DNA of 64,000 nucleotides, from NCBI GenBank assembly GCA_963720465.1, contig OY970393.1, positions 1,376,001 to 1,440,000 of the forward strand, written 5' to 3'. Position numbers and translations under genes: made by a program. The DNA comes from Methanobacteriota archaeon. Lineage in GTDB: Archaea > Halobacteriota > Bog-38 > Methanoflorentales > Methanoflorentaceae. Position 1 is the first letter of the stretch. Each line of letters opens with the position of its first letter. This document shows, in pieces, positions 1 to 64,000 of the stretch. Under the pieces are notes generated by a model. It worked only from the letters and a program-made list of their open reading frames with translations. It was not told where the DNA came from and made no database searches.

Positions 1-1
1 C

Positions 2-307
2 GCACGCGCGGGAGCAGAGCTTGGCGCCGACATGATCAAGACGAACTACACCGGCGACCCTGATTCGTTTGGACGCGTGATTGAGAGTTGTCCGGTACCG
101 GTCATCATCGCCGGAGGCCCCAAAGTTGAGACGGACACTGAGCTCCTTCAGATGATCTCAGATGCAGTCGCGACAGGCGCGCGAGGCGTGGCCATTGGGC
201 GCAACGTGTTCCAGCACGACAAGCCGACTCACATCGTTCGCGCGATAACGCGCATCGTGCACGAAAACGCTTCCGTCGAAGAGGCGCTGAAAGAAGTAGA
301 GCGTTAA
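2..307 (+). CDS. aroA': 2-amino-3,7-dideoxy-D-threo-hept-6-ulosonate synthase (class I aldolase family), 5'-truncated by the window edge
   Basis: [15 protein letters not shown] Schiff-base Lys motif and IAGGPK / [10 protein letters not shown]; lies directly upstream of DHQ synthase II. Confidence 0.85.
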
Positions 308-345
308 CGTTAAATGACTGAGGACGATGTGCATGGTGGGAAATT

Positions 346-1467
346 ATGAAGAGCGTGTGGATTAAGGCCGACGCGGGTCCGTGGGAGGAACGAAAGCCGA
401 TCATCACCTTCGCGCTCGAATCGGGAGCCGACTGCGTGTTGGTCAGCGAAACTGATGTGGATGCCGTGAAGCAACTCGGCGGGATAAAGGTGGCGGCCTT
501 TGACGAGGGGCGAGACGATCACGCTGACATTTGCGTCGTGGGAAAGGAGGGAGAAGGCGACGGAACGCTCCTTCTTCCAAGCACGACAACCGATGCGACC
601 GACTATAAGCGGTTAAGCTCGCTCACCGCTGAGACGGCGGCCTACGTCGTGATCTCAGATAAAGCCCACGAGCGGTTCGCACAAGAGATCGCAACCGCGT
701 CCGGCCACCTCATCGTCATCGGAACCGATTGGAAAGTCATCCCCCTAGAGAACCTCATCGCCGCGTTGCAGGGAACTGTTGATATCATCGCAGGCGTGAG
801 ATCGTTTGAAGAGGCAAAAACCGCGCTTGAGACCTTGGAACATGGCGCCGATGGCGTGCTCCTCGATACCGATGATCTGTCACAAATCGCAAAAACGATC
901 GAATTTGCACATAAATCGGAGCACGTCATCGAGCTTGTGCCCGCCACCATAACGACCGTGAAGCCCGTCGGCATGGGGGACCGCGTGTGCATCGACACGT
1001 GTTCACTCATGGTCAGCGGGGAGGGTATGCTTATCGGATCAGGCGCGAACGGCTTTTTCTTAGTCCACGCTGAGACCGAGGAGAGCCCTTACGTCGCTCC
1101 CAGGCCGTTTCGCGTAAACGCTGGGCCGGTACACGCATATATCTACGGAGAGGAAAAGACGCGCTACTTATCGGAGCTACAGGCAGGAGACGACGTGATG
1201 ATCGTGCGCAGTGACGGGGAGACGCGTCACGGCGTGATCGGCCGCGTAAAAATTGAGCGGCGCCCACTCATTCTGATTGAGGCTGAGGTAGACGGGACAA
1301 CGATCAAGACGCTGCTTCAAAACGCCGAGACCATCAAGCTGGTCGCGAAAGGGGGCATGCCCGTCGCCGTTACCGAATTGAAACCAGGAGATGTAGTCCT
1401 TACGCACTGCGAGCGAGCAGGACGGCATTTCGGCATAGGCGTCGAGGAGACGCTCATCGAGAGGTGA
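346..1467 (+). CDS. aroB': 3-dehydroquinate synthase II
   Basis: DWKVIPLENLIA, GDRVCIDTCS, PFRVNAGPVH and LQNAETIKLV motifs; operon context. Confidence 0.93.
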   Translation: MKSVWIKADAGPWEERKPIITFALESGADCVLVSETDVDAVKQLGGIKVAAFDEGRDDHADICVVGKEGEGDGTLLLPSTTTDATDYKRLSSLTAETAAYVVISDKAHERFAQEIATASGHLIVIGTDWKVIPLENLIAALQGTVDIIAGVRSFEEAKTALETLEHGADGVLLDTDDLSQIAKTIEFAHKSEHVIELVPATITTVKPVGMGDRVCIDTCSLMVSGEGMLIGSGANGFFLVHAETEESPYVAPRPFRVNAGPVHAYIYGEEKTRYLSELQAGDDVMIVRSDGETRHGVIGRVKIERRPLILIEAEVDGTTIKTLLQNAETIKLVAKGGMPVAVTELKPGDVVLTHCERAGRHFGIGVEETLIER

Positions 1468-1471
1468 TGAC

Positions 1472-2200
1472 GTGATTCAGCTAGGCGATGTGATTATTGG
1501 AGGAGACGAAGGACCAAAGATCGTCGGGGTCATATATGAGCCAGGCCAGGCGCGACAGGCCGTTGAAGAGGGAGCGGATATCATCGAGTTTCGCGTCGAT
1601 CTCGCTGATGACACGAACGGCGTGCTGCGCGATCTCGAAGAAGTCTCGCTGCCCGTCATTCTCACGAATCGTCGAGTCGAAGAGGGCGGTAACGCCGCGA
1701 TGAACCGACGCGAGCAGCTCAATCCCCTCATGTCGTACGCGTCGATCGTCGACATTGAGCTTATGGCGCCGGATAGGGACGACCTAATGGCTGAAGCAGC
1801 GACGCACGGGCGTCCGACGTTGATCTCGTATCACGACCTCGACGGAACGCCTGCTGAAGCGGCAATGCTTGAAGTCATGCGAACGGCAAATGGCTACGGC
1901 GACGTCGTCAAGCTGGCAGTCACCATTGAGCACCTGCGAGACGCGCCGAGGGTGCTCGACGTGAGCCTAGGCGCGCGAGAAGAGGGCTTCACTTTCTGCG
2001 TGGTGCCCTTGGGCGCCCTCGGATCGCATATCAGGCCACTTATGGGAATTTACGGTTCATCGCTGCTTTATGGGTACGTCGGGCAGCACATCTCCCCCAA
2101 GATGCGGCCGTACGGGTTCACCGGAAAGCGCGCGTCACCGGGAATGCTCAGCGTTTCACGGCTAAAGCGCGCAATTGAAGAGATCCGTACATGGCAGTAA
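1472..2200 (+). CDS. aroD: type I 3-dehydroquinate dehydratase
   Basis: GADIIEFRVD, TNRRVEEGG, ISYHD and VVKLA motifs; lies between aroB' and aroE. Confidence 0.88.
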   Translation: MIQLGDVIIGGDEGPKIVGVIYEPGQARQAVEEGADIIEFRVDLADDTNGVLRDLEEVSLPVILTNRRVEEGGNAAMNRREQLNPLMSYASIVDIELMAPDRDDLMAEAATHGRPTLISYHDLDGTPAEAAMLEVMRTANGYGDVVKLAVTIEHLRDAPRVLDVSLGAREEGFTFCVVPLGALGSHIRPLMGIYGSSLLYGYVGQHISPKMRPYGFTGKRASPGMLSVSRLKRAIEEIRTWQ

Positions 2201-3063
2201 CGACCGTTTATGGCGTGCTTGGCAGCCCGATAGCTCATTCGCTTTCGCCCGTGATGCATAACGCCGCGTTCGCCGCGATGGACCTCGATGCAGCGTACAT
2301 CGCCTTCAACGTGGATAAACAGCGCGCTGAAACGGCAATACGCGGGGCGCGGGCGCTTGGGTTTGGTGGACTCAACATCACCTTTCCCCTCAAAGAAGCC
2401 GCTTTGCGTTACTGCACGCCTGACGCATTGTCAAAACGAATCGGCGCGGTGAACACGGTCGACCGCACGGGAATAGGCTACAACACCGACGGCGTTGGAG
2501 CGGTCAGGGCGCTCGAGGAGGCCGGCGTTTCGGTCAAAGACGCGAGCATCCTGCTCCTGGGCGCAGGGGGCGCTGCAAAAGCAATCGCGGCACAACTGCT
2601 GCTCAACGGAGCACGCGTACTCGTTGCCAATCGGACGGCGAGCAGGTCGCTCATCTTAGCCCAACAAATGACCGCTGCGAACATAGACTGTGGCTGCGGC
2701 GCCATAGAGGCACACAGTCTAAATGAGGTCGATCTCCTGCTACGCGAAGCACGCGTGCTTATCAACGCCACCACTGTGGGAATGCGCGGCGTGCTCGAAG
2801 GACAGACGCTCGTGACCGCAGGCCAAATGCATCCAGGGCTCGTGGTCTTCGACCTCGTCTATCACCCTCTCGAGACCCCCTTGTTACGCGAGGCCCGCGC
2901 CGCAGGATTACAAACAATTGAGGGCGTGAAGATGTTGGTACATCAAGGGGCGGCCTCCTTCGCCCTGTGGACCACTTTAGACCCGCCTGTGCAGATTATG
3001 GAAGAGGCAGTGCGCGAAGCACTCCAAAGCGCGAACGAGACGGACGACGAGGGAAGGCAGTAA
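2191..3063 (+). CDS. aroE: shikimate dehydrogenase
   Basis: HSLSPVMHN, GAVNTV, NTDGVG, GAGGAAKA and DLVYHP motifs. Confidence 0.95.
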   Translation: MAVTTVYGVLGSPIAHSLSPVMHNAAFAAMDLDAAYIAFNVDKQRAETAIRGARALGFGGLNITFPLKEAALRYCTPDALSKRIGAVNTVDRTGIGYNTDGVGAVRALEEAGVSVKDASILLLGAGGAAKAIAAQLLLNGARVLVANRTASRSLILAQQMTAANIDCGCGAIEAHSLNEVDLLLREARVLINATTVGMRGVLEGQTLVTAGQMHPGLVVFDLVYHPLETPLLREARAAGLQTIEGVKMLVHQGAASFALWTTLDPPVQIMEEAVREALQSANETDDEGRQ

Positions 3064-4304
3064 TGTCACTCAAAGTGGCAATCGTGGGCGGCCACGGAGA
3101 GATGGGGCGCTGGTTCGAACGATTTTTTGCGCAACGGGGGATGGATGTCACGCTTGTTGGACGATCTTCGCGCGTCCGCTACGCGGACTGCGACGTGGTT
3201 ATGATCGCTGTGCCCATCGACGTGACCTGCAACGTGATTGCGCAAGTGGCACCCCACTTGAAACCAGACGCGGTACTCTTCGACATAACGTCCATCAAAA
3301 GAGACCCCATCAAACAGATGCTGGCCAGCGCCCCACACGGCGTCGAGCTCGTGAGCGTCCATCCCCTTTTTGGTCCCGGCATGCCCGACATGGAGGGGCA
3401 GACCGTCATTGTCACACCAGTGCGCGGAGAGCGCGGACGTCAGTTTCTCGTGGATCTCTTTGAGAGCGCGGGCGCTCGCGTCGAGGAGCTCTCAGCTGAC
3501 GAGCACGACCGCCTCATGTCGGTCGTTCAAGGACTCACCCACTTCAGCTACATCGCCACGGGCGCTACACTGGAAGCCCTGCGTTTTGATGTCAAACGCT
3601 CGCGCCGCTTCATGAGCCCCGTTTATGAGATTCTCATAGATTTCGTAGGACGAATCCTAGGGCAGAACCCCGCACTCTACGCCTCAATCCAGATGAGCGC
3701 CGATCGATCTGTCCACGAGGCTTTTCTCACGCAATGCGCGACGCTCGTTGACATTATCAACGCCAGAGATCGCGACGCATTCATCGCGATCATGAGGCGC
3801 GCGGCAAAACACTTCGGGGACGCCGAACCGGCCCTAAAACGCTCCAATAAGCTTATTATGGCCAACATCAAAGAGTTGGAAGAGTTTAAGCGGTCCATCG
3901 GAAGCACGCGCGGGCTCCGAAATGTCTACACCGGAGCCGTGCACGTCGGCATTATAAAAGGAGCTTCGTCGGACGAAATCGCAGTAGAAGAGGGATCTAA
4001 GGAGGTTATCTTAAAGACGGAAAACGTGCAACTGATGAAGGAGGAAGAACTCAAGCAGTACCGCCTGGCGCGCGGCCAGCGGTACCGAGATTTTTCCGCA
4101 GTATTTCCTGCCGGGGCGCAGCCCGATGTTGTGGCCCGCGTGCTTTCCACTGTCCGAGGGGTTACCGCGGTGAACGTCATCGACCACTACGCGCCGCGCG
4201 CAAGTTACACCTTCCGAGTCTCCACTTATAGAGACGGCGACGTCGGACAGCTGCACCGCGACGTGACGGAGTTGCTCATCGGAATTGGATGCAGACTCCG
4301 GTAA
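3063..4304 (+). CDS. tyrA: prephenate dehydrogenase with C-terminal extension
   Basis: Start reassigned to MSLKVAIVGGHGEMG, overlapping the aroE stop; DITSIK, HPLFGP and HDRLMSVVQGLTH motifs. Confidence 0.88.
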   Translation: MSLKVAIVGGHGEMGRWFERFFAQRGMDVTLVGRSSRVRYADCDVVMIAVPIDVTCNVIAQVAPHLKPDAVLFDITSIKRDPIKQMLASAPHGVELVSVHPLFGPGMPDMEGQTVIVTPVRGERGRQFLVDLFESAGARVEELSADEHDRLMSVVQGLTHFSYIATGATLEALRFDVKRSRRFMSPVYEILIDFVGRILGQNPALYASIQMSADRSVHEAFLTQCATLVDIINARDRDAFIAIMRRAAKHFGDAEPALKRSNKLIMANIKELEEFKRSIGSTRGLRNVYTGAVHVGIIKGASSDEIAVEEGSKEVILKTENVQLMKEEELKQYRLARGQRYRDFSAVFPAGAQPDVVARVLSTVRGVTAVNVIDHYAPRASYTFRVSTYRDGDVGQLHRDVTELLIGIGCRLR

Positions 4305-4368
4305 GGGGCCTGTCCACGAGTGACGCGGCTGCTCCTCGTCTATGCGATAGCGTCGAAGGAGAGATTAG

Positions 4369-5280
4369 ATGGGCAAACTGGATACGGTGTTTGTAACAGG
4401 CGCTACGGGCTTCCTCGGCTCGCACTTGGTCGAATGTCTAGGGCATCGCGGGGCCGCGATTAGCATTCTCACGCGGCGGCGGCCTGACCGGCTTGCTCAA
4501 GAAATCCCCCGCCTGAATGTCGTGCGTGGCGACCTCAGCCACGCATTCTCGATCGGCGACGCTTCAACCGTGTTTCACTTGGCTGCCCAACCCCACGTCG
4601 GGCACGCTCTCGATGATCCAGCCCAAACGTTCGAGACGAACACCGCTGGCACCATAACCGTTCTTGAAACCGTGCGACGCTCACCATCTGTCGAGAGCTT
4701 CGTATTCGTGAGCACTGCCCACGTGTATGGCACTCCCAGGTACGTTCCAATCGACGAAGAGCACCCCGTGCGCGCTCAAGAGCCCTATGCGGCAAGCAAG
4801 CTTGCTGCAGAGGCGTTCATATCTGCATACAGCACTGCATACGGCATACCGACAGTGATCGCGCGTCTGTTTAACACGTACGGCCCTCATCAACATCCTG
4901 ACTTTGTCGTACCATCGATTATCAGGCAGGCGCTTACCCACGACTCGCTGAGGCTGGGTAACCTAACGCCGACGCGGGACTTTACGTACGTAGATGATGT
5001 TGTCGAGGCTCTGCTGCGACTCGCTGAGGCTGGCGAAGGGATCTACAATGTCGCATCAGGCGTCGAGGTAAGCATTGAAGCACTGGTTACACACGTGGCG
5101 CAGATCCTTGACAAACCCATAACCGTAGCATCTCAGCGCGCACAGCGCCGATCAGCGGCTATCGAAATAGACAGGATGTGGGCAGATATCTCGCGCATCA
5201 AAGCGCTTGGATGGCAACCCCACGTTGGCCTGCGTGATGGGTTGACTAGAACGATAGAGTGGTGGCGCGACAGCCTTTAG
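4369..5280 (+). CDS. NAD-dependent nucleotide-sugar epimerase/dehydratase
   Basis: GATGFLG, YAASK, RLFNTYGP and TRDFTYVDD motifs. Confidence 0.9.
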   Translation: MGKLDTVFVTGATGFLGSHLVECLGHRGAAISILTRRRPDRLAQEIPRLNVVRGDLSHAFSIGDASTVFHLAAQPHVGHALDDPAQTFETNTAGTITVLETVRRSPSVESFVFVSTAHVYGTPRYVPIDEEHPVRAQEPYAASKLAAEAFISAYSTAYGIPTVIARLFNTYGPHQHPDFVVPSIIRQALTHDSLRLGNLTPTRDFTYVDDVVEALLRLAEAGEGIYNVASGVEVSIEALVTHVAQILDKPITVASQRAQRRSAAIEIDRMWADISRIKALGWQPHVGLRDGLTRTIEWWRDSL

Positions 5281-5380
5281 TCCGGGGTCAACTATGACAT
5301 TTCGCACTAGCGTGCTTTGTGGGGCCAAGAAGGGGGGCGCTTTTAGCACACACTTTTGATTGTTTCAGTTGTTTAGCGTC

Positions 5381-6082
5381 CTACGCGTGCGTTATGCACG
5401 CTCCGTCAATAGACCCGTGGACGAGCGTGGGCAACGTACCCCAAGTAGCGAGTGTGTCTTGCACGATTAACAGGGCGCCAAGAATTCCGTTAATACCCTT
5501 TATCGCGCCAAATGCCGCTTTGGGATCAGCGCTCAAATTGCCGAGCGCCGATGCAGCAGCGTCTGCTAAACAGGCCTTTTCGGCAACGACGCACGCGACA
5601 TCTGCCGTGCCGAAGCTTATGGACGGACCGACCGTCGCCGAGGACGTGCAAACGCCGAGGAATGGTGTGGGCCTAATCCTGAACGCAACGTCTTTGAAGG
5701 CCGACTCGCCCGCATATATCCCAACGGTCACCTCGCGGTCAGTTGAGAGCGCGATGTCACCCCCATTGTCGACAATGGCATAAGATGCGCCCCCGGCAAC
5801 CATTGCCTCAACCGCGAGATCCGCGATAACGCCCGCAACAGCAGCCATCGGACCTACATTCGCCGCATAAGAGGCCTCCAACATTCGGCGCACGATCTCC
5901 GGAGGGGCTCCGACATACTCATCGAGAGGTTCAAGCGCGAACCGGAAAAAAGGATTGAGCGCGATGAAACGCTCAAGTTCGCGTCGGTGGGTGCGTATCG
6001 CCTCTTTTGCGTTTTCGATGTATAAACGTGCGTCCGCGACGATTGTGACGACCGTTTGCTTGAGCTGGAACTTCTCCTTCAT
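5381..6082 (-). CDS. UPF0280 (ApbE-like) family protein
   Basis: VGPMAAVAG, DNGGDIA, CTSSATVGPSISFG and LADAAAS motifs; start MKEKFQ overlaps the upstream stop. Confidence 0.88.
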   Translation of the reverse strand: MKEKFQLKQTVVTIVADARLYIENAKEAIRTHRRELERFIALNPFFRFALEPLDEYVGAPPEIVRRMLEASYAANVGPMAAVAGVIADLAVEAMVAGGASYAIVDNGGDIALSTDREVTVGIYAGESAFKDVAFRIRPTPFLGVCTSSATVGPSISFGTADVACVVAEKACLADAAASALGNLSADPKAAFGAIKGINGILGALLIVQDTLATWGTLPTLVHGSIDGACITHA

Positions 6083-6468
6083 TCCTCGGCAGTTTTGAGA
6101 GCGCCGTGCGGACACATCGTGATACAGGTCTTGCAGAGCACGCAGCGCTTGAGATTGATCGAAATCGTCCTGTCATTCTTGTATTCAAATACCTCAACAG
6201 GACAGACTGATACGCACGCGCCACACTGCACGCACTCCGCTTCATCGAATATGATTGGCGTGTCCATTTCGCGCACCTCAGTCCCGCGTCGCCGGAAGGC
6301 TGCGGCAACCTCTTCGACGCCTTCGTCGGGCACGTCGATCACGATTTCCCCGCTATAAGCGTCAACAAATGCCCGATCGATGTTGATGCGGACACCCGTT
6401 TCGAGCACCACGTCTGCGAGCAGTGGATCCTGCATAATCTTTTGTGAAAACTTCAACACGATCTTCAC
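6079..6468 (-). CDS. NIL domain plus 2x[4Fe-4S] ferredoxin (MA1822-like)
   Basis: Two CxxCxxCxxxCP motifs after an N-terminal NIL-like segment; lies downstream of the MA1821 homolog. Confidence 0.88.
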   Translation of the reverse strand: MKIVLKFSQKIMQDPLLADVVLETGVRINIDRAFVDAYSGEIVIDVPDEGVEEVAAAFRRRGTEVREMDTPIIFDEAECVQCGACVSVCPVEVFEYKNDRTISINLKRCVLCKTCITMCPHGALKTAEE

Positions 6469-6489
6469 GGATGCCTCCCTGTCCTCCGC

Positions 6490-7983
6490 TTACCTACACG
6501 CGAGGAGCTTGCTCAGATCCTCACTGGTGATGATGCCGATGACGGTATTCGTCTGATCGATAACAGGAAGTGCCGAGATGTTGTGCCGCTCGAGACGCCG
6601 TGCGGCGAGGTCGATCGGCTCATCAGGCGTCGCCGTCACGACGCGCCTCGTCATTATACCTTTCAGGCTATCCCCTTTGTTTAGCGCAACCGCTTTAGAA
6701 ATATCGTACGCCGTGACTATGCCGATGAGCTTGTTGCTGGCTGAGATAACCGGCAAGTGATTGACCTGCTTTCCGATAATGATCTTGGCAGCCTCTTGTA
6801 CGCTGATCGCTTCACGCACGGTGATGCTTGGCAGCATGACTTCACGCACGAGTGGCACCGCAGAAAGTTGCTTCATGGGCTTCTGTGTGGCCTGCTGCGG
6901 GAGCCGCGCTGTCGGCAGGGCGAGCTCAAACGCCCCTTTTTGTATACGCGCCGCGAGTTCGGTGGCGATTTCTTTTGCTTTGAAGAAGCTCGACATGGAT
7001 GATGTGCGCACTTCCTTGCCATTGAGATCGATCATCCCGGATTTTAGCTCCTCATAGTTGATCGTCCTTAGTTGTGGTCGCGACCGACGACCGACGCCGT
7101 AGTCGAGGACCGTCGTCTTGATGTCGGCATCACTGATGGCAGTTTTTCGCGCAATCCCCTCGTTCAGGACGGGAATAGGGACGCCGATGCCTACGTACAG
7201 CGACGTGCCGTACTTGTGGAGAATTGCCGCCCTTAGGTAATCGGTGCTCATAGCCTTGAGGTCACCGCACACCATAAGCGTGCCAAAGCTGTTCGCCGGG
7301 TCGTGCTGCGTCCCGTTGCCGACGACGTACCCCTGTGCACCACACAGAAAGATCCTCGTCCCGACGCCGATGGTTTCATAGTCCGGATCGTTATAGATGG
7401 GCGAGAGCGTGCCCGAACCAGAGTAAGTCGCGTTCCCGAACCGGGGAAGCAGCGTCCCCATATACGTGTAAAGCACTCTGTCAGTCGAGTTGGTCGCCAC
7501 ATTGTACCGCTGGTAAGCGTTACGCGGATTTAACATGGTGGCTTCGTTAAGGTCCGCGACGGAAATAGACGCTTCTACGCTGCGGCGCGGATAGCAGTCG
7601 GTAGCATAGCCAACGGCCTTCAAATAGACTTCTTTTTGGGCCACAAGATCTTCGATGACGTGCGCTCCGCCGTACTCGAGGCCGCGCGTCTCCGAAAGCT
7701 GGGTCGCACCAATGAACGCATCCACCGCGGCGACGCCGGTGTACGCCTCGACATCGTTGAGCCACACTTGACTCATCTTGATAGGCGGATCTGAGTGACC
7801 GAAATTCATCCATGCGCCGGACGAGCACATCGCGCCAAACGTTCCCGTGGTCACGACGTCGACCTCTCTTGCCGCGTTCTCGGGCCCCAGCTCGCCCACG
7901 AGCGCAGTCATTTCGTCAGCTGTCACGACGTGAACGCTTCCATCACGTATGCGCTCGTTGATCTCCTCTAAGCTTTTTGGCAC
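6490..7983 (-). CDS. L-aspartate semialdehyde sulfurtransferase / homocysteine biosynthesis protein (DUF39 plus CBS pair, MA1821-like)
   Basis: VDVVTTGTFGAMCSSG, PRNAYQRY and VGIGVPIP motifs; C-terminal CBS pair. Confidence 0.92.
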   Translation of the reverse strand: MPKSLEEINERIRDGSVHVVTADEMTALVGELGPENAAREVDVVTTGTFGAMCSSGAWMNFGHSDPPIKMSQVWLNDVEAYTGVAAVDAFIGATQLSETRGLEYGGAHVIEDLVAQKEVYLKAVGYATDCYPRRSVEASISVADLNEATMLNPRNAYQRYNVATNSTDRVLYTYMGTLLPRFGNATYSGSGTLSPIYNDPDYETIGVGTRIFLCGAQGYVVGNGTQHDPANSFGTLMVCGDLKAMSTDYLRAAILHKYGTSLYVGIGVPIPVLNEGIARKTAISDADIKTTVLDYGVGRRSRPQLRTINYEELKSGMIDLNGKEVRTSSMSSFFKAKEIATELAARIQKGAFELALPTARLPQQATQKPMKQLSAVPLVREVMLPSITVREAISVQEAAKIIIGKQVNHLPVISASNKLIGIVTAYDISKAVALNKGDSLKGIMTRRVVTATPDEPIDLAARRLERHNISALPVIDQTNTVIGIITSEDLSKLLACR

Positions 7984-8022
7984 CGCTCCTCCAAAATAGT
8001 CACTCCGAATGAACAGTGATCG

Positions 8023-8038
8023 TATAGCGATAGCTATT
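8023..8038. promoter_or_regulatory. candidate operator ATAGC-gata-GCTAT upstream of the MA1821-like operon
   Basis: TATAGCGATAGCTATT matches the metY palindrome at 11/16 positions, with symmetric substitutions; 40-55 bp upstream of the start, beside an AT-rich TATA-like tract. Confidence 0.4.
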
Positions 8039-8180
8039 ATTTATTCTTGTTGCACTCTGAAATACGGCTTTTTTCGGTGCGCTGTTGCTGATTGAGACTC
8101 GGCGAGCGATTAGATCTATGCGCGTTCACGCTTTGGAATAGAACAATCTTTATGCCCCTGGCGCGGTGTAGGAAAAGAGA

Positions 8181-8864
8181 ATGATTTCTGTCGTGATTCT
8201 AGCGCATAATGAGGCCGACGAGATAGGGGGATTGCTCGACGAGTTCAGTGCCTTTGAAGGCCTTGAGCTCATCATTGCCGAAGACGCGTCCACCGACCAC
8301 ACACCCGACATCGTACAAGAATTCGCGACTGACAACAGCAACGTGATACTCTCAAGCAGCCCGGTCTTGGCCGGTAAGGGTGCAGCGCTGCGACGCGGGC
8401 TTGCTTTGGCAACGGGAGACGTGCTCGGGTTCCTCGACGGCGACGCATCGATTCATCCTAATGACTTCATGCGCGTCGCAGCAACGATCGACCAGGGGGC
8501 CGATCTCGCTGTCGGGTCGCGAAAGCTGCGCGGGTCGGTCATTGCCATCCCGCAACCTCTCTCGAGACGGCTCTCAGGAGCCATGTACCGGACGCTCGTC
8601 CGCCTACTGCTCGACACAGCCATACGCGATTTTCAGTGCGGCTGCAAAGCGTTTCGGCGCGAGGTGTGGGACGCCATCACTATCACCTGCGATGGATTTG
8701 CGTTTGACGCGGAGTTAATCGCAAAAGCGCACCGAGAGGGGTTCAACATCGTCGAAGTGCCCATTACGTGGAGCAATAAGGCGAGCAGCAAGGTCAGCCT
8801 TACGCGCGATACACTGGCGATGTTGAGGTGTCTGCTGAAAACGCGCGCCGAGGTACGGGGGTGA
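8181..8864 (+). CDS. GT2 glycosyltransferase (dolichyl-phosphate glycosyltransferase-like)
   Basis: AHNEA, EDASTD, GKGAA, FLDGD, DFQCGCKAF and FAFDAE motifs. Confidence 0.88.
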   Translation: MISVVILAHNEADEIGGLLDEFSAFEGLELIIAEDASTDHTPDIVQEFATDNSNVILSSSPVLAGKGAALRRGLALATGDVLGFLDGDASIHPNDFMRVAATIDQGADLAVGSRKLRGSVIAIPQPLSRRLSGAMYRTLVRLLLDTAIRDFQCGCKAFRREVWDAITITCDGFAFDAELIAKAHREGFNIVEVPITWSNKASSKVSLTRDTLAMLRCLLKTRAEVRG

Positions 8865-8868
8865 GCGC

Positions 8869-10647
8869 TTGAACAAGAAGTACCTCGCTGCGCTGGTCGC
8901 AATCACTATTGTGCTGGTCGTTTTCAGGGTCGGATACTCGCTGTCCGTGTGGGGCGGTTCGGTCGACCCTGATCCGTGGAGGCTCATCGGCGATACCAAC
9001 AAGTACGTGGTAACCGGGCATTATGCCCCGTCTGCGACGCAATCGATGTACTACGGTGCCTATTCAATCGGCCTCGAAGCGCTGCTTGCGTCGCTCACCG
9101 TTTTTACCGGCATTAATCTCATCGTGCTCGCGCAGTACTTCTTGCAAATAGCGACGCCTATCGTCATGGTTGTTGTTGCTTACCTAATAACGTCGCGTTC
9201 AGGCCGATGCACGAGCTGGGCGATCCCAGTGATGATTCTTCTCATCGGCGTGTTCGAGGGCCTCACGCACCAACAGTCGCGCATGATCGAAGAAAATATC
9301 GGCTTCATCCTCTTTTGCGGCGCGCTGCTGTTCCTCTACCTGTACTACGTCGGACGAACCTCGCGCGCGTATACGTTTTCGATGCTCACAGTGATACTGC
9401 TCGCGACCATCTTCACCCACCACCTGAGCTTTTTAGTCATCGCGATACTCACGATGCCGTTCCTCGTATCCTCGCTGAAGTACGCGGCTCCCGTCTACAT
9501 CGCCGCTCTATTTGTGCCCTGGTGGAGCTATTACTACGTGCTTAACGGCTACAACGGCGTATATGTCGGTATCTTTTTTTACACGGCGGTAGGTCTTGCA
9601 GCGCTGTATGCAGTCTCTGTGCTGTGCTACGCTGTTTTTTGGCGTACGAAAGCGTCGCGTGCAGCCACCGCGCAATCACTAGCGCGCCTGCAGAACAGGC
9701 TCGTGGGACTTAATAATTACCGACAATCTGCCGCGGCGTTGACGATTGTGCTTGGAGCTGGAGCAGTCGTGTACGCCCTCGCAACGCGATTACAGTCAGG
9801 TTACCTACCTTTCTTTCTGCCTCTAGCTCCCCTCGTTGTTTATGCCGGTGCGCATTCAGTGTCTCCCCACAGCCACGAAGCCGATCAGGTGGATGTTGCC
9901 TATATACGGTACCTCTTTTTAAGTCTTATCTTGCTCGCGGCTGTGACAGCGCTCGCATTTTTTTTGCAGTTCTACGTGGGCACAACAAGCACGCTTCCTG
10001 CTTACCTCAGCTCAATCGAAGCGCTCGAGTCTCTAGATCTTGGCAGCCGTCTTCTCATTTGGGTTGCTTTTATCTATGGCATCACGGCCACCGTAGGCTT
10101 GATATTGGTATCACACGGGGTGCGGGTCAACAAAAGGTGGCTGGCTCCTTCCGTAGCTGCGATGCTCCTGATATTAGCGGCGGTGAACGTGACCGTTCTT
10201 GCGGTGAACTACGACACAACCTTCAACGTAACTGCGCCGCCCGACTCCCGGGTCACCGCCGCCGCTCTCTGGACCGTTGGAAAAGACCCTGACAACGCCA
10301 CGATGACCGACTATAGAGACGAGATGATTTACTGGTACTATACCGGCGCCTTGGTGATGCACACTCCGTACATTGAGCTGGAGAACTACACCGTGCTCAA
10401 CTTCGTCTATCCCGGATACCTGCAACAATGGAACGGCGCAGGTCACACTGGAATCAACTACCTGTTCCTCACAGCGACGCCGCCAAAGTACTACTTCGAG
10501 CACCTTGTGAACGGACAATGGAAGCTCAGCCCCCAAAACGCCACGCAATGGAGCGGGGGCATCGCAAAGATTGACAACCACGCCACAGAAGTTGACAAGA
10601 TCTACACTAATGGATATATATACTACTACAAGGTGGTCGGGGCGTGA
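8869..10647 (+). CDS. polytopic membrane protein, possible GT-C fold glycosyltransferase
   Basis: About 12 hydrophobic segments, a DPDPW acidic loop after TM1, a THH motif and a soluble C-terminal domain; coupled to a Dol-P GT2 gene. Confidence 0.55.
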   Translation: MNKKYLAALVAITIVLVVFRVGYSLSVWGGSVDPDPWRLIGDTNKYVVTGHYAPSATQSMYYGAYSIGLEALLASLTVFTGINLIVLAQYFLQIATPIVMVVVAYLITSRSGRCTSWAIPVMILLIGVFEGLTHQQSRMIEENIGFILFCGALLFLYLYYVGRTSRAYTFSMLTVILLATIFTHHLSFLVIAILTMPFLVSSLKYAAPVYIAALFVPWWSYYYVLNGYNGVYVGIFFYTAVGLAALYAVSVLCYAVFWRTKASRAATAQSLARLQNRLVGLNNYRQSAAALTIVLGAGAVVYALATRLQSGYLPFFLPLAPLVVYAGAHSVSPHSHEADQVDVAYIRYLFLSLILLAAVTALAFFLQFYVGTTSTLPAYLSSIEALESLDLGSRLLIWVAFIYGITATVGLILVSHGVRVNKRWLAPSVAAMLLILAAVNVTVLAVNYDTTFNVTAPPDSRVTAAALWTVGKDPDNATMTDYRDEMIYWYYTGALVMHTPYIELENYTVLNFVYPGYLQQWNGAGHTGINYLFLTATPPKYYFEHLVNGQWKLSPQNATQWSGGIAKIDNHATEVDKIYTNGYIYYYKVVGA

Positions 10648-10764
10648 GGCAAGCGGCGTTCGCACTGGGGCAGGAGTCGTTCGTTACTCCTAAGCGTGCT
10701 AAATCCTTATGCCTCAAAGAGAGAGGTTAAGTACGACGTTCAACAACCGACACAATGTGAGACC

Positions 10765-11937
10765 ATGATTTATCTTGATCACGCCGCGACCACTCCGATG
10801 CGCCCTGAGATCCTCGACGTGATGCGCCCATACTTTTTAGAGCGCTTCGGAAACCCCTCGAGCCTCCACGCCTATGGGCTTGAGGCGCGCAAAGCGATCG
10901 AGGACGCGCGAGAACAGATAGCGCACGCGATTGGAGCCGCCCCGGCAGAGATCGTTTTTACGTCAGGGGGAACTGAATCGGACAACATGGCTTTGCGTGG
11001 AGTGCTACGCAAGCGCAGTGGCGACCATGTCATCACCTCCACGATCGAACATCCCGCGGTTCTCGAGACGTGCAAGTTTCTTGAGCAGCTTGGACACGAG
11101 GTGACTTACGTTTCTGTTGATGATGACGGCCGGATAAATCCCGGCGAAGTGGAAGAGGCGATTCGAGACAACACGCGACTCATATCAATAATGCATGCTA
11201 ACAACGAGATCGGCTCAATACAGCCCATAGCTGAGGTTGGAGCGATCGCCGCGTCACACGGCGTCTACATGCATACCGATGCCGTCCAGAGCGTCGGGAA
11301 GATTCCAGTGGACGTGGCCGCTCTCAATGTGGACATGCTCTCCGTGTCATCACACAAGATATACGGACCGAAAGGGGTCGGATGCCTCTACGTTCGGAAG
11401 GGCACCAAACTGAAACCGCTCATTTTCGGTGGCGGCCACGAGGGCGGCCTCAGAAGTGGCACCGAGAACGTGTCGGGTATTATTGGCTTTAGTGAGGCAA
11501 TGCGACTGGCGATGGAAGATTTCGCGGATAATGTCCGCATACAAAGACTCAGGGATCAGCTAATCGACGCCGTACTGCAAGAGATACCCGACACTCGGCT
11601 CAATGGTGGAAAGGAGTACCGTCTTCCGAACAACGCCAATTTCAGCTTCAGCTACATCGAGGGGGAGTCGCTAGTACTCCGCTTGAACGCAAAGGGGATT
11701 GCTGGATCCACTGGTTCCGCCTGCTCATCAAAGAAGCTTGAACCATCACACGTGCTGCTGGCGATCGGCCTGGACCCCGTTGATGCTCACGGCAGTCTGA
11801 GGCTCACCTTAGGGAGAGAAACAACGGAAGCAGATGTGCGATACGTAAACGAAGTCCTCCCCGAGATCGTTGATCAGCTGCGGCAGATGTCGCCTCTCTG
11901 TGCGTGCAACGATGACAGCTACGAGAAGTCCGAATAG
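10765..11937 (+). CDS. iscS: cysteine desulfurase
   Basis: YLDHAATT, GNPSS, SSHKIYGPKG (PLP Lys) and STGSACSS (catalytic Cys) motifs. Confidence 0.95.
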   Translation: MIYLDHAATTPMRPEILDVMRPYFLERFGNPSSLHAYGLEARKAIEDAREQIAHAIGAAPAEIVFTSGGTESDNMALRGVLRKRSGDHVITSTIEHPAVLETCKFLEQLGHEVTYVSVDDDGRINPGEVEEAIRDNTRLISIMHANNEIGSIQPIAEVGAIAASHGVYMHTDAVQSVGKIPVDVAALNVDMLSVSSHKIYGPKGVGCLYVRKGTKLKPLIFGGGHEGGLRSGTENVSGIIGFSEAMRLAMEDFADNVRIQRLRDQLIDAVLQEIPDTRLNGGKEYRLPNNANFSFSYIEGESLVLRLNAKGIAGSTGSACSSKKLEPSHVLLAIGLDPVDAHGSLRLTLGRETTEADVRYVNEVLPEIVDQLRQMSPLCACNDDSYEKSE

Positions 11938-12204
11938 TTACTGACGGAGCCACCCGCGACCCTGCTTCGTTGTCTGGCGACCTGCCTTATGTGGCACACA
12001 GTCGCACGCTGATGCTGATAGATCACGGTAAAGGGCCCGAAGCTCCAGTAGGTGCAGTCTTCAGGCCGGATCGCTCCAGGCTCTTTTTGCCGAAAAGACC
12101 TCCGGTTTCCCCGGCGGCCCCGATGAAAGGCTCTTATGGGAAGAATGACAATCTTTCAGTTGACAGAAATGTAACGGCGCTCAGCGTCGAGCTTCCGGGG
12201 ATCT

Positions 12205-13296
12205 ATGCCGAATAGCAGCGCGTCTATCGTAATCCCTACCTACAATGAGCGGGAAAACGTCCCCCAACTTCTGGAACGAATCCATCGTTCTATGGGATCA
12301 TTGGGGGATCCTTTTGAGATCGTCATTGTTGACGATGACAGCCCTGACGAAACGTGGAAAGTTGCATCACAGCAGTCAAACGGTGATCAGGTGCGGGTCA
12401 TACGAAGACAGGGCGAGAGAGGGCTCGCTACCGCCGTGCTGACAGGGATTCAAGCAGCGAATTATGACGTAGTAGTCGTCATGGACGCTGACTTACAACA
12501 TCCTCCCGAAAAGATACCAGAACTAGTTTCGCTCGTGCAAAATGGAGCGGATATTGCGATCGGAAGTCGATTTGCTGAGCAAAGCGCTTTGGAAGGTTTC
12601 AGCTTCTCAAGACATTTACTATCTAAAGGTGCAGACCTTCTTGCCCGAACGCTTTTCAGAGAGATACGCAGCATCAAGGACCCCGAGTCCGGGTTTTTCG
12701 CCTTCAAAAAGAACGTCATTGCCCACGCAAACCTTAGCCCGGTAGGCTATAAGATACTGCTTGAGATACTTGTTCAAGGAGAGTATAAGACGGTCTCAGA
12801 GGTCGGCTATACGTTTGACAAGCGGGGGGGTGGAGTGAGCAAACTCGGAGCGAAAAACGCAGTCGATTATCTCCATCATACGTCGAGTCTTTTTTTGCGA
12901 TCCGGAGAGTTCCATCGTTTCTGGAAATTTGTCGCCGTGGGCGCAGTTGGCGTTATTTTGAATTTGACGGTACTATATGCGTTTACTGAACTCGGGGTTT
13001 TCTATCTGCTATCGGGAGTCTTTGCCATAGAAGCAGGTCTATTGTCAAACTTCGTTTTGAACAGGTCGTGGACATTCAGAGACAGAGTCACAAGCGGGCT
13101 TCGATACACACTCACGGCCCTTTATAGAGATCATGCCGTGCGGTTTGTAGGGATCGTGCTGAACCTACTGACCTTGTGGCTATTGACGAGTCTATTTGGT
13201 CTATATTATCTAACGTCGCAACTCATCGGAATAGGCGTAGCGGTATTGTGGAACTATAGCGGAAATCAGTGGTGGACCTGGGAGCCGACGTTATAA
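12205..13296 (+). CDS. dolichol-phosphate mannosyltransferase-like GT2 fused to a GtrA domain
   Basis: PTYNERENV, DDDSPD and MDADLQHPPE motifs; C-terminal 4-TM GtrA-like domain (KFVAVG...NRSWTF). Confidence 0.9.
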   Translation: MPNSSASIVIPTYNERENVPQLLERIHRSMGSLGDPFEIVIVDDDSPDETWKVASQQSNGDQVRVIRRQGERGLATAVLTGIQAANYDVVVVMDADLQHPPEKIPELVSLVQNGADIAIGSRFAEQSALEGFSFSRHLLSKGADLLARTLFREIRSIKDPESGFFAFKKNVIAHANLSPVGYKILLEILVQGEYKTVSEVGYTFDKRGGGVSKLGAKNAVDYLHHTSSLFLRSGEFHRFWKFVAVGAVGVILNLTVLYAFTELGVFYLLSGVFAIEAGLLSNFVLNRSWTFRDRVTSGLRYTLTALYRDHAVRFVGIVLNLLTLWLLTSLFGLYYLTSQLIGIGVAVLWNYSGNQWWTWEPTL

Positions 13297-13335
13297 TCTT
13301 GTCAAGCTCACTCGACTCGCCACAAGGCTGGAGCT

Positions 13336-13677
13336 TTAATCGCCCTGCACGAACGCCTCTCGGACTATCGCTTTCACCTCGTCAAGAACCTCTATGGCTT
13401 CTTCAGTCGATTGGACGCGATGAACGTCAACCCTGCCATTTCTGTATAAAGTGACACCGCGTCCTGCGTAGAAGAGCCGCGCCACGCCGAGTTTTTCAGC
13501 GCATTTGCCCGTATCACGCAGAATCCGACATAGTATTTCCATTGAAAACGGCTTGTCGAACGTGCCTTCAACTAAGATGCCGCCTCCCTTGCATGGTCTC
13601 ACTGAATGTGCGCCGTACTTTTCTTCTGGCATAGCGGCTTTAATGATGCGTTTCGGGTCTTTCTCGCTCCGATTCAT
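13336..13677 (-). CDS. hypothetical archaeal protein
   Basis: Protein-like composition (RPC...KLGVARL...VTLYRNGRV); start uncertain. Confidence 0.55.
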   Translation of the reverse strand: MNRSEKDPKRIIKAAMPEEKYGAHSVRPCKGGGILVEGTFDKPFSMEILCRILRDTGKCAEKLGVARLFYAGRGVTLYRNGRVDVHRVQSTEEAIEVLDEVKAIVREAFVQGD

Positions 13678-14291
13678 GAACTCAAAGCTACTTATCACGT
13701 TCGGAGAATGACCTGCAGTTAGTTTGGCTCGTTGTGGTCTTTCTGACTGCGCTTCATCCTGTTGATGCAGCTCGACGTAGCAAAAAAGCGAGTCGCTTGG
13801 CGACACCGTCTCGAATATGAAAACAAGGGCGGGAAAGTCTGTTCCACCAACAAAAACACACGAGCCAACAAGCTTTGAGGCTCGGCGACGATGGCAGCGG
13901 CGTTAGTGTGCCCCCGCAGCGCTAGAACTGTACTACACGCCCGAAGAGCTTGAATCATTTCTCACCTTCCGGCTGGCCGCGCTGTCACGCTACTCGCTTG
14001 GCTGACCGCGCCGTGCCGCTGCAGCATTCTGGGAATCCACACAAGGGAGCTAGCGCGTTCGTAAAAACGGGAAAAGACGGTCTGAAAAGGGACACTCTGA
14101 CAGGGCGAATCACGCCTTAAGGATCACAATATGAAGCAACTCATACCCCGAAACCCCGTTGATATTTCATCACACCTCCTAAATAACTGCAACTCTAAGT
14201 TAAGTGGAAAATGCAACGCGGAGCCCTTGCCAACCTCGACGATAAATTCTTCGGAAGTGCGGACAGTTGGTGACTCTTATTGGGCTTTGCC

Positions 14292-15581
14292 TTATTGTAT
14301 AATCACATTGGCTTGGGCGTGCGGATCCGATGGCTCATTCGAAGCATTCATCCGCTTCAAGGAGACCACCGCCAAGACTACAAGCAGGACTAACAGGATG
14401 TCGCGGGCCACGAGGATAGTCACCGCGGTGGCTTGAAAATTCTGCAGCTCAGAGTAATGCAAGGGAAAAATATCGTAGGTGAGTCCACCGATGAGAACAA
14501 AAGTCGCTAAAATCGGTATGCGCCATCGGCCGCATATTAGCGGAAAAATGGGCACTAGCCAAACGAAATACTGCGGCGAAAGGATTTTGCTGGTGGCCAT
14601 CGTGATCGCTAGCGTCAGTAAGGCATAAAGACCGAGACGGGTAAATTGGCTTTTGCCCGGTTTCACTTGTCGGTAGATAAACCAGTAAACTATCAGCAAA
14701 CTGACCACCATAATGTAGGGTGAGAATTTAGCAAGAACCGTGGCCGCCGGGTTTACGATATTCAGCGAACCGAACGAGTACTCTGCTCTAACTGTGGTGA
14801 AGCCCGACTTAGCCAGAACGATTACAATTGCGCTATACGTGCTTTCTATCTGAACTCCTCTCTGGCTATGATAGCTTACCAAATTCAGGATGCTGCCAGA
14901 TCCCAGAATAATAAAAGGCAGGATCGTGATCATGCAAACGGCGAGAAAGGTGATCGCCCCATCGCGGATTTGTTTGAGTTGACGGTTTTTGAAATAGATG
15001 AGCAAAAAGATAGGTGCAATCGCTATCGGGTATATCTTAGTCAGTGTACCCAAGGCTAACACGGCCCAGCTGGCATTATGCTTCCCAAGCCAGAAGAGAT
15101 AGATAGCTGCGAGCGTCATGACGGCCGGGATGATGTCAAACGTTTGAATGATGATCGGCCCAACCGCCAACACGGCCAGGGTATAAATCGACAGTGCTTT
15201 CCAAGGGGCCTCTCCTAACCGACGTGCGATATCAAATATCAGAAGGAGTCCGATAATATCGAAAACCAGGAGTTCGAACTGGAAAATCTTGGTATAGAGC
15301 GCATCAGAAGAAGTTATTATTCTGGGTAAACCAAAAAAGATCAGAGACAATGGAGGATATTCGAGGGTAAAATCGCGGTACGGCAACAAACCGCTTGCGA
15401 GTTTTGAGGCGTCCGCAAAATATACGCTAATATCCGTGTTCGTGGTCAAATAAAGGTGAAATAAGAACCCAAAAATAAAACCGTGAATCAGAATAAAAAG
15501 CGCGAGAGTGAGTCCCCCTCCAGATACCAGAAATTTTCTGAAGTGATTGATCGCCCCGTTTAAGCTTGGTGGAGTTTTCAT
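14292..15581 (-). CDS. GT87/DUF2029-like membrane glycosyltransferase
   Basis: PYRDFTLEYPP, KIYP, RGVQIES and KILSPQYFVW motifs; multiple TM segments; AT-richer than its neighbours. Confidence 0.8.
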   Translation of the reverse strand: MKTPPSLNGAINHFRKFLVSGGGLTLALFILIHGFIFGFLFHLYLTTNTDISVYFADASKLASGLLPYRDFTLEYPPLSLIFFGLPRIITSSDALYTKIFQFELLVFDIIGLLLIFDIARRLGEAPWKALSIYTLAVLAVGPIIIQTFDIIPAVMTLAAIYLFWLGKHNASWAVLALGTLTKIYPIAIAPIFLLIYFKNRQLKQIRDGAITFLAVCMITILPFIILGSGSILNLVSYHSQRGVQIESTYSAIVIVLAKSGFTTVRAEYSFGSLNIVNPAATVLAKFSPYIMVVSLLIVYWFIYRQVKPGKSQFTRLGLYALLTLAITMATSKILSPQYFVWLVPIFPLICGRWRIPILATFVLIGGLTYDIFPLHYSELQNFQATAVTILVARDILLVLLVVLAVVSLKRMNASNEPSDPHAQANVIIQ

Positions 15582-15823
15582 TGTACAAGAAGATCGGGCC
15601 GGACCTTGCTCAAATACTCAACAACGAAGCCCGCCTTGCCGACCGCCACGATCGGATTTAATATCAGAACCGGGATCAGGTAGACGAGCCCCCTTCCATC
15701 GTGCCCGTGGAAGGCAAGGACCGTTTTGCATAACGTGCCGAAGAAACCCCGAACGGCGCGCGCTTTGTCACCATCGAGTCGCTCTGCGGTCGTAATCACG
15801 ATCTGAGATGTTTCAATCCTCAT
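15578..15823 (-). pseudogene. truncated Cas6b-like N-terminal fragment
   Basis: ARAVRGFFG...FHGHDGRGLVYLIP resembles the Cas6b N-terminal RGFF...H.H....Y.YP motif; only 81 aa and no Gly-rich C-terminal loop. Confidence 0.5.
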
Positions 15824-16022
15824 TAAAGGCCCCCGAACATCAAACAATGTAAGAAAATGAGGATCGTATTAAAAGGTTGTTAATTGAGTGGTCCGAGGCG
15901 CTCATATTCGTTTGTTCACAGTTGTAAGGGACTACAAATATTTCAGCGCTCACTCGTGCCTCGGAGTATTTAACAGATAGCAAGATTGGGGTACGACTCC
16001 GCTGTTCAAAGACCCTCACACC

Positions 16023-16124
16023 GACTTCGAGATGACCCTTTTTCGTGGCGACCGCGCAATAATCAAAGGTACGCGCGACCCTGAGGCTGCCAAGAGCATC
16101 TACGCTCGATACGATGCCAGGTAA
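16023..16124 (+). pseudogene. C-terminal remnant of a MoeB/ThiF-family gene
   Basis: Translates as DFEMTLFRGDRAIIKGTRDPEAAKSIYARYDAR*, like the F.DGRAIIKGT.D...A.S.Y.RY tail of MoeB/ThiF proteins; no intact upstream part. Confidence 0.55.
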
Positions 16125-16190
16125 GGACGATTCCTCTACGTGCCGGAGAGCCCCACTGTGATTTGCGCATTTCGCATTTTTCCGGGCTTA

Positions 16191-17153
16191 CTAGAAGCCC
16201 CCTTGCAATCCGCACTCGTAGTGTGGCGGGGCCGTATGCACATCATTAATGAGCGATACGTCGAATATCTCCGTCTCGCTCATTCGCCTCGAGATGTATC
16301 CGAGCGCTTCAAGCGCGTTCACGAACTTCATCGTCGATGAAACGTATTCCGGAGGCAAAGAAGCGCAATACTTTGGAGAGATCTGATACGCTTCCCCCAC
16401 AAAGGCTGCATCCACAACCCCTGTCGTTCGAGCAACGATGCGCGCGCATTTGCCCGGGTGATGTCTGATCATCTCACACGCCACCTCGTGAGCGACGAGA
16501 AACCTTCGAAGAACCTCCTCATGACGAACCAAATCGTCTCTCATTGCCACAATTCCGTAGCTTGGGTTAAAGGGCCATAATCGTGCGGGGGGCATTATCG
16601 TGTGTGCCCCATAGTACCTCCGAGCTGCTACGGCGAGGGCAGGCGTGCCTGCAGCAGCTGCTATTTCAGCTTCCACGAGCGCATCAGGAAGAAAATCCGC
16701 CCAAGCATAATTGCTCACACGGACATCCTCGAGACGGTACTCTTTCAACAATTCGTTGACAATGACATCGTGAATCGAGCCCCGCGGTGGACAGCCTATG
16801 GCTCTCCCCGAAAACTGGCCGAGGAACGCTTGCATGCTCCTGCACTGATCAACCGTCCTTACATCTTCTCCCGCGACCATCAAAGTTCCTTCAATGTGCC
16901 CTCCAGCGATGCATATGAGCCCTGTACCTTTGTCAACGGCAATGATCGCCGGTGGAAGCCCGACGTAGCCGATGTCGAGGTGTCCATCGCGCATGGCGTT
17001 CACAAGATCGGGGCCCGATGGGAAAAGCGTCCACTCGGCCTCAACGTCATTATTCTTCAGAAGGGCTGTACCCATGAGGAGGAACGACGTATGGTACAGA
17101 GTGGGAAGATGCCCGATTCTTAGTGGGAGATGATTAGCTTCCTTCGTCAACAC
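16191..17153 (-). CDS. NitT/TauT-type ABC substrate-binding family protein
   Basis: LFPSGP, DIGYVGLPP, GGHIEGT and GSIHDVI motifs; no obvious signal peptide or adjacent permease. Confidence 0.8.
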   Translation of the reverse strand: MLTKEANHLPLRIGHLPTLYHTSFLLMGTALLKNNDVEAEWTLFPSGPDLVNAMRDGHLDIGYVGLPPAIIAVDKGTGLICIAGGHIEGTLMVAGEDVRTVDQCRSMQAFLGQFSGRAIGCPPRGSIHDVIVNELLKEYRLEDVRVSNYAWADFLPDALVEAEIAAAAGTPALAVAARRYYGAHTIMPPARLWPFNPSYGIVAMRDDLVRHEEVLRRFLVAHEVACEMIRHHPGKCARIVARTTGVVDAAFVGEAYQISPKYCASLPPEYVSSTMKFVNALEALGYISRRMSETEIFDVSLINDVHTAPPHYECGLQGGF

Positions 17154-17297
17154 CGTCTCCGCTTTGGCTTCATCGCATTTTTTAAGACGTTCTTGCTCAC
17201 ATTTACGCCTTTGGTCACAATTATTGGGCGATCAGCGGTACAATTACGAAATTTTAGCGTCGAGCAATACGGAAAGCATTGGATACCAAACCGTAGT

Positions 17298-17618
17298 ATG
17301 AGCGACGAGCAAGTTACCCGCGAACTGATTTGCGAAGAAGGGGCTCTTCGGTGCTTTGAATATCGTATCATCCGCTTCAAGCGTCCTTTTTTAGAGACAA
17401 CAGATCTCACTCTAGTCTCCGTGAAAAATGCGGGTGAAGCCAAGCGAATCAATGGCATCTCATCCATGATAATGGTTAGCGAAACTAGGCATCTTAGCGA
17501 AGAGCAATCCAGATTTTTTTCCACTGACCGCGTGCAGGTCGCGAATGCAGATTATCTGGAAAAGGATACTCGAATTCCTGTGATTCTTATCCCTGCCCAG
17601 CATATTCCTTCTTCCTAA
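17298..17618 (+). CDS. hypothetical protein
   Basis: 106-aa ORF (MSDEQVTREL...) filling an otherwise empty gap. Confidence 0.45.
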   Translation: MSDEQVTRELICEEGALRCFEYRIIRFKRPFLETTDLTLVSVKNAGEAKRINGISSMIMVSETRHLSEEQSRFFSTDRVQVANADYLEKDTRIPVILIPAQHIPSS

Positions 17619-17688
17619 TGCCTCAAACCGTCCGATTAGAGGACATACGGATTTTGTAGTAGCGAATCCGACGCTCAAAAAGCCCCTG

Positions 17689-18553
17689 TTAACGCTCACG
17701 CGTAGGCTCGTCTCTTGCGGAAATCAGCGAAATATCCATGCTGCCTGATCGAAACCACTCGAGATCCAAAGTGACGTAGATAAACCCAAGCTCCAAGAGC
17801 TTATCGGCTATAGCAGAGGAGTGCGTAAGGACCTTTCCGGCCTCCTCCCTGTCGACTTCAATGCGAGCGAAGTGATCATGATCCTCTAATTTTCACGTGC
17901 GTGATGCCGATCGCCTTTAACGCACGTTCAGCTTCTCTAAGCCTTTCAATTCTCTCGCCGGTTATGATCGTGCCGTAAGGAAATGAGGTGAAGAGACAAG
18001 CTGCGGACGGCGCATCTGCGTTCGATAAGCCGAGTCTGCGCGCGACGCTTCTCACTTCATCTTTAGTGAGATCCAGCAACGGCGAAACGACGCCGAGTTC
18101 TCGCAGAGCTTTCAAACCTGGTCTGGAGCCATTAAGATCAGAGGCGTTCGTGCCGTCCATGACCGCAGTGAAGTGTAGTTCCTCAGCCAGGTCGCGCAGC
18201 GCGCTAAAGATCAACTTCTTGCAGTAGTAACATCGTTCAGGATCGTTCTGCTTCACTTCGGGTACAGTCAACGGATTGAGGGCAATCACGATGTGGCGAA
18301 TGCCGATCTCGTTGGCGATCGCAGCCGCGTGCTCAATCTCGCCGTGATGAAGCGCACCGTTATCTACCGTTACAGCCACTGTTGCATCCCCAAAAGCCCG
18401 TTTGGCAAGCGCTGCAACGACCGAGCTATCAGCTCCGCCTGAAAAGGCTATCACTGCGCTGCTATGCGAGCGCATGTATGCTACGACCCTATCAAGTTCA
18501 GTATCTTGATGGCAGTAATTTCCCGCTGTTTCTATGGTGAGTCGGATCGACAT
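17689..18553 (-). CDS. larE: ATP-dependent sacrificial sulfur transferase LarE, with a +1 frameshift near 17884
   Basis: SGGADS PP-loop, RCYYCK, DGTNASD.RPG and AACL motifs; C-terminus DHDHFARIEV...YVTLDLEWFRSGSMD continues in another frame to TAA at 17689. Confidence 0.88.
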
Positions 18554-18863
18554 TGTCTGGTTGCACTCGACATGATTTTGATATAATGCTACAGATGATA
18601 ACAATTCTTGTAAAGAACCTAGCATATATGTATTCCAACGCACGAGTACCTTTTTACGATTTAAGCGGACGTGAGTCGAAGGCCAGCCAACATCCTCACC
18701 GTGGCGATGACGGTAATCAGTGTGACAGGCAACTGCACAACCTCCGCGTAAGCCTATGGCTCCTCGACTTACGGTGCACAACGAAGAGGCGAGAGAACAG
18801 GGGCAACTTGCACGCGTTATTGCAGCGGGCGGCTGGTCAACGGCATAAATGAGGGCACAAACG

Positions 18864-19856
18864 ATGGATAAGAGTGCGGAGACGAAAGCTTTTCTTATTG
18901 CAGAGGGCGGCGTGGACATTGATGAGCGTATACTTGGGCGCATTACGACTCCTGCGTCCGGGCCTGGTGCCGGACTAACGTCTTTTTTTTTACGATTTGA
19001 CGGTCACCGGGTGCGCCTGGGAATAAAACACAGTTCCCGTCTCAAGGCATCGCTTGAAGGGGATGAAGTGGTCATTCGCGACCACGAAAAAGAAATCGTC
19101 CGTGGGTATCTTGAAGATGCGATTGCCCATTGTCCTGAACAAGCGTATATCACGGTAAGCGAGGTGTGCATATTCGACTGCCAGTACTGCCCGGTGCCAC
19201 TCTTGGGAGGTTCGGTAAAAGACCAGAGCGATGTTGAAACGGCGATTTCAAGAATTCTCGCAGATCCGAAGCTCGCTCGTAAATTAAGATCCATAGCGTT
19301 GACTTCCGGTGTCGAAGAGTCACCACAGCGCGAAGTTGAGAGGATCGCAGCTATCGTTCGCGCATTAAGGGCGAAGTACGATCTCCCCATCGGCGTATCC
19401 GTATATCCTACGGAGAACTCCACAAAGCTATTGAAGGACGCTGGAGCAGACGAGCTAAAGTATAACGTGGAAACGATGGATCGTCAACTCTTCAAGACGA
19501 TGTGTCCAGGGCTTTCACTCGAATTCATTATGGAAACCCTCAAGGACGCTGTAGAGGTCTTCGGCCGAAACAAAGTCTTTTCCAATATCCTCGTCGGATT
19601 GGGGGAGAATGATGACACGATCATCAACGGCATGGAAGAACTTATCGGAATAGGCGTGATACCTATCCTTAGAGCAGTTGTCGAGCATCCCTTGCGGTCA
19701 CAAACAGGCATGCGACGACCGGATGCGGAACGGCTCTTGCGATTAGCGCGAAAAGAACGCAAACTCCTCGACCAGTACGGCCTACGAGCTGATTTGGCTC
19801 AAACGATGTGCGCGCCGTGTACGGGCTGCGATCTTGTACCGCATCGGGACGTCTAG
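18864..19856 (+). CDS. radical SAM protein (biotin synthase-like)
   Basis: CIFDCQYC motif, YNVET, GLGE and a C-terminal CxxCxxC. Confidence 0.88.
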   Translation: MDKSAETKAFLIAEGGVDIDERILGRITTPASGPGAGLTSFFLRFDGHRVRLGIKHSSRLKASLEGDEVVIRDHEKEIVRGYLEDAIAHCPEQAYITVSEVCIFDCQYCPVPLLGGSVKDQSDVETAISRILADPKLARKLRSIALTSGVEESPQREVERIAAIVRALRAKYDLPIGVSVYPTENSTKLLKDAGADELKYNVETMDRQLFKTMCPGLSLEFIMETLKDAVEVFGRNKVFSNILVGLGENDDTIINGMEELIGIGVIPILRAVVEHPLRSQTGMRRPDAERLLRLARKERKLLDQYGLRADLAQTMCAPCTGCDLVPHRDV

Positions 19857-19877
19857 CATTGATATACATGTATCCAA

Positions 19878-20599
19878 ATGGGTGCTGCGCACAAGGAAGA
19901 GAGCGGCATGGCCCATAGACTGGGTTTACACAGACTGCCCGCACCATTGACCTTTTACGTGCGGATAAATGCACTCTCCGAGTCGCACTTAAGTCAGGTC
20001 GCAAAGCTCAAGGATGTTTATGGCCCGGACCTGTTGCGGGATCTTTCGCAGTGGAAGTGGAACTATCCGCCAGCCGGCGACCCGTGTGGGCTTCTATATT
20101 GCTTAACGCACTGCGCCCCGAGGAATGGGCCGTTGCATGCCTCCGTCCCAATATGGTGAAAGACAGCGTCGTGCGCGGGTGCAAGACCTTTGCGTCGTAC
20201 GTCGTGCGACGCGGCAAGACCCTGCCCCAGTGGGTGATCGCCGCATTCTGGTGGGAAAGCATGGCCGCGCAAGGGGAGATGTCTGAGGAAGACCTCGCGC
20301 TCCTCATCGAGGGTTGGAAGGATCGTTTTCAGAATGCGGTATCGTGGTGGATGGAGCGAGGCGCGAACCCCCCCAATGCGCTTCCGCGCGAGCGCGACGA
20401 CGCGCTTCTCTGGCGGTGCTTTTTTAGCGACTTGTGGCACTCAGGAGCACTCGACGAGCAGACCAATACCATAAGCCCCATGCTCAAGCAGTCCGGCCCA
20501 CGCCTGGTGCCAGGAGGGCATAAAAGCCGAGGCAGGCTTCCGTCAGCGGTGCAAGCAGGGATCACCAAATATGTTTCAAGAGAGCCTAATGAAAACTAA
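19878..20599 (+). CDS. Trp-rich hypothetical protein, probably one gene split by a frameshift near 20082
   Basis: Two overlapping ORFs join (...PPAGD-PVWASILL...) if the CCC run at 20081-20083 is CCCC. Confidence 0.45.
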
Positions 20600-20937
20600 A
20601 CAACGAATGTTCGCCCAGCGATCAGTGTTCAACCGTCCTAGAAACGCTGTGTCGAATTCAACATCCACAGAGCGGGAAGACTGCAGCTAGCTTAAAATGC
20701 CTACAGAAGGTCAATCGCACCGAAAAAAAAATTCCGCTCAGCTTCGCGGACAGTTTTTTTGAACGTGCACCTGCCTGGGCAAGCTCATCGTAATCATGGC
20801 AGATACTACATGCATTGCACAGAACCACAGCAACAGAAATAGTTTTAGGAAATAGCAAAAAGAATGAAAGGCTGCGTGCATATTGTCGAAGTATGACCGT
20901 GAGGCCTTACAATCGCGATTTGATAAGCTTTTGAGGG

Positions 20938-21579
20938 ATGCATATGGACGATGCAACATTAGAAAATGAGCTTAAGGCGTTAGCTAAGAAAAATAACGCC
21001 CAGATTTATGAGATTGACCCGCGTGAAATTGTGGTGAGCGAATGGGTGAGATGGCGGTGCGTGTTTGGCTGCAAGGGCTTCGCAAAGCACCTCGGCTGTC
21101 CCCCATATGTCCCCGGCCCTTCGGAGACGAGAGCCCTCCTCAAAGAGTATTCAAAAGCATATATCGTGCACTTCAAGGGAATACCCGGAATGGAAGATAT
21201 CGACCCTACGAGCATACCTGAAGACTGGCATCAGTTTCTTGAAAGGCTCATCCGCTGGATAGGAGATACAGTGTATGAGCTCGAGCAGCACGCGTTTTAC
21301 AGAGGTTATTACAAATCTCTGGCATTTGCAGCGTACCCGTGTATTTACTGCGAGGAGTGCGTAGCTGAGCAATCAGAAGGAGTAGTAGATCTCTCGCTAA
21401 AAAGGAACTGCAGGCACGCGGAGAAGGTGCGAACTTCAATGGAAGCCGTCGGGATCGACGTATTTGCAACGGTGCGGAAGCTCAACTTGCCGATCGACGT
21501 AATTCCGTGCGAGAACAATGTTTACGGGAAGATAACCCACACCAATCTAAACTCGTATGGGCTGCTCCTCGTATATTAG
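20938..21579 (+). CDS. DUF2284 predicted metal-binding protein
   Basis: VRWRCVFGC...CPP, CIYCEEC, CRH and SMEAVGIDVFATV motifs. Confidence 0.85.
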   Translation: MHMDDATLENELKALAKKNNAQIYEIDPREIVVSEWVRWRCVFGCKGFAKHLGCPPYVPGPSETRALLKEYSKAYIVHFKGIPGMEDIDPTSIPEDWHQFLERLIRWIGDTVYELEQHAFYRGYYKSLAFAAYPCIYCEECVAEQSEGVVDLSLKRNCRHAEKVRTSMEAVGIDVFATVRKLNLPIDVIPCENNVYGKITHTNLNSYGLLLVY

Positions 21580-21668
21580 TGCGAGCTAGACGTGCCGCGC
21601 CTCAACGGCAAAGCGATTCTGAGCACAGCAGCATTTATGTCGGCCATCGTTACGGCCCTGCTCGGCAG

Positions 21669-22700
21669 TCACAGTGAGTCAAAAAACAATGGCCAAAAGG
21701 GGTCCTGGTTTGGGATCGCCAGAGATACGATTGTCCCGTCGCGCCGGTGAATTGTTCTTGTTGTTGGGTTGCTTGTTACCATCCCGATAACGGAAGCCGC
21801 TATGCCTCCAGCGCGAAGCGCGTTTATTATATTCTGCGAATTTTTCGGCCTCGCGGTAATCAGCAGAGAGCCCTCGGCGATCGCTGCTAAGGGATCGATG
21901 CCAAATGCCTCGCAGACCATCCTTACTTCTTCTGGATAGACAAACGCCTCCTCATATATCTCCATCCCCGCTCCGCTAGCGCTCGCTATCTCAAAGAGCC
22001 CGCCGATAACGCCGCCCTCAGTCGCATCATGCATGGCAGTCACGCTCCCGGATTCCATCGCTAGCAAGGCGTCTTTCACCACGGTCATTTGCATGCAGAG
22101 GGCCTTAGCTCTCTCGACCAGATGCGGCGGATAATTCTCTAAGAGCTCCTTTTCCCTGATCACTGAGAGGATCCCCGCCGTCTCTATTGCCGGCCCTTTG
22201 GTCAGAATCACATCGTCGCCCGCCTTCGCGCCGGCTGACGTGACATAACCGTTCTTGTCTGCGATGGCAAAGACAGTGACTCCGCCTATGGTGGGTGATA
22301 CAAACCCTGGATAGTACCCCGTATGCCCGCCGACGATCGCTATTCCAAGCTCCACGGCAGCCCTGTGGATGGCATCCACGATGGTGTGGAAGTCCTCTTC
22401 ATTCGTCTCGGGAGGCATCAAAAGCGAGTATGTCATGTATCTGGGCTTGACGCCCATGACCGCCACGTCGCTCGCGCCTATGTGGACGGTGTACCATCCA
22501 AACATCTCCAAGGGCTGGTGTGGGATGGCGAAGATCGGGTCCTCCGCTATTATGAGCACCTTGTCGTTACCGATGTCGATAACTCCGGCGTCGATACCCG
22601 TTCTCGGCGGCACGATTACCGAGTCATCCTTTTTTCCGAGCCGCGGAAGCAGAAAGGAAGTGAAGGCGTCGAGGTCTATCTTTCCGATCTTATCGCTCAT
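21669..22700 (-). CDS. AIR synthase (PurM/HypE-like) family protein
   Basis: GIDAG, EDPIF, IVGGHTG and MHDATEGG motifs. Confidence 0.85.
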   Translation of the reverse strand: MSDKIGKIDLDAFTSFLLPRLGKKDDSVIVPPRTGIDAGVIDIGNDKVLIIAEDPIFAIPHQPLEMFGWYTVHIGASDVAVMGVKPRYMTYSLLMPPETNEEDFHTIVDAIHRAAVELGIAIVGGHTGYYPGFVSPTIGGVTVFAIADKNGYVTSAGAKAGDDVILTKGPAIETAGILSVIREKELLENYPPHLVERAKALCMQMTVVKDALLAMESGSVTAMHDATEGGVIGGLFEIASASGAGMEIYEEAFVYPEEVRMVCEAFGIDPLAAIAEGSLLITARPKNSQNIINALRAGGIAASVIGMVTSNPTTRTIHRRDGTIVSLAIPNQDPFWPLFFDSL

Positions 22701-23325
22701 GGTAGCGTCTCGCGATTTCACAGATCTGCTCTGCGACTTCTATAGGATCCCGCCCGACAAGGACCGACACGGGCTCTTTGCCGATGGCACCCGTTTCGTA
22801 GAAGACCTTGGGGACCCGGCCACCGGCGGCATCTATCGCTTGCTGAACTTTCCAGGGCATCGATGCGCCTTCCGCTTCCTTAATTTCTTCCGGTTCTTTA
22901 CTGCGGTCGATCACGCTGAAAACCCATCCTTTTGCTTTGCAATACTCCTTGAGCCATTTCGTCAGAGATGGATTGTTTGCGAAGTTCACCCCTGCCCTAA
23001 ACGCCGAATCGGCTTTGCCCAGCTCTACCATTAGTCGGGCCATGTGGCTTGACGCGCCGAATCTGGGCTTGCCTGCAGCGTGAGGTACGCCATTCACGAC
23101 GGTTATGCGTCCGTCTATTCCTAAAACATCACCTCTGCTTCTAGAATTGAGCCGAGCGTAAACGAGGTTAGTCCTGACCTCGGGAACCAAGGCTGCAAAC
23201 TCCTTGCATTCCTCCACGAGATCCAGGGCGACGGCGATCTTCCCGCGCATGTCGATTTCGTCAGACTTCAACAGACTAGTCTCCCTCGGATTCAGCTTAA
23301 TATCGAACACTTTGAACTGGAACAA
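22690..23325 (-). CDS. ThiN-type thiamine-phosphate synthase domain protein
   Basis: VPEVRTNLVYA, GRIT, FGASSHMAR and GKEP motifs; start uncertain. Confidence 0.8.
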   Translation of the reverse strand: MFQFKVFDIKLNPRETSLLKSDEIDMRGKIAVALDLVEECKEFAALVPEVRTNLVYARLNSRSRGDVLGIDGRITVVNGVPHAAGKPRFGASSHMARLMVELGKADSAFRAGVNFANNPSLTKWLKEYCKAKGWVFSVIDRSKEPEEIKEAEGASMPWKVQQAIDAAGGRVPKVFYETGAIGKEPVSVLVGRDPIEVAEQICEIARRYHER

Positions 23326-23502
23326 TAAGTAGTAATCGCCAAGCTGCTGTTTCTCCAGCTGTAACGAAGACAGGCCGGTCAGCTTGAATATGGCATGATA
23401 GTTTCGTTACGCTACCAACCAGTTGGCAATGTTGTTTGATTTTTTTTGCTTCGTAAAATTTAAATAAGATAATAGCTTTAGGCATTTTGTTAGTAGGAAG
23501 CC

Positions 23503-23516
23503 AGAAACCTACTTCC
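23503..23516. promoter_or_regulatory. NrpR-like operator upstream of amt
   Basis: AGAA-N6-TTCC, one mismatch to GGAA-N6-TTCC; downstream of an AT-rich TATA-like tract. Confidence 0.4.
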
Positions 23517-23656
23517 TATAGATATAGGTTCCTACTGACAAACGCAGTTGCGGAACTGCGCTGGGGAGCGCCTCGATCCTCCATGTGCGCTCCCCGCTCA
23601 TCTACATCAAACAGGCTAAAAAACGGCCCACATTCCGCAAAACGGGAGGTTTCAAA

Positions 23657-25264
23657 ATGACATGGAAACCAAGTAAAAAATTGGTAATAAATTGCCTTTT
23701 GATACTCGTATTCGTGAGTTTGATGATGGCAAAATCGGGCTACATCACAGGAATGGCCCAACAGCCCACAAACTCAGCGCTAAACGCCTCAACGCCTATT
23801 GCCGCTACGCAGGCGTTGCCTGACAGAAGTCAGCCCGACCCAACGGGCAGCAGCATCGGCTCAGCCAACGTTCCAGCAAACGTCACTGGCCAACCGACGT
23901 TATCTGAGCTCGCCAATGCTGTTGGCCACAATATAGTGGCCATCAACTTCGTATGGACGCTCGTGGCCGGCTTCCTCGTCTTCTTTATGCAGGCGGGGTT
24001 TGCACTCGTTGAAACCGGCTTCACGCGCTCAAAGAACGTGGCTCACACGATGGGCATGAACATACTGATCTACGGGCTTGGCGTGCTTGGGTGGTATTTC
24101 TGTGGATTCGCCATCATGTTCGGCGGATTGAAGTCGCTTGGTACCTTGGGCGGGTTTACCGGACTTGGCAGCGAGGTGACGGTCAATTTACTGGGACATC
24201 CGTTCGGACTGCTCGGTGCTCACGGTTTTGCGCTGACCGGTGCCTATGACGTTGGCGTGTTTGCGCTATTCCTCTTCGAAGTCGTCTTCATGGATACCGC
24301 TGCCACGATTCCGACCGGGGCCATGGCCGAACGGTGGAAATTCTTGGCATTCTGCATCTACGGTCTATTCATAGGGACGATCATTTACCCGCTCTTTGGC
24401 AACTGGGTTTGGGGCGGCGGATGGCTTTCGCAGCTCGGCACGAACTTTGGCTTAGGCAACGGGTACGTCGACTTTGCAGGCTCGACAGTCGTGCACATGG
24501 TAGGTGGTACGATCGGCTTTGTCGGCGCTTGGATGCTCGGCCCTCGTATCGGCAAGTACGTCGACGGGAAGGTCCGCGCCATTCCACCGCACAGCATCCC
24601 TATGGCAGTGCTCGGAACGCTCATCCTCGCATTCGGATGGTTCGGGTTTAATCCGGGCTCCACGCTCGCTGGAACCGATCTCCGTATTAGTGTCATCGCC
24701 GTTAACACGATGCTTGCATCGGTTGCGGGCATGGTGGCAGCGACGTTTTGGATGTGGCGCGTCCGCGGCAACAAACCTGACGTCAGCTTTATGTGCAACG
24801 GGACGCTTGCCGGACTGGTTGCAATAACCGGCCCTTGTGCGTTCGTTAACTCGCAAAGCGCTGTCCTCATTGGATTGGTCGCTGGCATTCTTGTGGTCGA
24901 AGCCGCGCTTTTCATTGACAAAAGGTTAAAAGTTGATGACCCGGTCGGAGCGGTGGCCGTGCACGGCGTGTGCGGCGCGTGGGGATGTCTCAGTTTAGGA
25001 CTCCTCGCAGATGGCACGTACGGCGCGGGCTGGAACGGCGTTTCCGGCGCGGTAACCGGTCTTCTCTACGGAAATCCCAGTCAGCTCGCTGCACAATGCA
25101 TCGGAGTGGCGACATGCTTCGTTTATACGGCGGCGATCTCACTTGCGATCTTCGCATTCATAGACAAAGTTGTCGGACTGAGGGTCGGATCGCAGACGGA
25201 AGTAGACGGCCTCGACGTCCCAGAAATGGGAGTGGGAGGGTACGATGGCGGCTACGGGCTCTGA
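23657..25264 (+). CDS. amt: ammonium transporter with N-terminal signal-like extension
   Basis: FMQAGFALVE, DFAGSTVVH, WFGFNPGS and DDPVGAVAVHG (twin His) motifs; RBS GGAGGT. Confidence 0.96.
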   Translation: MTWKPSKKLVINCLLILVFVSLMMAKSGYITGMAQQPTNSALNASTPIAATQALPDRSQPDPTGSSIGSANVPANVTGQPTLSELANAVGHNIVAINFVWTLVAGFLVFFMQAGFALVETGFTRSKNVAHTMGMNILIYGLGVLGWYFCGFAIMFGGLKSLGTLGGFTGLGSEVTVNLLGHPFGLLGAHGFALTGAYDVGVFALFLFEVVFMDTAATIPTGAMAERWKFLAFCIYGLFIGTIIYPLFGNWVWGGGWLSQLGTNFGLGNGYVDFAGSTVVHMVGGTIGFVGAWMLGPRIGKYVDGKVRAIPPHSIPMAVLGTLILAFGWFGFNPGSTLAGTDLRISVIAVNTMLASVAGMVAATFWMWRVRGNKPDVSFMCNGTLAGLVAITGPCAFVNSQSAVLIGLVAGILVVEAALFIDKRLKVDDPVGAVAVHGVCGAWGCLSLGLLADGTYGAGWNGVSGAVTGLLYGNPSQLAAQCIGVATCFVYTAAISLAIFAFIDKVVGLRVGSQTEVDGLDVPEMGVGGYDGGYGL

Positions 25265-25354
25265 GCTGCGCCAACTGCAAAAAAGAAGCAGCCCGCTGTG
25301 TCCCGGGCCGAGAATGTGTGCCCGCACCACGTCCGCGTGGGCGGGGGAGTTTGA

Positions 25355-25709
<355 letters not shown>

Positions 25710-25723
25710 TGCGCGGCATCGCA

Positions 25724-25754
25724 GGCGGGGCGAGTACCCGCCTTTTCTTTTTTT
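25724..25754 (+). terminator. hairpin plus T-tract terminator after glnK
   Basis: GGCGGG-N7-CCCGCC followed by TTTTCTTTTTTT. Confidence 0.7.
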
Positions 25755-26061
25755 GCACCAGTAGAACGGTGTGCGTGTAAGTGCGTTGCTATAGCACAGT
25801 GAGAAGAAGGCATCGATACTCTGTCGAAAAATGCGTTTATTTGTTTCAGGGGGGCCGTGCTTTTGTATTGAGAGATCTGAAGTAAACGATAAGCCTGAAC
25901 TATGTTTCTATGAATCCCGCAGGTGGGCAAAGACGCCTTACCGTCTTTTGGAGTTGATGACAGGGTGTAGCTTTATCGGCTGACTTATGCGAGACGCTTC
26001 TCTTCCGTTCTTCAAACGGATAAATCGAGGAATCGATTTGTGCTCGTCTGCTCTTCTTTCC

Positions 26062-26334
26062 TCACCACGTTACTTGGTTCGCCTCTTCGAGCGGCATTGC
26101 CGGCGCGATGTGGGCCACGCCAAAGCTGCTGAACGGGCCGGTAATCTTGAGCAGTGATGCTTCATCTGGTGCATCGAAGATTGCCACGGACATATGCCTT
26201 CCTATGAGAACGTAACGGCCTATCACCTTGACGCTTTCTGGAAACTTAAAGTGCTTCCACAACTCGCGAACCCGTTCAGTATGATCGGGATCGAATTTAT
26301 ACCATAAAACGAATAGCATTTTTTCCACTTCCAT
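26062..26334 (-). CDS. DUF3303-like small protein
   Basis: MLFVLWYKF...PESVKVIGRY...IFDA.DE...IAPAMPLEE pattern. Confidence 0.65.
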   Translation of the reverse strand: MEVEKMLFVLWYKFDPDHTERVRELWKHFKFPESVKVIGRYVLIGRHMSVAIFDAPDEASLLKITGPFSSFGVAHIAPAMPLEEANQVTW

Positions 26335-26612
26335 TACGTAGTTGAGTTTACCACGCTCCTCCTTGAGCGCGTCGCTCTCGATTCAAAAACCCCTTCGACG
26401 TTGGGGATTGCTTACGCCATCGGTTTTTTGACGAGAGCATCACTAAAGAATAACATTCTGGAACAATAACTCTTTCTCAGCTTTTCTTGGGTTCCGGCCT
26501 TATCGAGCGGCTGAGTTTCGTTGGCGGTGCTGGCGGTCAACTGCCGTCATCAAAACCTATAAGCGTGAAAGAGACGGTACGCACGCAGCACGGAGGTGAG
26601 AAAATAGCACAA

Positions 26613-26828
26613 ATGCTCCCGCAGTGTTTCAATTGCAAACATTTCCATACGGGAGGGGACAAATGTGACGCCTACCCAACTGAAAGGTTGTACAACTGCG
26701 ACGCTTTCCCTGATCCAAAGCGCCAGATACCTGGAGACATTCTTTCGAATACGGTCCTCCACAAGACACCATATGCAGGAGATCACGGCATCCTCTATGA
26801 CCCAATAGACCCTAACGTATCTTATTAA
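26613..26828 (+). CDS. small Cys/His protein of a type often seen in phage or mobile DNA
   Basis: CFNCKH...CDAFP...IP.DI...H..PY.GDHGI; RBS GGAGGTGA. Confidence 0.6.
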   Translation: MLPQCFNCKHFHTGGDKCDAYPTERLYNCDAFPDPKRQIPGDILSNTVLHKTPYAGDHGILYDPIDPNVSY

Positions 26829-26840
26829 CCCATAACTAGC

Positions 26841-27000
26841 GGGTCTTCACCGTCGGAAAACCTGGTTATCACCTACCTTGGTATCTGCAACCAAGGCTAT
26901 TAGAGGGGCGCCAAATCGGCCTCAGACGCCCCAATTGCGCCCTTTATAGGCGCACACGTCGGTGAGGAGAGACGTTTGAGAGGCTCCTCCCCTCCGGACC
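26841..27000 (+). ncRNA. candidate structured intergenic RNA
   Basis: Closing stem 26844-55/26957-68 encloses three 6-7 bp hairpins; see findings. Confidence 0.35.
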
Positions 27001-27095
27001 TTAAATTTTGCTGGCCCATAACCTCGATTTCGTAGCTTTGAGCGCTTAGCTTTTTACCTCATAACTATTTTATTCAATTTTTTTAGTTTATCTCA

Positions 27096-27167
27096 GGGGT
27101 TCTGTAGAAAAAGTTTGGCGCGTGCAGAAAAAGTTTGCATGATTAGGGACTTATTCTACAAAGCCCC
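27096..27167. mobile_element. 72-bp MITE-like or internally deleted IS remnant
   Basis: Terminal inverted repeats GGGGTTCTGTAGAAAAAGT and (reverse complement) GGGGCTTTGTAGAATAAGT match at 16/19; no clear target-site duplication. Confidence 0.5.
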
Positions 27168-27191
27168 AAATCTAGAAATAGTTTTATATTA

Positions 27192-27204
27192 TTAACGCCG
27201 TTAA
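27192..27204. promoter_or_regulatory. palindrome TTAACG-C-CGTTAA downstream of a TATA box
   Basis: The identical 13-mer occurs at 34824-34836 before the paralogous wHTH gene. Confidence 0.65.
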
Positions 27205-27221
27205 TTTATTTGGTGAATACC

Positions 27222-27482
27222 ATGAACGGTGTAATTGCCGAAACAATTTCGAACAACGAGCCCTTCACAGAGAGGCTCAGAGAGTATCCTCCAAGTGTAA
27301 AATTGGTCTTTAAGACGCTTGAGAACAACGGAACAATGACTTTGAGCGATATCGAAAAGGAGACATATTTGCCATATAGAACGGTGAGATATGCAGTTAA
27401 GCGACTCAAAGAAGGCGGGTTTGTAGCGCGCATCTTTCACATAAAAGATGCGCGACAAAGCCTCTATCGCCTCGCGCAGTAG
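27222..27482 (+). CDS. small winged-helix (MarR/TrmB-like) regulator
   Basis: PPSVKLVFKTLE...LPYRTVRYAVKRL...DARQSLY motifs. Confidence 0.85.
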   Translation: MNGVIAETISNNEPFTERLREYPPSVKLVFKTLENNGTMTLSDIEKETYLPYRTVRYAVKRLKEGGFVARIFHIKDARQSLYRLAQ

Positions 27483-27881
27483 TTTGGTGAACACGATAAT
27501 GTAACATGTACGTAAGCAATTTGTCTTCCAGTTCGTTCATGTGTAGTTCGCCTGGTTTCGCCTTATTTTTTGGTGAATGTAGTTTCCTTCCCGTGAGTAC
27601 TATTTTTTGGCGAGTAGCCTTTTATAAAAAGCAACCGTCCCTCTGATTACGACCCGCTTCCCAATAGTGCCGAGATTTCTGGCCCCTTGACTATATCTGG
27701 GATCACCGAGCACGTCTTGGACCCTCCTATTCGAGCTCCCGCGCCTACTGTTCTTGCAGCTACGCGCGCGAGGAGGAGCCTAAATAGGGTTGCGAGTCTA
27801 GCCTTGCCATCTATCGTGCCTCCGCACTTCGGCTTAAACCCCTTTACACACAAAAAAAGGATGAATATTGAGACGGATAAG

Positions 27882-27952
27882 AGCCAACCCCCGGAGTCGA
27901 ACCGGGATAAGCCGCTCTGCAGGCGACTGCGTAGCCATTCCGCCAGGCTGGC
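27882..27952 (-). tRNA. tRNA-Cys(GCA)
   Basis: Cloverleaf GCCAGCC-TG-GCGGAATGGCTACGC-A-GTCGC-CTGCAGA-GCGGC-TTAT-CCCGGTTCGACTCCGGG-GGTTGGC-T; U73 discriminator, no encoded CCA, T7 tract downstream. Confidence 0.95.
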
Positions 27953-28275
27953 ATTCTCGACACTTCACTGTTACAGCTCGCACATAAGAATACGTGTTAT
28001 CGCGACAAAGTTTGCTTGCACTCGGTCTTTTCCGTCGATTCACGCCGCTCCAACTTGCATACTCATAGCTGATTGAAATCGGATCTGAACAAGAAATAGT
28101 GCCGGAGACACCACGCGTAAAATCGCCAAATGCTTAAGTATCTCGCTAGTGAGAGTACTCACTATCAGCAATTCGGCCCTGCGCATGAGCTGCGCGCAGC
28201 AGCATTCGTCTTTCATCATATGGCAGTGAACCAGATAACGACGAACTGTGTGTTGTTGAACTCAAGGAGCGGCTA

Positions 28276-29130
28276 ATGAAAAAATCACGTGATTCAAAAG
28301 CGCTGCTCCGGCGTGACAAGAGACAACGCGCGATAATTCGCTTGCTAAAAAAGATGCACGGAGGCGGATTCGAGCCGAGCGCTTTTGAGATCGGCCACGT
28401 TGACGTGACCATTCCCGACCTCGATCCTGCGTTTCGCGGATACCGGGTTGCAAGTATCGCAGACATTCATTTGGATGAATGGCTCAACGCGCAGCGTTTT
28501 GGTGAGGTGATCGACCTCATTAACCAGCAACATCCTGACTTAGTCGCAATTGTCGGCGATCTCTTCTCGTACGAGGTTGACGGACTGGCTCAGCAGATGG
28601 CCACCTCATTGAACAAATTGAGGCCAAAAGACTGCAGTGTTGCGGTGCTCGGCAATCACGATCACTTAGTCGGAGCGACGGCCGTTCGCGACGTATTGTG
28701 GGAAAGCAACGTTATCGACCTGAGCAACGACGTAATGACGGTGAACAAGGGGGGAGCGACGTTGCACGTCGCCGGCGTTGATAGCGTTGCATCGCATAAA
28801 CATCGGTTAGATAAGGTGCTAGAGAAGCTCCCGCCCGTCGGACCCGCAATCCTGCTGGCCCACGAGCCCGATTTCGCGGATGTAAGCGCGAGTACAGGGC
28901 GATTTAGCTTGCAGATTTCTGGGCACTCGCACGGAGGACAGTGGATAGTGCCGGGAATAGGGCCTCCAATTCGCGGTCTGTACTCTCGAAAGTACCCCCT
29001 TGGACGGTATCGCGTCGGCGACATGACGCACTACACAAACCGCGGAATCGGGACGAGCATAATCCGTCTGAGGATAAATTGCCCGCCAGAGATCACGGTC
29101 TTCACCCTAATGCCCTCCGGCCATCCATAG
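28276..29130 (+). CDS. calcineurin-like metallophosphoesterase
   Basis: DIH, GDL, GNHD, HEPD and SGHSHGGQ motifs. Confidence 0.92.
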   Translation: MKKSRDSKALLRRDKRQRAIIRLLKKMHGGGFEPSAFEIGHVDVTIPDLDPAFRGYRVASIADIHLDEWLNAQRFGEVIDLINQQHPDLVAIVGDLFSYEVDGLAQQMATSLNKLRPKDCSVAVLGNHDHLVGATAVRDVLWESNVIDLSNDVMTVNKGGATLHVAGVDSVASHKHRLDKVLEKLPPVGPAILLAHEPDFADVSASTGRFSLQISGHSHGGQWIVPGIGPPIRGLYSRKYPLGRYRVGDMTHYTNRGIGTSIIRLRINCPPEITVFTLMPSGHP

Positions 29131-29336
29131 GCGAGGAACGTTATCGCTGCATGGCCTCGCTTCGACCGGCGTTCACCGGCGCCCTCATCGCTTTGCCTTC
29201 CGCTGTTCAGTTCCGCTTCAGCTGGCCAAAGAACAAACGCCGGCTGTGTGAGTCCTTTAAACGCACCAAGAACGCCAATCGGCACCCCACAGTCACCGGT
29301 TGCCTTTAAGTTTCGTATCAACATAATTAGGACGGC

Positions 29337-30086
29337 ATGAGTTATAGCAAACGGTTCCCTAGAGTCATTATGGACTATGATGGCGGCGAGCGTCCGGATT
29401 ACGATGACGTAGCTGTTGAGGACAGCCTCACCCTGTTTGTTAACGACATCAGGATCGCGACGCTCATTGCGTCGCCAGAACAGCTCAAAGAACTTTGCAT
29501 CGGATACTTGATCTCTGAGGGCGTCGTCTCAAGTTTTGAAGAGATTCAAAGCATTGACGTCGATGATGATAAGAACGAAGCCTCCATCGTTGTCTCGTCC
29601 TTCGATCAGGTCGAGCTCTGGCAGGAAGTGCGCTCTTCAGGCTGCATCGGGATGAAATGGTGGACAAACGAAGACGTGCGCGTTGATTCTGCGGCTACGT
29701 TTGAAAAGGTGGTCCTCAAAAAGAGCTTGACGCACCTCGACACTCAAGCGCGCAGACAGACGCACGGCGTGCACGTCGCCGGGCTATTTGACGCGACGGG
29801 CAAGCTGCTAGCGCAAGCGGTCGACGTTGGAAGACACAGTGCTATCGATAAGGTCATTGGCATGTACGCGGGCAACGACTTCTCCTACACGTTCCTCCTG
29901 TCATCCGGCAGGCAGCCTGCAGGAATGGTATTGAAAGCGGCTCGGGCAGGCATACCATTGATCCTATCGAAAGCAGCACCTATTAGCACTGGTGTCGAGG
30001 CAGCAGTTCAAGCTGGGGTGACCCTCATATGTTTTGCTACTGGGCGTCAGTTTGCGACGTATTCACATCCAGAGAGGCTCGTTTAG
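29337..30086 (+). CDS. fdhD: formate dehydrogenase accessory sulfurtransferase
   Basis: SSGC, THGVH, DVGRHSAIDK, SGR and KAAP motifs. Confidence 0.9.
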   Translation: MSYSKRFPRVIMDYDGGERPDYDDVAVEDSLTLFVNDIRIATLIASPEQLKELCIGYLISEGVVSSFEEIQSIDVDDDKNEASIVVSSFDQVELWQEVRSSGCIGMKWWTNEDVRVDSAATFEKVVLKKSLTHLDTQARRQTHGVHVAGLFDATGKLLAQAVDVGRHSAIDKVIGMYAGNDFSYTFLLSSGRQPAGMVLKAARAGIPLILSKAAPISTGVEAAVQAGVTLICFATGRQFATYSHPERLV

Positions 30087-30347
30087 CGTTCTAAAGACCC
30101 TTTTTTGGCGGCAGGCTTTTGGTCTGACAGCGTCTTGGGCATTATTTTGCTTCGCACACTCGATAACTAGATGCCTAGGAGGTGTGGATTAAAGTGCGCT
30201 GTCGCGAAACTTCTGCGTGCTGAGCAATAATAGAAATACGCAGGACGGCTATCCAGGCAAATTAGGGCAATCCGCGGCCTACGGAAAAAAAATGACGCTA
30301 CAGGAACCGCCCGTTGGGAGAAAAAAGGCCCAAGCTAAATACGAGTT

Positions 30348-30971
30348 TCAGTTCGGAACCTCACGTTCGGACATAATCACAAATATGCCGACTTGAGACA
30401 ACAAGTTCTGAAAATGTCCTACCGTCTTGCCAGTCGCGCAGCTTTTCAAACCGATGAGCCGTTCTATGGCGATGTTTCGCGTTCGGCAAAACGCCTGGAA
30501 ATCGCTGATAGTGGAAAGGTGGATATTAGGCGTATCGTACCAGTCGCGGGGCAAAAAATCGACTTTCGGCATTTGTCCTTTGGTGAGGATGTACCATCGA
30601 ATTCTGAAGTAACCAAAATTTGGAAAGCTCACAATCGCCCTATTTCCTACGCGGAGCATTTCCTGAATAACAAGGGTCGGCTTATGAACGACTTGTAGCG
30701 TCTGATTTAACACGATGTAATCGAAAGATGCATCATTATAGTCGCCAAGCCCTTCGTCGATATCGCCTTGAAAGACCGTGAGCCCTTTGCGCACACAAGC
30801 GGCTATACATCGATCGTCGATTTCAACGCCGCGGATATCGGAGACACCGCTTCGTTTTAGCTTCGTCAGCAAGTCCCCGTTTCCGCAGCCGAGATCAAGT
30901 ACGCGTGCGCCACGGGGAATCAGATTAACAATGATATCCTGGTCAAATCGTTGCACCGCTACCGCCCGCAC
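30348..30971 (-). CDS. metW: methionine biosynthesis protein MetW
   Basis: VLDLGCGNG, VSFPNFG and WYDTPNIH motifs; downstream of metX. Confidence 0.92.
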   Translation of the reverse strand: MRAVAVQRFDQDIIVNLIPRGARVLDLGCGNGDLLTKLKRSGVSDIRGVEIDDRCIAACVRKGLTVFQGDIDEGLGDYNDASFDYIVLNQTLQVVHKPTLVIQEMLRVGNRAIVSFPNFGYFRIRWYILTKGQMPKVDFLPRDWYDTPNIHLSTISDFQAFCRTRNIAIERLIGLKSCATGKTVGHFQNLLSQVGIFVIMSEREVPN

Positions 30972-32047
30972 ACGTTATCGAGAAACCCTGACAGAAGTTC
31001 TGTTAGCGGCCCGACCTCAAGCAGGAATGCATCGTGGCCTCGCGATGACTGAACGTCGCAGTAGGTGACGTCTACGCGTTTCCTGCGGAATGATCTCACG
31101 AGCGCCTTCAATCGCGCAGAGGGGAATAGCCAGTCTGATGAAAATGAAATCACAAACATCTTTGACTTGATCGACGTCAGATCGGGCAGATCAAAATAGT
31201 CCATGGCTTTCGTTATGTAAAGATACGAGTTGGCATCGAAGCGCTCGACGAATCGGTTGCCCTTGTAGTGCAGGTAGCTCTCGACCTCGAAATCTTCTGA
31301 AAACTTGTAGCGATACCCATCCGCCCCTTTGAGCGCCCGCCCAAACTTTTCGTGCATCGACTCCTCACTGAGGTACGTGATGTGTCCTATCATCCGGGCG
31401 AGCGCAAGGCCTTTGCGCGGCGGCGTGCCGTCATAATAGTCGCCGTTCTGCCAGCACGGGTCTGCCATGATCGCTTGCCGGCCTACCTCGTTGAACGCTA
31501 TTCCTTGTGCGGAGAGTCGATTGGCCGCGGCGAGTATCACGGCGGATCGCACGATATCAGGATAATCAACGGCCCACTGCAGCGCCTGCATCCCCCCGAT
31601 GGATCCACCGACAACAGCCAGGAGGGTTTCAATTCCCAAGCCATCGATCAGGCACTTCTGCGCGCGGACCATGTCGCCGACCGTGATGACCGGAAAGCCA
31701 AGTCCGTAAGGACGTCCTGTCGCGGGATCGACACTGCCCGGCCCCGTTGACCCGCTGCACCCTCCAAGGATATTGCAACAGATGACAAAGTAGCGCTCTG
31801 TGTCGAGTGCCTTGCCTGGCCCAATAAAGTCATACCACCAGCCTTGCTCGCCCTTATCGTTTACAAAGCCGGCGTGAGCGCTGCCAGACAAGGCGTGCAG
31901 GAGCAATATTGCGTTATCTTTTGCAGCGTTCAGCTGGCCGTATGTTTCGTACGCGACCGTCACCGGCGAAAGCGTCCTTCCGCAGTCTAACTTAAGTGCA
32001 TCAAACGTGTAATGTTGAGTCCGCGGAACGGCGTCTACGACGTACAT
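30959..32047 (-). CDS. metX: homoserine O-acyltransferase (MetX family)
   Basis: HALSG, GGSIGGMQ, FDANSY and GHDAFL motifs. Confidence 0.95.
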   Translation of the reverse strand: MYVVDAVPRTQHYTFDALKLDCGRTLSPVTVAYETYGQLNAAKDNAILLLHALSGSAHAGFVNDKGEQGWWYDFIGPGKALDTERYFVICCNILGGCSGSTGPGSVDPATGRPYGLGFPVITVGDMVRAQKCLIDGLGIETLLAVVGGSIGGMQALQWAVDYPDIVRSAVILAAANRLSAQGIAFNEVGRQAIMADPCWQNGDYYDGTPPRKGLALARMIGHITYLSEESMHEKFGRALKGADGYRYKFSEDFEVESYLHYKGNRFVERFDANSYLYITKAMDYFDLPDLTSIKSKMFVISFSSDWLFPSARLKALVRSFRRKRVDVTYCDVQSSRGHDAFLLEVGPLTELLSGFLDNVCGR

Positions 32048-33306
32048 GCGAGTGCTTGGTCTATATCCTCAGTGATGTCAGCGACGTCTTCGATCCCCAC
32101 AGAAAGTCTGATGAAGTCGTCGCCGAGTCCTGCAGCAACGCGTTCTTCGGGGTTCATTTGTTGATGCGTGGTGCTTGCAGGGTGCACCACCAACGATTTC
32201 GCATCGCCGATATTGGCGAGGTGACTGAAGAGCTTGAGGCTCTCTATGAACGTCACGGCCGCGTCGTACCCACCCTTGACGCCGAATCCGACAAGCGCGC
32301 TCGCACCGTTTGGCAAGTACTTCTGCGCTAGTCGATGAGAACGATCGTTCTCTAGACCAGGGTACCGCACCCACGAGACGCGTTCGTGCTCATTCAAGAA
32401 TCGCGCCACAGCAAGCGCATTCGCGGAGTGACGTTCCATCCTGACGTGGAGTGATTCAAGTCCCTGAAGGGTCAGGAAGGCATTAAAGGGGCTCAAAGCT
32501 GGACCGATGTCGCGTAGCAGATGCACTCGCGCCTTCAGTATGTAAGCGAGTTCTCCGAACGCTTCAGCGTACACAAGCCCGTTGTAGGTTGGGTCAGGTG
32601 TGGTAAAATCGGGGAATTTTCCGTTCGTCCAGTCAAAGTTTCCCGCATCAACGATGAGCCCCCCGATAGAAGTGCCATGCCCACCCATGAACTTAGTGAG
32701 ACTATTGACGACGATATCCGCGCCGAAGTCGATTGGTCGGCACAGGATGGGCGTAGTTGCAGTGCCATCGACGATGAAGGGAACACCGCTGTCGTGCGCT
32801 ATGTGAGCGATGCTTTCGATATCGAGAACGTCCAAGGTCGGATTGCCGAGCGTTTCTCCAAAAAAGGCCTTCGTCTTATCATTGACGTACTCGTTGTAGT
32901 TGTTCGGATCAGTCGAGTCTATTAAGTGGACCTTGATGCCCATTCTTGCCAACGTCGATGAGAACAGGGTGTAGGTACCGCCGTACAGTTGCGATGATGC
33001 TATGATCTCATCTCCAGGCCTAGCGATGTTGAGGATTGAAAACGCGTTCGCGGCTTGACCGCTAGCAAGCGCCAGCCCGGCTTTACCGCCTTCCAGCAGG
33101 GCAACTCGCTGTTCGAGCACGTCATTCGTGGGGTTCATTATGCGCGTATAGATATTTCCCATCTCTTGGAGCCCAAAAAGTTTTGCAGCGTGCGCTGTGC
33201 TGTCGAATACGTACGAAGTCGTTTGATAGATCGGAACGGCCCTCGCTCTTGTTGTAGGATCGGCCGATTGCCCTCCGTGAACTGCTATCGTTCCAGGTCT
33301 TTGCAT
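32035..33306 (-). CDS. metY: O-acetylhomoserine sulfhydrylase
   Basis: PIYQTTSY, YTRIMNPT, SLTKFMGGHG and LANIGDAKSL motifs. Confidence 0.95.
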   Translation of the reverse strand: MQRPGTIAVHGGQSADPTTRARAVPIYQTTSYVFDSTAHAAKLFGLQEMGNIYTRIMNPTNDVLEQRVALLEGGKAGLALASGQAANAFSILNIARPGDEIIASSQLYGGTYTLFSSTLARMGIKVHLIDSTDPNNYNEYVNDKTKAFFGETLGNPTLDVLDIESIAHIAHDSGVPFIVDGTATTPILCRPIDFGADIVVNSLTKFMGGHGTSIGGLIVDAGNFDWTNGKFPDFTTPDPTYNGLVYAEAFGELAYILKARVHLLRDIGPALSPFNAFLTLQGLESLHVRMERHSANALAVARFLNEHERVSWVRYPGLENDRSHRLAQKYLPNGASALVGFGVKGGYDAAVTFIESLKLFSHLANIGDAKSLVVHPASTTHQQMNPEERVAAGLGDDFIRLSVGIEDVADITEDIDQALACTS

Positions 33307-33336
33307 GATACACCCCTTTAAACGGCAATTATTTTA

Positions 33337-33398
33337 TATAACAATTGTTATAATATAGTTATATAACAATTGTTATACCATATATACGAGCTGTTATA
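33337..33398. promoter_or_regulatory. tandem palindromic operators TATAACAATTGTTATA
   Basis: Perfect 16-bp palindromes at 33337-33352 and 33362-33377, with a degenerate copy at 33383-33398; between metY and a divergent HTH gene. Confidence 0.8.
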
Positions 33399-33487
33399 TT
33401 GAGCACTTGAGCATTAAGGTTTCGGAGAAGGCAAAAACGGTATACAGCAAGCCGTTTTATGTGAAGCTGATGTCCCATGAGCGACTC

Positions 33488-33811
33488 ATGAAAACGCAAC
33501 GATCGCCCTGTGAAACAGCGGTCTGGAGTATCCTCCCTACCATCCGTTGCGAGGTTTCAAAGGAGCTAGCAAAACTAGGTCTATCTCAAATGATGATTTC
33601 GGCGCGTCTCGGCGTCACGCAGCCAGCGGTCAGCCAATACGTAACGAGCAAAAGGGGGACAGCTGTTGCGGTCAGCGATGACGTAAGGACGCTCATTCAA
33701 TCGCTGGCTGAAGACGTTGCCGAGGGAAAAGAACTCAACTTGAACGAACGAATTTGTGCGATATGCACACATATCCAGGGCGACGAGAAGTGCACGGCCT
33801 TCAGTCGCTAG
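33488..33811 (+). CDS. archaeal HTH transcriptional regulator with conserved Cys
   Basis: PCE...LGVTQPAVSQYVTSKRG...ICAIC motifs. Confidence 0.85.
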   Translation: MKTQRSPCETAVWSILPTIRCEVSKELAKLGLSQMMISARLGVTQPAVSQYVTSKRGTAVAVSDDVRTLIQSLAEDVAEGKELNLNERICAICTHIQGDEKCTAFSR

Positions 33812-33813
33812 CC

Positions 33814-34707
33814 ATGAATAGCCACCTAAAACGCCTGAAAGAGGAAAACGACGCCGTCATTTTGGCGCACAACTACCAACGCGACGAAGTTCAAGACGCC
33901 GCCGACTATGTGGGCGACTCATTCGAGCTCTCAAAGATTGCGTCTGAGATCAAGTGTGCAGTCATCGTGTTCTGTGGGGTCGACTTCATGGCGGAAAACG
34001 CTGCTATCCTCTCACCCGACAAGCAGGTGCTGCTTCCCGTGAAGGAGGCGACGTGCCCGATGTCGCACATGATCACTCGAAACGACGTGCGACAACTCAA
34101 AAAGCGCTATCCGGGTACGCCCGTGGTGTGCTATGTGAACACTTCGGCCGCCGTCAAGGCAGAAAGCGACGTGTGTTGTACGTCGGCAAACGCCGTGAAG
34201 ATTATCAATGCGCTTGATGCGGATCGAATCGTGTTTATTCCCGACCGAAATCTCGGAGACTACCTCGCCACGAAAACCGACAAGGAGATCGTTTCCTGGA
34301 ACGGCTTCTGCCCGACCCACCAAGTGATCACCTTGGGAGATGTGTTGATCAAGCGCGAGGAGGTACCCGACTGCGAGATCGTCGTGCATCCTGAGTGCCG
34401 GCCAGAGGTCATAGCAGCAGCTGACTTTGTGTACGGGACCGGCGGCATGCTGCGTCACGCCGCAAAAACCAACGCACACCACATCGCCATTGGAACCGAA
34501 GTAGGCATGCTCCATCGACTCCGGAAGCAGGAACCAACGAAGGAGTTTTCCGCTCTCGCCGAAACAGTGTGCCCGAACATGAAACGCACACACCTTGAGG
34601 ATGCTGTCCGCGCGCTCGAGCAGAAGGAATTCCTTGTCACTGTGGCCAAGGATGTCCGCATTGGCGCAAAAAAGGCGCTCGACAAGATGCTTGAAATGGG
34701 AACCTGA
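33814..34707 (+). CDS. nadA: quinolinate synthase A
   Basis: LAHNYQ, CGVDFMAE, YVNTSA, HPEC and CPNMK motifs. Confidence 0.95.
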   Translation: MNSHLKRLKEENDAVILAHNYQRDEVQDAADYVGDSFELSKIASEIKCAVIVFCGVDFMAENAAILSPDKQVLLPVKEATCPMSHMITRNDVRQLKKRYPGTPVVCYVNTSAAVKAESDVCCTSANAVKIINALDADRIVFIPDRNLGDYLATKTDKEIVSWNGFCPTHQVITLGDVLIKREEVPDCEIVVHPECRPEVIAAADFVYGTGGMLRHAAKTNAHHIAIGTEVGMLHRLRKQEPTKEFSALAETVCPNMKRTHLEDAVRALEQKEFLVTVAKDVRIGAKKALDKMLEMGT

Positions 34708-34851
34708 GGTTCGGTACTGTCTGCTTCGTCAAGAACGAAAAGTGCGCTGACATTTTCGCCCATTGATTTTTTTAAGAATACCTAGTTTTCACGGTGCGCC
34801 GGGCGAACAAATTTTATATAACGTTAACGCCGTTAATTATTGGTGTTTGTC

Positions 34852-35107
34852 GTGAACGACGCTGTCACTGAGCTTACAAACAATGAACACCGTTCCAGAA
34901 AACTGAGAGAGTATCCCCTCAGTGCCAAACTAGTCTTCAGGACTCTTGAGCGAAACGGCACAATGACCATCAACGACATCGAAAAGCAGACTTATCTACC
35001 CCACAGAACGGTGAGATACGCGATCAAGCGGCTAAAAGAAGGCGGCATGGTGACTCAGCTCTTTTACATAAAGGACGCACGCCAAGCTCTACCGGCTAGC
35101 CGAATAG
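34852..35107 (+). CDS. small winged-helix regulator, paralog of 27222..27482, with indels near 35085
   Basis: Highly similar to the paralog; the LYRLAE* tail is recovered if two missing bases are restored; followed by a 12-bp tandem duplication GCTAGCCGAATA. Confidence 0.8.
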
Positions 35108-35255
35108 CTAGCCGAATAGCTCGCAGGCCCCGTGAGCAGATTCCACAAGAGACACATGCTGAGTTTGGTATCGCTCCCTCGACCGTGGGCCGGTGGTGGA
35201 AAACGCGCCGCACGCACTTTTTGAGCCTTCCTAGGCAATCCGCTCTGTCAATCTT

Positions 35256-35384
35256 TCAGGCTTTCTGTTCCAGGGCAGCTACGCGCTCGCCCATCGGGCC
35301 CTGACACGCCCTGAACTCTGCACAGCACTTCTCGAGCTCATCTATGCGCTTCTTTAACTCCTTTATTTCGCTTTCGTAATTCAT
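35256..35384 (-). CDS. 42-aa coiled-coil small protein
   Basis: MNYESEIKELKKRIDELEKCCAEFRACQGPMGERVAALEQKA with a strong RBS AGGAGGTGGT; below the ORF-track length cutoff. Confidence 0.6.
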   Translation of the reverse strand: MNYESEIKELKKRIDELEKCCAEFRACQGPMGERVAALEQKA

Positions 35385-35649
35385 TTTTTTACCACCTCCT
35401 TGCGTAAGTTATAGACTGATTGGTTCTTGACACCAGCCCTCGTTTTGCTTTGAGTCTTTATGCTTCTTCCCCTGGATGGATTATGGATACCCAAGGCCTA
35501 CTTCGTGCGGGTGACGATCGTGTTTCCACTAACGCTGAGTGCAGCGTGATAGGGCACAACAACGGCCGAGTATATTATAGCGGACTTCGGTCCGCGTTAC
35601 TCTTGGACCATCGCAGGCCGTTTGCTGCGACGATTTGCTTGAAACCGCA

Positions 35650-36009
35650 TCAAGAGCAACAGCCTGCGTCAATCGCTGCTTCATTCTCGCGTTTGTCAAG
35701 CAGTGACTTAATCTTGTTACACACGTCGCAGAGGTGCACCGACAGGGCCCCGGGGTCGTCTTTGTATTCTTCAAGGTACTCGTCGATCACCTCGAGCACC
35801 TCGGTGTCCTGTCCCGCCGTTCCCCGTTTGCTCTTGACGTACTGATTGACGGCAGCAGGAGTAACGCCGAGTATTCGTGCGATCTGTGCCTGACTTATTC
35901 CTTCCTCCTTCATCCGCACCGCCATCTCGGCCCGAATCACGGGAAGGACGTACTGCACAATGATCTCACATCGCGGCCTGATCTTCGACGACCTTTCGGT
36001 TTCAGTCAT
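35650..36009 (-). CDS. archaeal HTH regulator, paralog of 33488..33811
   Basis: RCE...LGVTPAAVNQYVKSKRG...LCDVC motifs; starts 2 bp after the pscS stop. Confidence 0.85.
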   Translation of the reverse strand: MTETERSSKIRPRCEIIVQYVLPVIRAEMAVRMKEEGISQAQIARILGVTPAAVNQYVKSKRGTAGQDTEVLEVIDEYLEEYKDDPGALSVHLCDVCNKIKSLLDKRENEAAIDAGCCS

Positions 36010-36011
36010 AG

Positions 36012-37196
36012 CTACAGGAGATCATATTTCTCGGCTATCTCCTTAAAGACATCTGCCACGTACGATGTCTGGTCCCACGTTAAGCCGTATGTGTTGAGCT
36101 TCCACGTGCGCGTCGCTCCCGCAAACTCGCCAACGACGCCCCTCTGTTTCAGCTCGTCGCTGAAGAAGAACCCTCGTCGCTTGTGGGTTGTGGCGATCGT
36201 GTCGAAACTGCGCGTGGTATCCACCTTCGTCAAGGTGTGCTTGCGCGGGTGTTCACTTAAACATTTGTTGCCCTTAACGTCAAGGATCGCGTCGATGACG
36301 ATGTTCGACTTCGCCACGTACTCCTGCCAGTCATTGATGCGTCTCTGGATGGTCGGGAAGGAGGCCATCATGGCGAGGAGGTTCGCTCCCATGAGCGTGC
36401 AGCCGAGCATTTCAACCTCTTTGATGCCAAACTTGCGTCCTGTGACGTCGCCGATCATCTGCGTCGTGCGGAGGACTTGATCAGCATACTCGCTCGTCGT
36501 TGCCAGCACGCCGCTGGGCGCAGGAGATGCCATCGACTTGTGCCCGCTGCCGACCACGAAATCGACGCCGAGCGCTTTGCCGTCGACCGGCTTGATGCCG
36601 ACGGTGTACGCGCCGTTATAGAGGATCGGGACGTCATACTGGTGCGCGGCCTTCGCGGCTCCTGCGATATCGTGCTCGTTTGCAAACGAGTAGTCGAAGT
36701 GGTCGTGCATCACGAGGACAGGCTTTTTACCGTGTTCACGCCTCACGTCCTCAATCTTCTGCGCGACGGCGTCGCCCGTGACGACGTTATCCTTGTTTAG
36801 GGGAACCTCTTTGACCACGGCCCGCGCGTTTTCAACCGCCACGAACTCGGTATAGTGCGCTAGGGCGGACACAAGAACGATATCACCTTTCTCCGCGAGT
36901 GAGAGGCAGACGGCCTGGAAGGCGCGACGTGCCCCCGGCGTGACGCGCGCTTCGTCCATGTTAAGGAATTTAGCGAGATCGCTGTGGAACTCAGCGATGG
37001 GCGGCTTGGTGATCTTATCGAGACGGAACGGCTTGCGGCACTGGTCGCACGCGAGTAGCCATCGCCGTAGGCGATGAGGGCTTTCATCGAGTCTGCGGTG
37101 AGGCGGCCTGCCGCTTGGATTGGATGAATGTTCACGTAAGTTCACTCATGCTTCAACCTCAAAGGTCGTCGTGTGTGACGTACCATTCTCTGTCAT
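36012..37196 (-). CDS. pscS: Sep-tRNA:Cys-tRNA synthase (SepCysS); 5' region has about three single-base deletions
   Basis: NIHPIQAAGRLT, GDGYS-CDQC, GSGHKSMA (PLP Lys), EMLGCT and RGFF motifs; N-terminal motifs are spread over different frames. Confidence 0.92.
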
Positions 37197-37396
37197 CTGT
37201 CCTCTGTGGAAGACAATTCCTCTTACGTTTAGTACGGTACGCCTGCTATTGAACGTTCATAAAAGGACAAAATATGCCTACAACTGCATGCTGATTATCA
37301 CGGAGGCAAATAAAGTATGTACGGACAGATTGACCATGTACGAGATTTGCTGCAGGTGTCGATTGATCGACGTAACTGAAACTGGGGGAATGCACT

Positions 37397-37909
37397 ATTC
37401 GACTTCTTCTAATCCACGCGGATAAAATCAGCTACACGGCAACGCAACGAACCAAAGTAGCCGAGGACATAGAATCGAAAGAGGACGGCATGGAAGACTG
37501 TCTTGTCGTTTTCTCGAGCGTAGAAAAGCTCGATGAGCTCAACGCCACAGGTGTAGCTGATGCGGCAAAGAACAGCATCGTTGATGTGCTGGGCAAGCTC
37601 AAAGAAAATCGCGTCATGCTCTTCCCGTTTGCGCATCTTACGAGCACCTTAAGCTCTCCCCAAGTAGCCTTGGAGATACTCCAGTCGCTTGAGGCTTCGC
37701 TGAAGAACGACGGGTTCACCGTGAAGCGGGCACCATTTGGGTGGAACAAGGAATTCGACATCAAGAGTAAGGGACACCCGTTAGCGGTCCTTTCTAAGGT
37801 GATCTGCCCGTATGGCAAGGTGGAGTGCGATTTCCTATGCCCCTACTGCACGAATCCGATAAAGATTCAGGACCTTAGCAGCCTGCGTGAGACACCTCCC
37901 ACGTCGTAG
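37397..37909 (+). CDS. stand-alone archaeal ThrRS editing domain (Ser-tRNA(Thr) hydrolase-like) with Cys-rich tail
   Basis: (I)RLLLIHAD, FPFAHL, RAPFGWNKEF and KGHPLA motifs; the reading frame extends 31 codons upstream of the ORF-track ATG. Confidence 0.85.
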   Translation: MRLLLIHADKISYTATQRTKVAEDIESKEDGMEDCLVVFSSVEKLDELNATGVADAAKNSIVDVLGKLKENRVMLFPFAHLTSTLSSPQVALEILQSLEASLKNDGFTVKRAPFGWNKEFDIKSKGHPLAVLSKVICPYGKVECDFLCPYCTNPIKIQDLSSLRETPPTS

Positions 37910-38036
37910 CTGACTGAGGGCGAGGAACGCCGCCAATACGTTCTGATCAAGAACTCACAAACGATAAATAAAAAAAGGCCAAGCGCGTGCAATAGTGTAT
38001 TCACGCTCGACAGGCGCACGCGAGGCGAGGAGTTGC

Positions 38037-38483
38037 ATGTATAGCGATAAAGTGATGCTGCATTTCATGAACCCGCACAACATGGGGGAGATCGAGAACC
38101 CGAGCGGTGTGGGTGTGGTCGGTAACCCGGTGTGCGGGGACCTCATGCAGATCCAGATCAGGGTGGAAGACGGGATTCTCACTGACGTCAAATTCAAGAC
38201 GTTCGGCTGCGGGGCGGCCATAGCGACGAGCAGCATGGTAACGGATCTGGCGATCGGAAAGACGATTGAGGAGGCGTTGAAGATAACGCGAAACGACGTC
38301 GCTGAGAACCTGGAAGGGTTGCCTCCGGTGAAGATGCACTGCTCGAACCTGGCGGCCGATGCCCTGCACGCGGCGATTGAGGATTACCTGAAGAAAGAGG
38401 GACGCGGCGAGTGGTTCGACAGTAAGAGCACAAAGAAGAAGAGTGGAACAAAAAAGGGTGCGCGTCGGCGGCGGGCCGCCTAA
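38037..38483 (+). CDS. iscU: Fe-S cluster scaffold IscU/NifU
   Basis: HFMNPHN, NPVCGD, FGCGAAIA and PPVKMHCS motifs. Confidence 0.95.
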   Translation: MYSDKVMLHFMNPHNMGEIENPSGVGVVGNPVCGDLMQIQIRVEDGILTDVKFKTFGCGAAIATSSMVTDLAIGKTIEEALKITRNDVAENLEGLPPVKMHCSNLAADALHAAIEDYLKKEGRGEWFDSKSTKKKSGTKKGARRRRAA

Positions 38484-38488
38484 CGCTG

Positions 38489-38546
38489 CATATCATTACA
38501 GTCCCTGCTCATATCACTATAGTCCCTGCTCATATCACTACAGTCC
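38489..38546. repeat. 21-bp tandem repeat, about 2.8 copies
   Basis: CATATCAYTAYAGTCCCTGCT repeated head-to-tail. Confidence 0.85.
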
Positions 38547-38685
38547 TAACCTGTGTTTGTTTGTTGTGAGATAGCGGCCGTATCGAAATTAGGATAGACT
38601 CAGCTATTGACTTCAATACCGTTTTTTAGCAAGACAACCGTCGGGTATGCCGTCCCATGGTATGGCGCGACTGCGTTGATTTGTG

Positions 38686-39213
38686 CTACGCCTGTGCGAA
38701 GATAGTAGCAGCACTGATATTGGGATATTCCCAAGTACCGACTACAGCACCGTTACTATTCACTAAAACTACTGTAGGATAGCCACTCACGGTCACCCCA
38801 AGTTGTTGGGCAACGGCCGCATTTGTGCTAACAACTGGTGTAAATCCGGGCTGCGCTGCAAGCTGAGCGTAGTCGGAGGTTTGTGAAAATGCCTGGCAGT
38901 AAGGACAACCCTCTTCGTAGAAGTAGTAAATCTTGTAACCAGAGGGCAAACCTGAACCAGAGGCAGTGGGCGTTGCGGTTGGCGTGGGCGTTGCGGTTGG
39001 CGTGGGCGTTGCGGTTGGCGTGGGCGTTGCGGTTGGCGTGGGCGTTGCGGTTGGCGTGGGCGTTGCGGTTGCTGACGCGGTAGCGGCTTGAGATGATGAA
39101 TTTGCAGCAGCAGACGCATTCGGTGACGACGTGGTCGAACTAGTGCATCCTGCTGCGGCCACACAAAGAAGAAGTGCGGCACATATCGCTATCATTGCTG
39201 CTTGTTTTTTCAT
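38686..39213 (-). CDS. thioredoxin-like lipoprotein, copy 1
   Basis: Signal peptide with AAGC lipobox, S/T/P linker, CPYC motif and YPT cis-Pro motif. Confidence 0.85.
   Translation of the reverse strand: MKKQAAMIAICAALLLCVAAAGCTSSTTSSPNASAAANSSSQAATASATATPTPTATPTPTATPTPTATPTPTATPTPTATPTASGSGLPSGYKIYYFYEEGCPYCQAFSQTSDYAQLAAQPGFTPVVSTNAAVAQQLGVTVSGYPTVVLVNSNGAVVGTWEYPNISAATIFAQA
38966..39071. repeat. 18-bp coding tandem repeat (TATPTP), about 6 copies
   Basis: GTGGGCGTTGCGGTTGGC repeated about 5.9 times; about 3 copies in the paralog near 40913-40965. Confidence 0.95.
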
Positions 39214-39574
39214 AAAAAGTCACCTCGGAAAATGGACGTTCGCTTAACAAAGAGAGATTTGGCTTAAGTTACATAAGGTTTCTGTATGAAACGGCGCTTC
39301 ACGTGATTTTTAGGGGTTATTTGCCCCGAAAGAAAGCGCCATTCGTTTTTTTCTTTTTTTTCTAGAGCATTTTCGACATAGTTGGATGATCGCTCGCGTG
39401 ATGCAATGGGTTACATGAGCGCTGCTTTGATCCCAGTGATGATAGACTGCGCCCCGCGGCGAGGAGGCTCAGCCCTAGTTGTTCGATTGTACGAAAAACC
39501 ACACAAAATAACAGTAGAACAAAAAAGGGTGCGCGTCGGCGGGGAACCGCCTAGCGCCACTTACTGCCTCTAAA

Positions 39575-40033
39575 CTAACCTGGATGCAGGCTGGCTATTT
39601 GTGCATTGATGCTGTTAGCATCGGTAGCATCGACCCAGCGCCCGACTTCAGTACCGTGGTTCAGCAAGATGAGCGTCGGGATTGTCGTCACATTGTACTG
39701 ATCCGTCAGCGGGCTTGTAGCACTCACGATCGGCGTGACGGTGACCTTGCTTGTGTTTTCAAGCTGGTGGAAGCTCGGAGTGCTCTCCAGTGCTATGCAA
39801 TAGGGACAAGTCGGACTATAGAAGAATAGCACCGTCAGACTGGCCGGCGTCGCAGACGCAGACGCTGGTGGCGTCACTATTGAAGCTGAAGTTGAAGCTT
39901 GCGCTGAAGTGGTCGTGGTCGAAACGTTCGTAGCATTCGATGACGACGAGGTCGAAGTAGTGCATCCTGCTGCGGCTACACAAAAAAGCAATATGGCACA
40001 CACGGCCAGCATTGCGGCTTGTTTTTGTTTCAA
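39575..40033 (-). CDS. thioredoxin-like lipoprotein, copy 2
   Basis: TTG start after GAGGTG; AAGC lipobox, FFYSPTCPYC and IPT motifs. Confidence 0.85.
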   Translation of the reverse strand: MKQKQAAMLAVCAILLFCVAAAGCTTSTSSSSNATNVSTTTTSAQASTSASIVTPPASASATPASLTVLFFYSPTCPYCIALESTPSFHQLENTSKVTVTPIVSATSPLTDQYNVTTIPTLILLNHGTEVGRWVDATDANSINAQIASLHPG

Positions 40034-40233
40034 CGTTACACCTCTGTAAAGTGATGACGAGTCACTTTGGATGAATAAAAACGTGCATCCAGATACATAA
40101 GGTTTCTGTATGCGACATCGTTTCACGTGACTTTTAGGGTTATTTGCCTAGAAGCGGGGCCTGTAGCGTTTTTTTCGTCGCGACATAGCTGGAGCCGCAC
40201 CCCAATGGCGAGGGGGACCAGAGCGGTAGGGGA

Positions 40234-40586
40234 TGTGCGGGGACCTCATGCAGATCCAGATCAGGGTGGAAGACGGGATTCTCACTGACGTCAAATTCAA
40301 GACGTTCGGCTGCGGGGCGGCCATAGCGACGAGCAGCATGGTAACGGATCTGGCGATCGGAAAGACGATTGAGGAGGCGTTGAAGATAACGCGAAACGAC
40401 GTCGCTGAGAACCTGGAAGGGTTGCCTCCGGTGAAGATGCACTGCTCGAACCTGGCGGCCGATGCCCTGCACGCGGCGATTGAGGATTACCTGAAGAAAG
40501 AGGGACGCGGCGAGTGGTTCGACAGTAAGAGCACAAAGAAGAAGAGTGGAACAAAAAAGGGTGCGCGTCGGCGGCGGGCCGCCTAG
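40234..40586 (+). pseudogene. iscU: 5'-truncated duplicate of iscU
   Basis: 40234-40585 reads identical to 38131-38482; lacks the first ~31 codons. Confidence 0.85.
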
Positions 40587-40614
40587 CGCGAATAATACCT
40601 AACTGCTTTCAATC

Positions 40615-41106
40615 CTAACTAAGCAGGCTGGCTATTTGTGCATTCAATTGATCTGTACTCGTAGGACCGACCAATGGGCTCCCGACTTCAGAGCCACCGT
40701 TCAAAATGACGAATGTCGGGATCTCTGTGGCCCCGTATGAATGGAGCTCGTTATAGCCTGACTGGGTGGTGGTGTCTACCCATTGCACGCTGACCTTGCC
40801 CCCATAGGTCGGAATATTCTGGACCTGTCCCTCAATCGCTTGGCAGTGCGGACAGGACGGATCATAGAAGAAGAGCACCGTCAAACTTGTCGCTCCTCCC
40901 GAAGGAGAGGCGGTGGGCGTTGCGGTTGGCGTGGGCGTTGCGGTTGGAGTGGGTGTCGCGGTTGCTGCCGCGGTAGCGGCTTGAGATGAAGAATTTGCAG
41001 TAGCCGACGCGTTCGGTGACGACGTGGTCGAACTAGTGCATCCTGCTGCGGCCACACAAAGAAGAAGTGCGGCACATATCGCTATCATTGCTGCTTGTTT
41101 TTTCAT
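40615..41106 (-). CDS. thioredoxin-like lipoprotein, copy 3
   Basis: Leader nearly identical to copy 1; FFYDPSCPHC and IPT motifs. Confidence 0.85.
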   Translation of the reverse strand: MKKQAAMIAICAALLLCVAAAGCTSSTTSSPNASATANSSSQAATAAATATPTPTATPTPTATPTASPSGGATSLTVLFFYDPSCPHCQAIEGQVQNIPTYGGKVSVQWVDTTTQSGYNELHSYGATEIPTFVILNGGSEVGSPLVGPTSTDQLNAQIASLLS

Positions 41107-41291
41107 AAAAAGTCACACCTCGGAAAATGGACGTTCACTGTGAATACAGAGAAACTTGGCTTAAGATACATAAGGTTTCTGTATGCGACATCGTTTCACG
41201 TGACCATAGGCGTTATTTGCCCAAAAAACGGACACATCTTGTTCTTTTCCAGCCGCCGCGTATCGAGCCATCGTGTGACAGAAACGGCAGG

Positions 41292-41939
41292 CTAGATCGC
41301 TGCGATAATGCCATTGATAATGAACTGCACCCCAATGGCGAGGAGGAGGAGCCCGAGGACGCGATTGACAACCTTGAACTCTTTTTCTCGGATGCCCCCC
41401 GCAATAATGTAGGAGTGAACCATCGCGTAATAAACCACAAAAATTACAACAAAAATGGCAGCTAAAACAATGGCAATTGCAGGCCAGCCTAGTTCGGCAG
41501 CGTCCCCAGTTAGGACAATGACTGTAGTTATGGCGCCGGGACCCGCAATGATTGGGATTGCCAGAGGCGTCGCTGCCACATCCTCGGCGTACGCCTGTGC
41601 GCTTTGCTGGAAAGGCTGTTTGGTGTACGATACACGGGCGTAGACCATCTCAATTCCGATCAAGAACAGCAGGACGCCACCCGCGATTCGCAGAGCTGCA
41701 AGCGTTATCCCAAAAAGCTGGAGGATGATGGGGCCTCCTAGGGCGAACACCAGCAGAATAATGAGTGCGTATAGCGAGGCGTCACGCGCGATCACTCGTT
41801 GGTGCGCGCGATCAACGTCCTTTATTAGCGAGACGAAGACGATCGTTACCGTAATTGGATCGATGAGAATGAAGATTGAAGAGAAGGTCAACAGAGCAAA
41901 GCTTAGCAGATCCATGAGCGTCCCCGGCGCGGTGGCCAA
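41292..41939 (-). CDS. MarC family membrane protein
   Basis: FGITLAALRIAGG, PLAIPIIAGPGAI and GLLLLAIGVQFI motifs. Confidence 0.92.
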   Translation of the reverse strand: MATAPGTLMDLLSFALLTFSSIFILIDPITVTIVFVSLIKDVDRAHQRVIARDASLYALIILLVFALGGPIILQLFGITLAALRIAGGVLLFLIGIEMVYARVSYTKQPFQQSAQAYAEDVAATPLAIPIIAGPGAITTVIVLTGDAAELGWPAIAIVLAAIFVVIFVVYYAMVHSYIIAGGIREKEFKVVNRVLGLLLLAIGVQFIINGIIAAI

Positions 41940-42030
41940 CTCTATTCATCACAATTTGCTCTGGCATTCCGAGCGTTCTAACTGTGTGTCAGAGGCATCG
42001 GCGGGTATATAAGGGCATCTTAGAGAGGCG

Positions 42031-42264
42031 TCACCACGTGCCCTCTTCGAGCGTCTCGCGCGTGCAAAAATAGAGGCCTGTGAGGCCGCACTCGACCCAC
42101 ACGAGGCACGAGTTGCACGGACATCCCTTCTTCTCTGGAAGCGGCTGACGTTTTCCAATGGCGCAGAAAAGGCCTTTGCTTAGGTTGTTATGTCTGAATG
42201 TGGGGCAAGCTCCTTTATAGCATAGACATTTGCCCATATTCTCATATGTATGTCGCGCCGTCAT
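42031..42264 (-). CDS. DUF2769-like Cys-rich protein
   Basis: CLC....CPTF...LFC..G...GCPCNSC.V...YFC pattern. Confidence 0.8.
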   Translation of the reverse strand: MTARHTYENMGKCLCYKGACPTFRHNNLSKGLFCAIGKRQPLPEKKGCPCNSCLVWVECGLTGLYFCTRETLEEGTW

Positions 42265-42372
42265 TTTTTCGGCATAACGCGGAAACGAGCCGTGTGCGGC
42301 AAGGCGACGTTTCGCATCGTTACGAGACGCGCCAGACCCTCTCTCTCAGACTGTCTTGCTCGAGCATCGCAC

Positions 42373-42597
42373 TCATCGTCCTTCAGATCCCTCCGCGCAG
42401 AAATACAGTTCTGTAAGCCCGCAATCGTGCCATACCAGACACGAATCACACGAGCATCCTTTTTTTTCTAGGGATTCAGCGCAGCGGGCTATTGAACAGA
42501 ACAGGCCTCCACTTAAGCTGTTCTGTGCAAACGTCGGGCACGTCCCCTGGTAGCAGATGCACTTGCCCATGTTCTCGAAGGTATTCAGGACGTTCAT
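42373..42597 (-). CDS. DUF2769-like Cys-rich protein
   Basis: Close paralog of 42031..42264. Confidence 0.8.
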   Translation of the reverse strand: MNVLNTFENMGKCICYQGTCPTFAQNSLSGGLFCSIARCAESLEKKGCSCDSCLVWHDCGLTELYFCAEGSEGR

Positions 42598-42633
42598 TCT
42601 ACTTCTGTGACGATCTGCGACCCAATAATCGCC

Positions 42634-42867
42634 TTACGCTGAACCTCGAATGCAGTAGTACCCCTTGCTCAAGTCATATGCCCGAAACACAGGACAAATC
42701 GGACAGTTACAGCCCCGTCTCCCGTACTCCACGTCACTGATGCCCGAAGCGCAGAAAAAGATGCCACTTCTATGGCTGAAATACGACGTAGGGCATTCGC
42801 CACAGATGCACGTTGACGTGTTTAGTTCGGTGACTGGCACGGGCATGGCTTCGCTCACGCGCTTCAT
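42634..42867 (-). CDS. DUF2769-like Cys-rich protein
   Basis: CICGECPTS...FFCASG...GCNCPICPV...YYC..G pattern; start uncertain. Confidence 0.8.
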   Translation of the reverse strand: MKRVSEAMPVPVTELNTSTCICGECPTSYFSHRSGIFFCASGISDVEYGRRGCNCPICPVFRAYDLSKGYYCIRGSA

Positions 42868-43142
42868 TTGCGCGCGCATTTCTCTTCTACGTTGTGCGTG
42901 CAAGTATTTCTTTGTTTGCCGCGTTAGGACGGGAGAGACGAACGCACGACGGGCGTGACCGAGTGTGGTAGGACAGGTGCAGTCCGCGGCGACACGAAAC
43001 AACGACGACGTGACAGTCGATAGCATGCCGGTCGTTCTCAGGGACGCACATAGCACGCCTGTTCGCACTAGAAACCTTTATTAGACGCTGCGAGAGTGGA
43101 GCGTACGACGCGAACGCACGCTCGCAGGATCAGAACGCAGCC

Positions 43143-44003
43143 ATGAAAGTACTCGTTACCGGCGCAAGCGGCCTACTCGGCAGCGCCCTCCTTAGGGAGG
43201 CGTCGAAACAAGGCACGACCAGCGTCGCGGCATACAACAGCCGTCCGCTGCACGGCGGCATCCAGATGGATATCACTCAGCAAGAGCAGGTCCGCACAGC
43301 CATAAAGGACGCTGCCCCCGACTATGTTATACACACCGCGGCGTTTACCAACGTCGACGCGTGCGAAGTCGAACCACAGCGCGCGTGGGACGTAAACGCT
43401 CTTGGCACTAAGCACGTCGTTGATGCGTGCAACGAACAAGGCGCGCACGTAGTGTACATTTCGACTGATTTCGTCTTTGATGGAGAGGATGGCCCCTATT
43501 CAGAGGACCACCCGACTCACCCCATAAACGTCTATGGCGAGTCTAAACTCGCCGGCGAACGATTCACCCTAGCGCACAGTGGCAACGCCGTCGCCCGCGT
43601 GTGCGTGCTCTACGGGCCCGACCGACCGAACTTCGTAACGTGGGTTGTCGATTCGCTGCGCGCGAACGCGCCGATAAATGTGGTCAATGATCAGTACAAC
43701 ACGCCGACCTATGTCGGGAACTGCGCACGTGCTCTGCTGCGAATGTGTGAGCTTGGCCTGACAGGCGTCTATCACGTTTCAGGCCGCGAACAAGTCAATC
43801 GCTACGACTTTGCCTGCGCGATCGCGGACGTGTTTGGGCTCAATGAAACGCTTATTAACGTGACCACCACAGACACATTGCGGCAGCGGGCGCGACGGCC
43901 GATGAACTCCTCGCTCAGCGTTGAAAAAGCCGAACGCGCCCTGGGAATGCGCCTTGCGAACGTACGCGAGGGGCTCACCCTTCTGCAGGATGAATGGCGA
44001 TGA
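43143..44003 (+). CDS. rmlD: dTDP-4-dehydrorhamnose reductase
   Basis: GASGLLG, AAFTNVDACE, ISTDFVFDG and YGESK motifs. Confidence 0.92.
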   Translation: MKVLVTGASGLLGSALLREASKQGTTSVAAYNSRPLHGGIQMDITQQEQVRTAIKDAAPDYVIHTAAFTNVDACEVEPQRAWDVNALGTKHVVDACNEQGAHVVYISTDFVFDGEDGPYSEDHPTHPINVYGESKLAGERFTLAHSGNAVARVCVLYGPDRPNFVTWVVDSLRANAPINVVNDQYNTPTYVGNCARALLRMCELGLTGVYHVSGREQVNRYDFACAIADVFGLNETLINVTTTDTLRQRARRPMNSSLSVEKAERALGMRLANVREGLTLLQDEWR

Positions 44004-45076
44004 AAGGGTTATTGCTCTCAGGAGGTAGTGGCACGAGGCTCCGTCCGCTGACTCACAGCGGCCCCAAACAGCTCATCCCCGTCGCGAACAAGCCAGTGCT
44101 CATTTACGCGCTTGAAGATCTGCAAAGGGCCGGTATCACCGACATTGCAGTCATTCTTGGCCTCAACGGAAGGGAACAAGTCATCGAGCGGATCGGTGAC
44201 GGTTCGCAGTGTGGCGTGAACGTCTCCTACATCGACCAAGGGGCGCCGCTCGGGATCGCGCACGCGGTCGCGTGTGCCGAGGACTTTATGGGTCATGATC
44301 CGTTCGTCGTCTACCTCGGCGACAACATCCTCCGCCACGGGATTGCTCCGCTGGTCGCTGAGTTCGATGAGGGAGCGTGCGACGCCGTGATTGCACTCCA
44401 AAGCGTCTCCGACCCCCAACGGTACGGCGTCGCCGAGCTTGACGAAGCGAGCGGTCGACTTATACAGCTCGTTGAGAAGCCTAAAGTGCCCAAAAGCAAT
44501 CTTGCGCTCGTGGGCGTCTACCTTTTTACTACCCCGATATTCGATGCGATCAGACAGATCGAACCGTCGTGGCGAGACGAGCTTGAAATCACCGACGCCA
44601 TACAAAAGCTCATCGATACCCACTACATCGTGAAGCACCACGTCATCCAGGGGTGGTGGAAGGATACCGGCATGCCCGAGGATATCCTCGAGGTCAATCG
44701 GCTCCTCCTCGACGATCTCGTTCCGTGCGTCGAGGGCGCCGTCGACGGCGGTGCCGTGGTCAAGGGCCGGGTATCGATCGGCCGGGGCTCAGTGCTGAAA
44801 CCGGGGAGCGTGGTGTCCGGCCCGGCCATCATCGGGGAAAACTGCACGATCGACGCGGGGACGTACATCGGCCCGTACACATCAATCGGCGATAACACGC
44901 ACGTTTCGGGAGCGCACATCGAAGATTCGATCGTCATCGGTGATAGCGTCATCACGTGTAAAGAAACGATCGTCGAGAGTTTGATCGGCGACAAGACGCG
45001 GATACGATCGACCGATCAGAAGCTGCCGAAGGGCTACCGCCTCATCGTCGGTTCCGGCTCGTCGATTGACTTGTGA
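44000..45076 (+). CDS. rmlA: glucose-1-phosphate thymidylyltransferase, long form
   Basis: GGSGTRLRPLT, KQLIPVANKP, ELEITDA and WKDTG motifs; C-terminal hexapeptide repeats. Confidence 0.93.
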   Translation: MKGLLLSGGSGTRLRPLTHSGPKQLIPVANKPVLIYALEDLQRAGITDIAVILGLNGREQVIERIGDGSQCGVNVSYIDQGAPLGIAHAVACAEDFMGHDPFVVYLGDNILRHGIAPLVAEFDEGACDAVIALQSVSDPQRYGVAELDEASGRLIQLVEKPKVPKSNLALVGVYLFTTPIFDAIRQIEPSWRDELEITDAIQKLIDTHYIVKHHVIQGWWKDTGMPEDILEVNRLLLDDLVPCVEGAVDGGAVVKGRVSIGRGSVLKPGSVVSGPAIIGENCTIDAGTYIGPYTSIGDNTHVSGAHIEDSIVIGDSVITCKETIVESLIGDKTRIRSTDQKLPKGYRLIVGSGSSIDL

Positions 45077-45164
45077 GCGACCTGGCCGGCGTAAGCGCGG
45101 AAGTTCGATGGCGCTTGAGCCTTATTTTAGCAAAAGAGTTATTACGAGCTCTCTTTATTACCGT

Positions 45165-45584
45165 ATGGTGATCTATGTGGAGGATAGCAACGCAACTATA
45201 AGCGAGGTCCTCGCCAACTTGCAGTCCATTTTCAGTGGCGTTGAGTCGCTGGGCAAGGCCGTCGAATTTGGTGACAAAGTCGCCGTCCCCATCTACCAGT
45301 TCAACTTTGGAACGGGCGGCGGTGGAGGCGGTGGCGGCCGCGAAGGACGAACGAACGACGCCGTCGCGTTTGGACTCGGCGGAACAATCGGCCCGGTAGC
45401 AATCGTCATCCTTGAAAAGGACGTGCCTGGTCCCGGCGGCATACATATTCACGAGTTCAAGTCAAACAAGCTCGGCGAAGCGCTTGCAGAACTTATGCTC
45501 CGTTTGTGGGATATGGTTGAATCACAGATGGGCGGCCGGAAGAAACTGTCAGCCGAAAAGAAAGAAAAACTGATGAACATCTGA
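45165..45584 (+). CDS. GerW/YtfJ-like protein
   Basis: LGKAVEFGDKVAVPI...FGTGGGGG...GLGG.I.PVA pattern; start uncertain. Confidence 0.7.
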   Translation: MVIYVEDSNATISEVLANLQSIFSGVESLGKAVEFGDKVAVPIYQFNFGTGGGGGGGGREGRTNDAVAFGLGGTIGPVAIVILEKDVPGPGGIHIHEFKSNKLGEALAELMLRLWDMVESQMGGRKKLSAEKKEKLMNI

Positions 45585-45587
45585 CGG

Positions 45588-46139
45588 ATGGATAGTCAAA
45601 CCATGCCGCAAAAAGAAGAGGTAGAACGCCTCATAAAGACGTGTGAAACCGCGAAGGACAGCGTCGCCGCGTTTTCACGCAGCATTGATGATTTTAGCGC
45701 AGTGGTCGAAGATCTGCCCGCCGTCGCGCGGCCCCTTGTGAGGCGTGACTTGCAGGCAAACAGCGGCATGAGCGCCGACGAATGGACGACGTTCCTGGAG
45801 CGGCTCGGCGCGCGCTACGGCGCTATATATGATGAGGCGCGACGCGTTGCTGAGGCGCTGGATGACGACGGCAACGTCGCTGAAGCGACGGCAGCTCTCA
45901 AAGACGCGGCAACCCCGCTCGTAGAAAGCGCTGACGTCGCCGTCGAACAAATGCAGACGATGGAGGCATACTTGGAAGGGCTACCAGCGAAAATCAACAT
46001 AATACCCGACGCCTTCCTGAAGGCCGACGCTCGTGAGGGGCTGGTCAGCTCCATGCCAGGATATGTCGAACGCGCCCGAGCGGTGAAAGAACTTCTTAAC
46101 GAGACGAAAGAAGTACTGAGCTCCATAATCGCCGGTTAG
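45588..46139 (+). CDS. helical hypothetical protein
   Basis: 183-aa Ala/Glu-rich ORF starting 3 bp after the upstream stop. Confidence 0.7.
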   Translation: MDSQTMPQKEEVERLIKTCETAKDSVAAFSRSIDDFSAVVEDLPAVARPLVRRDLQANSGMSADEWTTFLERLGARYGAIYDEARRVAEALDDDGNVAEATAALKDAATPLVESADVAVEQMQTMEAYLEGLPAKINIIPDAFLKADAREGLVSSMPGYVERARAVKELLNETKEVLSSIIAG

Positions 46140-46334
46140 CCGACGCGATACGTCAATCACTGCGTTTTTACGACGGTGTAGCGTTGCCGACTTTGAAAGG
46201 CTAGTGAGGGCTCCCTTTAGCGCGGAAGCGCCTGCAGCGGGCATTTTTTACGCGCTAAACGGCGATAGCGGAGCCGTCGTGCAACGCGACCTTGTCTACA
46301 AGGTTGCGCGGGGCAACGGCTTCCCAAACGCGGA

Positions 46335-48677
46335 TCAGACGGTACGCCCGAGAGAGACGCGATGCCGGTCTTTGAGCTCCTGCTTCTTGCCTTCGTTCCA
46401 GCTTGATACGGCGCTCATGTACCCGGTGACGCGGGCGATGTGTTCCACGTTGGGCGAACCACAGTTGGCACACTCTTCGTGGATGCCTCCTTCGACGTGC
46501 GAGTCATCGAGGCACAGCGTCAAATCCCGCCCCGGCGCGAAGTACCCGATCTGCGTATTCTTGACGATGTTCAGACAGAGCTCCATAAGCCCTTCAGGGT
46601 CGGGCTTCGACTCGCCAAGGAACACGTGCGTCAGATCCCCACCGTCAAAGCAGTGGTAAAAGACCTGTTCGTAGCGAAGCCGATCGAAGAGGTCGATATC
46701 AGCGCTCACCGGGATGTGTGTGCCGTTAGAGTAATAGATCGGCAGATCGCGCGACTTCGACTTTATATACCGCTTGATTGCCTCGGAGACGTTCCCCTCC
46801 ACGACGCGGCGGCACTTGTCGGTGAACTCAGGGTTGAGCAGATCAGCAACGGCGAGCCGCTGCGCACACGATTCTGCGGGCGTCCGCGCGAGGGCGATCT
46901 TGATGCCGTTTTCGTTGCCAACCTGTCGACAGTACGCCTGAAGCTCCATCATGGCGCGTATCGCGAGTTCCCACGCGGCGGGATCCTCGTGTATGGCAGA
47001 CCCCGTGTGGTACTTGACCGCGTCATTCACCCCGACTACGCCGATGGTATAGACGAGGCTGTCAAAGTCGTAGAGCTGGGGCCCGCGCTCGCCCGTATTC
47101 GGGTCGCGCGGGTGCTGTTGCAGGAAGGGGAGGCGATTGCCCGCGAGGAGCGGTTCCATCCACTTGCGCTTGATCTTGAAGAACTCGACGGCACAGTCGA
47201 CGAGGTTCTTGAGGTTATCGATAAAGGCCTCAGTGTCGTGTTCGGCGCGATACGCCGCGCGCGGGACGTTGAGCGTGACGACGTGCCACGAGCCCATCGA
47301 GAAGTGGGCGCCGTCTCTGAAGTAGAGCTTGTCCTCAAAGTGCTGGTCCTCGTCTCGATCGACCTTGAACATATACGCGCAGCACTGGTAGCAGGAGACG
47401 CCCTTCCCCGCGCCACGGTACTCGGGGATCATGTTGTCGAAGTAGGTCGAGCCGAACTCGGCCGAGAGCGTGAACGCGGCCTGGTAGTTGTCCTCAAGGG
47501 TGGGGATCTCAGGGTGGCCGTAGTAAAGGTCCTCGGTGCGCGGCACGATGAATGAGGGCTCGATCGCCACCTCGGGCTTCGGGAAGTTAAAGGGCTTGCC
47601 CCAGTTGTCCCCCTTAGTCATAACTTCCATGATAGCCTTGAAGGCGAGACGCACCTCCCGTTCAAACTCGCCGTAGGTCCGCAGCGGCGCCTGCGTGCCG
47701 TCCCAGACCTTTCCGTGAAGGACGATAGGCTTGTCCTTCCACAGCTCAGGGACGCCAGGGGTGAGTTGTAGGCTGCTGAAGACCATCTGCCCGCCACGTG
47801 CGATGAACACTTGCGTGAGCTCGTAGACCGTCTCTTGCATAAGCTGCTTGATCTGGGTATAGTCGAGGTGCTCGAGATGGGGAGCCAAAAACGTTAAGAA
47901 GTTGTAGAAGCCCTGCCCGCCCGCGCAGTTCGTCTGTCCGGCGGCGAGTGCCTTGACCGCGTGCAGTATAGCGACCTCAGGGCTCTTCGCAGGACCGGCG
48001 ACGGAGGCGTGTGCTCCGGTGCCGTCGGGCATCAGACCGTAGTAAAGGAAGTACCGCAGGTCATAGTCGGCACAGAACGGCCGTACGTTCGCGTACTCCA
48101 TGTCGTGAATGTGAAAGTCGCCCGACCGGTGGGCGTCCCCGATGCTCTGCGGGAGCATGAGCAGCACCTGTTGCTTGCTCAGCTTGTCGTGTTTCTTCTT
48201 GGCTGACGTCTCCGGGTTTGCGGTTAAGTTGGAGTTCTCCTTCGCCTCGAACCCCTCGCCGTGGTCGATGCGGTAGGCGTCGTACAGTGACGTCCCCACA
48301 CGCGAACAGGCGCGCGCCCAGTCGCCAAACCCCTCCTCGAGCAGGACGACGTTCACGAACTCGCGAATGAGCGGGCCGCTCAGCTCGTGGACGTCCATTC
48401 GCTTGATCTTCTTCTCAACGACTTCAGCGATGCGCCGCGCCTCGGGCCGCTTCATGCCCCGCTTTCCATAGAACGTCTGCGCCAGGGCCGTTTCTTGAAC
48501 GAGTTGCTTTACGATCGCTTCGCTGTTCCACGGCAGGATAAACCCGTCACTGGTCCTGACGTTGGGCATCTCCTCGGCTTGTTCGCCAAGGAGCGTCGTC
48601 TGGAGGGTCCGGGGCTGAAGCATCGGGAGCAATGACTTCTTCGGGGAGTGATTTCTCTTTCGTGTGGATATGGCCAT
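46335..48677 (-). CDS. nrdD: anaerobic (class III) ribonucleoside-triphosphate reductase
   Basis: ATP-cone-like N-terminus; HIHD, GGQGF, FNFPKP, CYQCC, TPAES, YSNG and RVTGY (glycyl radical) motifs. Confidence 0.95.
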   Translation of the reverse strand: MAISTRKRNHSPKKSLLPMLQPRTLQTTLLGEQAEEMPNVRTSDGFILPWNSEAIVKQLVQETALAQTFYGKRGMKRPEARRIAEVVEKKIKRMDVHELSGPLIREFVNVVLLEEGFGDWARACSRVGTSLYDAYRIDHGEGFEAKENSNLTANPETSAKKKHDKLSKQQVLLMLPQSIGDAHRSGDFHIHDMEYANVRPFCADYDLRYFLYYGLMPDGTGAHASVAGPAKSPEVAILHAVKALAAGQTNCAGGQGFYNFLTFLAPHLEHLDYTQIKQLMQETVYELTQVFIARGGQMVFSSLQLTPGVPELWKDKPIVLHGKVWDGTQAPLRTYGEFEREVRLAFKAIMEVMTKGDNWGKPFNFPKPEVAIEPSFIVPRTEDLYYGHPEIPTLEDNYQAAFTLSAEFGSTYFDNMIPEYRGAGKGVSCYQCCAYMFKVDRDEDQHFEDKLYFRDGAHFSMGSWHVVTLNVPRAAYRAEHDTEAFIDNLKNLVDCAVEFFKIKRKWMEPLLAGNRLPFLQQHPRDPNTGERGPQLYDFDSLVYTIGVVGVNDAVKYHTGSAIHEDPAAWELAIRAMMELQAYCRQVGNENGIKIALARTPAESCAQRLAVADLLNPEFTDKCRRVVEGNVSEAIKRYIKSKSRDLPIYYSNGTHIPVSADIDLFDRLRYEQVFYHCFDGGDLTHVFLGESKPDPEGLMELCLNIVKNTQIGYFAPGRDLTLCLDDSHVEGGIHEECANCGSPNVEHIARVTGYMSAVSSWNEGKKQELKDRHRVSLGRTV

Positions 48678-48843
48678 TCGCCCACCTTCTCTATAACGAT
48701 TATATCAGGAGTGGAAACGCATTCGACTCTGTCGGTGATAAATGTCATATTCGTAGTCGGATTGACGAGCATTCGTGCAAATGAAAGGCGTCTATCGATG
48801 CACGACGGGCGTTAACTTCCGTCGAATGTGACTCCTGCAAACG

Positions 48844-48869
48844 GTGTAATAGTTCGATATTTATTACAC
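48844..48869. promoter_or_regulatory. inverted repeat GTGTAATA-N10-TATTACAC upstream of nrdD
   Basis: Perfect 8-bp arms in an AT-rich intergenic region. Confidence 0.45.
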
Positions 48870-49116
48870 TATTCCTTACGATGCGATAGTAAATCAATGT
48901 TGGGATTTGCTCCGCTTAGGCACGCAGGCGCATGTCGAAGCGGGGCAGGCACTGCGAGACCGGCGTGCTCCTCTTCGGCTTACGCACTTTGAACGAGTTC
49001 TCGCTCGCGTCAAAAAAAAGGATGCGCGACTTCGGCCGCTTGAGGCTAGTCGAGAAAAAGCTTACACGCTGCCTCACGCTGTATACAACGTAGCACTCTG
49101 ACTGTTGGCACGCCTT

Positions 49117-49620
49117 CTATGGGGGGTGCTTCGTTTTTCGCCTGTTTTCGCGTTCGACGTCAGCAACGAGGCTAAACCCAGAAATAAGCACTGAACGGCA
49201 AGCGTGCATTATTGAGGCCGCTTGTCTTTGGATGCTCGCCAGCTTAGCGCCATCGGGGTCAACGACCGTCCGTGCTGCGCCATCAAGATTAGCCGCGCTT
49301 ATGCCCGTATCGCCGACATTTATCTCGCGCCAGCCGAGAGCGTCACCGGCAACACGCGCCGCGCGAAGGGACGGCAACGCGTGGCGCTTCAGCCGCCGCC
49401 GGTACGACGAGTAGGCTGCCGTACGCTGAGCGTCCCAAAACTCCTGGATGTGACGGGGAGCGCGCACGTTCGTTTTCTTGTAGCGCGACGCTCCACACGC
49501 GCACACCGCCACGTCGCGGTCGAGCTCGTACCAGCTCGGCGCGAACAAAAAGCGTCTGCAGCGCACGCACCCGAACAGCGCGAGCCTGACGTGTCGTTTT
49601 GCGTGTATCTGCGCCATCAT
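49117..49620 (-). CDS. hypothetical protein with a CxxC...CxC motif
   Basis: RBS GGGAGG; CVRC and CACG motifs; lies between the redoxin gene and nrdD. Confidence 0.5.
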   Translation of the reverse strand: MMAQIHAKRHVRLALFGCVRCRRFLFAPSWYELDRDVAVCACGASRYKKTNVRAPRHIQEFWDAQRTAAYSSYRRRLKRHALPSLRAARVAGDALGWREINVGDTGISAANLDGAARTVVDPDGAKLASIQRQAASIMHACRSVLISGFSLVADVERENRRKTKHPP

Positions 49621-49926
49621 CCCTCCCGTTGGGCCGCACCAAATCGAAAAAGAATTAAGGGAGGTGGGCAGTACTCGCATCGCAGATGAACGGCTTTAGC
49701 GTGTCACAACCTTTTGCTGAAGCCCTTCGTCTCCCCCCAGTATTCTTTTTTGTGTACTCGTTTTTGTAACGACTTTGGTTTCGGCCCTTAAGCAATATCA
49801 GTTGTTAAGATGATAAGCACTGCTCTCAAAGAACAAGGAGAGTATAGATGGGCAACGCAATTTTTTTAGGCCGTTCGACCCGCTGACCCGTGCCGCTTGC
49901 CAATGACAAACGCGCCAGACGGGTTT

Positions 49927-50202
49927 CTAGCAGCGCAAAAGGCTCAAGATCAGATCGAGGTTGAGCTCATCGCCGTGAAAAAGATCATCGAACGTTAAGA
50001 AGGTGTCCCTCACCTGGAGCACTGGCGCGACCGTCGTAAAGACCCCTTGCATGAGGAGGGTCGTCCGCGACTGCGGCGAGTCCAAATCGTGTTCCTCAAA
50101 GGAGATGCCGTGTTCCATAAGGGACTTCTTCAGGACACTGCAGTTGGGACAGACGGGCAGCGTGTACACGTTCACGGTTTGCTTCGTTTCTGATGTCATC
50201 AC
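49927..50202 (-). CDS. NrdH/glutaredoxin-like protein
   Basis: VYTLPVCPNC and VAPVLQV motifs. Confidence 0.88.
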   Translation of the reverse strand: MMTSETKQTVNVYTLPVCPNCSVLKKSLMEHGISFEEHDLDSPQSRTTLLMQGVFTTVAPVLQVRDTFLTFDDLFHGDELNLDLILSLLRC

Positions 50203-51226
50203 AGTAGTCGTTTTCGGCTGACCTGCATTAAAACCTTTTGCGCCAAGAGACCAGCTTTCGTGCTGCGGTCACCACGATGTGGTTAAGGCGATTCGGCATC
50301 TTTGGGTGCTCACACAGACGCGTGCTTTTACGGGGGGCTGTGCTCGTGCTCAGCCATGTTCTCGCAGCCGATTTGGCTAAAGAGTTGACCCCCAGTCAAA
50401 CCGTTGAAGGCGGCGTGCAAAATCCATACACTCGCGATACGGGCTGAAGGAAAAACCGCACCAAAAGCGCACCAAAATGTAACCACCTTCTGCCTCTCGC
50501 AATCACGTTTAGTGGGCATCGGTTGAGTGCGAGGGGGCAACAGTCTTGCCTTTCTTACGCTCGACTCCTTATCAAGCATTGTTTATTATTAACATATTTT
50601 TATAAATTAATGTAAATTTTAATATTGGTCGTCTGTCGAGGGGCGTTATGCAACGCGAGCACACCTGCGGCAACTCTCAGCGCACTCTGCTAGTGCGAAG
50701 TAGCTTTGAGGCACACAGGATGTGTTCGATGCGATACCGCGGATGTGTAACACTTTCGCGCTTCACAAAAGGTTGGTATGCTGTGCAGCTAATGGGAATA
50801 CGAAAGAAATTGAGCAGTGGTTCGAGAAACTCGACAGGCGCATCGTGTAAGCATGTGTAGCATCATTGACTTCCGGCAGCAGGGCCTAACACAAAGAGGC
50901 AACAATTCACTACGATGGAACACGTGGACTACGGAGCTCTCAAGCGCCATTTGCGACTCTCTGTCGAGAGTGGATGTCGCTGATCCTGGTGCCCACGCTG
51001 CACAGCCAACGCTGATCACGCCGTCATCAGGCGGACTATAAACGCTTGGCCTCTGCTCGCAGGAGCTAAAGAGGTATATGAACAACATTCGAACGTGCGT
51101 TCTCAGACTCGCATTCGTCGATAGCGACGCTGCATCCCGCATCGCCAAGGGGAATGCTGGATGTGACTTAATCTGGTGGCGCAAGGACGTGATGCACCCA
51201 CAGCGAAACAATGAGTGGGGTGTGCC

Positions 51227-51739
51227 ATGAAGGACATAGAGACGAAGCTTAAGTGCTTCAAACTGCGTGCGCAGGACAAATCACTTGCAACTATTGCGGC
51301 TACGGTCGGCGTGCGGAGACAGACGGTGGCGAATTGGCTCAACGAGCACCATGAGGAAGTCGAAAACCTGAAGGCGATGGAACTCGACGCTTTGCGCGAG
51401 GCCTGCTGGATGACGACGCAAGCGCGCATAGAGCGCCTGAGCGCGAGGCTCGAGAAGATCACGGTCGAGCTGGAAAAACGTGACTTTTCCGATCTCTCGA
51501 CGGAGAAGCTCCTGGAGCTGGAGCGGAAGACACGCACGGAGCTTGCCAAAGAGTTCCCTGAGCCCCGCATCCGCAGTGACATCCGCAGTGAGGAGGAGCT
51601 CCGCGACGCGAAGGCCACGAGAACGTCGCCCGATCTCCATCCATTCTCCCAACTGGCGCAGCAGGGGGGCGATACTACGCTGTTGCTTGAGCCCGAAGAA
51701 AGCGGCAATGGACGAAAACGGTCACGCCACGCTGATTAA
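51227..51739 (+). CDS. HTH plus coiled-coil hypothetical protein
   Basis: LRAQDKSLATIAATVGVRRQTVANW HTH; LEKRDFSDLSTEKL. Confidence 0.75.
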   Translation: MKDIETKLKCFKLRAQDKSLATIAATVGVRRQTVANWLNEHHEEVENLKAMELDALREACWMTTQARIERLSARLEKITVELEKRDFSDLSTEKLLELERKTRTELAKEFPEPRIRSDIRSEEELRDAKATRTSPDLHPFSQLAQQGGDTTLLLEPEESGNGRKRSRHAD

Positions 51740-52304
51740 ACGAGGGGCCGCTATTACTAGTGCTTATTGTCGCGTGACTCTTGTACCTCGTAACACGAAG
51801 AGCGGGTGGCGAGTCGATGCTCGATTAGGCTCCTAGCAGATTCACCGCGTCAAGGCCCATTTAACTAGCTCAAAACGAGAACCCTCCTTGCGACAGTTAG
51901 CTGATTAGTCACTTTTAAAGTATTATTGGATCATTGCGGGATTGATTGTCCGAAAGCGTTGCCGTGCTGCGGCACTACCGGTTACCACAGGCTCACAGAA
52001 GTACCTTCTTTTTTTGACCGCGCGCGCTACTGAGTATTGAGCGCATAAGCGGGAGACTGGCGCGACCTGGTGCTCTCCGCTAGTATGCACTTGCAAACTG
52101 CTGCAAGCATCCTTCGATCGTGGCGTTCTGTCTAACGTTGTGTTTTCTGACTCGATATTCACTGCCTTTCCCACGGAAGGCATCGCATCGCGTAAGTAAC
52201 TGAAATTGTCTTTGTTAGTTAACTTTTAACGAATTGGACGATTTGACGCTACTGAACGGGGCAACGGACGAGCAAATCAGGCGTGACAAAAGAGGAGATC
52301 GCCA

Positions 52305-52841
52305 GTGCCTATGGACAACGAGATACGGCGAACAAGCGAGGCGATGGATGGAGACCGTGGCTGTCATCATTCCGACGTTAAACGAGAAGCGCTCTATCGG
52401 CAAGGTTATCGACGGGGTGCCTGTTGCCGATCTCTTGCAGAGTGGGTTCGAGCTGCCGTGTACGTGATCGATGGGCAATCCACCGATAACACGAGGGAGA
52501 TCGCAGTCAAAAAGGGTGCCCAACTCATACTCGAAGAGCGGCAGGGAAAGGGTCAGGCAATTCAAACGGCGTTTAAGTCTATCAGTGCCGACTACGCGAT
52601 TATGGTTGACCGGGACGATACGTACCCGATCGAACTGGCGACGGAGATGACCCGCCTGCTGCAGACACACGATGTCGTCATCGAATCACGACTCAAGGGC
52701 ACCATTGAGCCGCGAGCCATGACGAGACTGAACGTCCTGGGGAACGCCATGCTTTGCTCTTCGCGCTGTTTGGTGTGCACATCAGCGACGTATGCACGGC
52801 GATATGCGCCTCCGGTGCTCTCCGCACGAGTCGCGGCATAA
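52305..52841 (+). pseudogene. degraded GT2 glycosyltransferase paralog
   Basis: Frameshifted and 3'-truncated relative to the two downstream paralogs; DGD motif changed to DRD. Confidence 0.8.
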
Positions 52842-53024
52842 AACAAGAAATACAGTGTAACACTCGGGTGTCACACGCATTTATATACAGCGGAATAACG
52901 GGTCGTTCATAGGATTTACTGCAAGAAGGTGACAATATTGCAGCTGAGTGACAATATTGTCGTCTATCGACAATCGGCGATGTGCGAAGGGGGAGATATA
53001 AGCTTTCAGCAGGTCGTCGTACCG

Positions 53025-53843
53025 ATGCTACGGATGATATCGAACGATGGAGACGAAGCGATGGATACAGTAGCTGTCGTCATCCCGACGTTAAACGAGG
53101 AGCGCTCAATCGGCAAGGTCATCGACAGCGTGCCTATTGCCGACCTCTTGAACAACGGGCTCAAAACTGCCGTGTACGTAATCGACGGGCGATCGACTGA
53201 CGCCACGAGGGAGATCGCCGTCGAAAAGGGTGCCCAACTCATACTCGAAGAGCGGAAAGGGAAAGGTTCAGCCGTTCAAACGGCATTTAAGTCCATTAAC
53301 GCTGACTACGCGATTATGGTTGACGGGGACGACACGTACCCGATCGAACTGGCGACGGAGATGACCCGCCTGCTCAAGAAATACGACGTCGTCATCGGAT
53401 CGCGACTCAAGGGTACCATTGAGCCGGGAGCCATGACCATGCTAAACGTCGTGGGGAACAAACTCCTCACGCTCCTTGCTCGGCTGCTTTTCAATGTGCA
53501 GATTAGCGACGTCTGCAGTGGGCTATGGGGCTATCGAGGCCAAGCAATCAGAGGTTTAGAGCTCTCTGCTGAGGGGTTTGCAATTGAAGTAGACATGCTT
53601 GCCGAATGTACGCGCAACGGGTTTCATATAGCGGAAATCCCCATCAATTACCGTGCACGACGAGAAAATCCGGCCAAGCTGTCGTCTGTCAGAGACGGGT
53701 TGCGGATCGGTATGTTTTTGATTAAGAAATATTTGAGCCAGAAAAGAGCCCGAAACGTGCTGAACAGCATTTCTGCCAGCGGTTTCAAGAGGTTGCGCCG
53801 TTTGATGTTAGTGATTAGGCAACTGACGAAAAAAACGGCTTGA
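53025..53843 (+). CDS. GT2 glycosyltransferase (DPM-like)
   Basis: IPTLNEE, DGRSTD, GKG, VDGDDTY and DVCSG motifs. Confidence 0.9.
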   Translation: MLRMISNDGDEAMDTVAVVIPTLNEERSIGKVIDSVPIADLLNNGLKTAVYVIDGRSTDATREIAVEKGAQLILEERKGKGSAVQTAFKSINADYAIMVDGDDTYPIELATEMTRLLKKYDVVIGSRLKGTIEPGAMTMLNVVGNKLLTLLARLLFNVQISDVCSGLWGYRGQAIRGLELSAEGFAIEVDMLAECTRNGFHIAEIPINYRARRENPAKLSSVRDGLRIGMFLIKKYLSQKRARNVLNSISASGFKRLRRLMLVIRQLTKKTA

Positions 53844-54114
53844 TCAAGGGGGATAACTGAGGATAATAACACAAAAGTTGCAAACAGCAGCGGTTAACTT
53901 TTGGCATTTGTGGTATCATTGTTGATAAGAATTAAAATTATTAATAAATAATAACAACTTTTAAATACATTAACAATAGTTAAGTTGTGATACATTAGCG
54001 CGGCAAAATCTTCGCAGCTGTGGTCCGAATTCAAAGTGAAGATCGCACCGAGTTTGACGCTGCTAAACTGAGCAACCGACGAGCAAATCGGCTTGCTCAA
54101 AGGGGGAATCGCCG

Positions 54115-54915
54115 ATGCCACAGATGATATCGCTCGATCAGCGAACAGATGAGGCGACGGAAACAGTAGCGGTTGTCATTCCGACGTTAAACGAGGAATG
54201 CTCAATCGGCAAAGTCATTGATGACGTGCCTGTTGCCGACCTCTTAAAGAACGGGCTCAAAACTGCCGTGTACGTAATCGACGGGCGATCGACTGACGCC
54301 ACGAGGGAGATCGCCGTCGAAAAGGGTGCCCAACTCATACTCGAAGAGCGGAAAGGGAAAGGTTCAGCCGTTCAAACGGCATTTAAGTCCATTAACGCTG
54401 ACTACGTGATTATGGTCGACGGGGACGACACGTACCCGATTAACGTGGCTACGGAGATCGTCTGCCTCTTGCACACGCACGACGTCGTCGTCGGCTCACG
54501 ACTAAAGGGGAGGATTGATCCCGGGGCGATGACGCGGGTGAACATCGTCGGAAATACCCTCCTCACGCTGCTCGCCCGGCTGCTTTTTGACGCGAAGATC
54601 AGCGACGTCTGCACCGGCTTATGGGGCTTTCGACGCGACGCGATTCGGCGGCTCGAGCTCGCTGCACACGGCTTCGAACTTGAAGCTGACATGTTTGCGG
54701 AATGCGTGTTCAAAGGGTCCAGCATCGCGGAAATCCCGATCACCTACCGCGCAAGGCACGATCGCCCCAAGCTGGCTTCCCTAAGGGATGGCTTGAAGAT
54801 AGGCCTTTTTTTGTGCAAACGACGTTTGCGACCAAAAGAGCGCGGCGCACGATCAAGCGCGGAAGGCGCCGATACGGCGGATAGCGGACAGATGCGTGTG
54901 CTGCGCCGTGAGTGA
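54115..54915 (+). CDS. GT2 glycosyltransferase (DPM-like), paralog
   Basis: Same motifs as the upstream paralog, including a 157-bp identical tract. Confidence 0.9.
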   Translation: MPQMISLDQRTDEATETVAVVIPTLNEECSIGKVIDDVPVADLLKNGLKTAVYVIDGRSTDATREIAVEKGAQLILEERKGKGSAVQTAFKSINADYVIMVDGDDTYPINVATEIVCLLHTHDVVVGSRLKGRIDPGAMTRVNIVGNTLLTLLARLLFDAKISDVCTGLWGFRRDAIRRLELAAHGFELEADMFAECVFKGSSIAEIPITYRARHDRPKLASLRDGLKIGLFLCKRRLRPKERGARSSAEGADTADSGQMRVLRRE

Positions 54916-54916
54916 T

Positions 54917-56164
54917 ATGCGTCGCAGGACAGTTGGGATCGTTGGTGCGCGAGGCATAAACAATTATGGCGGGTATGAGCGAATGCTTGCAGATCTTGTA
55001 CCACGGCTCGTGCAGAAAGGGTACGCGGTTCGCTGCAGCTGTGAGAGACCCACAAACGGAGAGCTCGTCACTGACCACAAAGGGGCGAAACTCGATTACT
55101 TCGCGCTCAAACCCCCGTCCAACTACACCTTGCGAAAAGCGTTCGAGCTTCTTTACGATCTCTTTTTTATTCTCAAATATGCGGCGGTTTGTGATGTGGT
55201 TTACGTGCTCGGCATCTACGGCGGAGTCGCTCTGCTTTTTCCCAGACTGTTCGGGAAGCACGTTGTCGTCAACACCGACGGGCTAGAATGGGAGCGCGCT
55301 AAATACAACACAGTGGAACGAAGCATCATTGTGCTCTACTTTGCCGTTTCACTCAATCTCGCCTCGAAGATCATAATCGACAATGAAGGGCTCAGGCGGT
55401 TTATCAGCGCCCGACACCATTCCAAGATCTGTTACATTCCATACGGAGTTGCCTATCAGCAACCACGAGCATGGGACAAGGCCAAACTGGGCCAGTACAT
55501 CTCTGAGCAGCTCAACGACGGAGCCATAGAACCTAGCAAGTACTGGTTGTTGGTAGCGCGTCTGGAGCCTGAAAACAACATCGATCTGATCGTCCAAGGA
55601 TTCGTTGAAGCACACCCGCAGTACCCCTTATTGGTCGTTGGTGATTTCACGAGTCAGCGCTATAAGACCCAAGTCTATAGGGGGGCATCGAACGGCAGCT
55701 CGGCAAAGGTACACTTTTTGGGCGCGATCTACGATGCGGGAACCCTCAGCATGCTGCGCCAACACTGCCTTGCGTGCATACACGGCCACTCCGTTGGCGG
55801 CACCAATCCGAGTCTCTTGGAGGCAATGGCGTCACGCAATCTCATTATCGCCCACGAAAATCCTTTTAACAAGGAAGTGTGCGGCCCCTTTGCACATTAC
55901 TTCTCTAGTCGCGCTGATGTGAGCAACCTCGTCGCCTCAACTGAACAAAACGAAGACGACTCATCGCTGCTTCGCGGGAAAGCGTTCGAGCGAGCGGCGG
56001 CCTATTCGTGGAACAGCGTCGCTGATCAATATGACGTTTTCTTTGAGCAGCTATCGGAGAAGGACAGTGCGAGCCTGGCGAGCGGAGATAGACTGTTCAG
56101 CTGGGTTTTGAAGCACGTGGGAAAATGGGCGGACATGCCTTGCCTATGGATCGATGAGCTCTAA
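54917..56164 (+). CDS. GT4 glycosyltransferase, DUF1972 (rhamnosyltransferase-like)
   Basis: GARGI..YGGYE, NTDGLEWERAK, ARLEPENN and HGHSVGGTNPSLLEAM motifs. Confidence 0.9.
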   Translation: MRRRTVGIVGARGINNYGGYERMLADLVPRLVQKGYAVRCSCERPTNGELVTDHKGAKLDYFALKPPSNYTLRKAFELLYDLFFILKYAAVCDVVYVLGIYGGVALLFPRLFGKHVVVNTDGLEWERAKYNTVERSIIVLYFAVSLNLASKIIIDNEGLRRFISARHHSKICYIPYGVAYQQPRAWDKAKLGQYISEQLNDGAIEPSKYWLLVARLEPENNIDLIVQGFVEAHPQYPLLVVGDFTSQRYKTQVYRGASNGSSAKVHFLGAIYDAGTLSMLRQHCLACIHGHSVGGTNPSLLEAMASRNLIIAHENPFNKEVCGPFAHYFSSRADVSNLVASTEQNEDDSSLLRGKAFERAAAYSWNSVADQYDVFFEQLSEKDSASLASGDRLFSWVLKHVGKWADMPCLWIDEL

Positions 56165-56393
56165 CCCTCGCCCCAGATGAAGTAGACGTCCCCCTGAACG
56201 ATTCACACGTTTAGAAAAAATTCCAACCTCACCACACATGAGTTGCAGTAGCGAGTTCGTTTTGCGCGCAAGCACACGCTTATGCGACGAGATAGCGCCA
56301 CACGCTATGATCAAGCTTTGCTAAAAAAAAATCTCGAAGCAATACGTTGAAACAGGATGATACTTAAAGCTAAAAGATGAGCGGTGCGCCACA

Positions 56394-57521
56394 ATGAATA
56401 TTCTGTTGACAAACCCCATGGAGACTTTATCTGCTGGCGGAATCAACACGACGATAACGCAGCTCGCCACACGGTTTGTCGAAAAAGGTCACAAAGTAGC
56501 TGTGGTTCAAGGAAATCCTCTACAGCTCAAAAATGAGGAATTGAACTGCGGTTTTACGGTCATTCGTGTTAATTCTCCATTTAGCAGGTTTTTCCACCAA
56601 TTCAATCACAAAATGTACACTCAGTTGAAGCAGTGCTTGGCTCTTTTCGCGCCAGATGTCGTCAACATACATGGCTACGGCTCTTTGCTGTCCCCTGAAA
56701 TAGGGTTCCTTCTAAAGAAACTCATGCGCGTCACGACCCCCGTCGTATTTAATCCCCACTACGATCCTTTAAACCATAATACTTTTAGTGGCAAGCATTT
56801 TTCAAAAGTGTACGACGCCCTCGTCGGACCAAGCTTCTTTGAGATAACGGATCGCGTCATTTCGATCTCTAATTTCGAGGCAAACAACATCCAAAGAGTA
56901 TTTCACTGCCCCGTTCAGAAGATAACGGTGATACCTCACGGTGTAGACAGAATTGATGCTCGGAAACTATTACGCAGAAAAAGGATGGATACAATCGACA
57001 TCCTTTACGCTGGCTATCTCTTAGAGTACAAAGGAGTGCAGTATATTATTAGAGCCCTGCACGAACTGGTTCACAAAAGATCTCTAACCAACGTCAAGCT
57101 GACAATCATAGGCGACGGCGATTACCGGCCAAGGCTTGTAGCTCTTTCAAAAAACTTAGGAGTCTGTGACTTCATAGAATGGAAACCATTCATGCCACAC
57201 GATGAGCTACTAGCTGAACTAGAGCGTGCCGGTATGTTACTCTTGTTGTCTAAGACAGAGGGATATGGAATAATAATCGCCGAAGCCCTTTCAAGGGGGG
57301 TGCCAACAATTGTCACAAGAGGCACAGCCCTTGAAGAGTTCACAAATGAGCCAGGCTGCCTTGGTGTGGACTACCCCCCCGATCCAATGGAAGTTGCTGA
57401 ATTGATTCTGAGAATACACGAAGGCACGATCAACGTCGGACCTTTCAGCGACAAAATACGAACTTGGGACAAAGTTGCCGATGATTACTTGCGCGTGTAT
57501 AAAAACGTGCTAGAATACTGA
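56394..57521 (+). CDS. GT4 glycosyltransferase
   Basis: IPHGVD, YKGVQ and EGYGIIIAEAL motifs. Confidence 0.9.
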   Translation: MNILLTNPMETLSAGGINTTITQLATRFVEKGHKVAVVQGNPLQLKNEELNCGFTVIRVNSPFSRFFHQFNHKMYTQLKQCLALFAPDVVNIHGYGSLLSPEIGFLLKKLMRVTTPVVFNPHYDPLNHNTFSGKHFSKVYDALVGPSFFEITDRVISISNFEANNIQRVFHCPVQKITVIPHGVDRIDARKLLRRKRMDTIDILYAGYLLEYKGVQYIIRALHELVHKRSLTNVKLTIIGDGDYRPRLVALSKNLGVCDFIEWKPFMPHDELLAELERAGMLLLLSKTEGYGIIIAEALSRGVPTIVTRGTALEEFTNEPGCLGVDYPPDPMEVAELILRIHEGTINVGPFSDKIRTWDKVADDYLRVYKNVLEY

Positions 57522-57823
57522 TGAGCAATTTGTTTGGTCCTCGCAAAGATGATTCGATCACACGCGCTAGCACAAGTGATATGTTCTGCGGCTGCTTGCC
57601 CCCCAGTCGCTAAAAGCAAGAATTATCATGGCGGATTATTATGGCCGGACAAGGATAGACGGAGACGAAATAAGAAGTTACAGCAACTTTGCAATTCCAT
57701 GGGAAAACCGTTGCGCAAAGCATGCACGCATTGAGCTAAGTCAGAAATGATCGAGCGGTTTGGAATGCTGTCCGAAAAATCGGGTGCAATAGGAACGCAT
57801 ACTGGCGAATTAAGAAATCTGAC

Positions 57824-58793
57824 ATGATTTGTGAGATCTGCAGCAATTCGGACAAAAACGAGATACATCAAGTCAGAGATATGATGTTTGGGCTTGGGAG
57901 ACTCTTCACTTATCTTGAGTGCTCAGACTGTCGATCTCTTCAACTCGTTGATCCACCAAGAGACGTGAAGAATTTTTATCCCCCAGACTATTACTCATTT
58001 CGGAAAGTGAAACACCACGGGCATTCTAATTTTGCCAAAGTAGCTCTAGAAAAAAAAAGAGATCAGTACGCGCTTTTTAAGAAAGGTTTTACGGGGAGAT
58101 TAATTAAAGCAGTTGTTGCTGCGGACTCCATATGCAGTCTAATGGGCAATGCTCAAGTAAGACCAGACTCCAGGGTGCTTGACGTTGGATGCGGCGCTGG
58201 CGCGTTGCTTGATTTTCTACAGGATCGAGGATTTACCGATCTGACAGGTATTGATCCTTACGCACAAAAATACCTTGGCTCTGGGGTGAAAATACTAAAT
58301 AAAGCCATTGAAGATCTTGGAGACGATAAATTTGACGTGATCATATTTCGAGACTCTTTAGAGCATATACTTGATCAGTTCGCAGCTCTTCGAAAGACTT
58401 CAGCGTTACTGAACAAAAATGGAGTTTGTCTAGTTAGAATGCCTCTCAAAACGGAATATATTTGGGACCGTTACGGTACCAACTGGGTACAAATAGACGC
58501 CCCCCGTCATTGCGTGATTCATACTATCAAAAGCTTTGATTTGTTGCTAAAAAAAAACAGATTTGAGTATAGAAGATGTAATATTTGACTCAGAGATACT
58601 CCAATTCGTTGGGAGCGAACAATATTTGGAAAAGGTTCCACTTTTTTCAACAGAATCGTACTATGTGAATCCAACTAAGAGCATCTTTGATGCGAAGCAG
58701 ATTAGGAAGTTTAAAAAGCTTGCCAAGCAGTTGAATAGAACCGGAGAGGGAGATGAAGCGACATTTTGCTTAAAAAAGATCAGGACGGCCTAA
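57824..58793 (+). CDS. class I SAM methyltransferase with Zn-finger N-terminus, frameshifted in an A9 run at 58549-58557
   Basis: CxxC...CxxC, VLDVGCGAG and DAPRH motifs; the C-terminus continues as ORF 58563..58793. Confidence 0.85.
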
Positions 58794-59002
58794 TTTGATT
58801 ATCTTTTGTTGAGGATCTTATTTATGCACCACATAAAAAAGCAATGCCGCGCGCGATATCGACCTCCAAGCCATTTCAGCTCGGTAGCGAAGACAGCGTT
58901 GAATGTCGTTGTTCGTGGAGCACGATCGAGAATTGAAGCGAACATGAGCAAAGAATCTACGAATCTTGTGATGCAGTCGGGCCAATTAAAAGTGTGGAAA
59001 AT

Positions 59003-60199
59003 ATGGATATTCTTTCAGTTTCGATTCTCGCTGGGCTAAATAGACCGATAAGTGGCGGGCAAGACAGATATTTTCACCTCGTTCAAGCACTGAAAAAACA
59101 CGGAAATCGCGTTATCGTCCTCGAACCCCAAGAGTTCCTCGACGCAAAAGACCCTGCTCTAGCAAAGATCTATACGCACCCCAATTACCGACTATTTCAC
59201 AGAGGCTGGAGCCTTTTTAAAGATTTAGATATCTGGTTCGTGCGCACGCTATTACTGATCCTGCAAAAAGAGCACGTAGACCTAATTACAATTGAATATT
59301 CCAGCGGAGCCGTGGCGGTGAAACTAGCGAGTGCACTTGCTGGAATTAACGTGCCTATCGTGTACACGCCGCAAAACGTTGACTCGAAGTTTGCTCGCGA
59401 CGTCATATCACAAGTCACAAAGTTCTCCCGACTTGAACGGAAAATAATCCCACCCTACATCGCCTTGTTAGAAAAAATTACGGCAAAATACGTTGCAAGT
59501 CATATTGTAGCGGTCAGTGAAGAAGATAAGGAATTTTTTCGCGGAAAATACAGCCTTGACAAAGAACGCTTAACCGTAGTTCCAAGCGGTTGCGAACTTC
59601 ACGATCTGCTTGATCACAAAGCAAAAAAGGGCATAAAAGCGCAAATGGGGTTCACTCCTAATTCCGTGATTGTCGTATTTCACGGGTCCTTCTTCCACCC
59701 CCCAAATCGAGAAGCAATCGACATAATCAGTAACGAAATAGCTCCAATGTTTGAAACTGACGAGTCAATCGTGTTTGCTCTATATGGAAACGGGGTTCCC
59801 AAATTTGAGCGAGCGAACCTACGGTCATTTGGTTTCGTTACGGACTTGCACGGCGCCATCTCCATAGCTGATATTGCAGTAGTACCTCTGAAAAGTGGCG
59901 GTGGCACAAAGCTAAAAGTCTTTGATTACATGAATGCAGGTCTGCCGATAATCACAACACGGAAGGGAATCGAAGGGATACGTGCCATCGATAATGAACA
60001 CGTGATCGTCGTCGACACTCTCGGTCAGATCATAGAAGCTATCCGCTGCCTAGCTGACAATCAATCGGAGCGCAAAAGGATTGGCTTGAATGCCCGTCGA
60101 CTCGTCGAGCGAGAGTATGAGTGGGAGCGAATTGGACGACAGCTAGATCAACTCTATAGAGAAATCAAAGACACTCACGACCAGGTACGCACAGCCTGA
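59003..60199 (+). CDS. GT4 glycosyltransferase
   Basis: FHGSFFHPPN and PLKSGGGTKLKVFDYM motifs. Confidence 0.88.
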   Translation: MDILSVSILAGLNRPISGGQDRYFHLVQALKKHGNRVIVLEPQEFLDAKDPALAKIYTHPNYRLFHRGWSLFKDLDIWFVRTLLLILQKEHVDLITIEYSSGAVAVKLASALAGINVPIVYTPQNVDSKFARDVISQVTKFSRLERKIIPPYIALLEKITAKYVASHIVAVSEEDKEFFRGKYSLDKERLTVVPSGCELHDLLDHKAKKGIKAQMGFTPNSVIVVFHGSFFHPPNREAIDIISNEIAPMFETDESIVFALYGNGVPKFERANLRSFGFVTDLHGAISIADIAVVPLKSGGGTKLKVFDYMNAGLPIITTRKGIEGIRAIDNEHVIVVDTLGQIIEAIRCLADNQSERKRIGLNARRLVEREYEWERIGRQLDQLYREIKDTHDQVRTA

Positions 60200-60463
60200 A
60201 TTATCAAGCACCTTAAAGAAAATATACAGAAAGAAATCCGACTTCTGCAAAAGCAGGCTAAAAGAAGCTCGAGCGTCAAAGACACGACCACGAAGCATCG
60301 TACTTCGGCACGCCCTCGATGACGAAGAGCTGTCACTTCAGCGTCGATCACCGCACAACTTGCTTATGGTCGACTGTACCTGCCAGTTGAATTGAGGCCC
60401 ACATCAAGCCAAAATCGCAAGCAAGCGTTCAGTTAGAAATAGCCGCAATGAGGAAAAGTACAG

Positions 60464-62692
60464 ATGCAGGTTCCGAACCCTTTCACGGCGAACGACTGGG
60501 ATATTAGGAGCTTCCTTTTAACGGTGGTGGTCCTTCAGTGCGCTGTCTTTGTCCTGATTGCGCTCGATGTATTGGGGTTCCACGTCCCTATTCTGCGGCA
60601 GCTCTTCACCTTTGGTTATCTCGTTTTTGTCCCAGGTCTGCTCCTTCTCAGAACTTTCAGAATTCATAAGTTAGGCAGCGTTGAAACCGCGTTATTTACA
60701 GCCGGCTTGAGCATTGCGGCACTGATGTTTATCGGCCTAGTTATGAATACGGCGTTGCCAGTGCTTGGGTTCGATGCGCCGATATCCCTGTTGCCGGTAA
60801 CTGTGGTACTAGCTGGCTTCGTCGCAGTATTTGGCGCACTCAGCTATGTTAGGGACAAGAACTTCTCAGACACTGAGAAATGGGATTGCGCCCAAATCTT
60901 TTCTGCGCCCTACTTGTTCTTTATCTTGTTGCCATTTCTGTCGATAATTGGGGCCTACGTCATGAATGCCTTCAGCATCAACTTGGTTCTCGAGCTTTTA
61001 CTTTTGATAATAGCGTGCGCTTTCATCGTTCTCATCTCCTCTAAGAAGATCCCAACGCACGTGTATCCGCTGGCCGTTTTTTCCATCTCTCTCTCTTTAC
61101 TGTTTTATTGGTCTTTGATATCCAACTTTCTGACAGGATATGATGTTCTAGGCGAGTATTTCAATGCCCACTTAGTGTTACAAAACGCGGTTTGGGACCC
61201 TTTCATGCCAAGCCTTTACAACGGCGTGCTTAGCGTAGTAATGCTTGCGCCATTTCTCTCTCTGTTGTCCAACCTGTCACTCGTGTGGGTTTTTAAGATT
61301 GTTTACCCTGTGCTGTTCTCCCTCGTCCCTGTGGGCTTGTTTTGGGTGTATAAAAGACTAACAGACGACAAGGTAGCGTTTTTAGCTGTCGCCTACATTA
61401 TGTCGCTCACTTCGTTTTTCGTTTATATGCCGGGGTTGGCGCGGCAAGAAATTGCCGAGATATTTGTCGTCCTGGCGTTGCTGCTCGTAGTTGATCGAAA
61501 AATAGAAGCGACGATAAAAACAGGATTGTTTATCATCTTTCTCTCCGCGCTTGCCGTATCTCATTACACGATCTCTTACATTTTTATTGGTTGCCTTGTG
61601 ACGGCATTGCTGATACTCTCTCTACAGAAAAACGGTGCTCTGATAAAATGGAAGGCGAAGCTGATCTCTTTGTTAAGTAATGAAGACCAAGCCGGGGGCT
61701 CGGTCAACCGATCCGCTATAGCACGCGAGTCACTTGTCACTGTCGCTCGCAGCTCTTACTTCATTGTCTGCGTGCTGTCGTGGTACGCGTACGTTTCGGC
61801 CGGTTCGGCCATAGATAAGCTTTCCGGTTTGGCACAGAATATTTCATCTCATGTCTCTTCGGATCTTCTGAGCCCGAGCACCTCACAAGGGGCAGCAATC
61901 ATTGTTAGCCAGCCTACGTCCCCGTTGCACGCCGTCACGAAATACTTTTACCTGGTAAGCATCGGCCTCGTCATCATCGGTTTGCTAGCGACCTGGCTTA
62001 AACCAACGATGCGCCTAAACAGGGAAATCTCAGCATTTTTCGTCCCTGCCTGCGCGCTCTTGGCTGCAGCAATTGCCCTCCCATTTTTAGCTGGCCAAAT
62101 TCAAACGGATAGGTTGTTGCATATCGGGCTACTTTTTCTCGCGCCCCTATTCCCCATAGGGGCGCTCGCAGTCGGCGGAATAGCGAGAGCCATAGCAATC
62201 CGCAGGCGAGCTACATCAGAAAATATGCGTACGTGGGTGTTGCGTGGTCTCTCTGTTTTTCTTGCTGTGTTTCTACTGCTCAACAGCGGGCTGATTTACG
62301 AAGTCGTTCACGACCATCCTACGTCGATAGCGCTCGACAAAACGGTTGCGTCACCTGTTTTCGATGACATGGAAACGACAGCATCGCTGTGGCTTCAGAA
62401 CGAGACCCCGCCGAATGCACAAATGTATGCCGATTCCTATCATTACACATTGCTCTTGACCATTACCCCGGACAGCAACGTGAGGACTCTGTGGGTGCCT
62501 TCAACTAACTTCTCTGCAGAATTGCCCTACAACTACATCTTTTTGGGAACCACTAACGTCGCAAATAAAGAGTTCTATATAGCTCAAATCTCTGCTAGTG
62601 ATGTCCCGCAATATGCCAATGTCAGCACATCTGAAATAAGCCAGACTCGCAGTTTACTGTATGACAACGGAGGTGCGCAGGTGTACCTTTGA
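60464..62692 (+). CDS. DUF2206 polytopic membrane protein
   Basis: GYDVLGEY, WVFKIVYP, RQEIAE and SHY motifs; C-terminal YDNG; many TM segments. Confidence 0.85.
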   Translation: MQVPNPFTANDWDIRSFLLTVVVLQCAVFVLIALDVLGFHVPILRQLFTFGYLVFVPGLLLLRTFRIHKLGSVETALFTAGLSIAALMFIGLVMNTALPVLGFDAPISLLPVTVVLAGFVAVFGALSYVRDKNFSDTEKWDCAQIFSAPYLFFILLPFLSIIGAYVMNAFSINLVLELLLLIIACAFIVLISSKKIPTHVYPLAVFSISLSLLFYWSLISNFLTGYDVLGEYFNAHLVLQNAVWDPFMPSLYNGVLSVVMLAPFLSLLSNLSLVWVFKIVYPVLFSLVPVGLFWVYKRLTDDKVAFLAVAYIMSLTSFFVYMPGLARQEIAEIFVVLALLLVVDRKIEATIKTGLFIIFLSALAVSHYTISYIFIGCLVTALLILSLQKNGALIKWKAKLISLLSNEDQAGGSVNRSAIARESLVTVARSSYFIVCVLSWYAYVSAGSAIDKLSGLAQNISSHVSSDLLSPSTSQGAAIIVSQPTSPLHAVTKYFYLVSIGLVIIGLLATWLKPTMRLNREISAFFVPACALLAAAIALPFLAGQIQTDRLLHIGLLFLAPLFPIGALAVGGIARAIAIRRRATSENMRTWVLRGLSVFLAVFLLLNSGLIYEVVHDHPTSIALDKTVASPVFDDMETTASLWLQNETPPNAQMYADSYHYTLLLTITPDSNVRTLWVPSTNFSAELPYNYIFLGTTNVANKEFYIAQISASDVPQYANVSTSEISQTRSLLYDNGGAQVYL

Positions 62693-63060
62693 CTTGAATT
62701 CAATTTTACAAGGCTCAGTACCGAGGAGCCTCCGCGAAATTGACAATTGGGGGTCAGCCCTGCAGATTCTCACATTTGATGTGCAGCCAGTCTGCGCCAG
62801 TTGTCTTCAGCGATCGATGAGCATGGCGAATAACGGACACCTTAAAGGGTTAGGGGAGACATATTTACGTGCACTTAGCTCCCATTATTGCATCAAGACT
62901 TGTGCTCTCCGCAACCCGAAAAACCCCACACAAGAAACCAATCAAATCAAATTGAGGCGAAATGCTAATGTTGAAATTTGTAAGATTATCTGTCTGCGCG
63001 TTCAAACCAACTTAGTCGAGACGCCAAGTGAGTCGAGAGCGCTCAGTTGACCGTTGCTCT

Positions 63061-64000
63061 ATGAACAAAACGATGAATGAAATGCGATGGCCCAAAGTTT
63101 TTATTATTATCCTTAACTGGAACGGCTGGAAAGACACAATAGAGTGCCTGGAATCGCTCTATGCTATTTCCTATCCCAACTACCAAGTTATCGTCGTAGA
63201 CAATAATTCACAGGATGATTCGCTTGCAAGAATAAACGCCTACGCCCGCGGTGAAATAGTGATCGAATCGTCTTTGTTCGCTCAGAGCAGTCGTCCACAA
63301 GGCTTGAAAGCTACGCAACTTGCCAGAGAACAAGCAGAATGCGTGTCCGTCTGCAGAGAAGAAGTAATGACAGAGCACGTGTCTCAAGCCCTTCAGAACG
63401 AGCAGCTATTGATTATTCAGAACGAGCAGAATTTTGGATATTCAGAGGGCAATAACATCGGTATGCGCTACGCGTTGAAAGCAGCTGCTGATTACATATT
63501 GCTGTTGAATAATGATACGGTAGTCCACGAAGATTTTCTTACAGAGCTCGTACGTGTCGCGGAAGAGGATGACAGCATTGGAGCTATAGGACCTAAGATA
63601 TGCTTTTACGACGCGCCTCAAGTCATCGAGTCGACGGGCGCTCGCATTAACTTCTGGACAGGCAGAGGGATTGCCCTCAATTGGGAGAAGGCGGACGATC
63701 TTCTTGATTCTTCAAGTGCCCAGAAGTTGTTGTCCGTTGATTACATCTCCGGCGCTTGTTTTCTGATACCCCGCAGAATAATTGAAGAGGTAGGCGGGCT
63801 TGACCCACTGTATTTCCTTTACGGAGAAGAGCTTGACTGGTGTATTCGAATCAGCAAAGCGGGCTATAGAATCACATGTGACCTAGACAGCAAGATCTGG
63901 CATAAAGGCATGGCATCAACTTCGAAGGACGCGCGATTCTCTCAGTACTACCTCGAAAGAAATCGAGTCATCTACATGAGAAAGTACGCAACGACGTTGC
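63061..64000 (+). CDS. GT2 glycosyltransferase, 3'-truncated by the window edge
   Basis: IIILNWNGWKDTIECLESL, VVDNNS, LLLNNDT, YFLYGEELDW and IWHK motifs; absent from the ORF track because there is no stop in the window. Confidence 0.9.
   Translation, partial: MNKTMNEMRWPKVFIIILNWNGWKDTIECLESLYAISYPNYQVIVVDNNSQDDSLARINAYARGEIVIESSLFAQSSRPQGLKATQLAREQAECVSVCREEVMTEHVSQALQNEQLLIIQNEQNFGYSEGNNIGMRYALKAAADYILLLNNDTVVHEDFLTELVRVAEEDDSIGAIGPKICFYDAPQVIESTGARINFWTGRGIALNWEKADDLLDSSSAQKLLSVDYISGACFLIPRRIIEEVGGLDPLYFLYGEELDWCIRISKAGYRITCDLDSKIWHKGMASTSKDARFSQYYLERNRVIYMRKYATTL

Follow-up and report, generated by a model that had tools for sequence, protein, structure and literature searches.

Two copies of a perfect palindrome, lying between metY and a divergent gene for a small helix-turn-helix (HTH) protein, are probably the operators of that protein, HTH1, which we predict to be an autoregulated Cys3-HTH repressor of sulfur-assimilation genes. 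The locus lies in a stretch of 64,000 nucleotides from a Methanobacteriota archaeon (contig OY970393.1, positions 1,376,001 to 1,440,000), referred to below as the window. The conservation of the operator, its link to the Cys3-HTH gene family, the content of the regulon and the invariance of the cysteines were established computationally. Regulation of sulfur assimilation and Fe-S cluster supply is largely uncharted in methanogens and their relatives, and the literature searched on these two subjects in methanogens describes the enzymes and names no regulator.

Candidate operators between metY and HTH1

The genes and sites of the locus are as follows.

29337..30086, plus strand: fdhD (sulfurtransferase), flanking the met cassette here
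30348..30971, minus strand: metW, last gene of the apparent metY-metX-metW operon
30959..32047, minus strand: metX-like homoserine O-acetyltransferase gene (alpha/beta hydrolase), overlapping the end of metY
32035..33306, minus strand: metY (O-acetylhomoserine sulfhydrylase / homocysteine synthase)
33337..33352, no strand: candidate operator O1, perfect palindrome TATAACAATTGTTATA (core TAACAATTGTTA), 31-46 nt upstream of the metY ATG
33362..33377, no strand: candidate operator O2, second perfect copy of TATAACAATTGTTATA, overlapping a TATA-like TTATATAA (minus strand)
33383..33398, no strand: degenerate copy TATACGAGCTGTTATA
33413..33437, plus strand: second conserved element, ATTAAGGTTTCGGAGAAGGCAAAAA, conserved in genus g1 and recognisable in g2
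33488..33811, plus strand: HTH1, 107-aa Cys3-HTH protein with C8, C90-x-x-C93 and C102, HTH core at about residues 27-56
33814..34707, plus strand: nadA (quinolinate synthase), beginning 2 nt past the HTH1 stop
34840-35304: MarR/TrmB-like ORF, 130 nt downstream of nadA
37995..38483, plus strand: IscU/NifU-type scaffold gene, in the same sulfur/Fe-S neighbourhood

An earlier note on this DNA had described two perfect 16-bp palindromes and a degenerate third copy just upstream of metY, facing a divergent small HTH gene with PCE and CxxC cysteines. Both palindromes are present, 25 bp from start to start with a gap of 9 bp, the nearer one starting 31 nt from the metY ATG (33306, minus strand), and the facing gene encodes the expected cysteines (MKTQRSPCE...; C8, C90-x-x-C93). 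The third copy matches at 12 of 16 positions, but it is conserved only in the closest relatives and is weak taken alone, because 73 sites genome-wide reach four or fewer mismatches to TATAACAATTGTTATA; it may be a half-site.

Three or more matches at up to three mismatches were found in none of 100 dinucleotide shuffles of the window (mean 0.08). Across the whole genome (2,313,764 bp), O1 and O2 are the sole copies of TATAACAATTGTTATA at zero or one mismatch and the only exact occurrences of the 12-mer core TAACAATTGTTA; the next-best match to the 16-mer has two mismatches and lies inside an ORF.

Putative transcript ends come from peat metatranscriptomes, each from one run: an RNA contig ends at 33333 and another begins at about 33447, each joined to adapter-like letters. 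Both are hints from single runs, and the strain is a related one (about 96% identity). Contigs spanning the whole intergenic region were obtained in two of four RNA runs. Relative to the putative metY 5' end (33333), O1 is located at about -4 to -19, and the TATA-like TTATATAA is placed as expected for the metY promoter; in other genomes, TATA-like boxes directly adjoin the operator. As candidate operators, O1 and O2 likely have metY as their main target. They lie 111-151 nt upstream of the HTH1 ATG and about 70-110 nt upstream of the putative HTH1 transcript start, not over it, so autoregulation is less clear here than control of metY. The element ATTAAGGTTTCGGAGAAGGCAAAAA spans about -33 to -9 from the putative HTH1-nadA 5' end (about 33446) and is therefore probably the core promoter of that operon. 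The HTH1 start was set at the ATG at 33488, not at that of a longer TTG/ATG ORF, because the starts further upstream have been lost in relatives or are interrupted there.

At least one copy of the palindrome, with no more than one mismatch, is kept in 16 of 16 metY-HTH1 intergenic regions from two genera, across which the flanks drift and identity falls to 53% for HTH1 and to about 75% for metY. The motif is thus conserved before metY orthologs, a point on which the earlier note had staked its proposal. Searched at up to one mismatch, the 16-mer occurs in 19 of 41 relatives' genomes, all 19 from the same family and almost always at this locus; a reversed-pattern control matched three genomes, once each. 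Two relatives, G003 and G007, have no metY at this position yet retain the palindrome before HTH1::nadA; judged by sequence, the site follows the HTH gene. Linkage of HTH1 to nadA is conserved in both genera, with in-frame fusion of the two genes in three relatives (L013, L014, L016), and the IscU/NifU-type gene comes directly after nadA in several relatives. The tightest partner of HTH1 is therefore nadA, which corrects the earlier emphasis on methionine and cysteine genes.

The Cys3-HTH family

The family is archaeal and unnamed, with at least 1425 representatives at E<=1e-10. All 20 aligned members share residues C8, C90, C93, Y51, R56 and G57; among 144 diverse representatives, C8 is present in 142, C90 in 130 and C93 in 128, and a fourth Cys is not universal in either set. 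The family signature comprises an N-terminal Cys (C-E/Q) before helix 1, an HTH with ...AVSQY..KRG and a C-terminal CxxC. Both HTH1 and HTH2, its paralog in the window, show the Cys pattern of the family as defined by alignment A1, and HTH1 also shows the family's operator trait, TAAC-N4-GTTA (or TCAC...GTGA) near its own start.

An AF2 model of HTH1 (mean pLDDT 84) has five helices; the long N-terminal one starts at the invariant Cys, and two additional ones at the C-terminus bear the CxxC. Pfam HTH_3 (PF01381) scores 18.7-19.2 bits for HTH1 and 25.0 bits for HTH2, against a gathering score of 23, and matches 15 of 20 members at E<=0.01. Neither Pfam nor NCBIfam has a dedicated family, the ESM Atlas yielded only 'putative transcriptional regulator' clusters, and no description of the family or motif was found in the open-access main texts searched. 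A Foldseek search of the PDB with the model gave nothing significant (best E 0.87), the insignificant matches being XRE, Cro, C.AhdI and TrpR-like proteins; VIA-align wide with the same model reached a best Z of 5.0, to unrelated helical proteins; and a PDB sequence-profile search (52 sequences at E<=1) returned generic HTH matches only. With no sequence or structural relative of known cofactor found, the idea of an Fe-S site rests on the Cys pattern and the gene context. A homodimer prediction (two copies, alignment A1) scored 0.02 against a mark of 0.42, a result that weighs neither way on binding.

The second family member in the window lies beside a SepCysS gene.

35650..36009, minus strand: HTH2, 119-aa paralog with the same three Cys and a C-terminal CC
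36012..37135, minus strand: SepCysS copy, lacking 206 bp at the 5' end through a deletion and frameshifted by 1 nt near 37051

A paralog with the same Cys pattern had been placed 2 nt after the SepCysS stop, and HTH2, 37% identical to HTH1, is found there. The SepCysS copy itself looks degraded and, with the frameshift and deletion judged against three relatives, is probably decaying; an intact SepCysS copy without an HTH gene is located elsewhere in the genome. No TAAC-type site that could be an HTH2 operator was found upstream of the window SepCysS copy or of the second SepCysS copy, and the relatives are too similar upstream of the former for footprinting. Only short unrelated inverted repeats were seen in these two upstream regions: TGAACGTTCA at 37250, GTCGAT-TG-ATCGAC at 37358 and AACGAGCTCGTT at G000:1771000.

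The operator motif in distant clades

Upstream windows of 200 bp were analyzed at 64 distant loci from Methanothrix, Methanosarcinales/ANME-2, Methanocellales and others. TAACN4GTTA sites number 20 in the 12.7 kb of upstream windows, compared with 9 in the 454 kb that make up the remainder of these loci. With the spacer relaxed to TAAC-N3-5-GTTA, exact sites are present within 200 bp upstream at 20 of 64 loci and in 0 of 603 control windows; allowing up to one mismatch, the counts are 44/64 and 52/603, leaving 20 of the 64 loci with no site. In the phylum's other families, eight members have an upstream region of their own, and six of these carry a site of the TAAC or TCAC type. An APSAVSQY...RGYRI recognition region pairs with TCAC...GTGA, and TQxAVSQY with TAAC...GTTA, suggesting that recognition region and half-site covary.

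Gene neighbours and predicted regulon

Within two genes on either side of the HTH gene, 80 loci contain 30 LarE-like and 27 cysteine desulfurase genes; these loci are the best matches to an HTH1-centred profile, many of them from Methanothrix MAGs related to one another, which makes the counts non-independent. NCBIfam names among the neighbours include LarE, SufS-type, FdhD, NcsA-like, YcaO/TfuA/MoaD, NifS, IscU and SepCysS, and 125 neighbouring ORFs were left unassigned by the reference set. A reading of the operon partners as NAD-synthesis genes (NadX, NadC, NadE) was rejected, the NCBIfam assignments being FdhD, NcsA-like and LarE. In other clades fdhD is a member of the HTH-led operon; Methanocellales loci have the order HTH>SufS>FdhD>NadA, and the operon lacks nadA in most clades. 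Family members at L103, L136 and L137 sit amid unrelated genes.

Genome G041 has eight exact core sites, compared with none for the control. The genes that follow them are two of the class-V aminotransferase (cysteine desulfurase) type, CysE-SufT, the divergent pair MetX-CBS and HTH, and those for an NMT1-type binding protein and permease. Genome G043 has four core sites, one of them before a thioredoxin-fold protein. Of five genomes taken in addition to the 64 distant loci, two have no exact core site. Genus g2 has a one-mismatch site before an NMT1-type ABC transporter, beside SepRS; upstream of the orthologous binding-protein gene in G000, no site was found at up to two mismatches. In several orders, as far as annotation by sequence goes, the neighbours and the other operator-bearing promoters mostly belong to sulfur-assimilation and sulfur-transfer genes, including met genes.

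The earlier note had named enrichment before sulfur genes as a check. In the host genome the operator is found at one intergenic region only, and there is therefore no wider regulon. That the HTH family controls methionine and cysteine supply, as the note had proposed, is partly supported by the operator association and by the sulfur and met neighbours, but no operator was found for HTH2. A LarE-like gene is preceded, at about 45-60 nt, by a weak site, GATAACAATTCTTGTA (18597-18612), which was left uncounted because G003 does not conserve it. Three core sites in G000 with one mismatch (940640, 1212701, 1429971) are intergenic, with no recognisable sulfur gene adjoining.

Proposed mechanism and alternatives

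We propose that HTH1, presumably dimeric, binds the 12-bp core TAACAATTGTTA. O2 would cover the TATA/BRE of the metY promoter and O1 would lie between the TATA box and the transcript start, so that occupancy would block recruitment of TBP/TFB or RNA polymerase and repress metY-metX-metW. Since they also lie upstream of the HTH1-nadA promoter, O1 and O2 would probably tune that operon too, and across the family one operator may govern the regulator's own operon together with other sulfur-mobilisation genes. The three invariant cysteines would make up the sensing site, perhaps together with a fourth Cys or the conserved Glu that adjoins C8; we would guess first at an Fe-S cluster or at a site that reacts with sulfide or persulfide. 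The repressor would stay on DNA while sulfur or Fe-S is sufficient and come off in shortage. Within this scheme, binding, dimerisation, the sign of control (repression, not activation) and the signal itself are inferred.

A broader reading, which we advance only tentatively, is that the family is the archaeal counterpart of IscR and SufR: one ancient Cys3(+Glu/Cys) HTH family, cluster-sensing, that governs sulfur mobilisation in methanogens and ANME archaea via TAACAATTGTTA. A cluster held between the N-terminal Cys and the C-terminal CxxC would read Fe-S/sulfide status, and the regulon would take in cysteine desulfurases, LarE/NcsA/FdhD-type sulfur transferases, McrA thioamidation, Cys/Met synthesis and sulfur-compound uptake. 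If so, the HTH::NadA fusion would tether NadA, a [4Fe-4S] enzyme, to the factor that controls its own Fe-S supply.

The same operator-regulator pair could also operate with the cysteines as a structural zinc site and no sensing of sulfur or Fe-S, the effector being O-acetylhomoserine, SAM, quinolinate, NAD, a partner protein such as NadA, or nothing. Zinc is commonly bound by a CxxC together with one or two Cys further off, the fourth ligand varies in this family, and the HTH1-NadA fusion in three species would suit an enzyme-linked signal. The gene context in many clades, however, is one of sulfur-transfer and Fe-S genes and not a single pathway with an obvious effector, and a protein of only 107 residues has no recognisable ligand-binding domain among the matches listed; we consider a zinc site somewhat unlikely. 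Less probable again is that HTH1 mainly regulates nadA and Fe-S enzyme supply while metY merely shares the region, the 'methionine regulon' being a by-product of a cassette that landed beside a pre-existing autoregulatory site. The conserved HTH1-nadA linkage, the fusions, the operators without metY in G003 and G007 and the Methanocellales loci ending in NadA would all fit; against it, O1 and O2 lie over the metY promoter region and not the HTH1 promoter, in a distant Methanotrichaceae genome a divergent MetX-CBS gene faces the HTH gene across operators, and most clades have no nadA in the operon.

That the HTH genes are bystanders, with the palindromes bound by the MarR-like ORF product (34840-35304) or a global regulator, is very unlikely: such an ORF is indeed close by, but the motif tracks the Cys3-HTH gene across orders while all other neighbours change, and the suggestive covariation of recognition region and half-site points the same way. 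We give least credence to the palindromes being RNA hairpins in a long metY leader or AT-rich promoter (TATA) sequence. TATA does occur within the arms, and in two RNA runs contigs extend across the entire intergenic region, but the sequence is invariant, including its C and G positions, with no compensatory changes, a hairpin here would have a weak, AU-rich stem of 6 bp, and other genomes have a separate TATA box adjoining the site. Between 33200 and 33600, no Rfam family reached its gathering score, the best match being an unrelated snoRNA at 22.3 bits against 48.

The predicted Cys3-HTH repressor provides a candidate regulator family (at least 1425 representative clusters), a defined 12-bp operator and a predicted regulon, which would permit regulon prediction in uncultured peat methanogens and ANME archaea. 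The HTH::NadA fusion is a natural example in which an enzyme-linked repressor could be studied.

Comparison with known systems

Bacterial IscR, of the Rrf2 family, is a small repressor that regulates its own expression and shares its locus with cysteine desulfurase and scaffold genes. Its ligands are three Cys and one residue other than Cys, its palindromic operators lie over promoters, and it signals whether Fe-S is sufficient. The Cys3-HTH family differs in being archaeal, in its XRE/HTH_3-type HTH, and in having its Cys split between the N-terminus and a C-terminal CxxC. No Rrf2 match was found among the best 25 of 36 Pfam families for 20 members (E<=0.01), nor for HTH1 or HTH2. There is also a likeness to SufR of cyanobacteria and actinobacteria, an Fe-S repressor and autoregulator of a sulfur-mobilisation operon, a role stated for cyanobacteria in the title of a cited paper. 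The Cys3-HTH family differs from SufR in size and Cys spacing, and no SufR model was found for HTH1 or HTH2 (NCBIfam, E<=0.1).

Other regulators were compared as well. Tfx (TIGR00721) scores 13.1 bits for HTH2, against a cut-off of 60.25, and does not match HTH1; the MqsA-type CxxCG-HTH antitoxin model (TIGR03830) reaches 13.1 and 16.6 bits against 61.8, in the HTH part only. With generic XRE/Cro-type repressors (Pfam HTH_3), the sole detectable similarity is the HTH core, about residues 27-56. In Bacillus subtilis, the nifS-niaR and nadBCA genes bring together a cysteine desulfurase, a small HTH repressor and nadA around one divergent control region, and NiaR senses niacin via its 3H domain. 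The Cys3-HTH family has no 3H domain among the matches listed, and most of its members are not beside nad genes. SurR regulates sulfur-responsive genes in an archaeal group, the Thermococcales; it has a redox-active CxxC, and its site is a short palindrome of GTT/AAC triplets. The protein is larger, has two winged-helix domains and an N-terminal CxxC, and responds to elemental sulfur. SurR was not among the 52 PDB sequences at E<=1 or the fold matches listed, a result compatible with a relationship, and the Cys3-HTH operator differs in arranging its half-sites as AAC-N4-GTT.

The putative metY-HTH1 control region

An earlier note had placed two perfect 16-bp palindromes and a degenerate third beside metY, and all three were read there; the perfect copies are the predicted operators O1 and O2. 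They lie between metY and the divergent gene for HTH1, a small Cys-bearing HTH protein. The note's second placement also held, since the gene for HTH2, its paralog, starts 2 nt past the stop of the SepCysS ORF.

Features around the palindromes
30348-30971, minus strand: metW
30959-32047, minus strand: metX-type acetyltransferase gene
32035-33306, minus strand: metY
33337-33352: palindrome O1, TATAACAATTGTTATA, perfect copy
33362-33377: palindrome O2, TATAACAATTGTTATA, perfect copy
33383-33398: degenerate copy, TATACGAGCTGTTATA, 12 of 16 positions matching
33814-34707, plus strand: nadA, beginning 2 nt past the HTH1 gene
34840-35304: MarR/TrmB-like ORF, between nadA and HTH2
35650-36009, minus strand: HTH2 paralog, 37% identity to HTH1 (E 2e-16)
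37490-37909: stand-alone ThrRS editing-domain protein gene, beside iscU

The metY, metX-type and metW genes form an apparent operon. The conserved start of HTH1 is ATG 33488 on the plus strand (product MKTQRSPCE..., 107 aa), because the upstream ATG and TTG codons are mutated or separated by stops in other species. The MarR/TrmB-like ORF is a second possible regulator in the cluster. A further ORF (38686-39213, minus strand) has a signal-peptide/lipobox-like N-terminus, a long (TPTPTA)n repeat and a CPYC motif, and possibly encodes an exported thioredoxin-like protein.

At up to 3 mismatches, the 16-mer has 3 matches in the window against a shuffle mean of 0.08, and none of 100 shuffles reached 3. 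The whole genome containing the window (G000; 2,313,764 bp, one contig, in which the window is 1376001-1440000) was then scanned. Only O1 and O2 match with 0-1 mismatch, while one 2-mismatch match and most of the nine 3-mismatch matches fall within ORFs. O1 and O2 are also the only places with the 12-bp core TAACAATTGTTA. The core's 8-bp centre, ACAATTGT, is present 17 times where length alone predicts about 35, and is under-represented outside the operator; no other occurrence in the genome has the TAAC...GTTA flanks, and one more 12-bp palindrome around it, with other flanks, lies within an ORF. One 3-mismatch match, GATAACAATTCTTGTA at 18597-18612, precedes a LarE-like gene by about 45-60 nt; it is divergent from a HypE/ThiL-like gene and is not conserved in the related genome G003.

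Conservation in close relatives

Protein searches found the HTH family in 33 of 41 genomes. Sixteen loci, spread over two genera of the window's family (g1 and g2), keep the metY-HTH1-nadA arrangement, with HTH1 identity falling to 53%. All 16 intergenic regions hold at least one copy of the 16-mer at ≤1 mismatch, while the flanks diverge. Genus g1 has one near-invariant copy and, at a distance of 14-25 bp, another that is complete or half; in g2, two copies 69 bp apart lie one near each gene, both perfect in 3 of 4 loci, the fourth (L019) having one mismatch in the metY-proximal copy.

At the same threshold, a whole-genome pattern search found the 16-mer in 19 of the 41 genomes, all of the window's family (G000 and 18 of 23 others), and in none of the 17 genomes outside that family; the five family members that lack it have completeness of 59-88%. 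A reversed-pattern control matched once in each of three genomes. Matches are confined to the HTH1 locus in almost every genome. The exceptions are a 1-mismatch site in two g2 species ahead of the genes for an NMT1-type ABC binding protein and its permease, immediately 3' of a SepRS-like gene; a perfect site in G009 before a small MazE/AbrB-like gene; and two 1-mismatch sites in G022 with uninformative neighbours. Two genomes, G003 and G007, have fdhD instead of metY at this position and still carry the palindrome before HTH1, which indicates that the site moves together with the HTH gene. The metX-metW pairing is typically bacterial. Since the met cassette (30348-32047) is not at this position in these two genomes, it may be mobile or laterally acquired and have been put under the operator's control.

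The Cys3-HTH family

HTH1 and HTH2 belong to a family, here Cys3-HTH, in which Pfam and NCBIfam recognise the generic HTH core alone. No relative of solved structure was found, and an AF2 model of HTH1 (five helices, mean pLDDT 84) gave no significant structural match. The shared Cys pattern described in the earlier note extends to the alignment of 20 members, in which C8, C90 and C93 are invariant together with P17, Y51, R56 and G57. A profile search of 1.84 billion representatives gave 2845 proteins at E≤1e-3, of which 1425 reach E≤1e-10, and the Atlas clusters are nearly all archaeal. Among 144 of the best 147 representatives (those <200 aa), 142, 130 and 128 carry C8, C90 and C93, respectively, most gaps being truncated sequences; Glu directly follows C8 in 126, and at least 67 have an aligned fourth Cys.

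Two representatives, P0029 and P0030, carry a tandem duplication that puts two complete Cys3-HTH units in each chain, a form that would suit palindrome binding by a single polypeptide. In three g1 species, HTH1 and NadA are joined in frame in a 405-aa ORF (L013:1507-2721, L014:1504-2718, L016:1504-2718), a natural fusion of a putative repressor with an Fe-S enzyme.

The operator across orders

We drew on named genome records for 80 loci that surround relatives; at least 520 of 603 candidate stretches encode a relative. Leaving out the 15 loci of the window's family, the HTH gene of 64 distant loci had ≥100 bp of upstream sequence. The 200-bp windows before these genes total 12.7 kb and contain TAACN4GTTA at 20 sites in 19 loci, versus 9 sites in the remaining 454 kb (1.57 versus 0.020 per kb), and several of those 9 are the same 12-mer at other promoters of the locus. 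One, in a Methanocellaceae MAG (L108), precedes a homolog of the window's ThrRS-editing-domain gene, with nifS next in line (L108:4813-6671); taken with the iscU neighbour in the window, this suggests a link of the protein with Fe-S or sulfur genes. With a 3-5 nt spacer, 20 of the 64 loci have an exact site and 44 a site at ≤1 mismatch, compared with 0 and 52 of 603 random 200-bp windows from the same loci; the other 20 loci have no site at ≤1 mismatch.

Sites typically lie 28-50 nt upstream of the start codon. ANME-2/Methanosarcinales and Methanocellales usually have TAACAATTGTTA, whereas the usual form in Methanothrix is TAAC(A/G)ATTGT(G/A)A. Other families of the phylum contributed ten loci; in two of them the HTH gene is internal to an operon, behind iscU, and 6 of the remaining 8 have a TAAC- or TCAC-type site. 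A TQxAVSQY recognition region pairs with TAAC...GTTA sites and APSAVSQY...RGYRI with TCAC...GTGA sites, a fourth case, L137, having TTCACGGCGTGAA. Given the few independent lineages, this is only suggestive of recognition region and half-site type going together.

Predicted regulon

Neighbours within two genes of the HTH gene were assigned from crude ORF calls, using BLAST and a small set of references. Counts over the 80 loci, which omit loci whose HTH gene the ORF filter lost and 125 neighbours that the set left unassigned, included 30 LarE-like, 27 cysteine desulfurase, 9 nadA, 7 metX and 6 metY. NCBIfam scans over 48 neighbours named the recurrent operons. Methanothrix and Methanosarcinales have (CysE-SufT) > HTH > LarE (TIGR00268) > SufS-type desulfurase > FdhD > NcsA/TtuA-like; Methanocellales have HTH > SufS-type > FdhD > NadA, with LarE and an SmsB fragment upstream. 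In ANME-2-like loci the HTH gene is divergent from YcaO/TfuA/MoaD (McrA-glycine thioamidation), and other loci have a radical-SAM gene, SepCysS or NifS as neighbour. L029 and L030 carry iscS-iscU-HTH operons. Unrelated neighbours were seen in L103 (pyrophosphatase, LeuA), L136 (PCNA, TFB, DnaJ) and L137 (Trm5b, a PAS protein).

Of five further genomes, two have no exact core site. In genome G041 (Methanotrichaceae, 3.3 Mb) there are 8 such sites versus about 0.2 expected and 0 in the control, and G043 (Methanocellales MAG, 0.9 Mb) has 4. Sites in G041 and G043 precede two class-V aminotransferase genes, a thioredoxin-fold protein and, twice, an NMT1-type binding protein; others are near CysE-SufT, near an ABC permease, or between MetX-CBS and the HTH gene. 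A TATA-like box often stands a few nucleotides 5' of the site. The NMT1-type transporter and the met genes are thus predicted targets in each of two distant clades.

Promoter geometry

Of the words sampled from 32900-34300, between about a fifth and a third are present in 18 peat metatranscriptome runs. Contigs of four runs were compared, from a source strain about 96% identical. In run X4, a metY contig ends at 33333, continuing into adapter-like letters, and another starts at 33464; in X5, one starts at about 33447 after adapter-like letters; contigs of X1 and X3 span the intergenic region. Such ends are weak hints of transcript 5' ends. If so taken, metY would have a 27-nt leader with its GGGGTG ribosome-binding site inside, O1 would occupy about -4 to -19, and O2 would cover the TATA-like TTATATAA and the BRE position. 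Such an arrangement is classic for repression in archaea.

A second element, ATTAAGGTTTCGGAGAAGGCAAAAA (25 nt, 33413-33437), is conserved across g1 and recognisable in g2. Lying at about -33 to -9 of the putative start, it probably serves HTH1-nadA as core promoter, though with an unusual TATA-like part. O1 and O2 would then be about 70-110 nt upstream of that start, and in g2 the HTH-proximal operator is downstream of the element's counterpart.

SepCysS copies and the cysteine route

The genome encodes McrA and a SepRS homolog, and the CysRS model found nothing above cut-off in it, which identifies a methane-metabolising archaeon dependent on the SepRS/SepCysS route; close homologs bear names like 'Halobacteriota archaeon'. 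Versus three relatives, the window's SepCysS copy (36012-37489, minus strand) lacks a 206-bp stretch with the first 13 codons and, further upstream, an ORF of 62 aa, and its frame is shifted by a 1-nt deletion near 37051. A second SepCysS (G000:C1:1771064-1772400) is intact, with the small ORF and without an HTH gene. The window-type copy is mostly lost in another species of the genus (L064).

Interpretation and known systems

The simplest account is an autoregulated family of putative repressors with operator TAACAATTGTTA and a regulon of sulfur mobilisation and assimilation, shrunk in G000 to one control region for metYXW and HTH1-nadA. For the three Cys, our preferred guess is an Fe-S or sulfide/persulfide sensor, because of the association with desulfurases, Fe-S scaffolds, Fe-S-dependent sulfur transferases and [4Fe-4S] NadA, and the conserved Cys-Glu. 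The main alternative is a structural zinc site. The earlier note knew of no characterised regulator of these operons; similarly, our search of full-text literature and papers on methanogen Fe/S metabolism, with supplements and subscription journals outside its reach, found no description of the family or motif. As a putative sensor-repressor, the Cys3-HTH family resembles IscR, SufR, SurR and CymR in its proposed mode of action, but the tests run did not place it in any of them; SurR, for one, was absent from the listed PDB sequence and fold matches.
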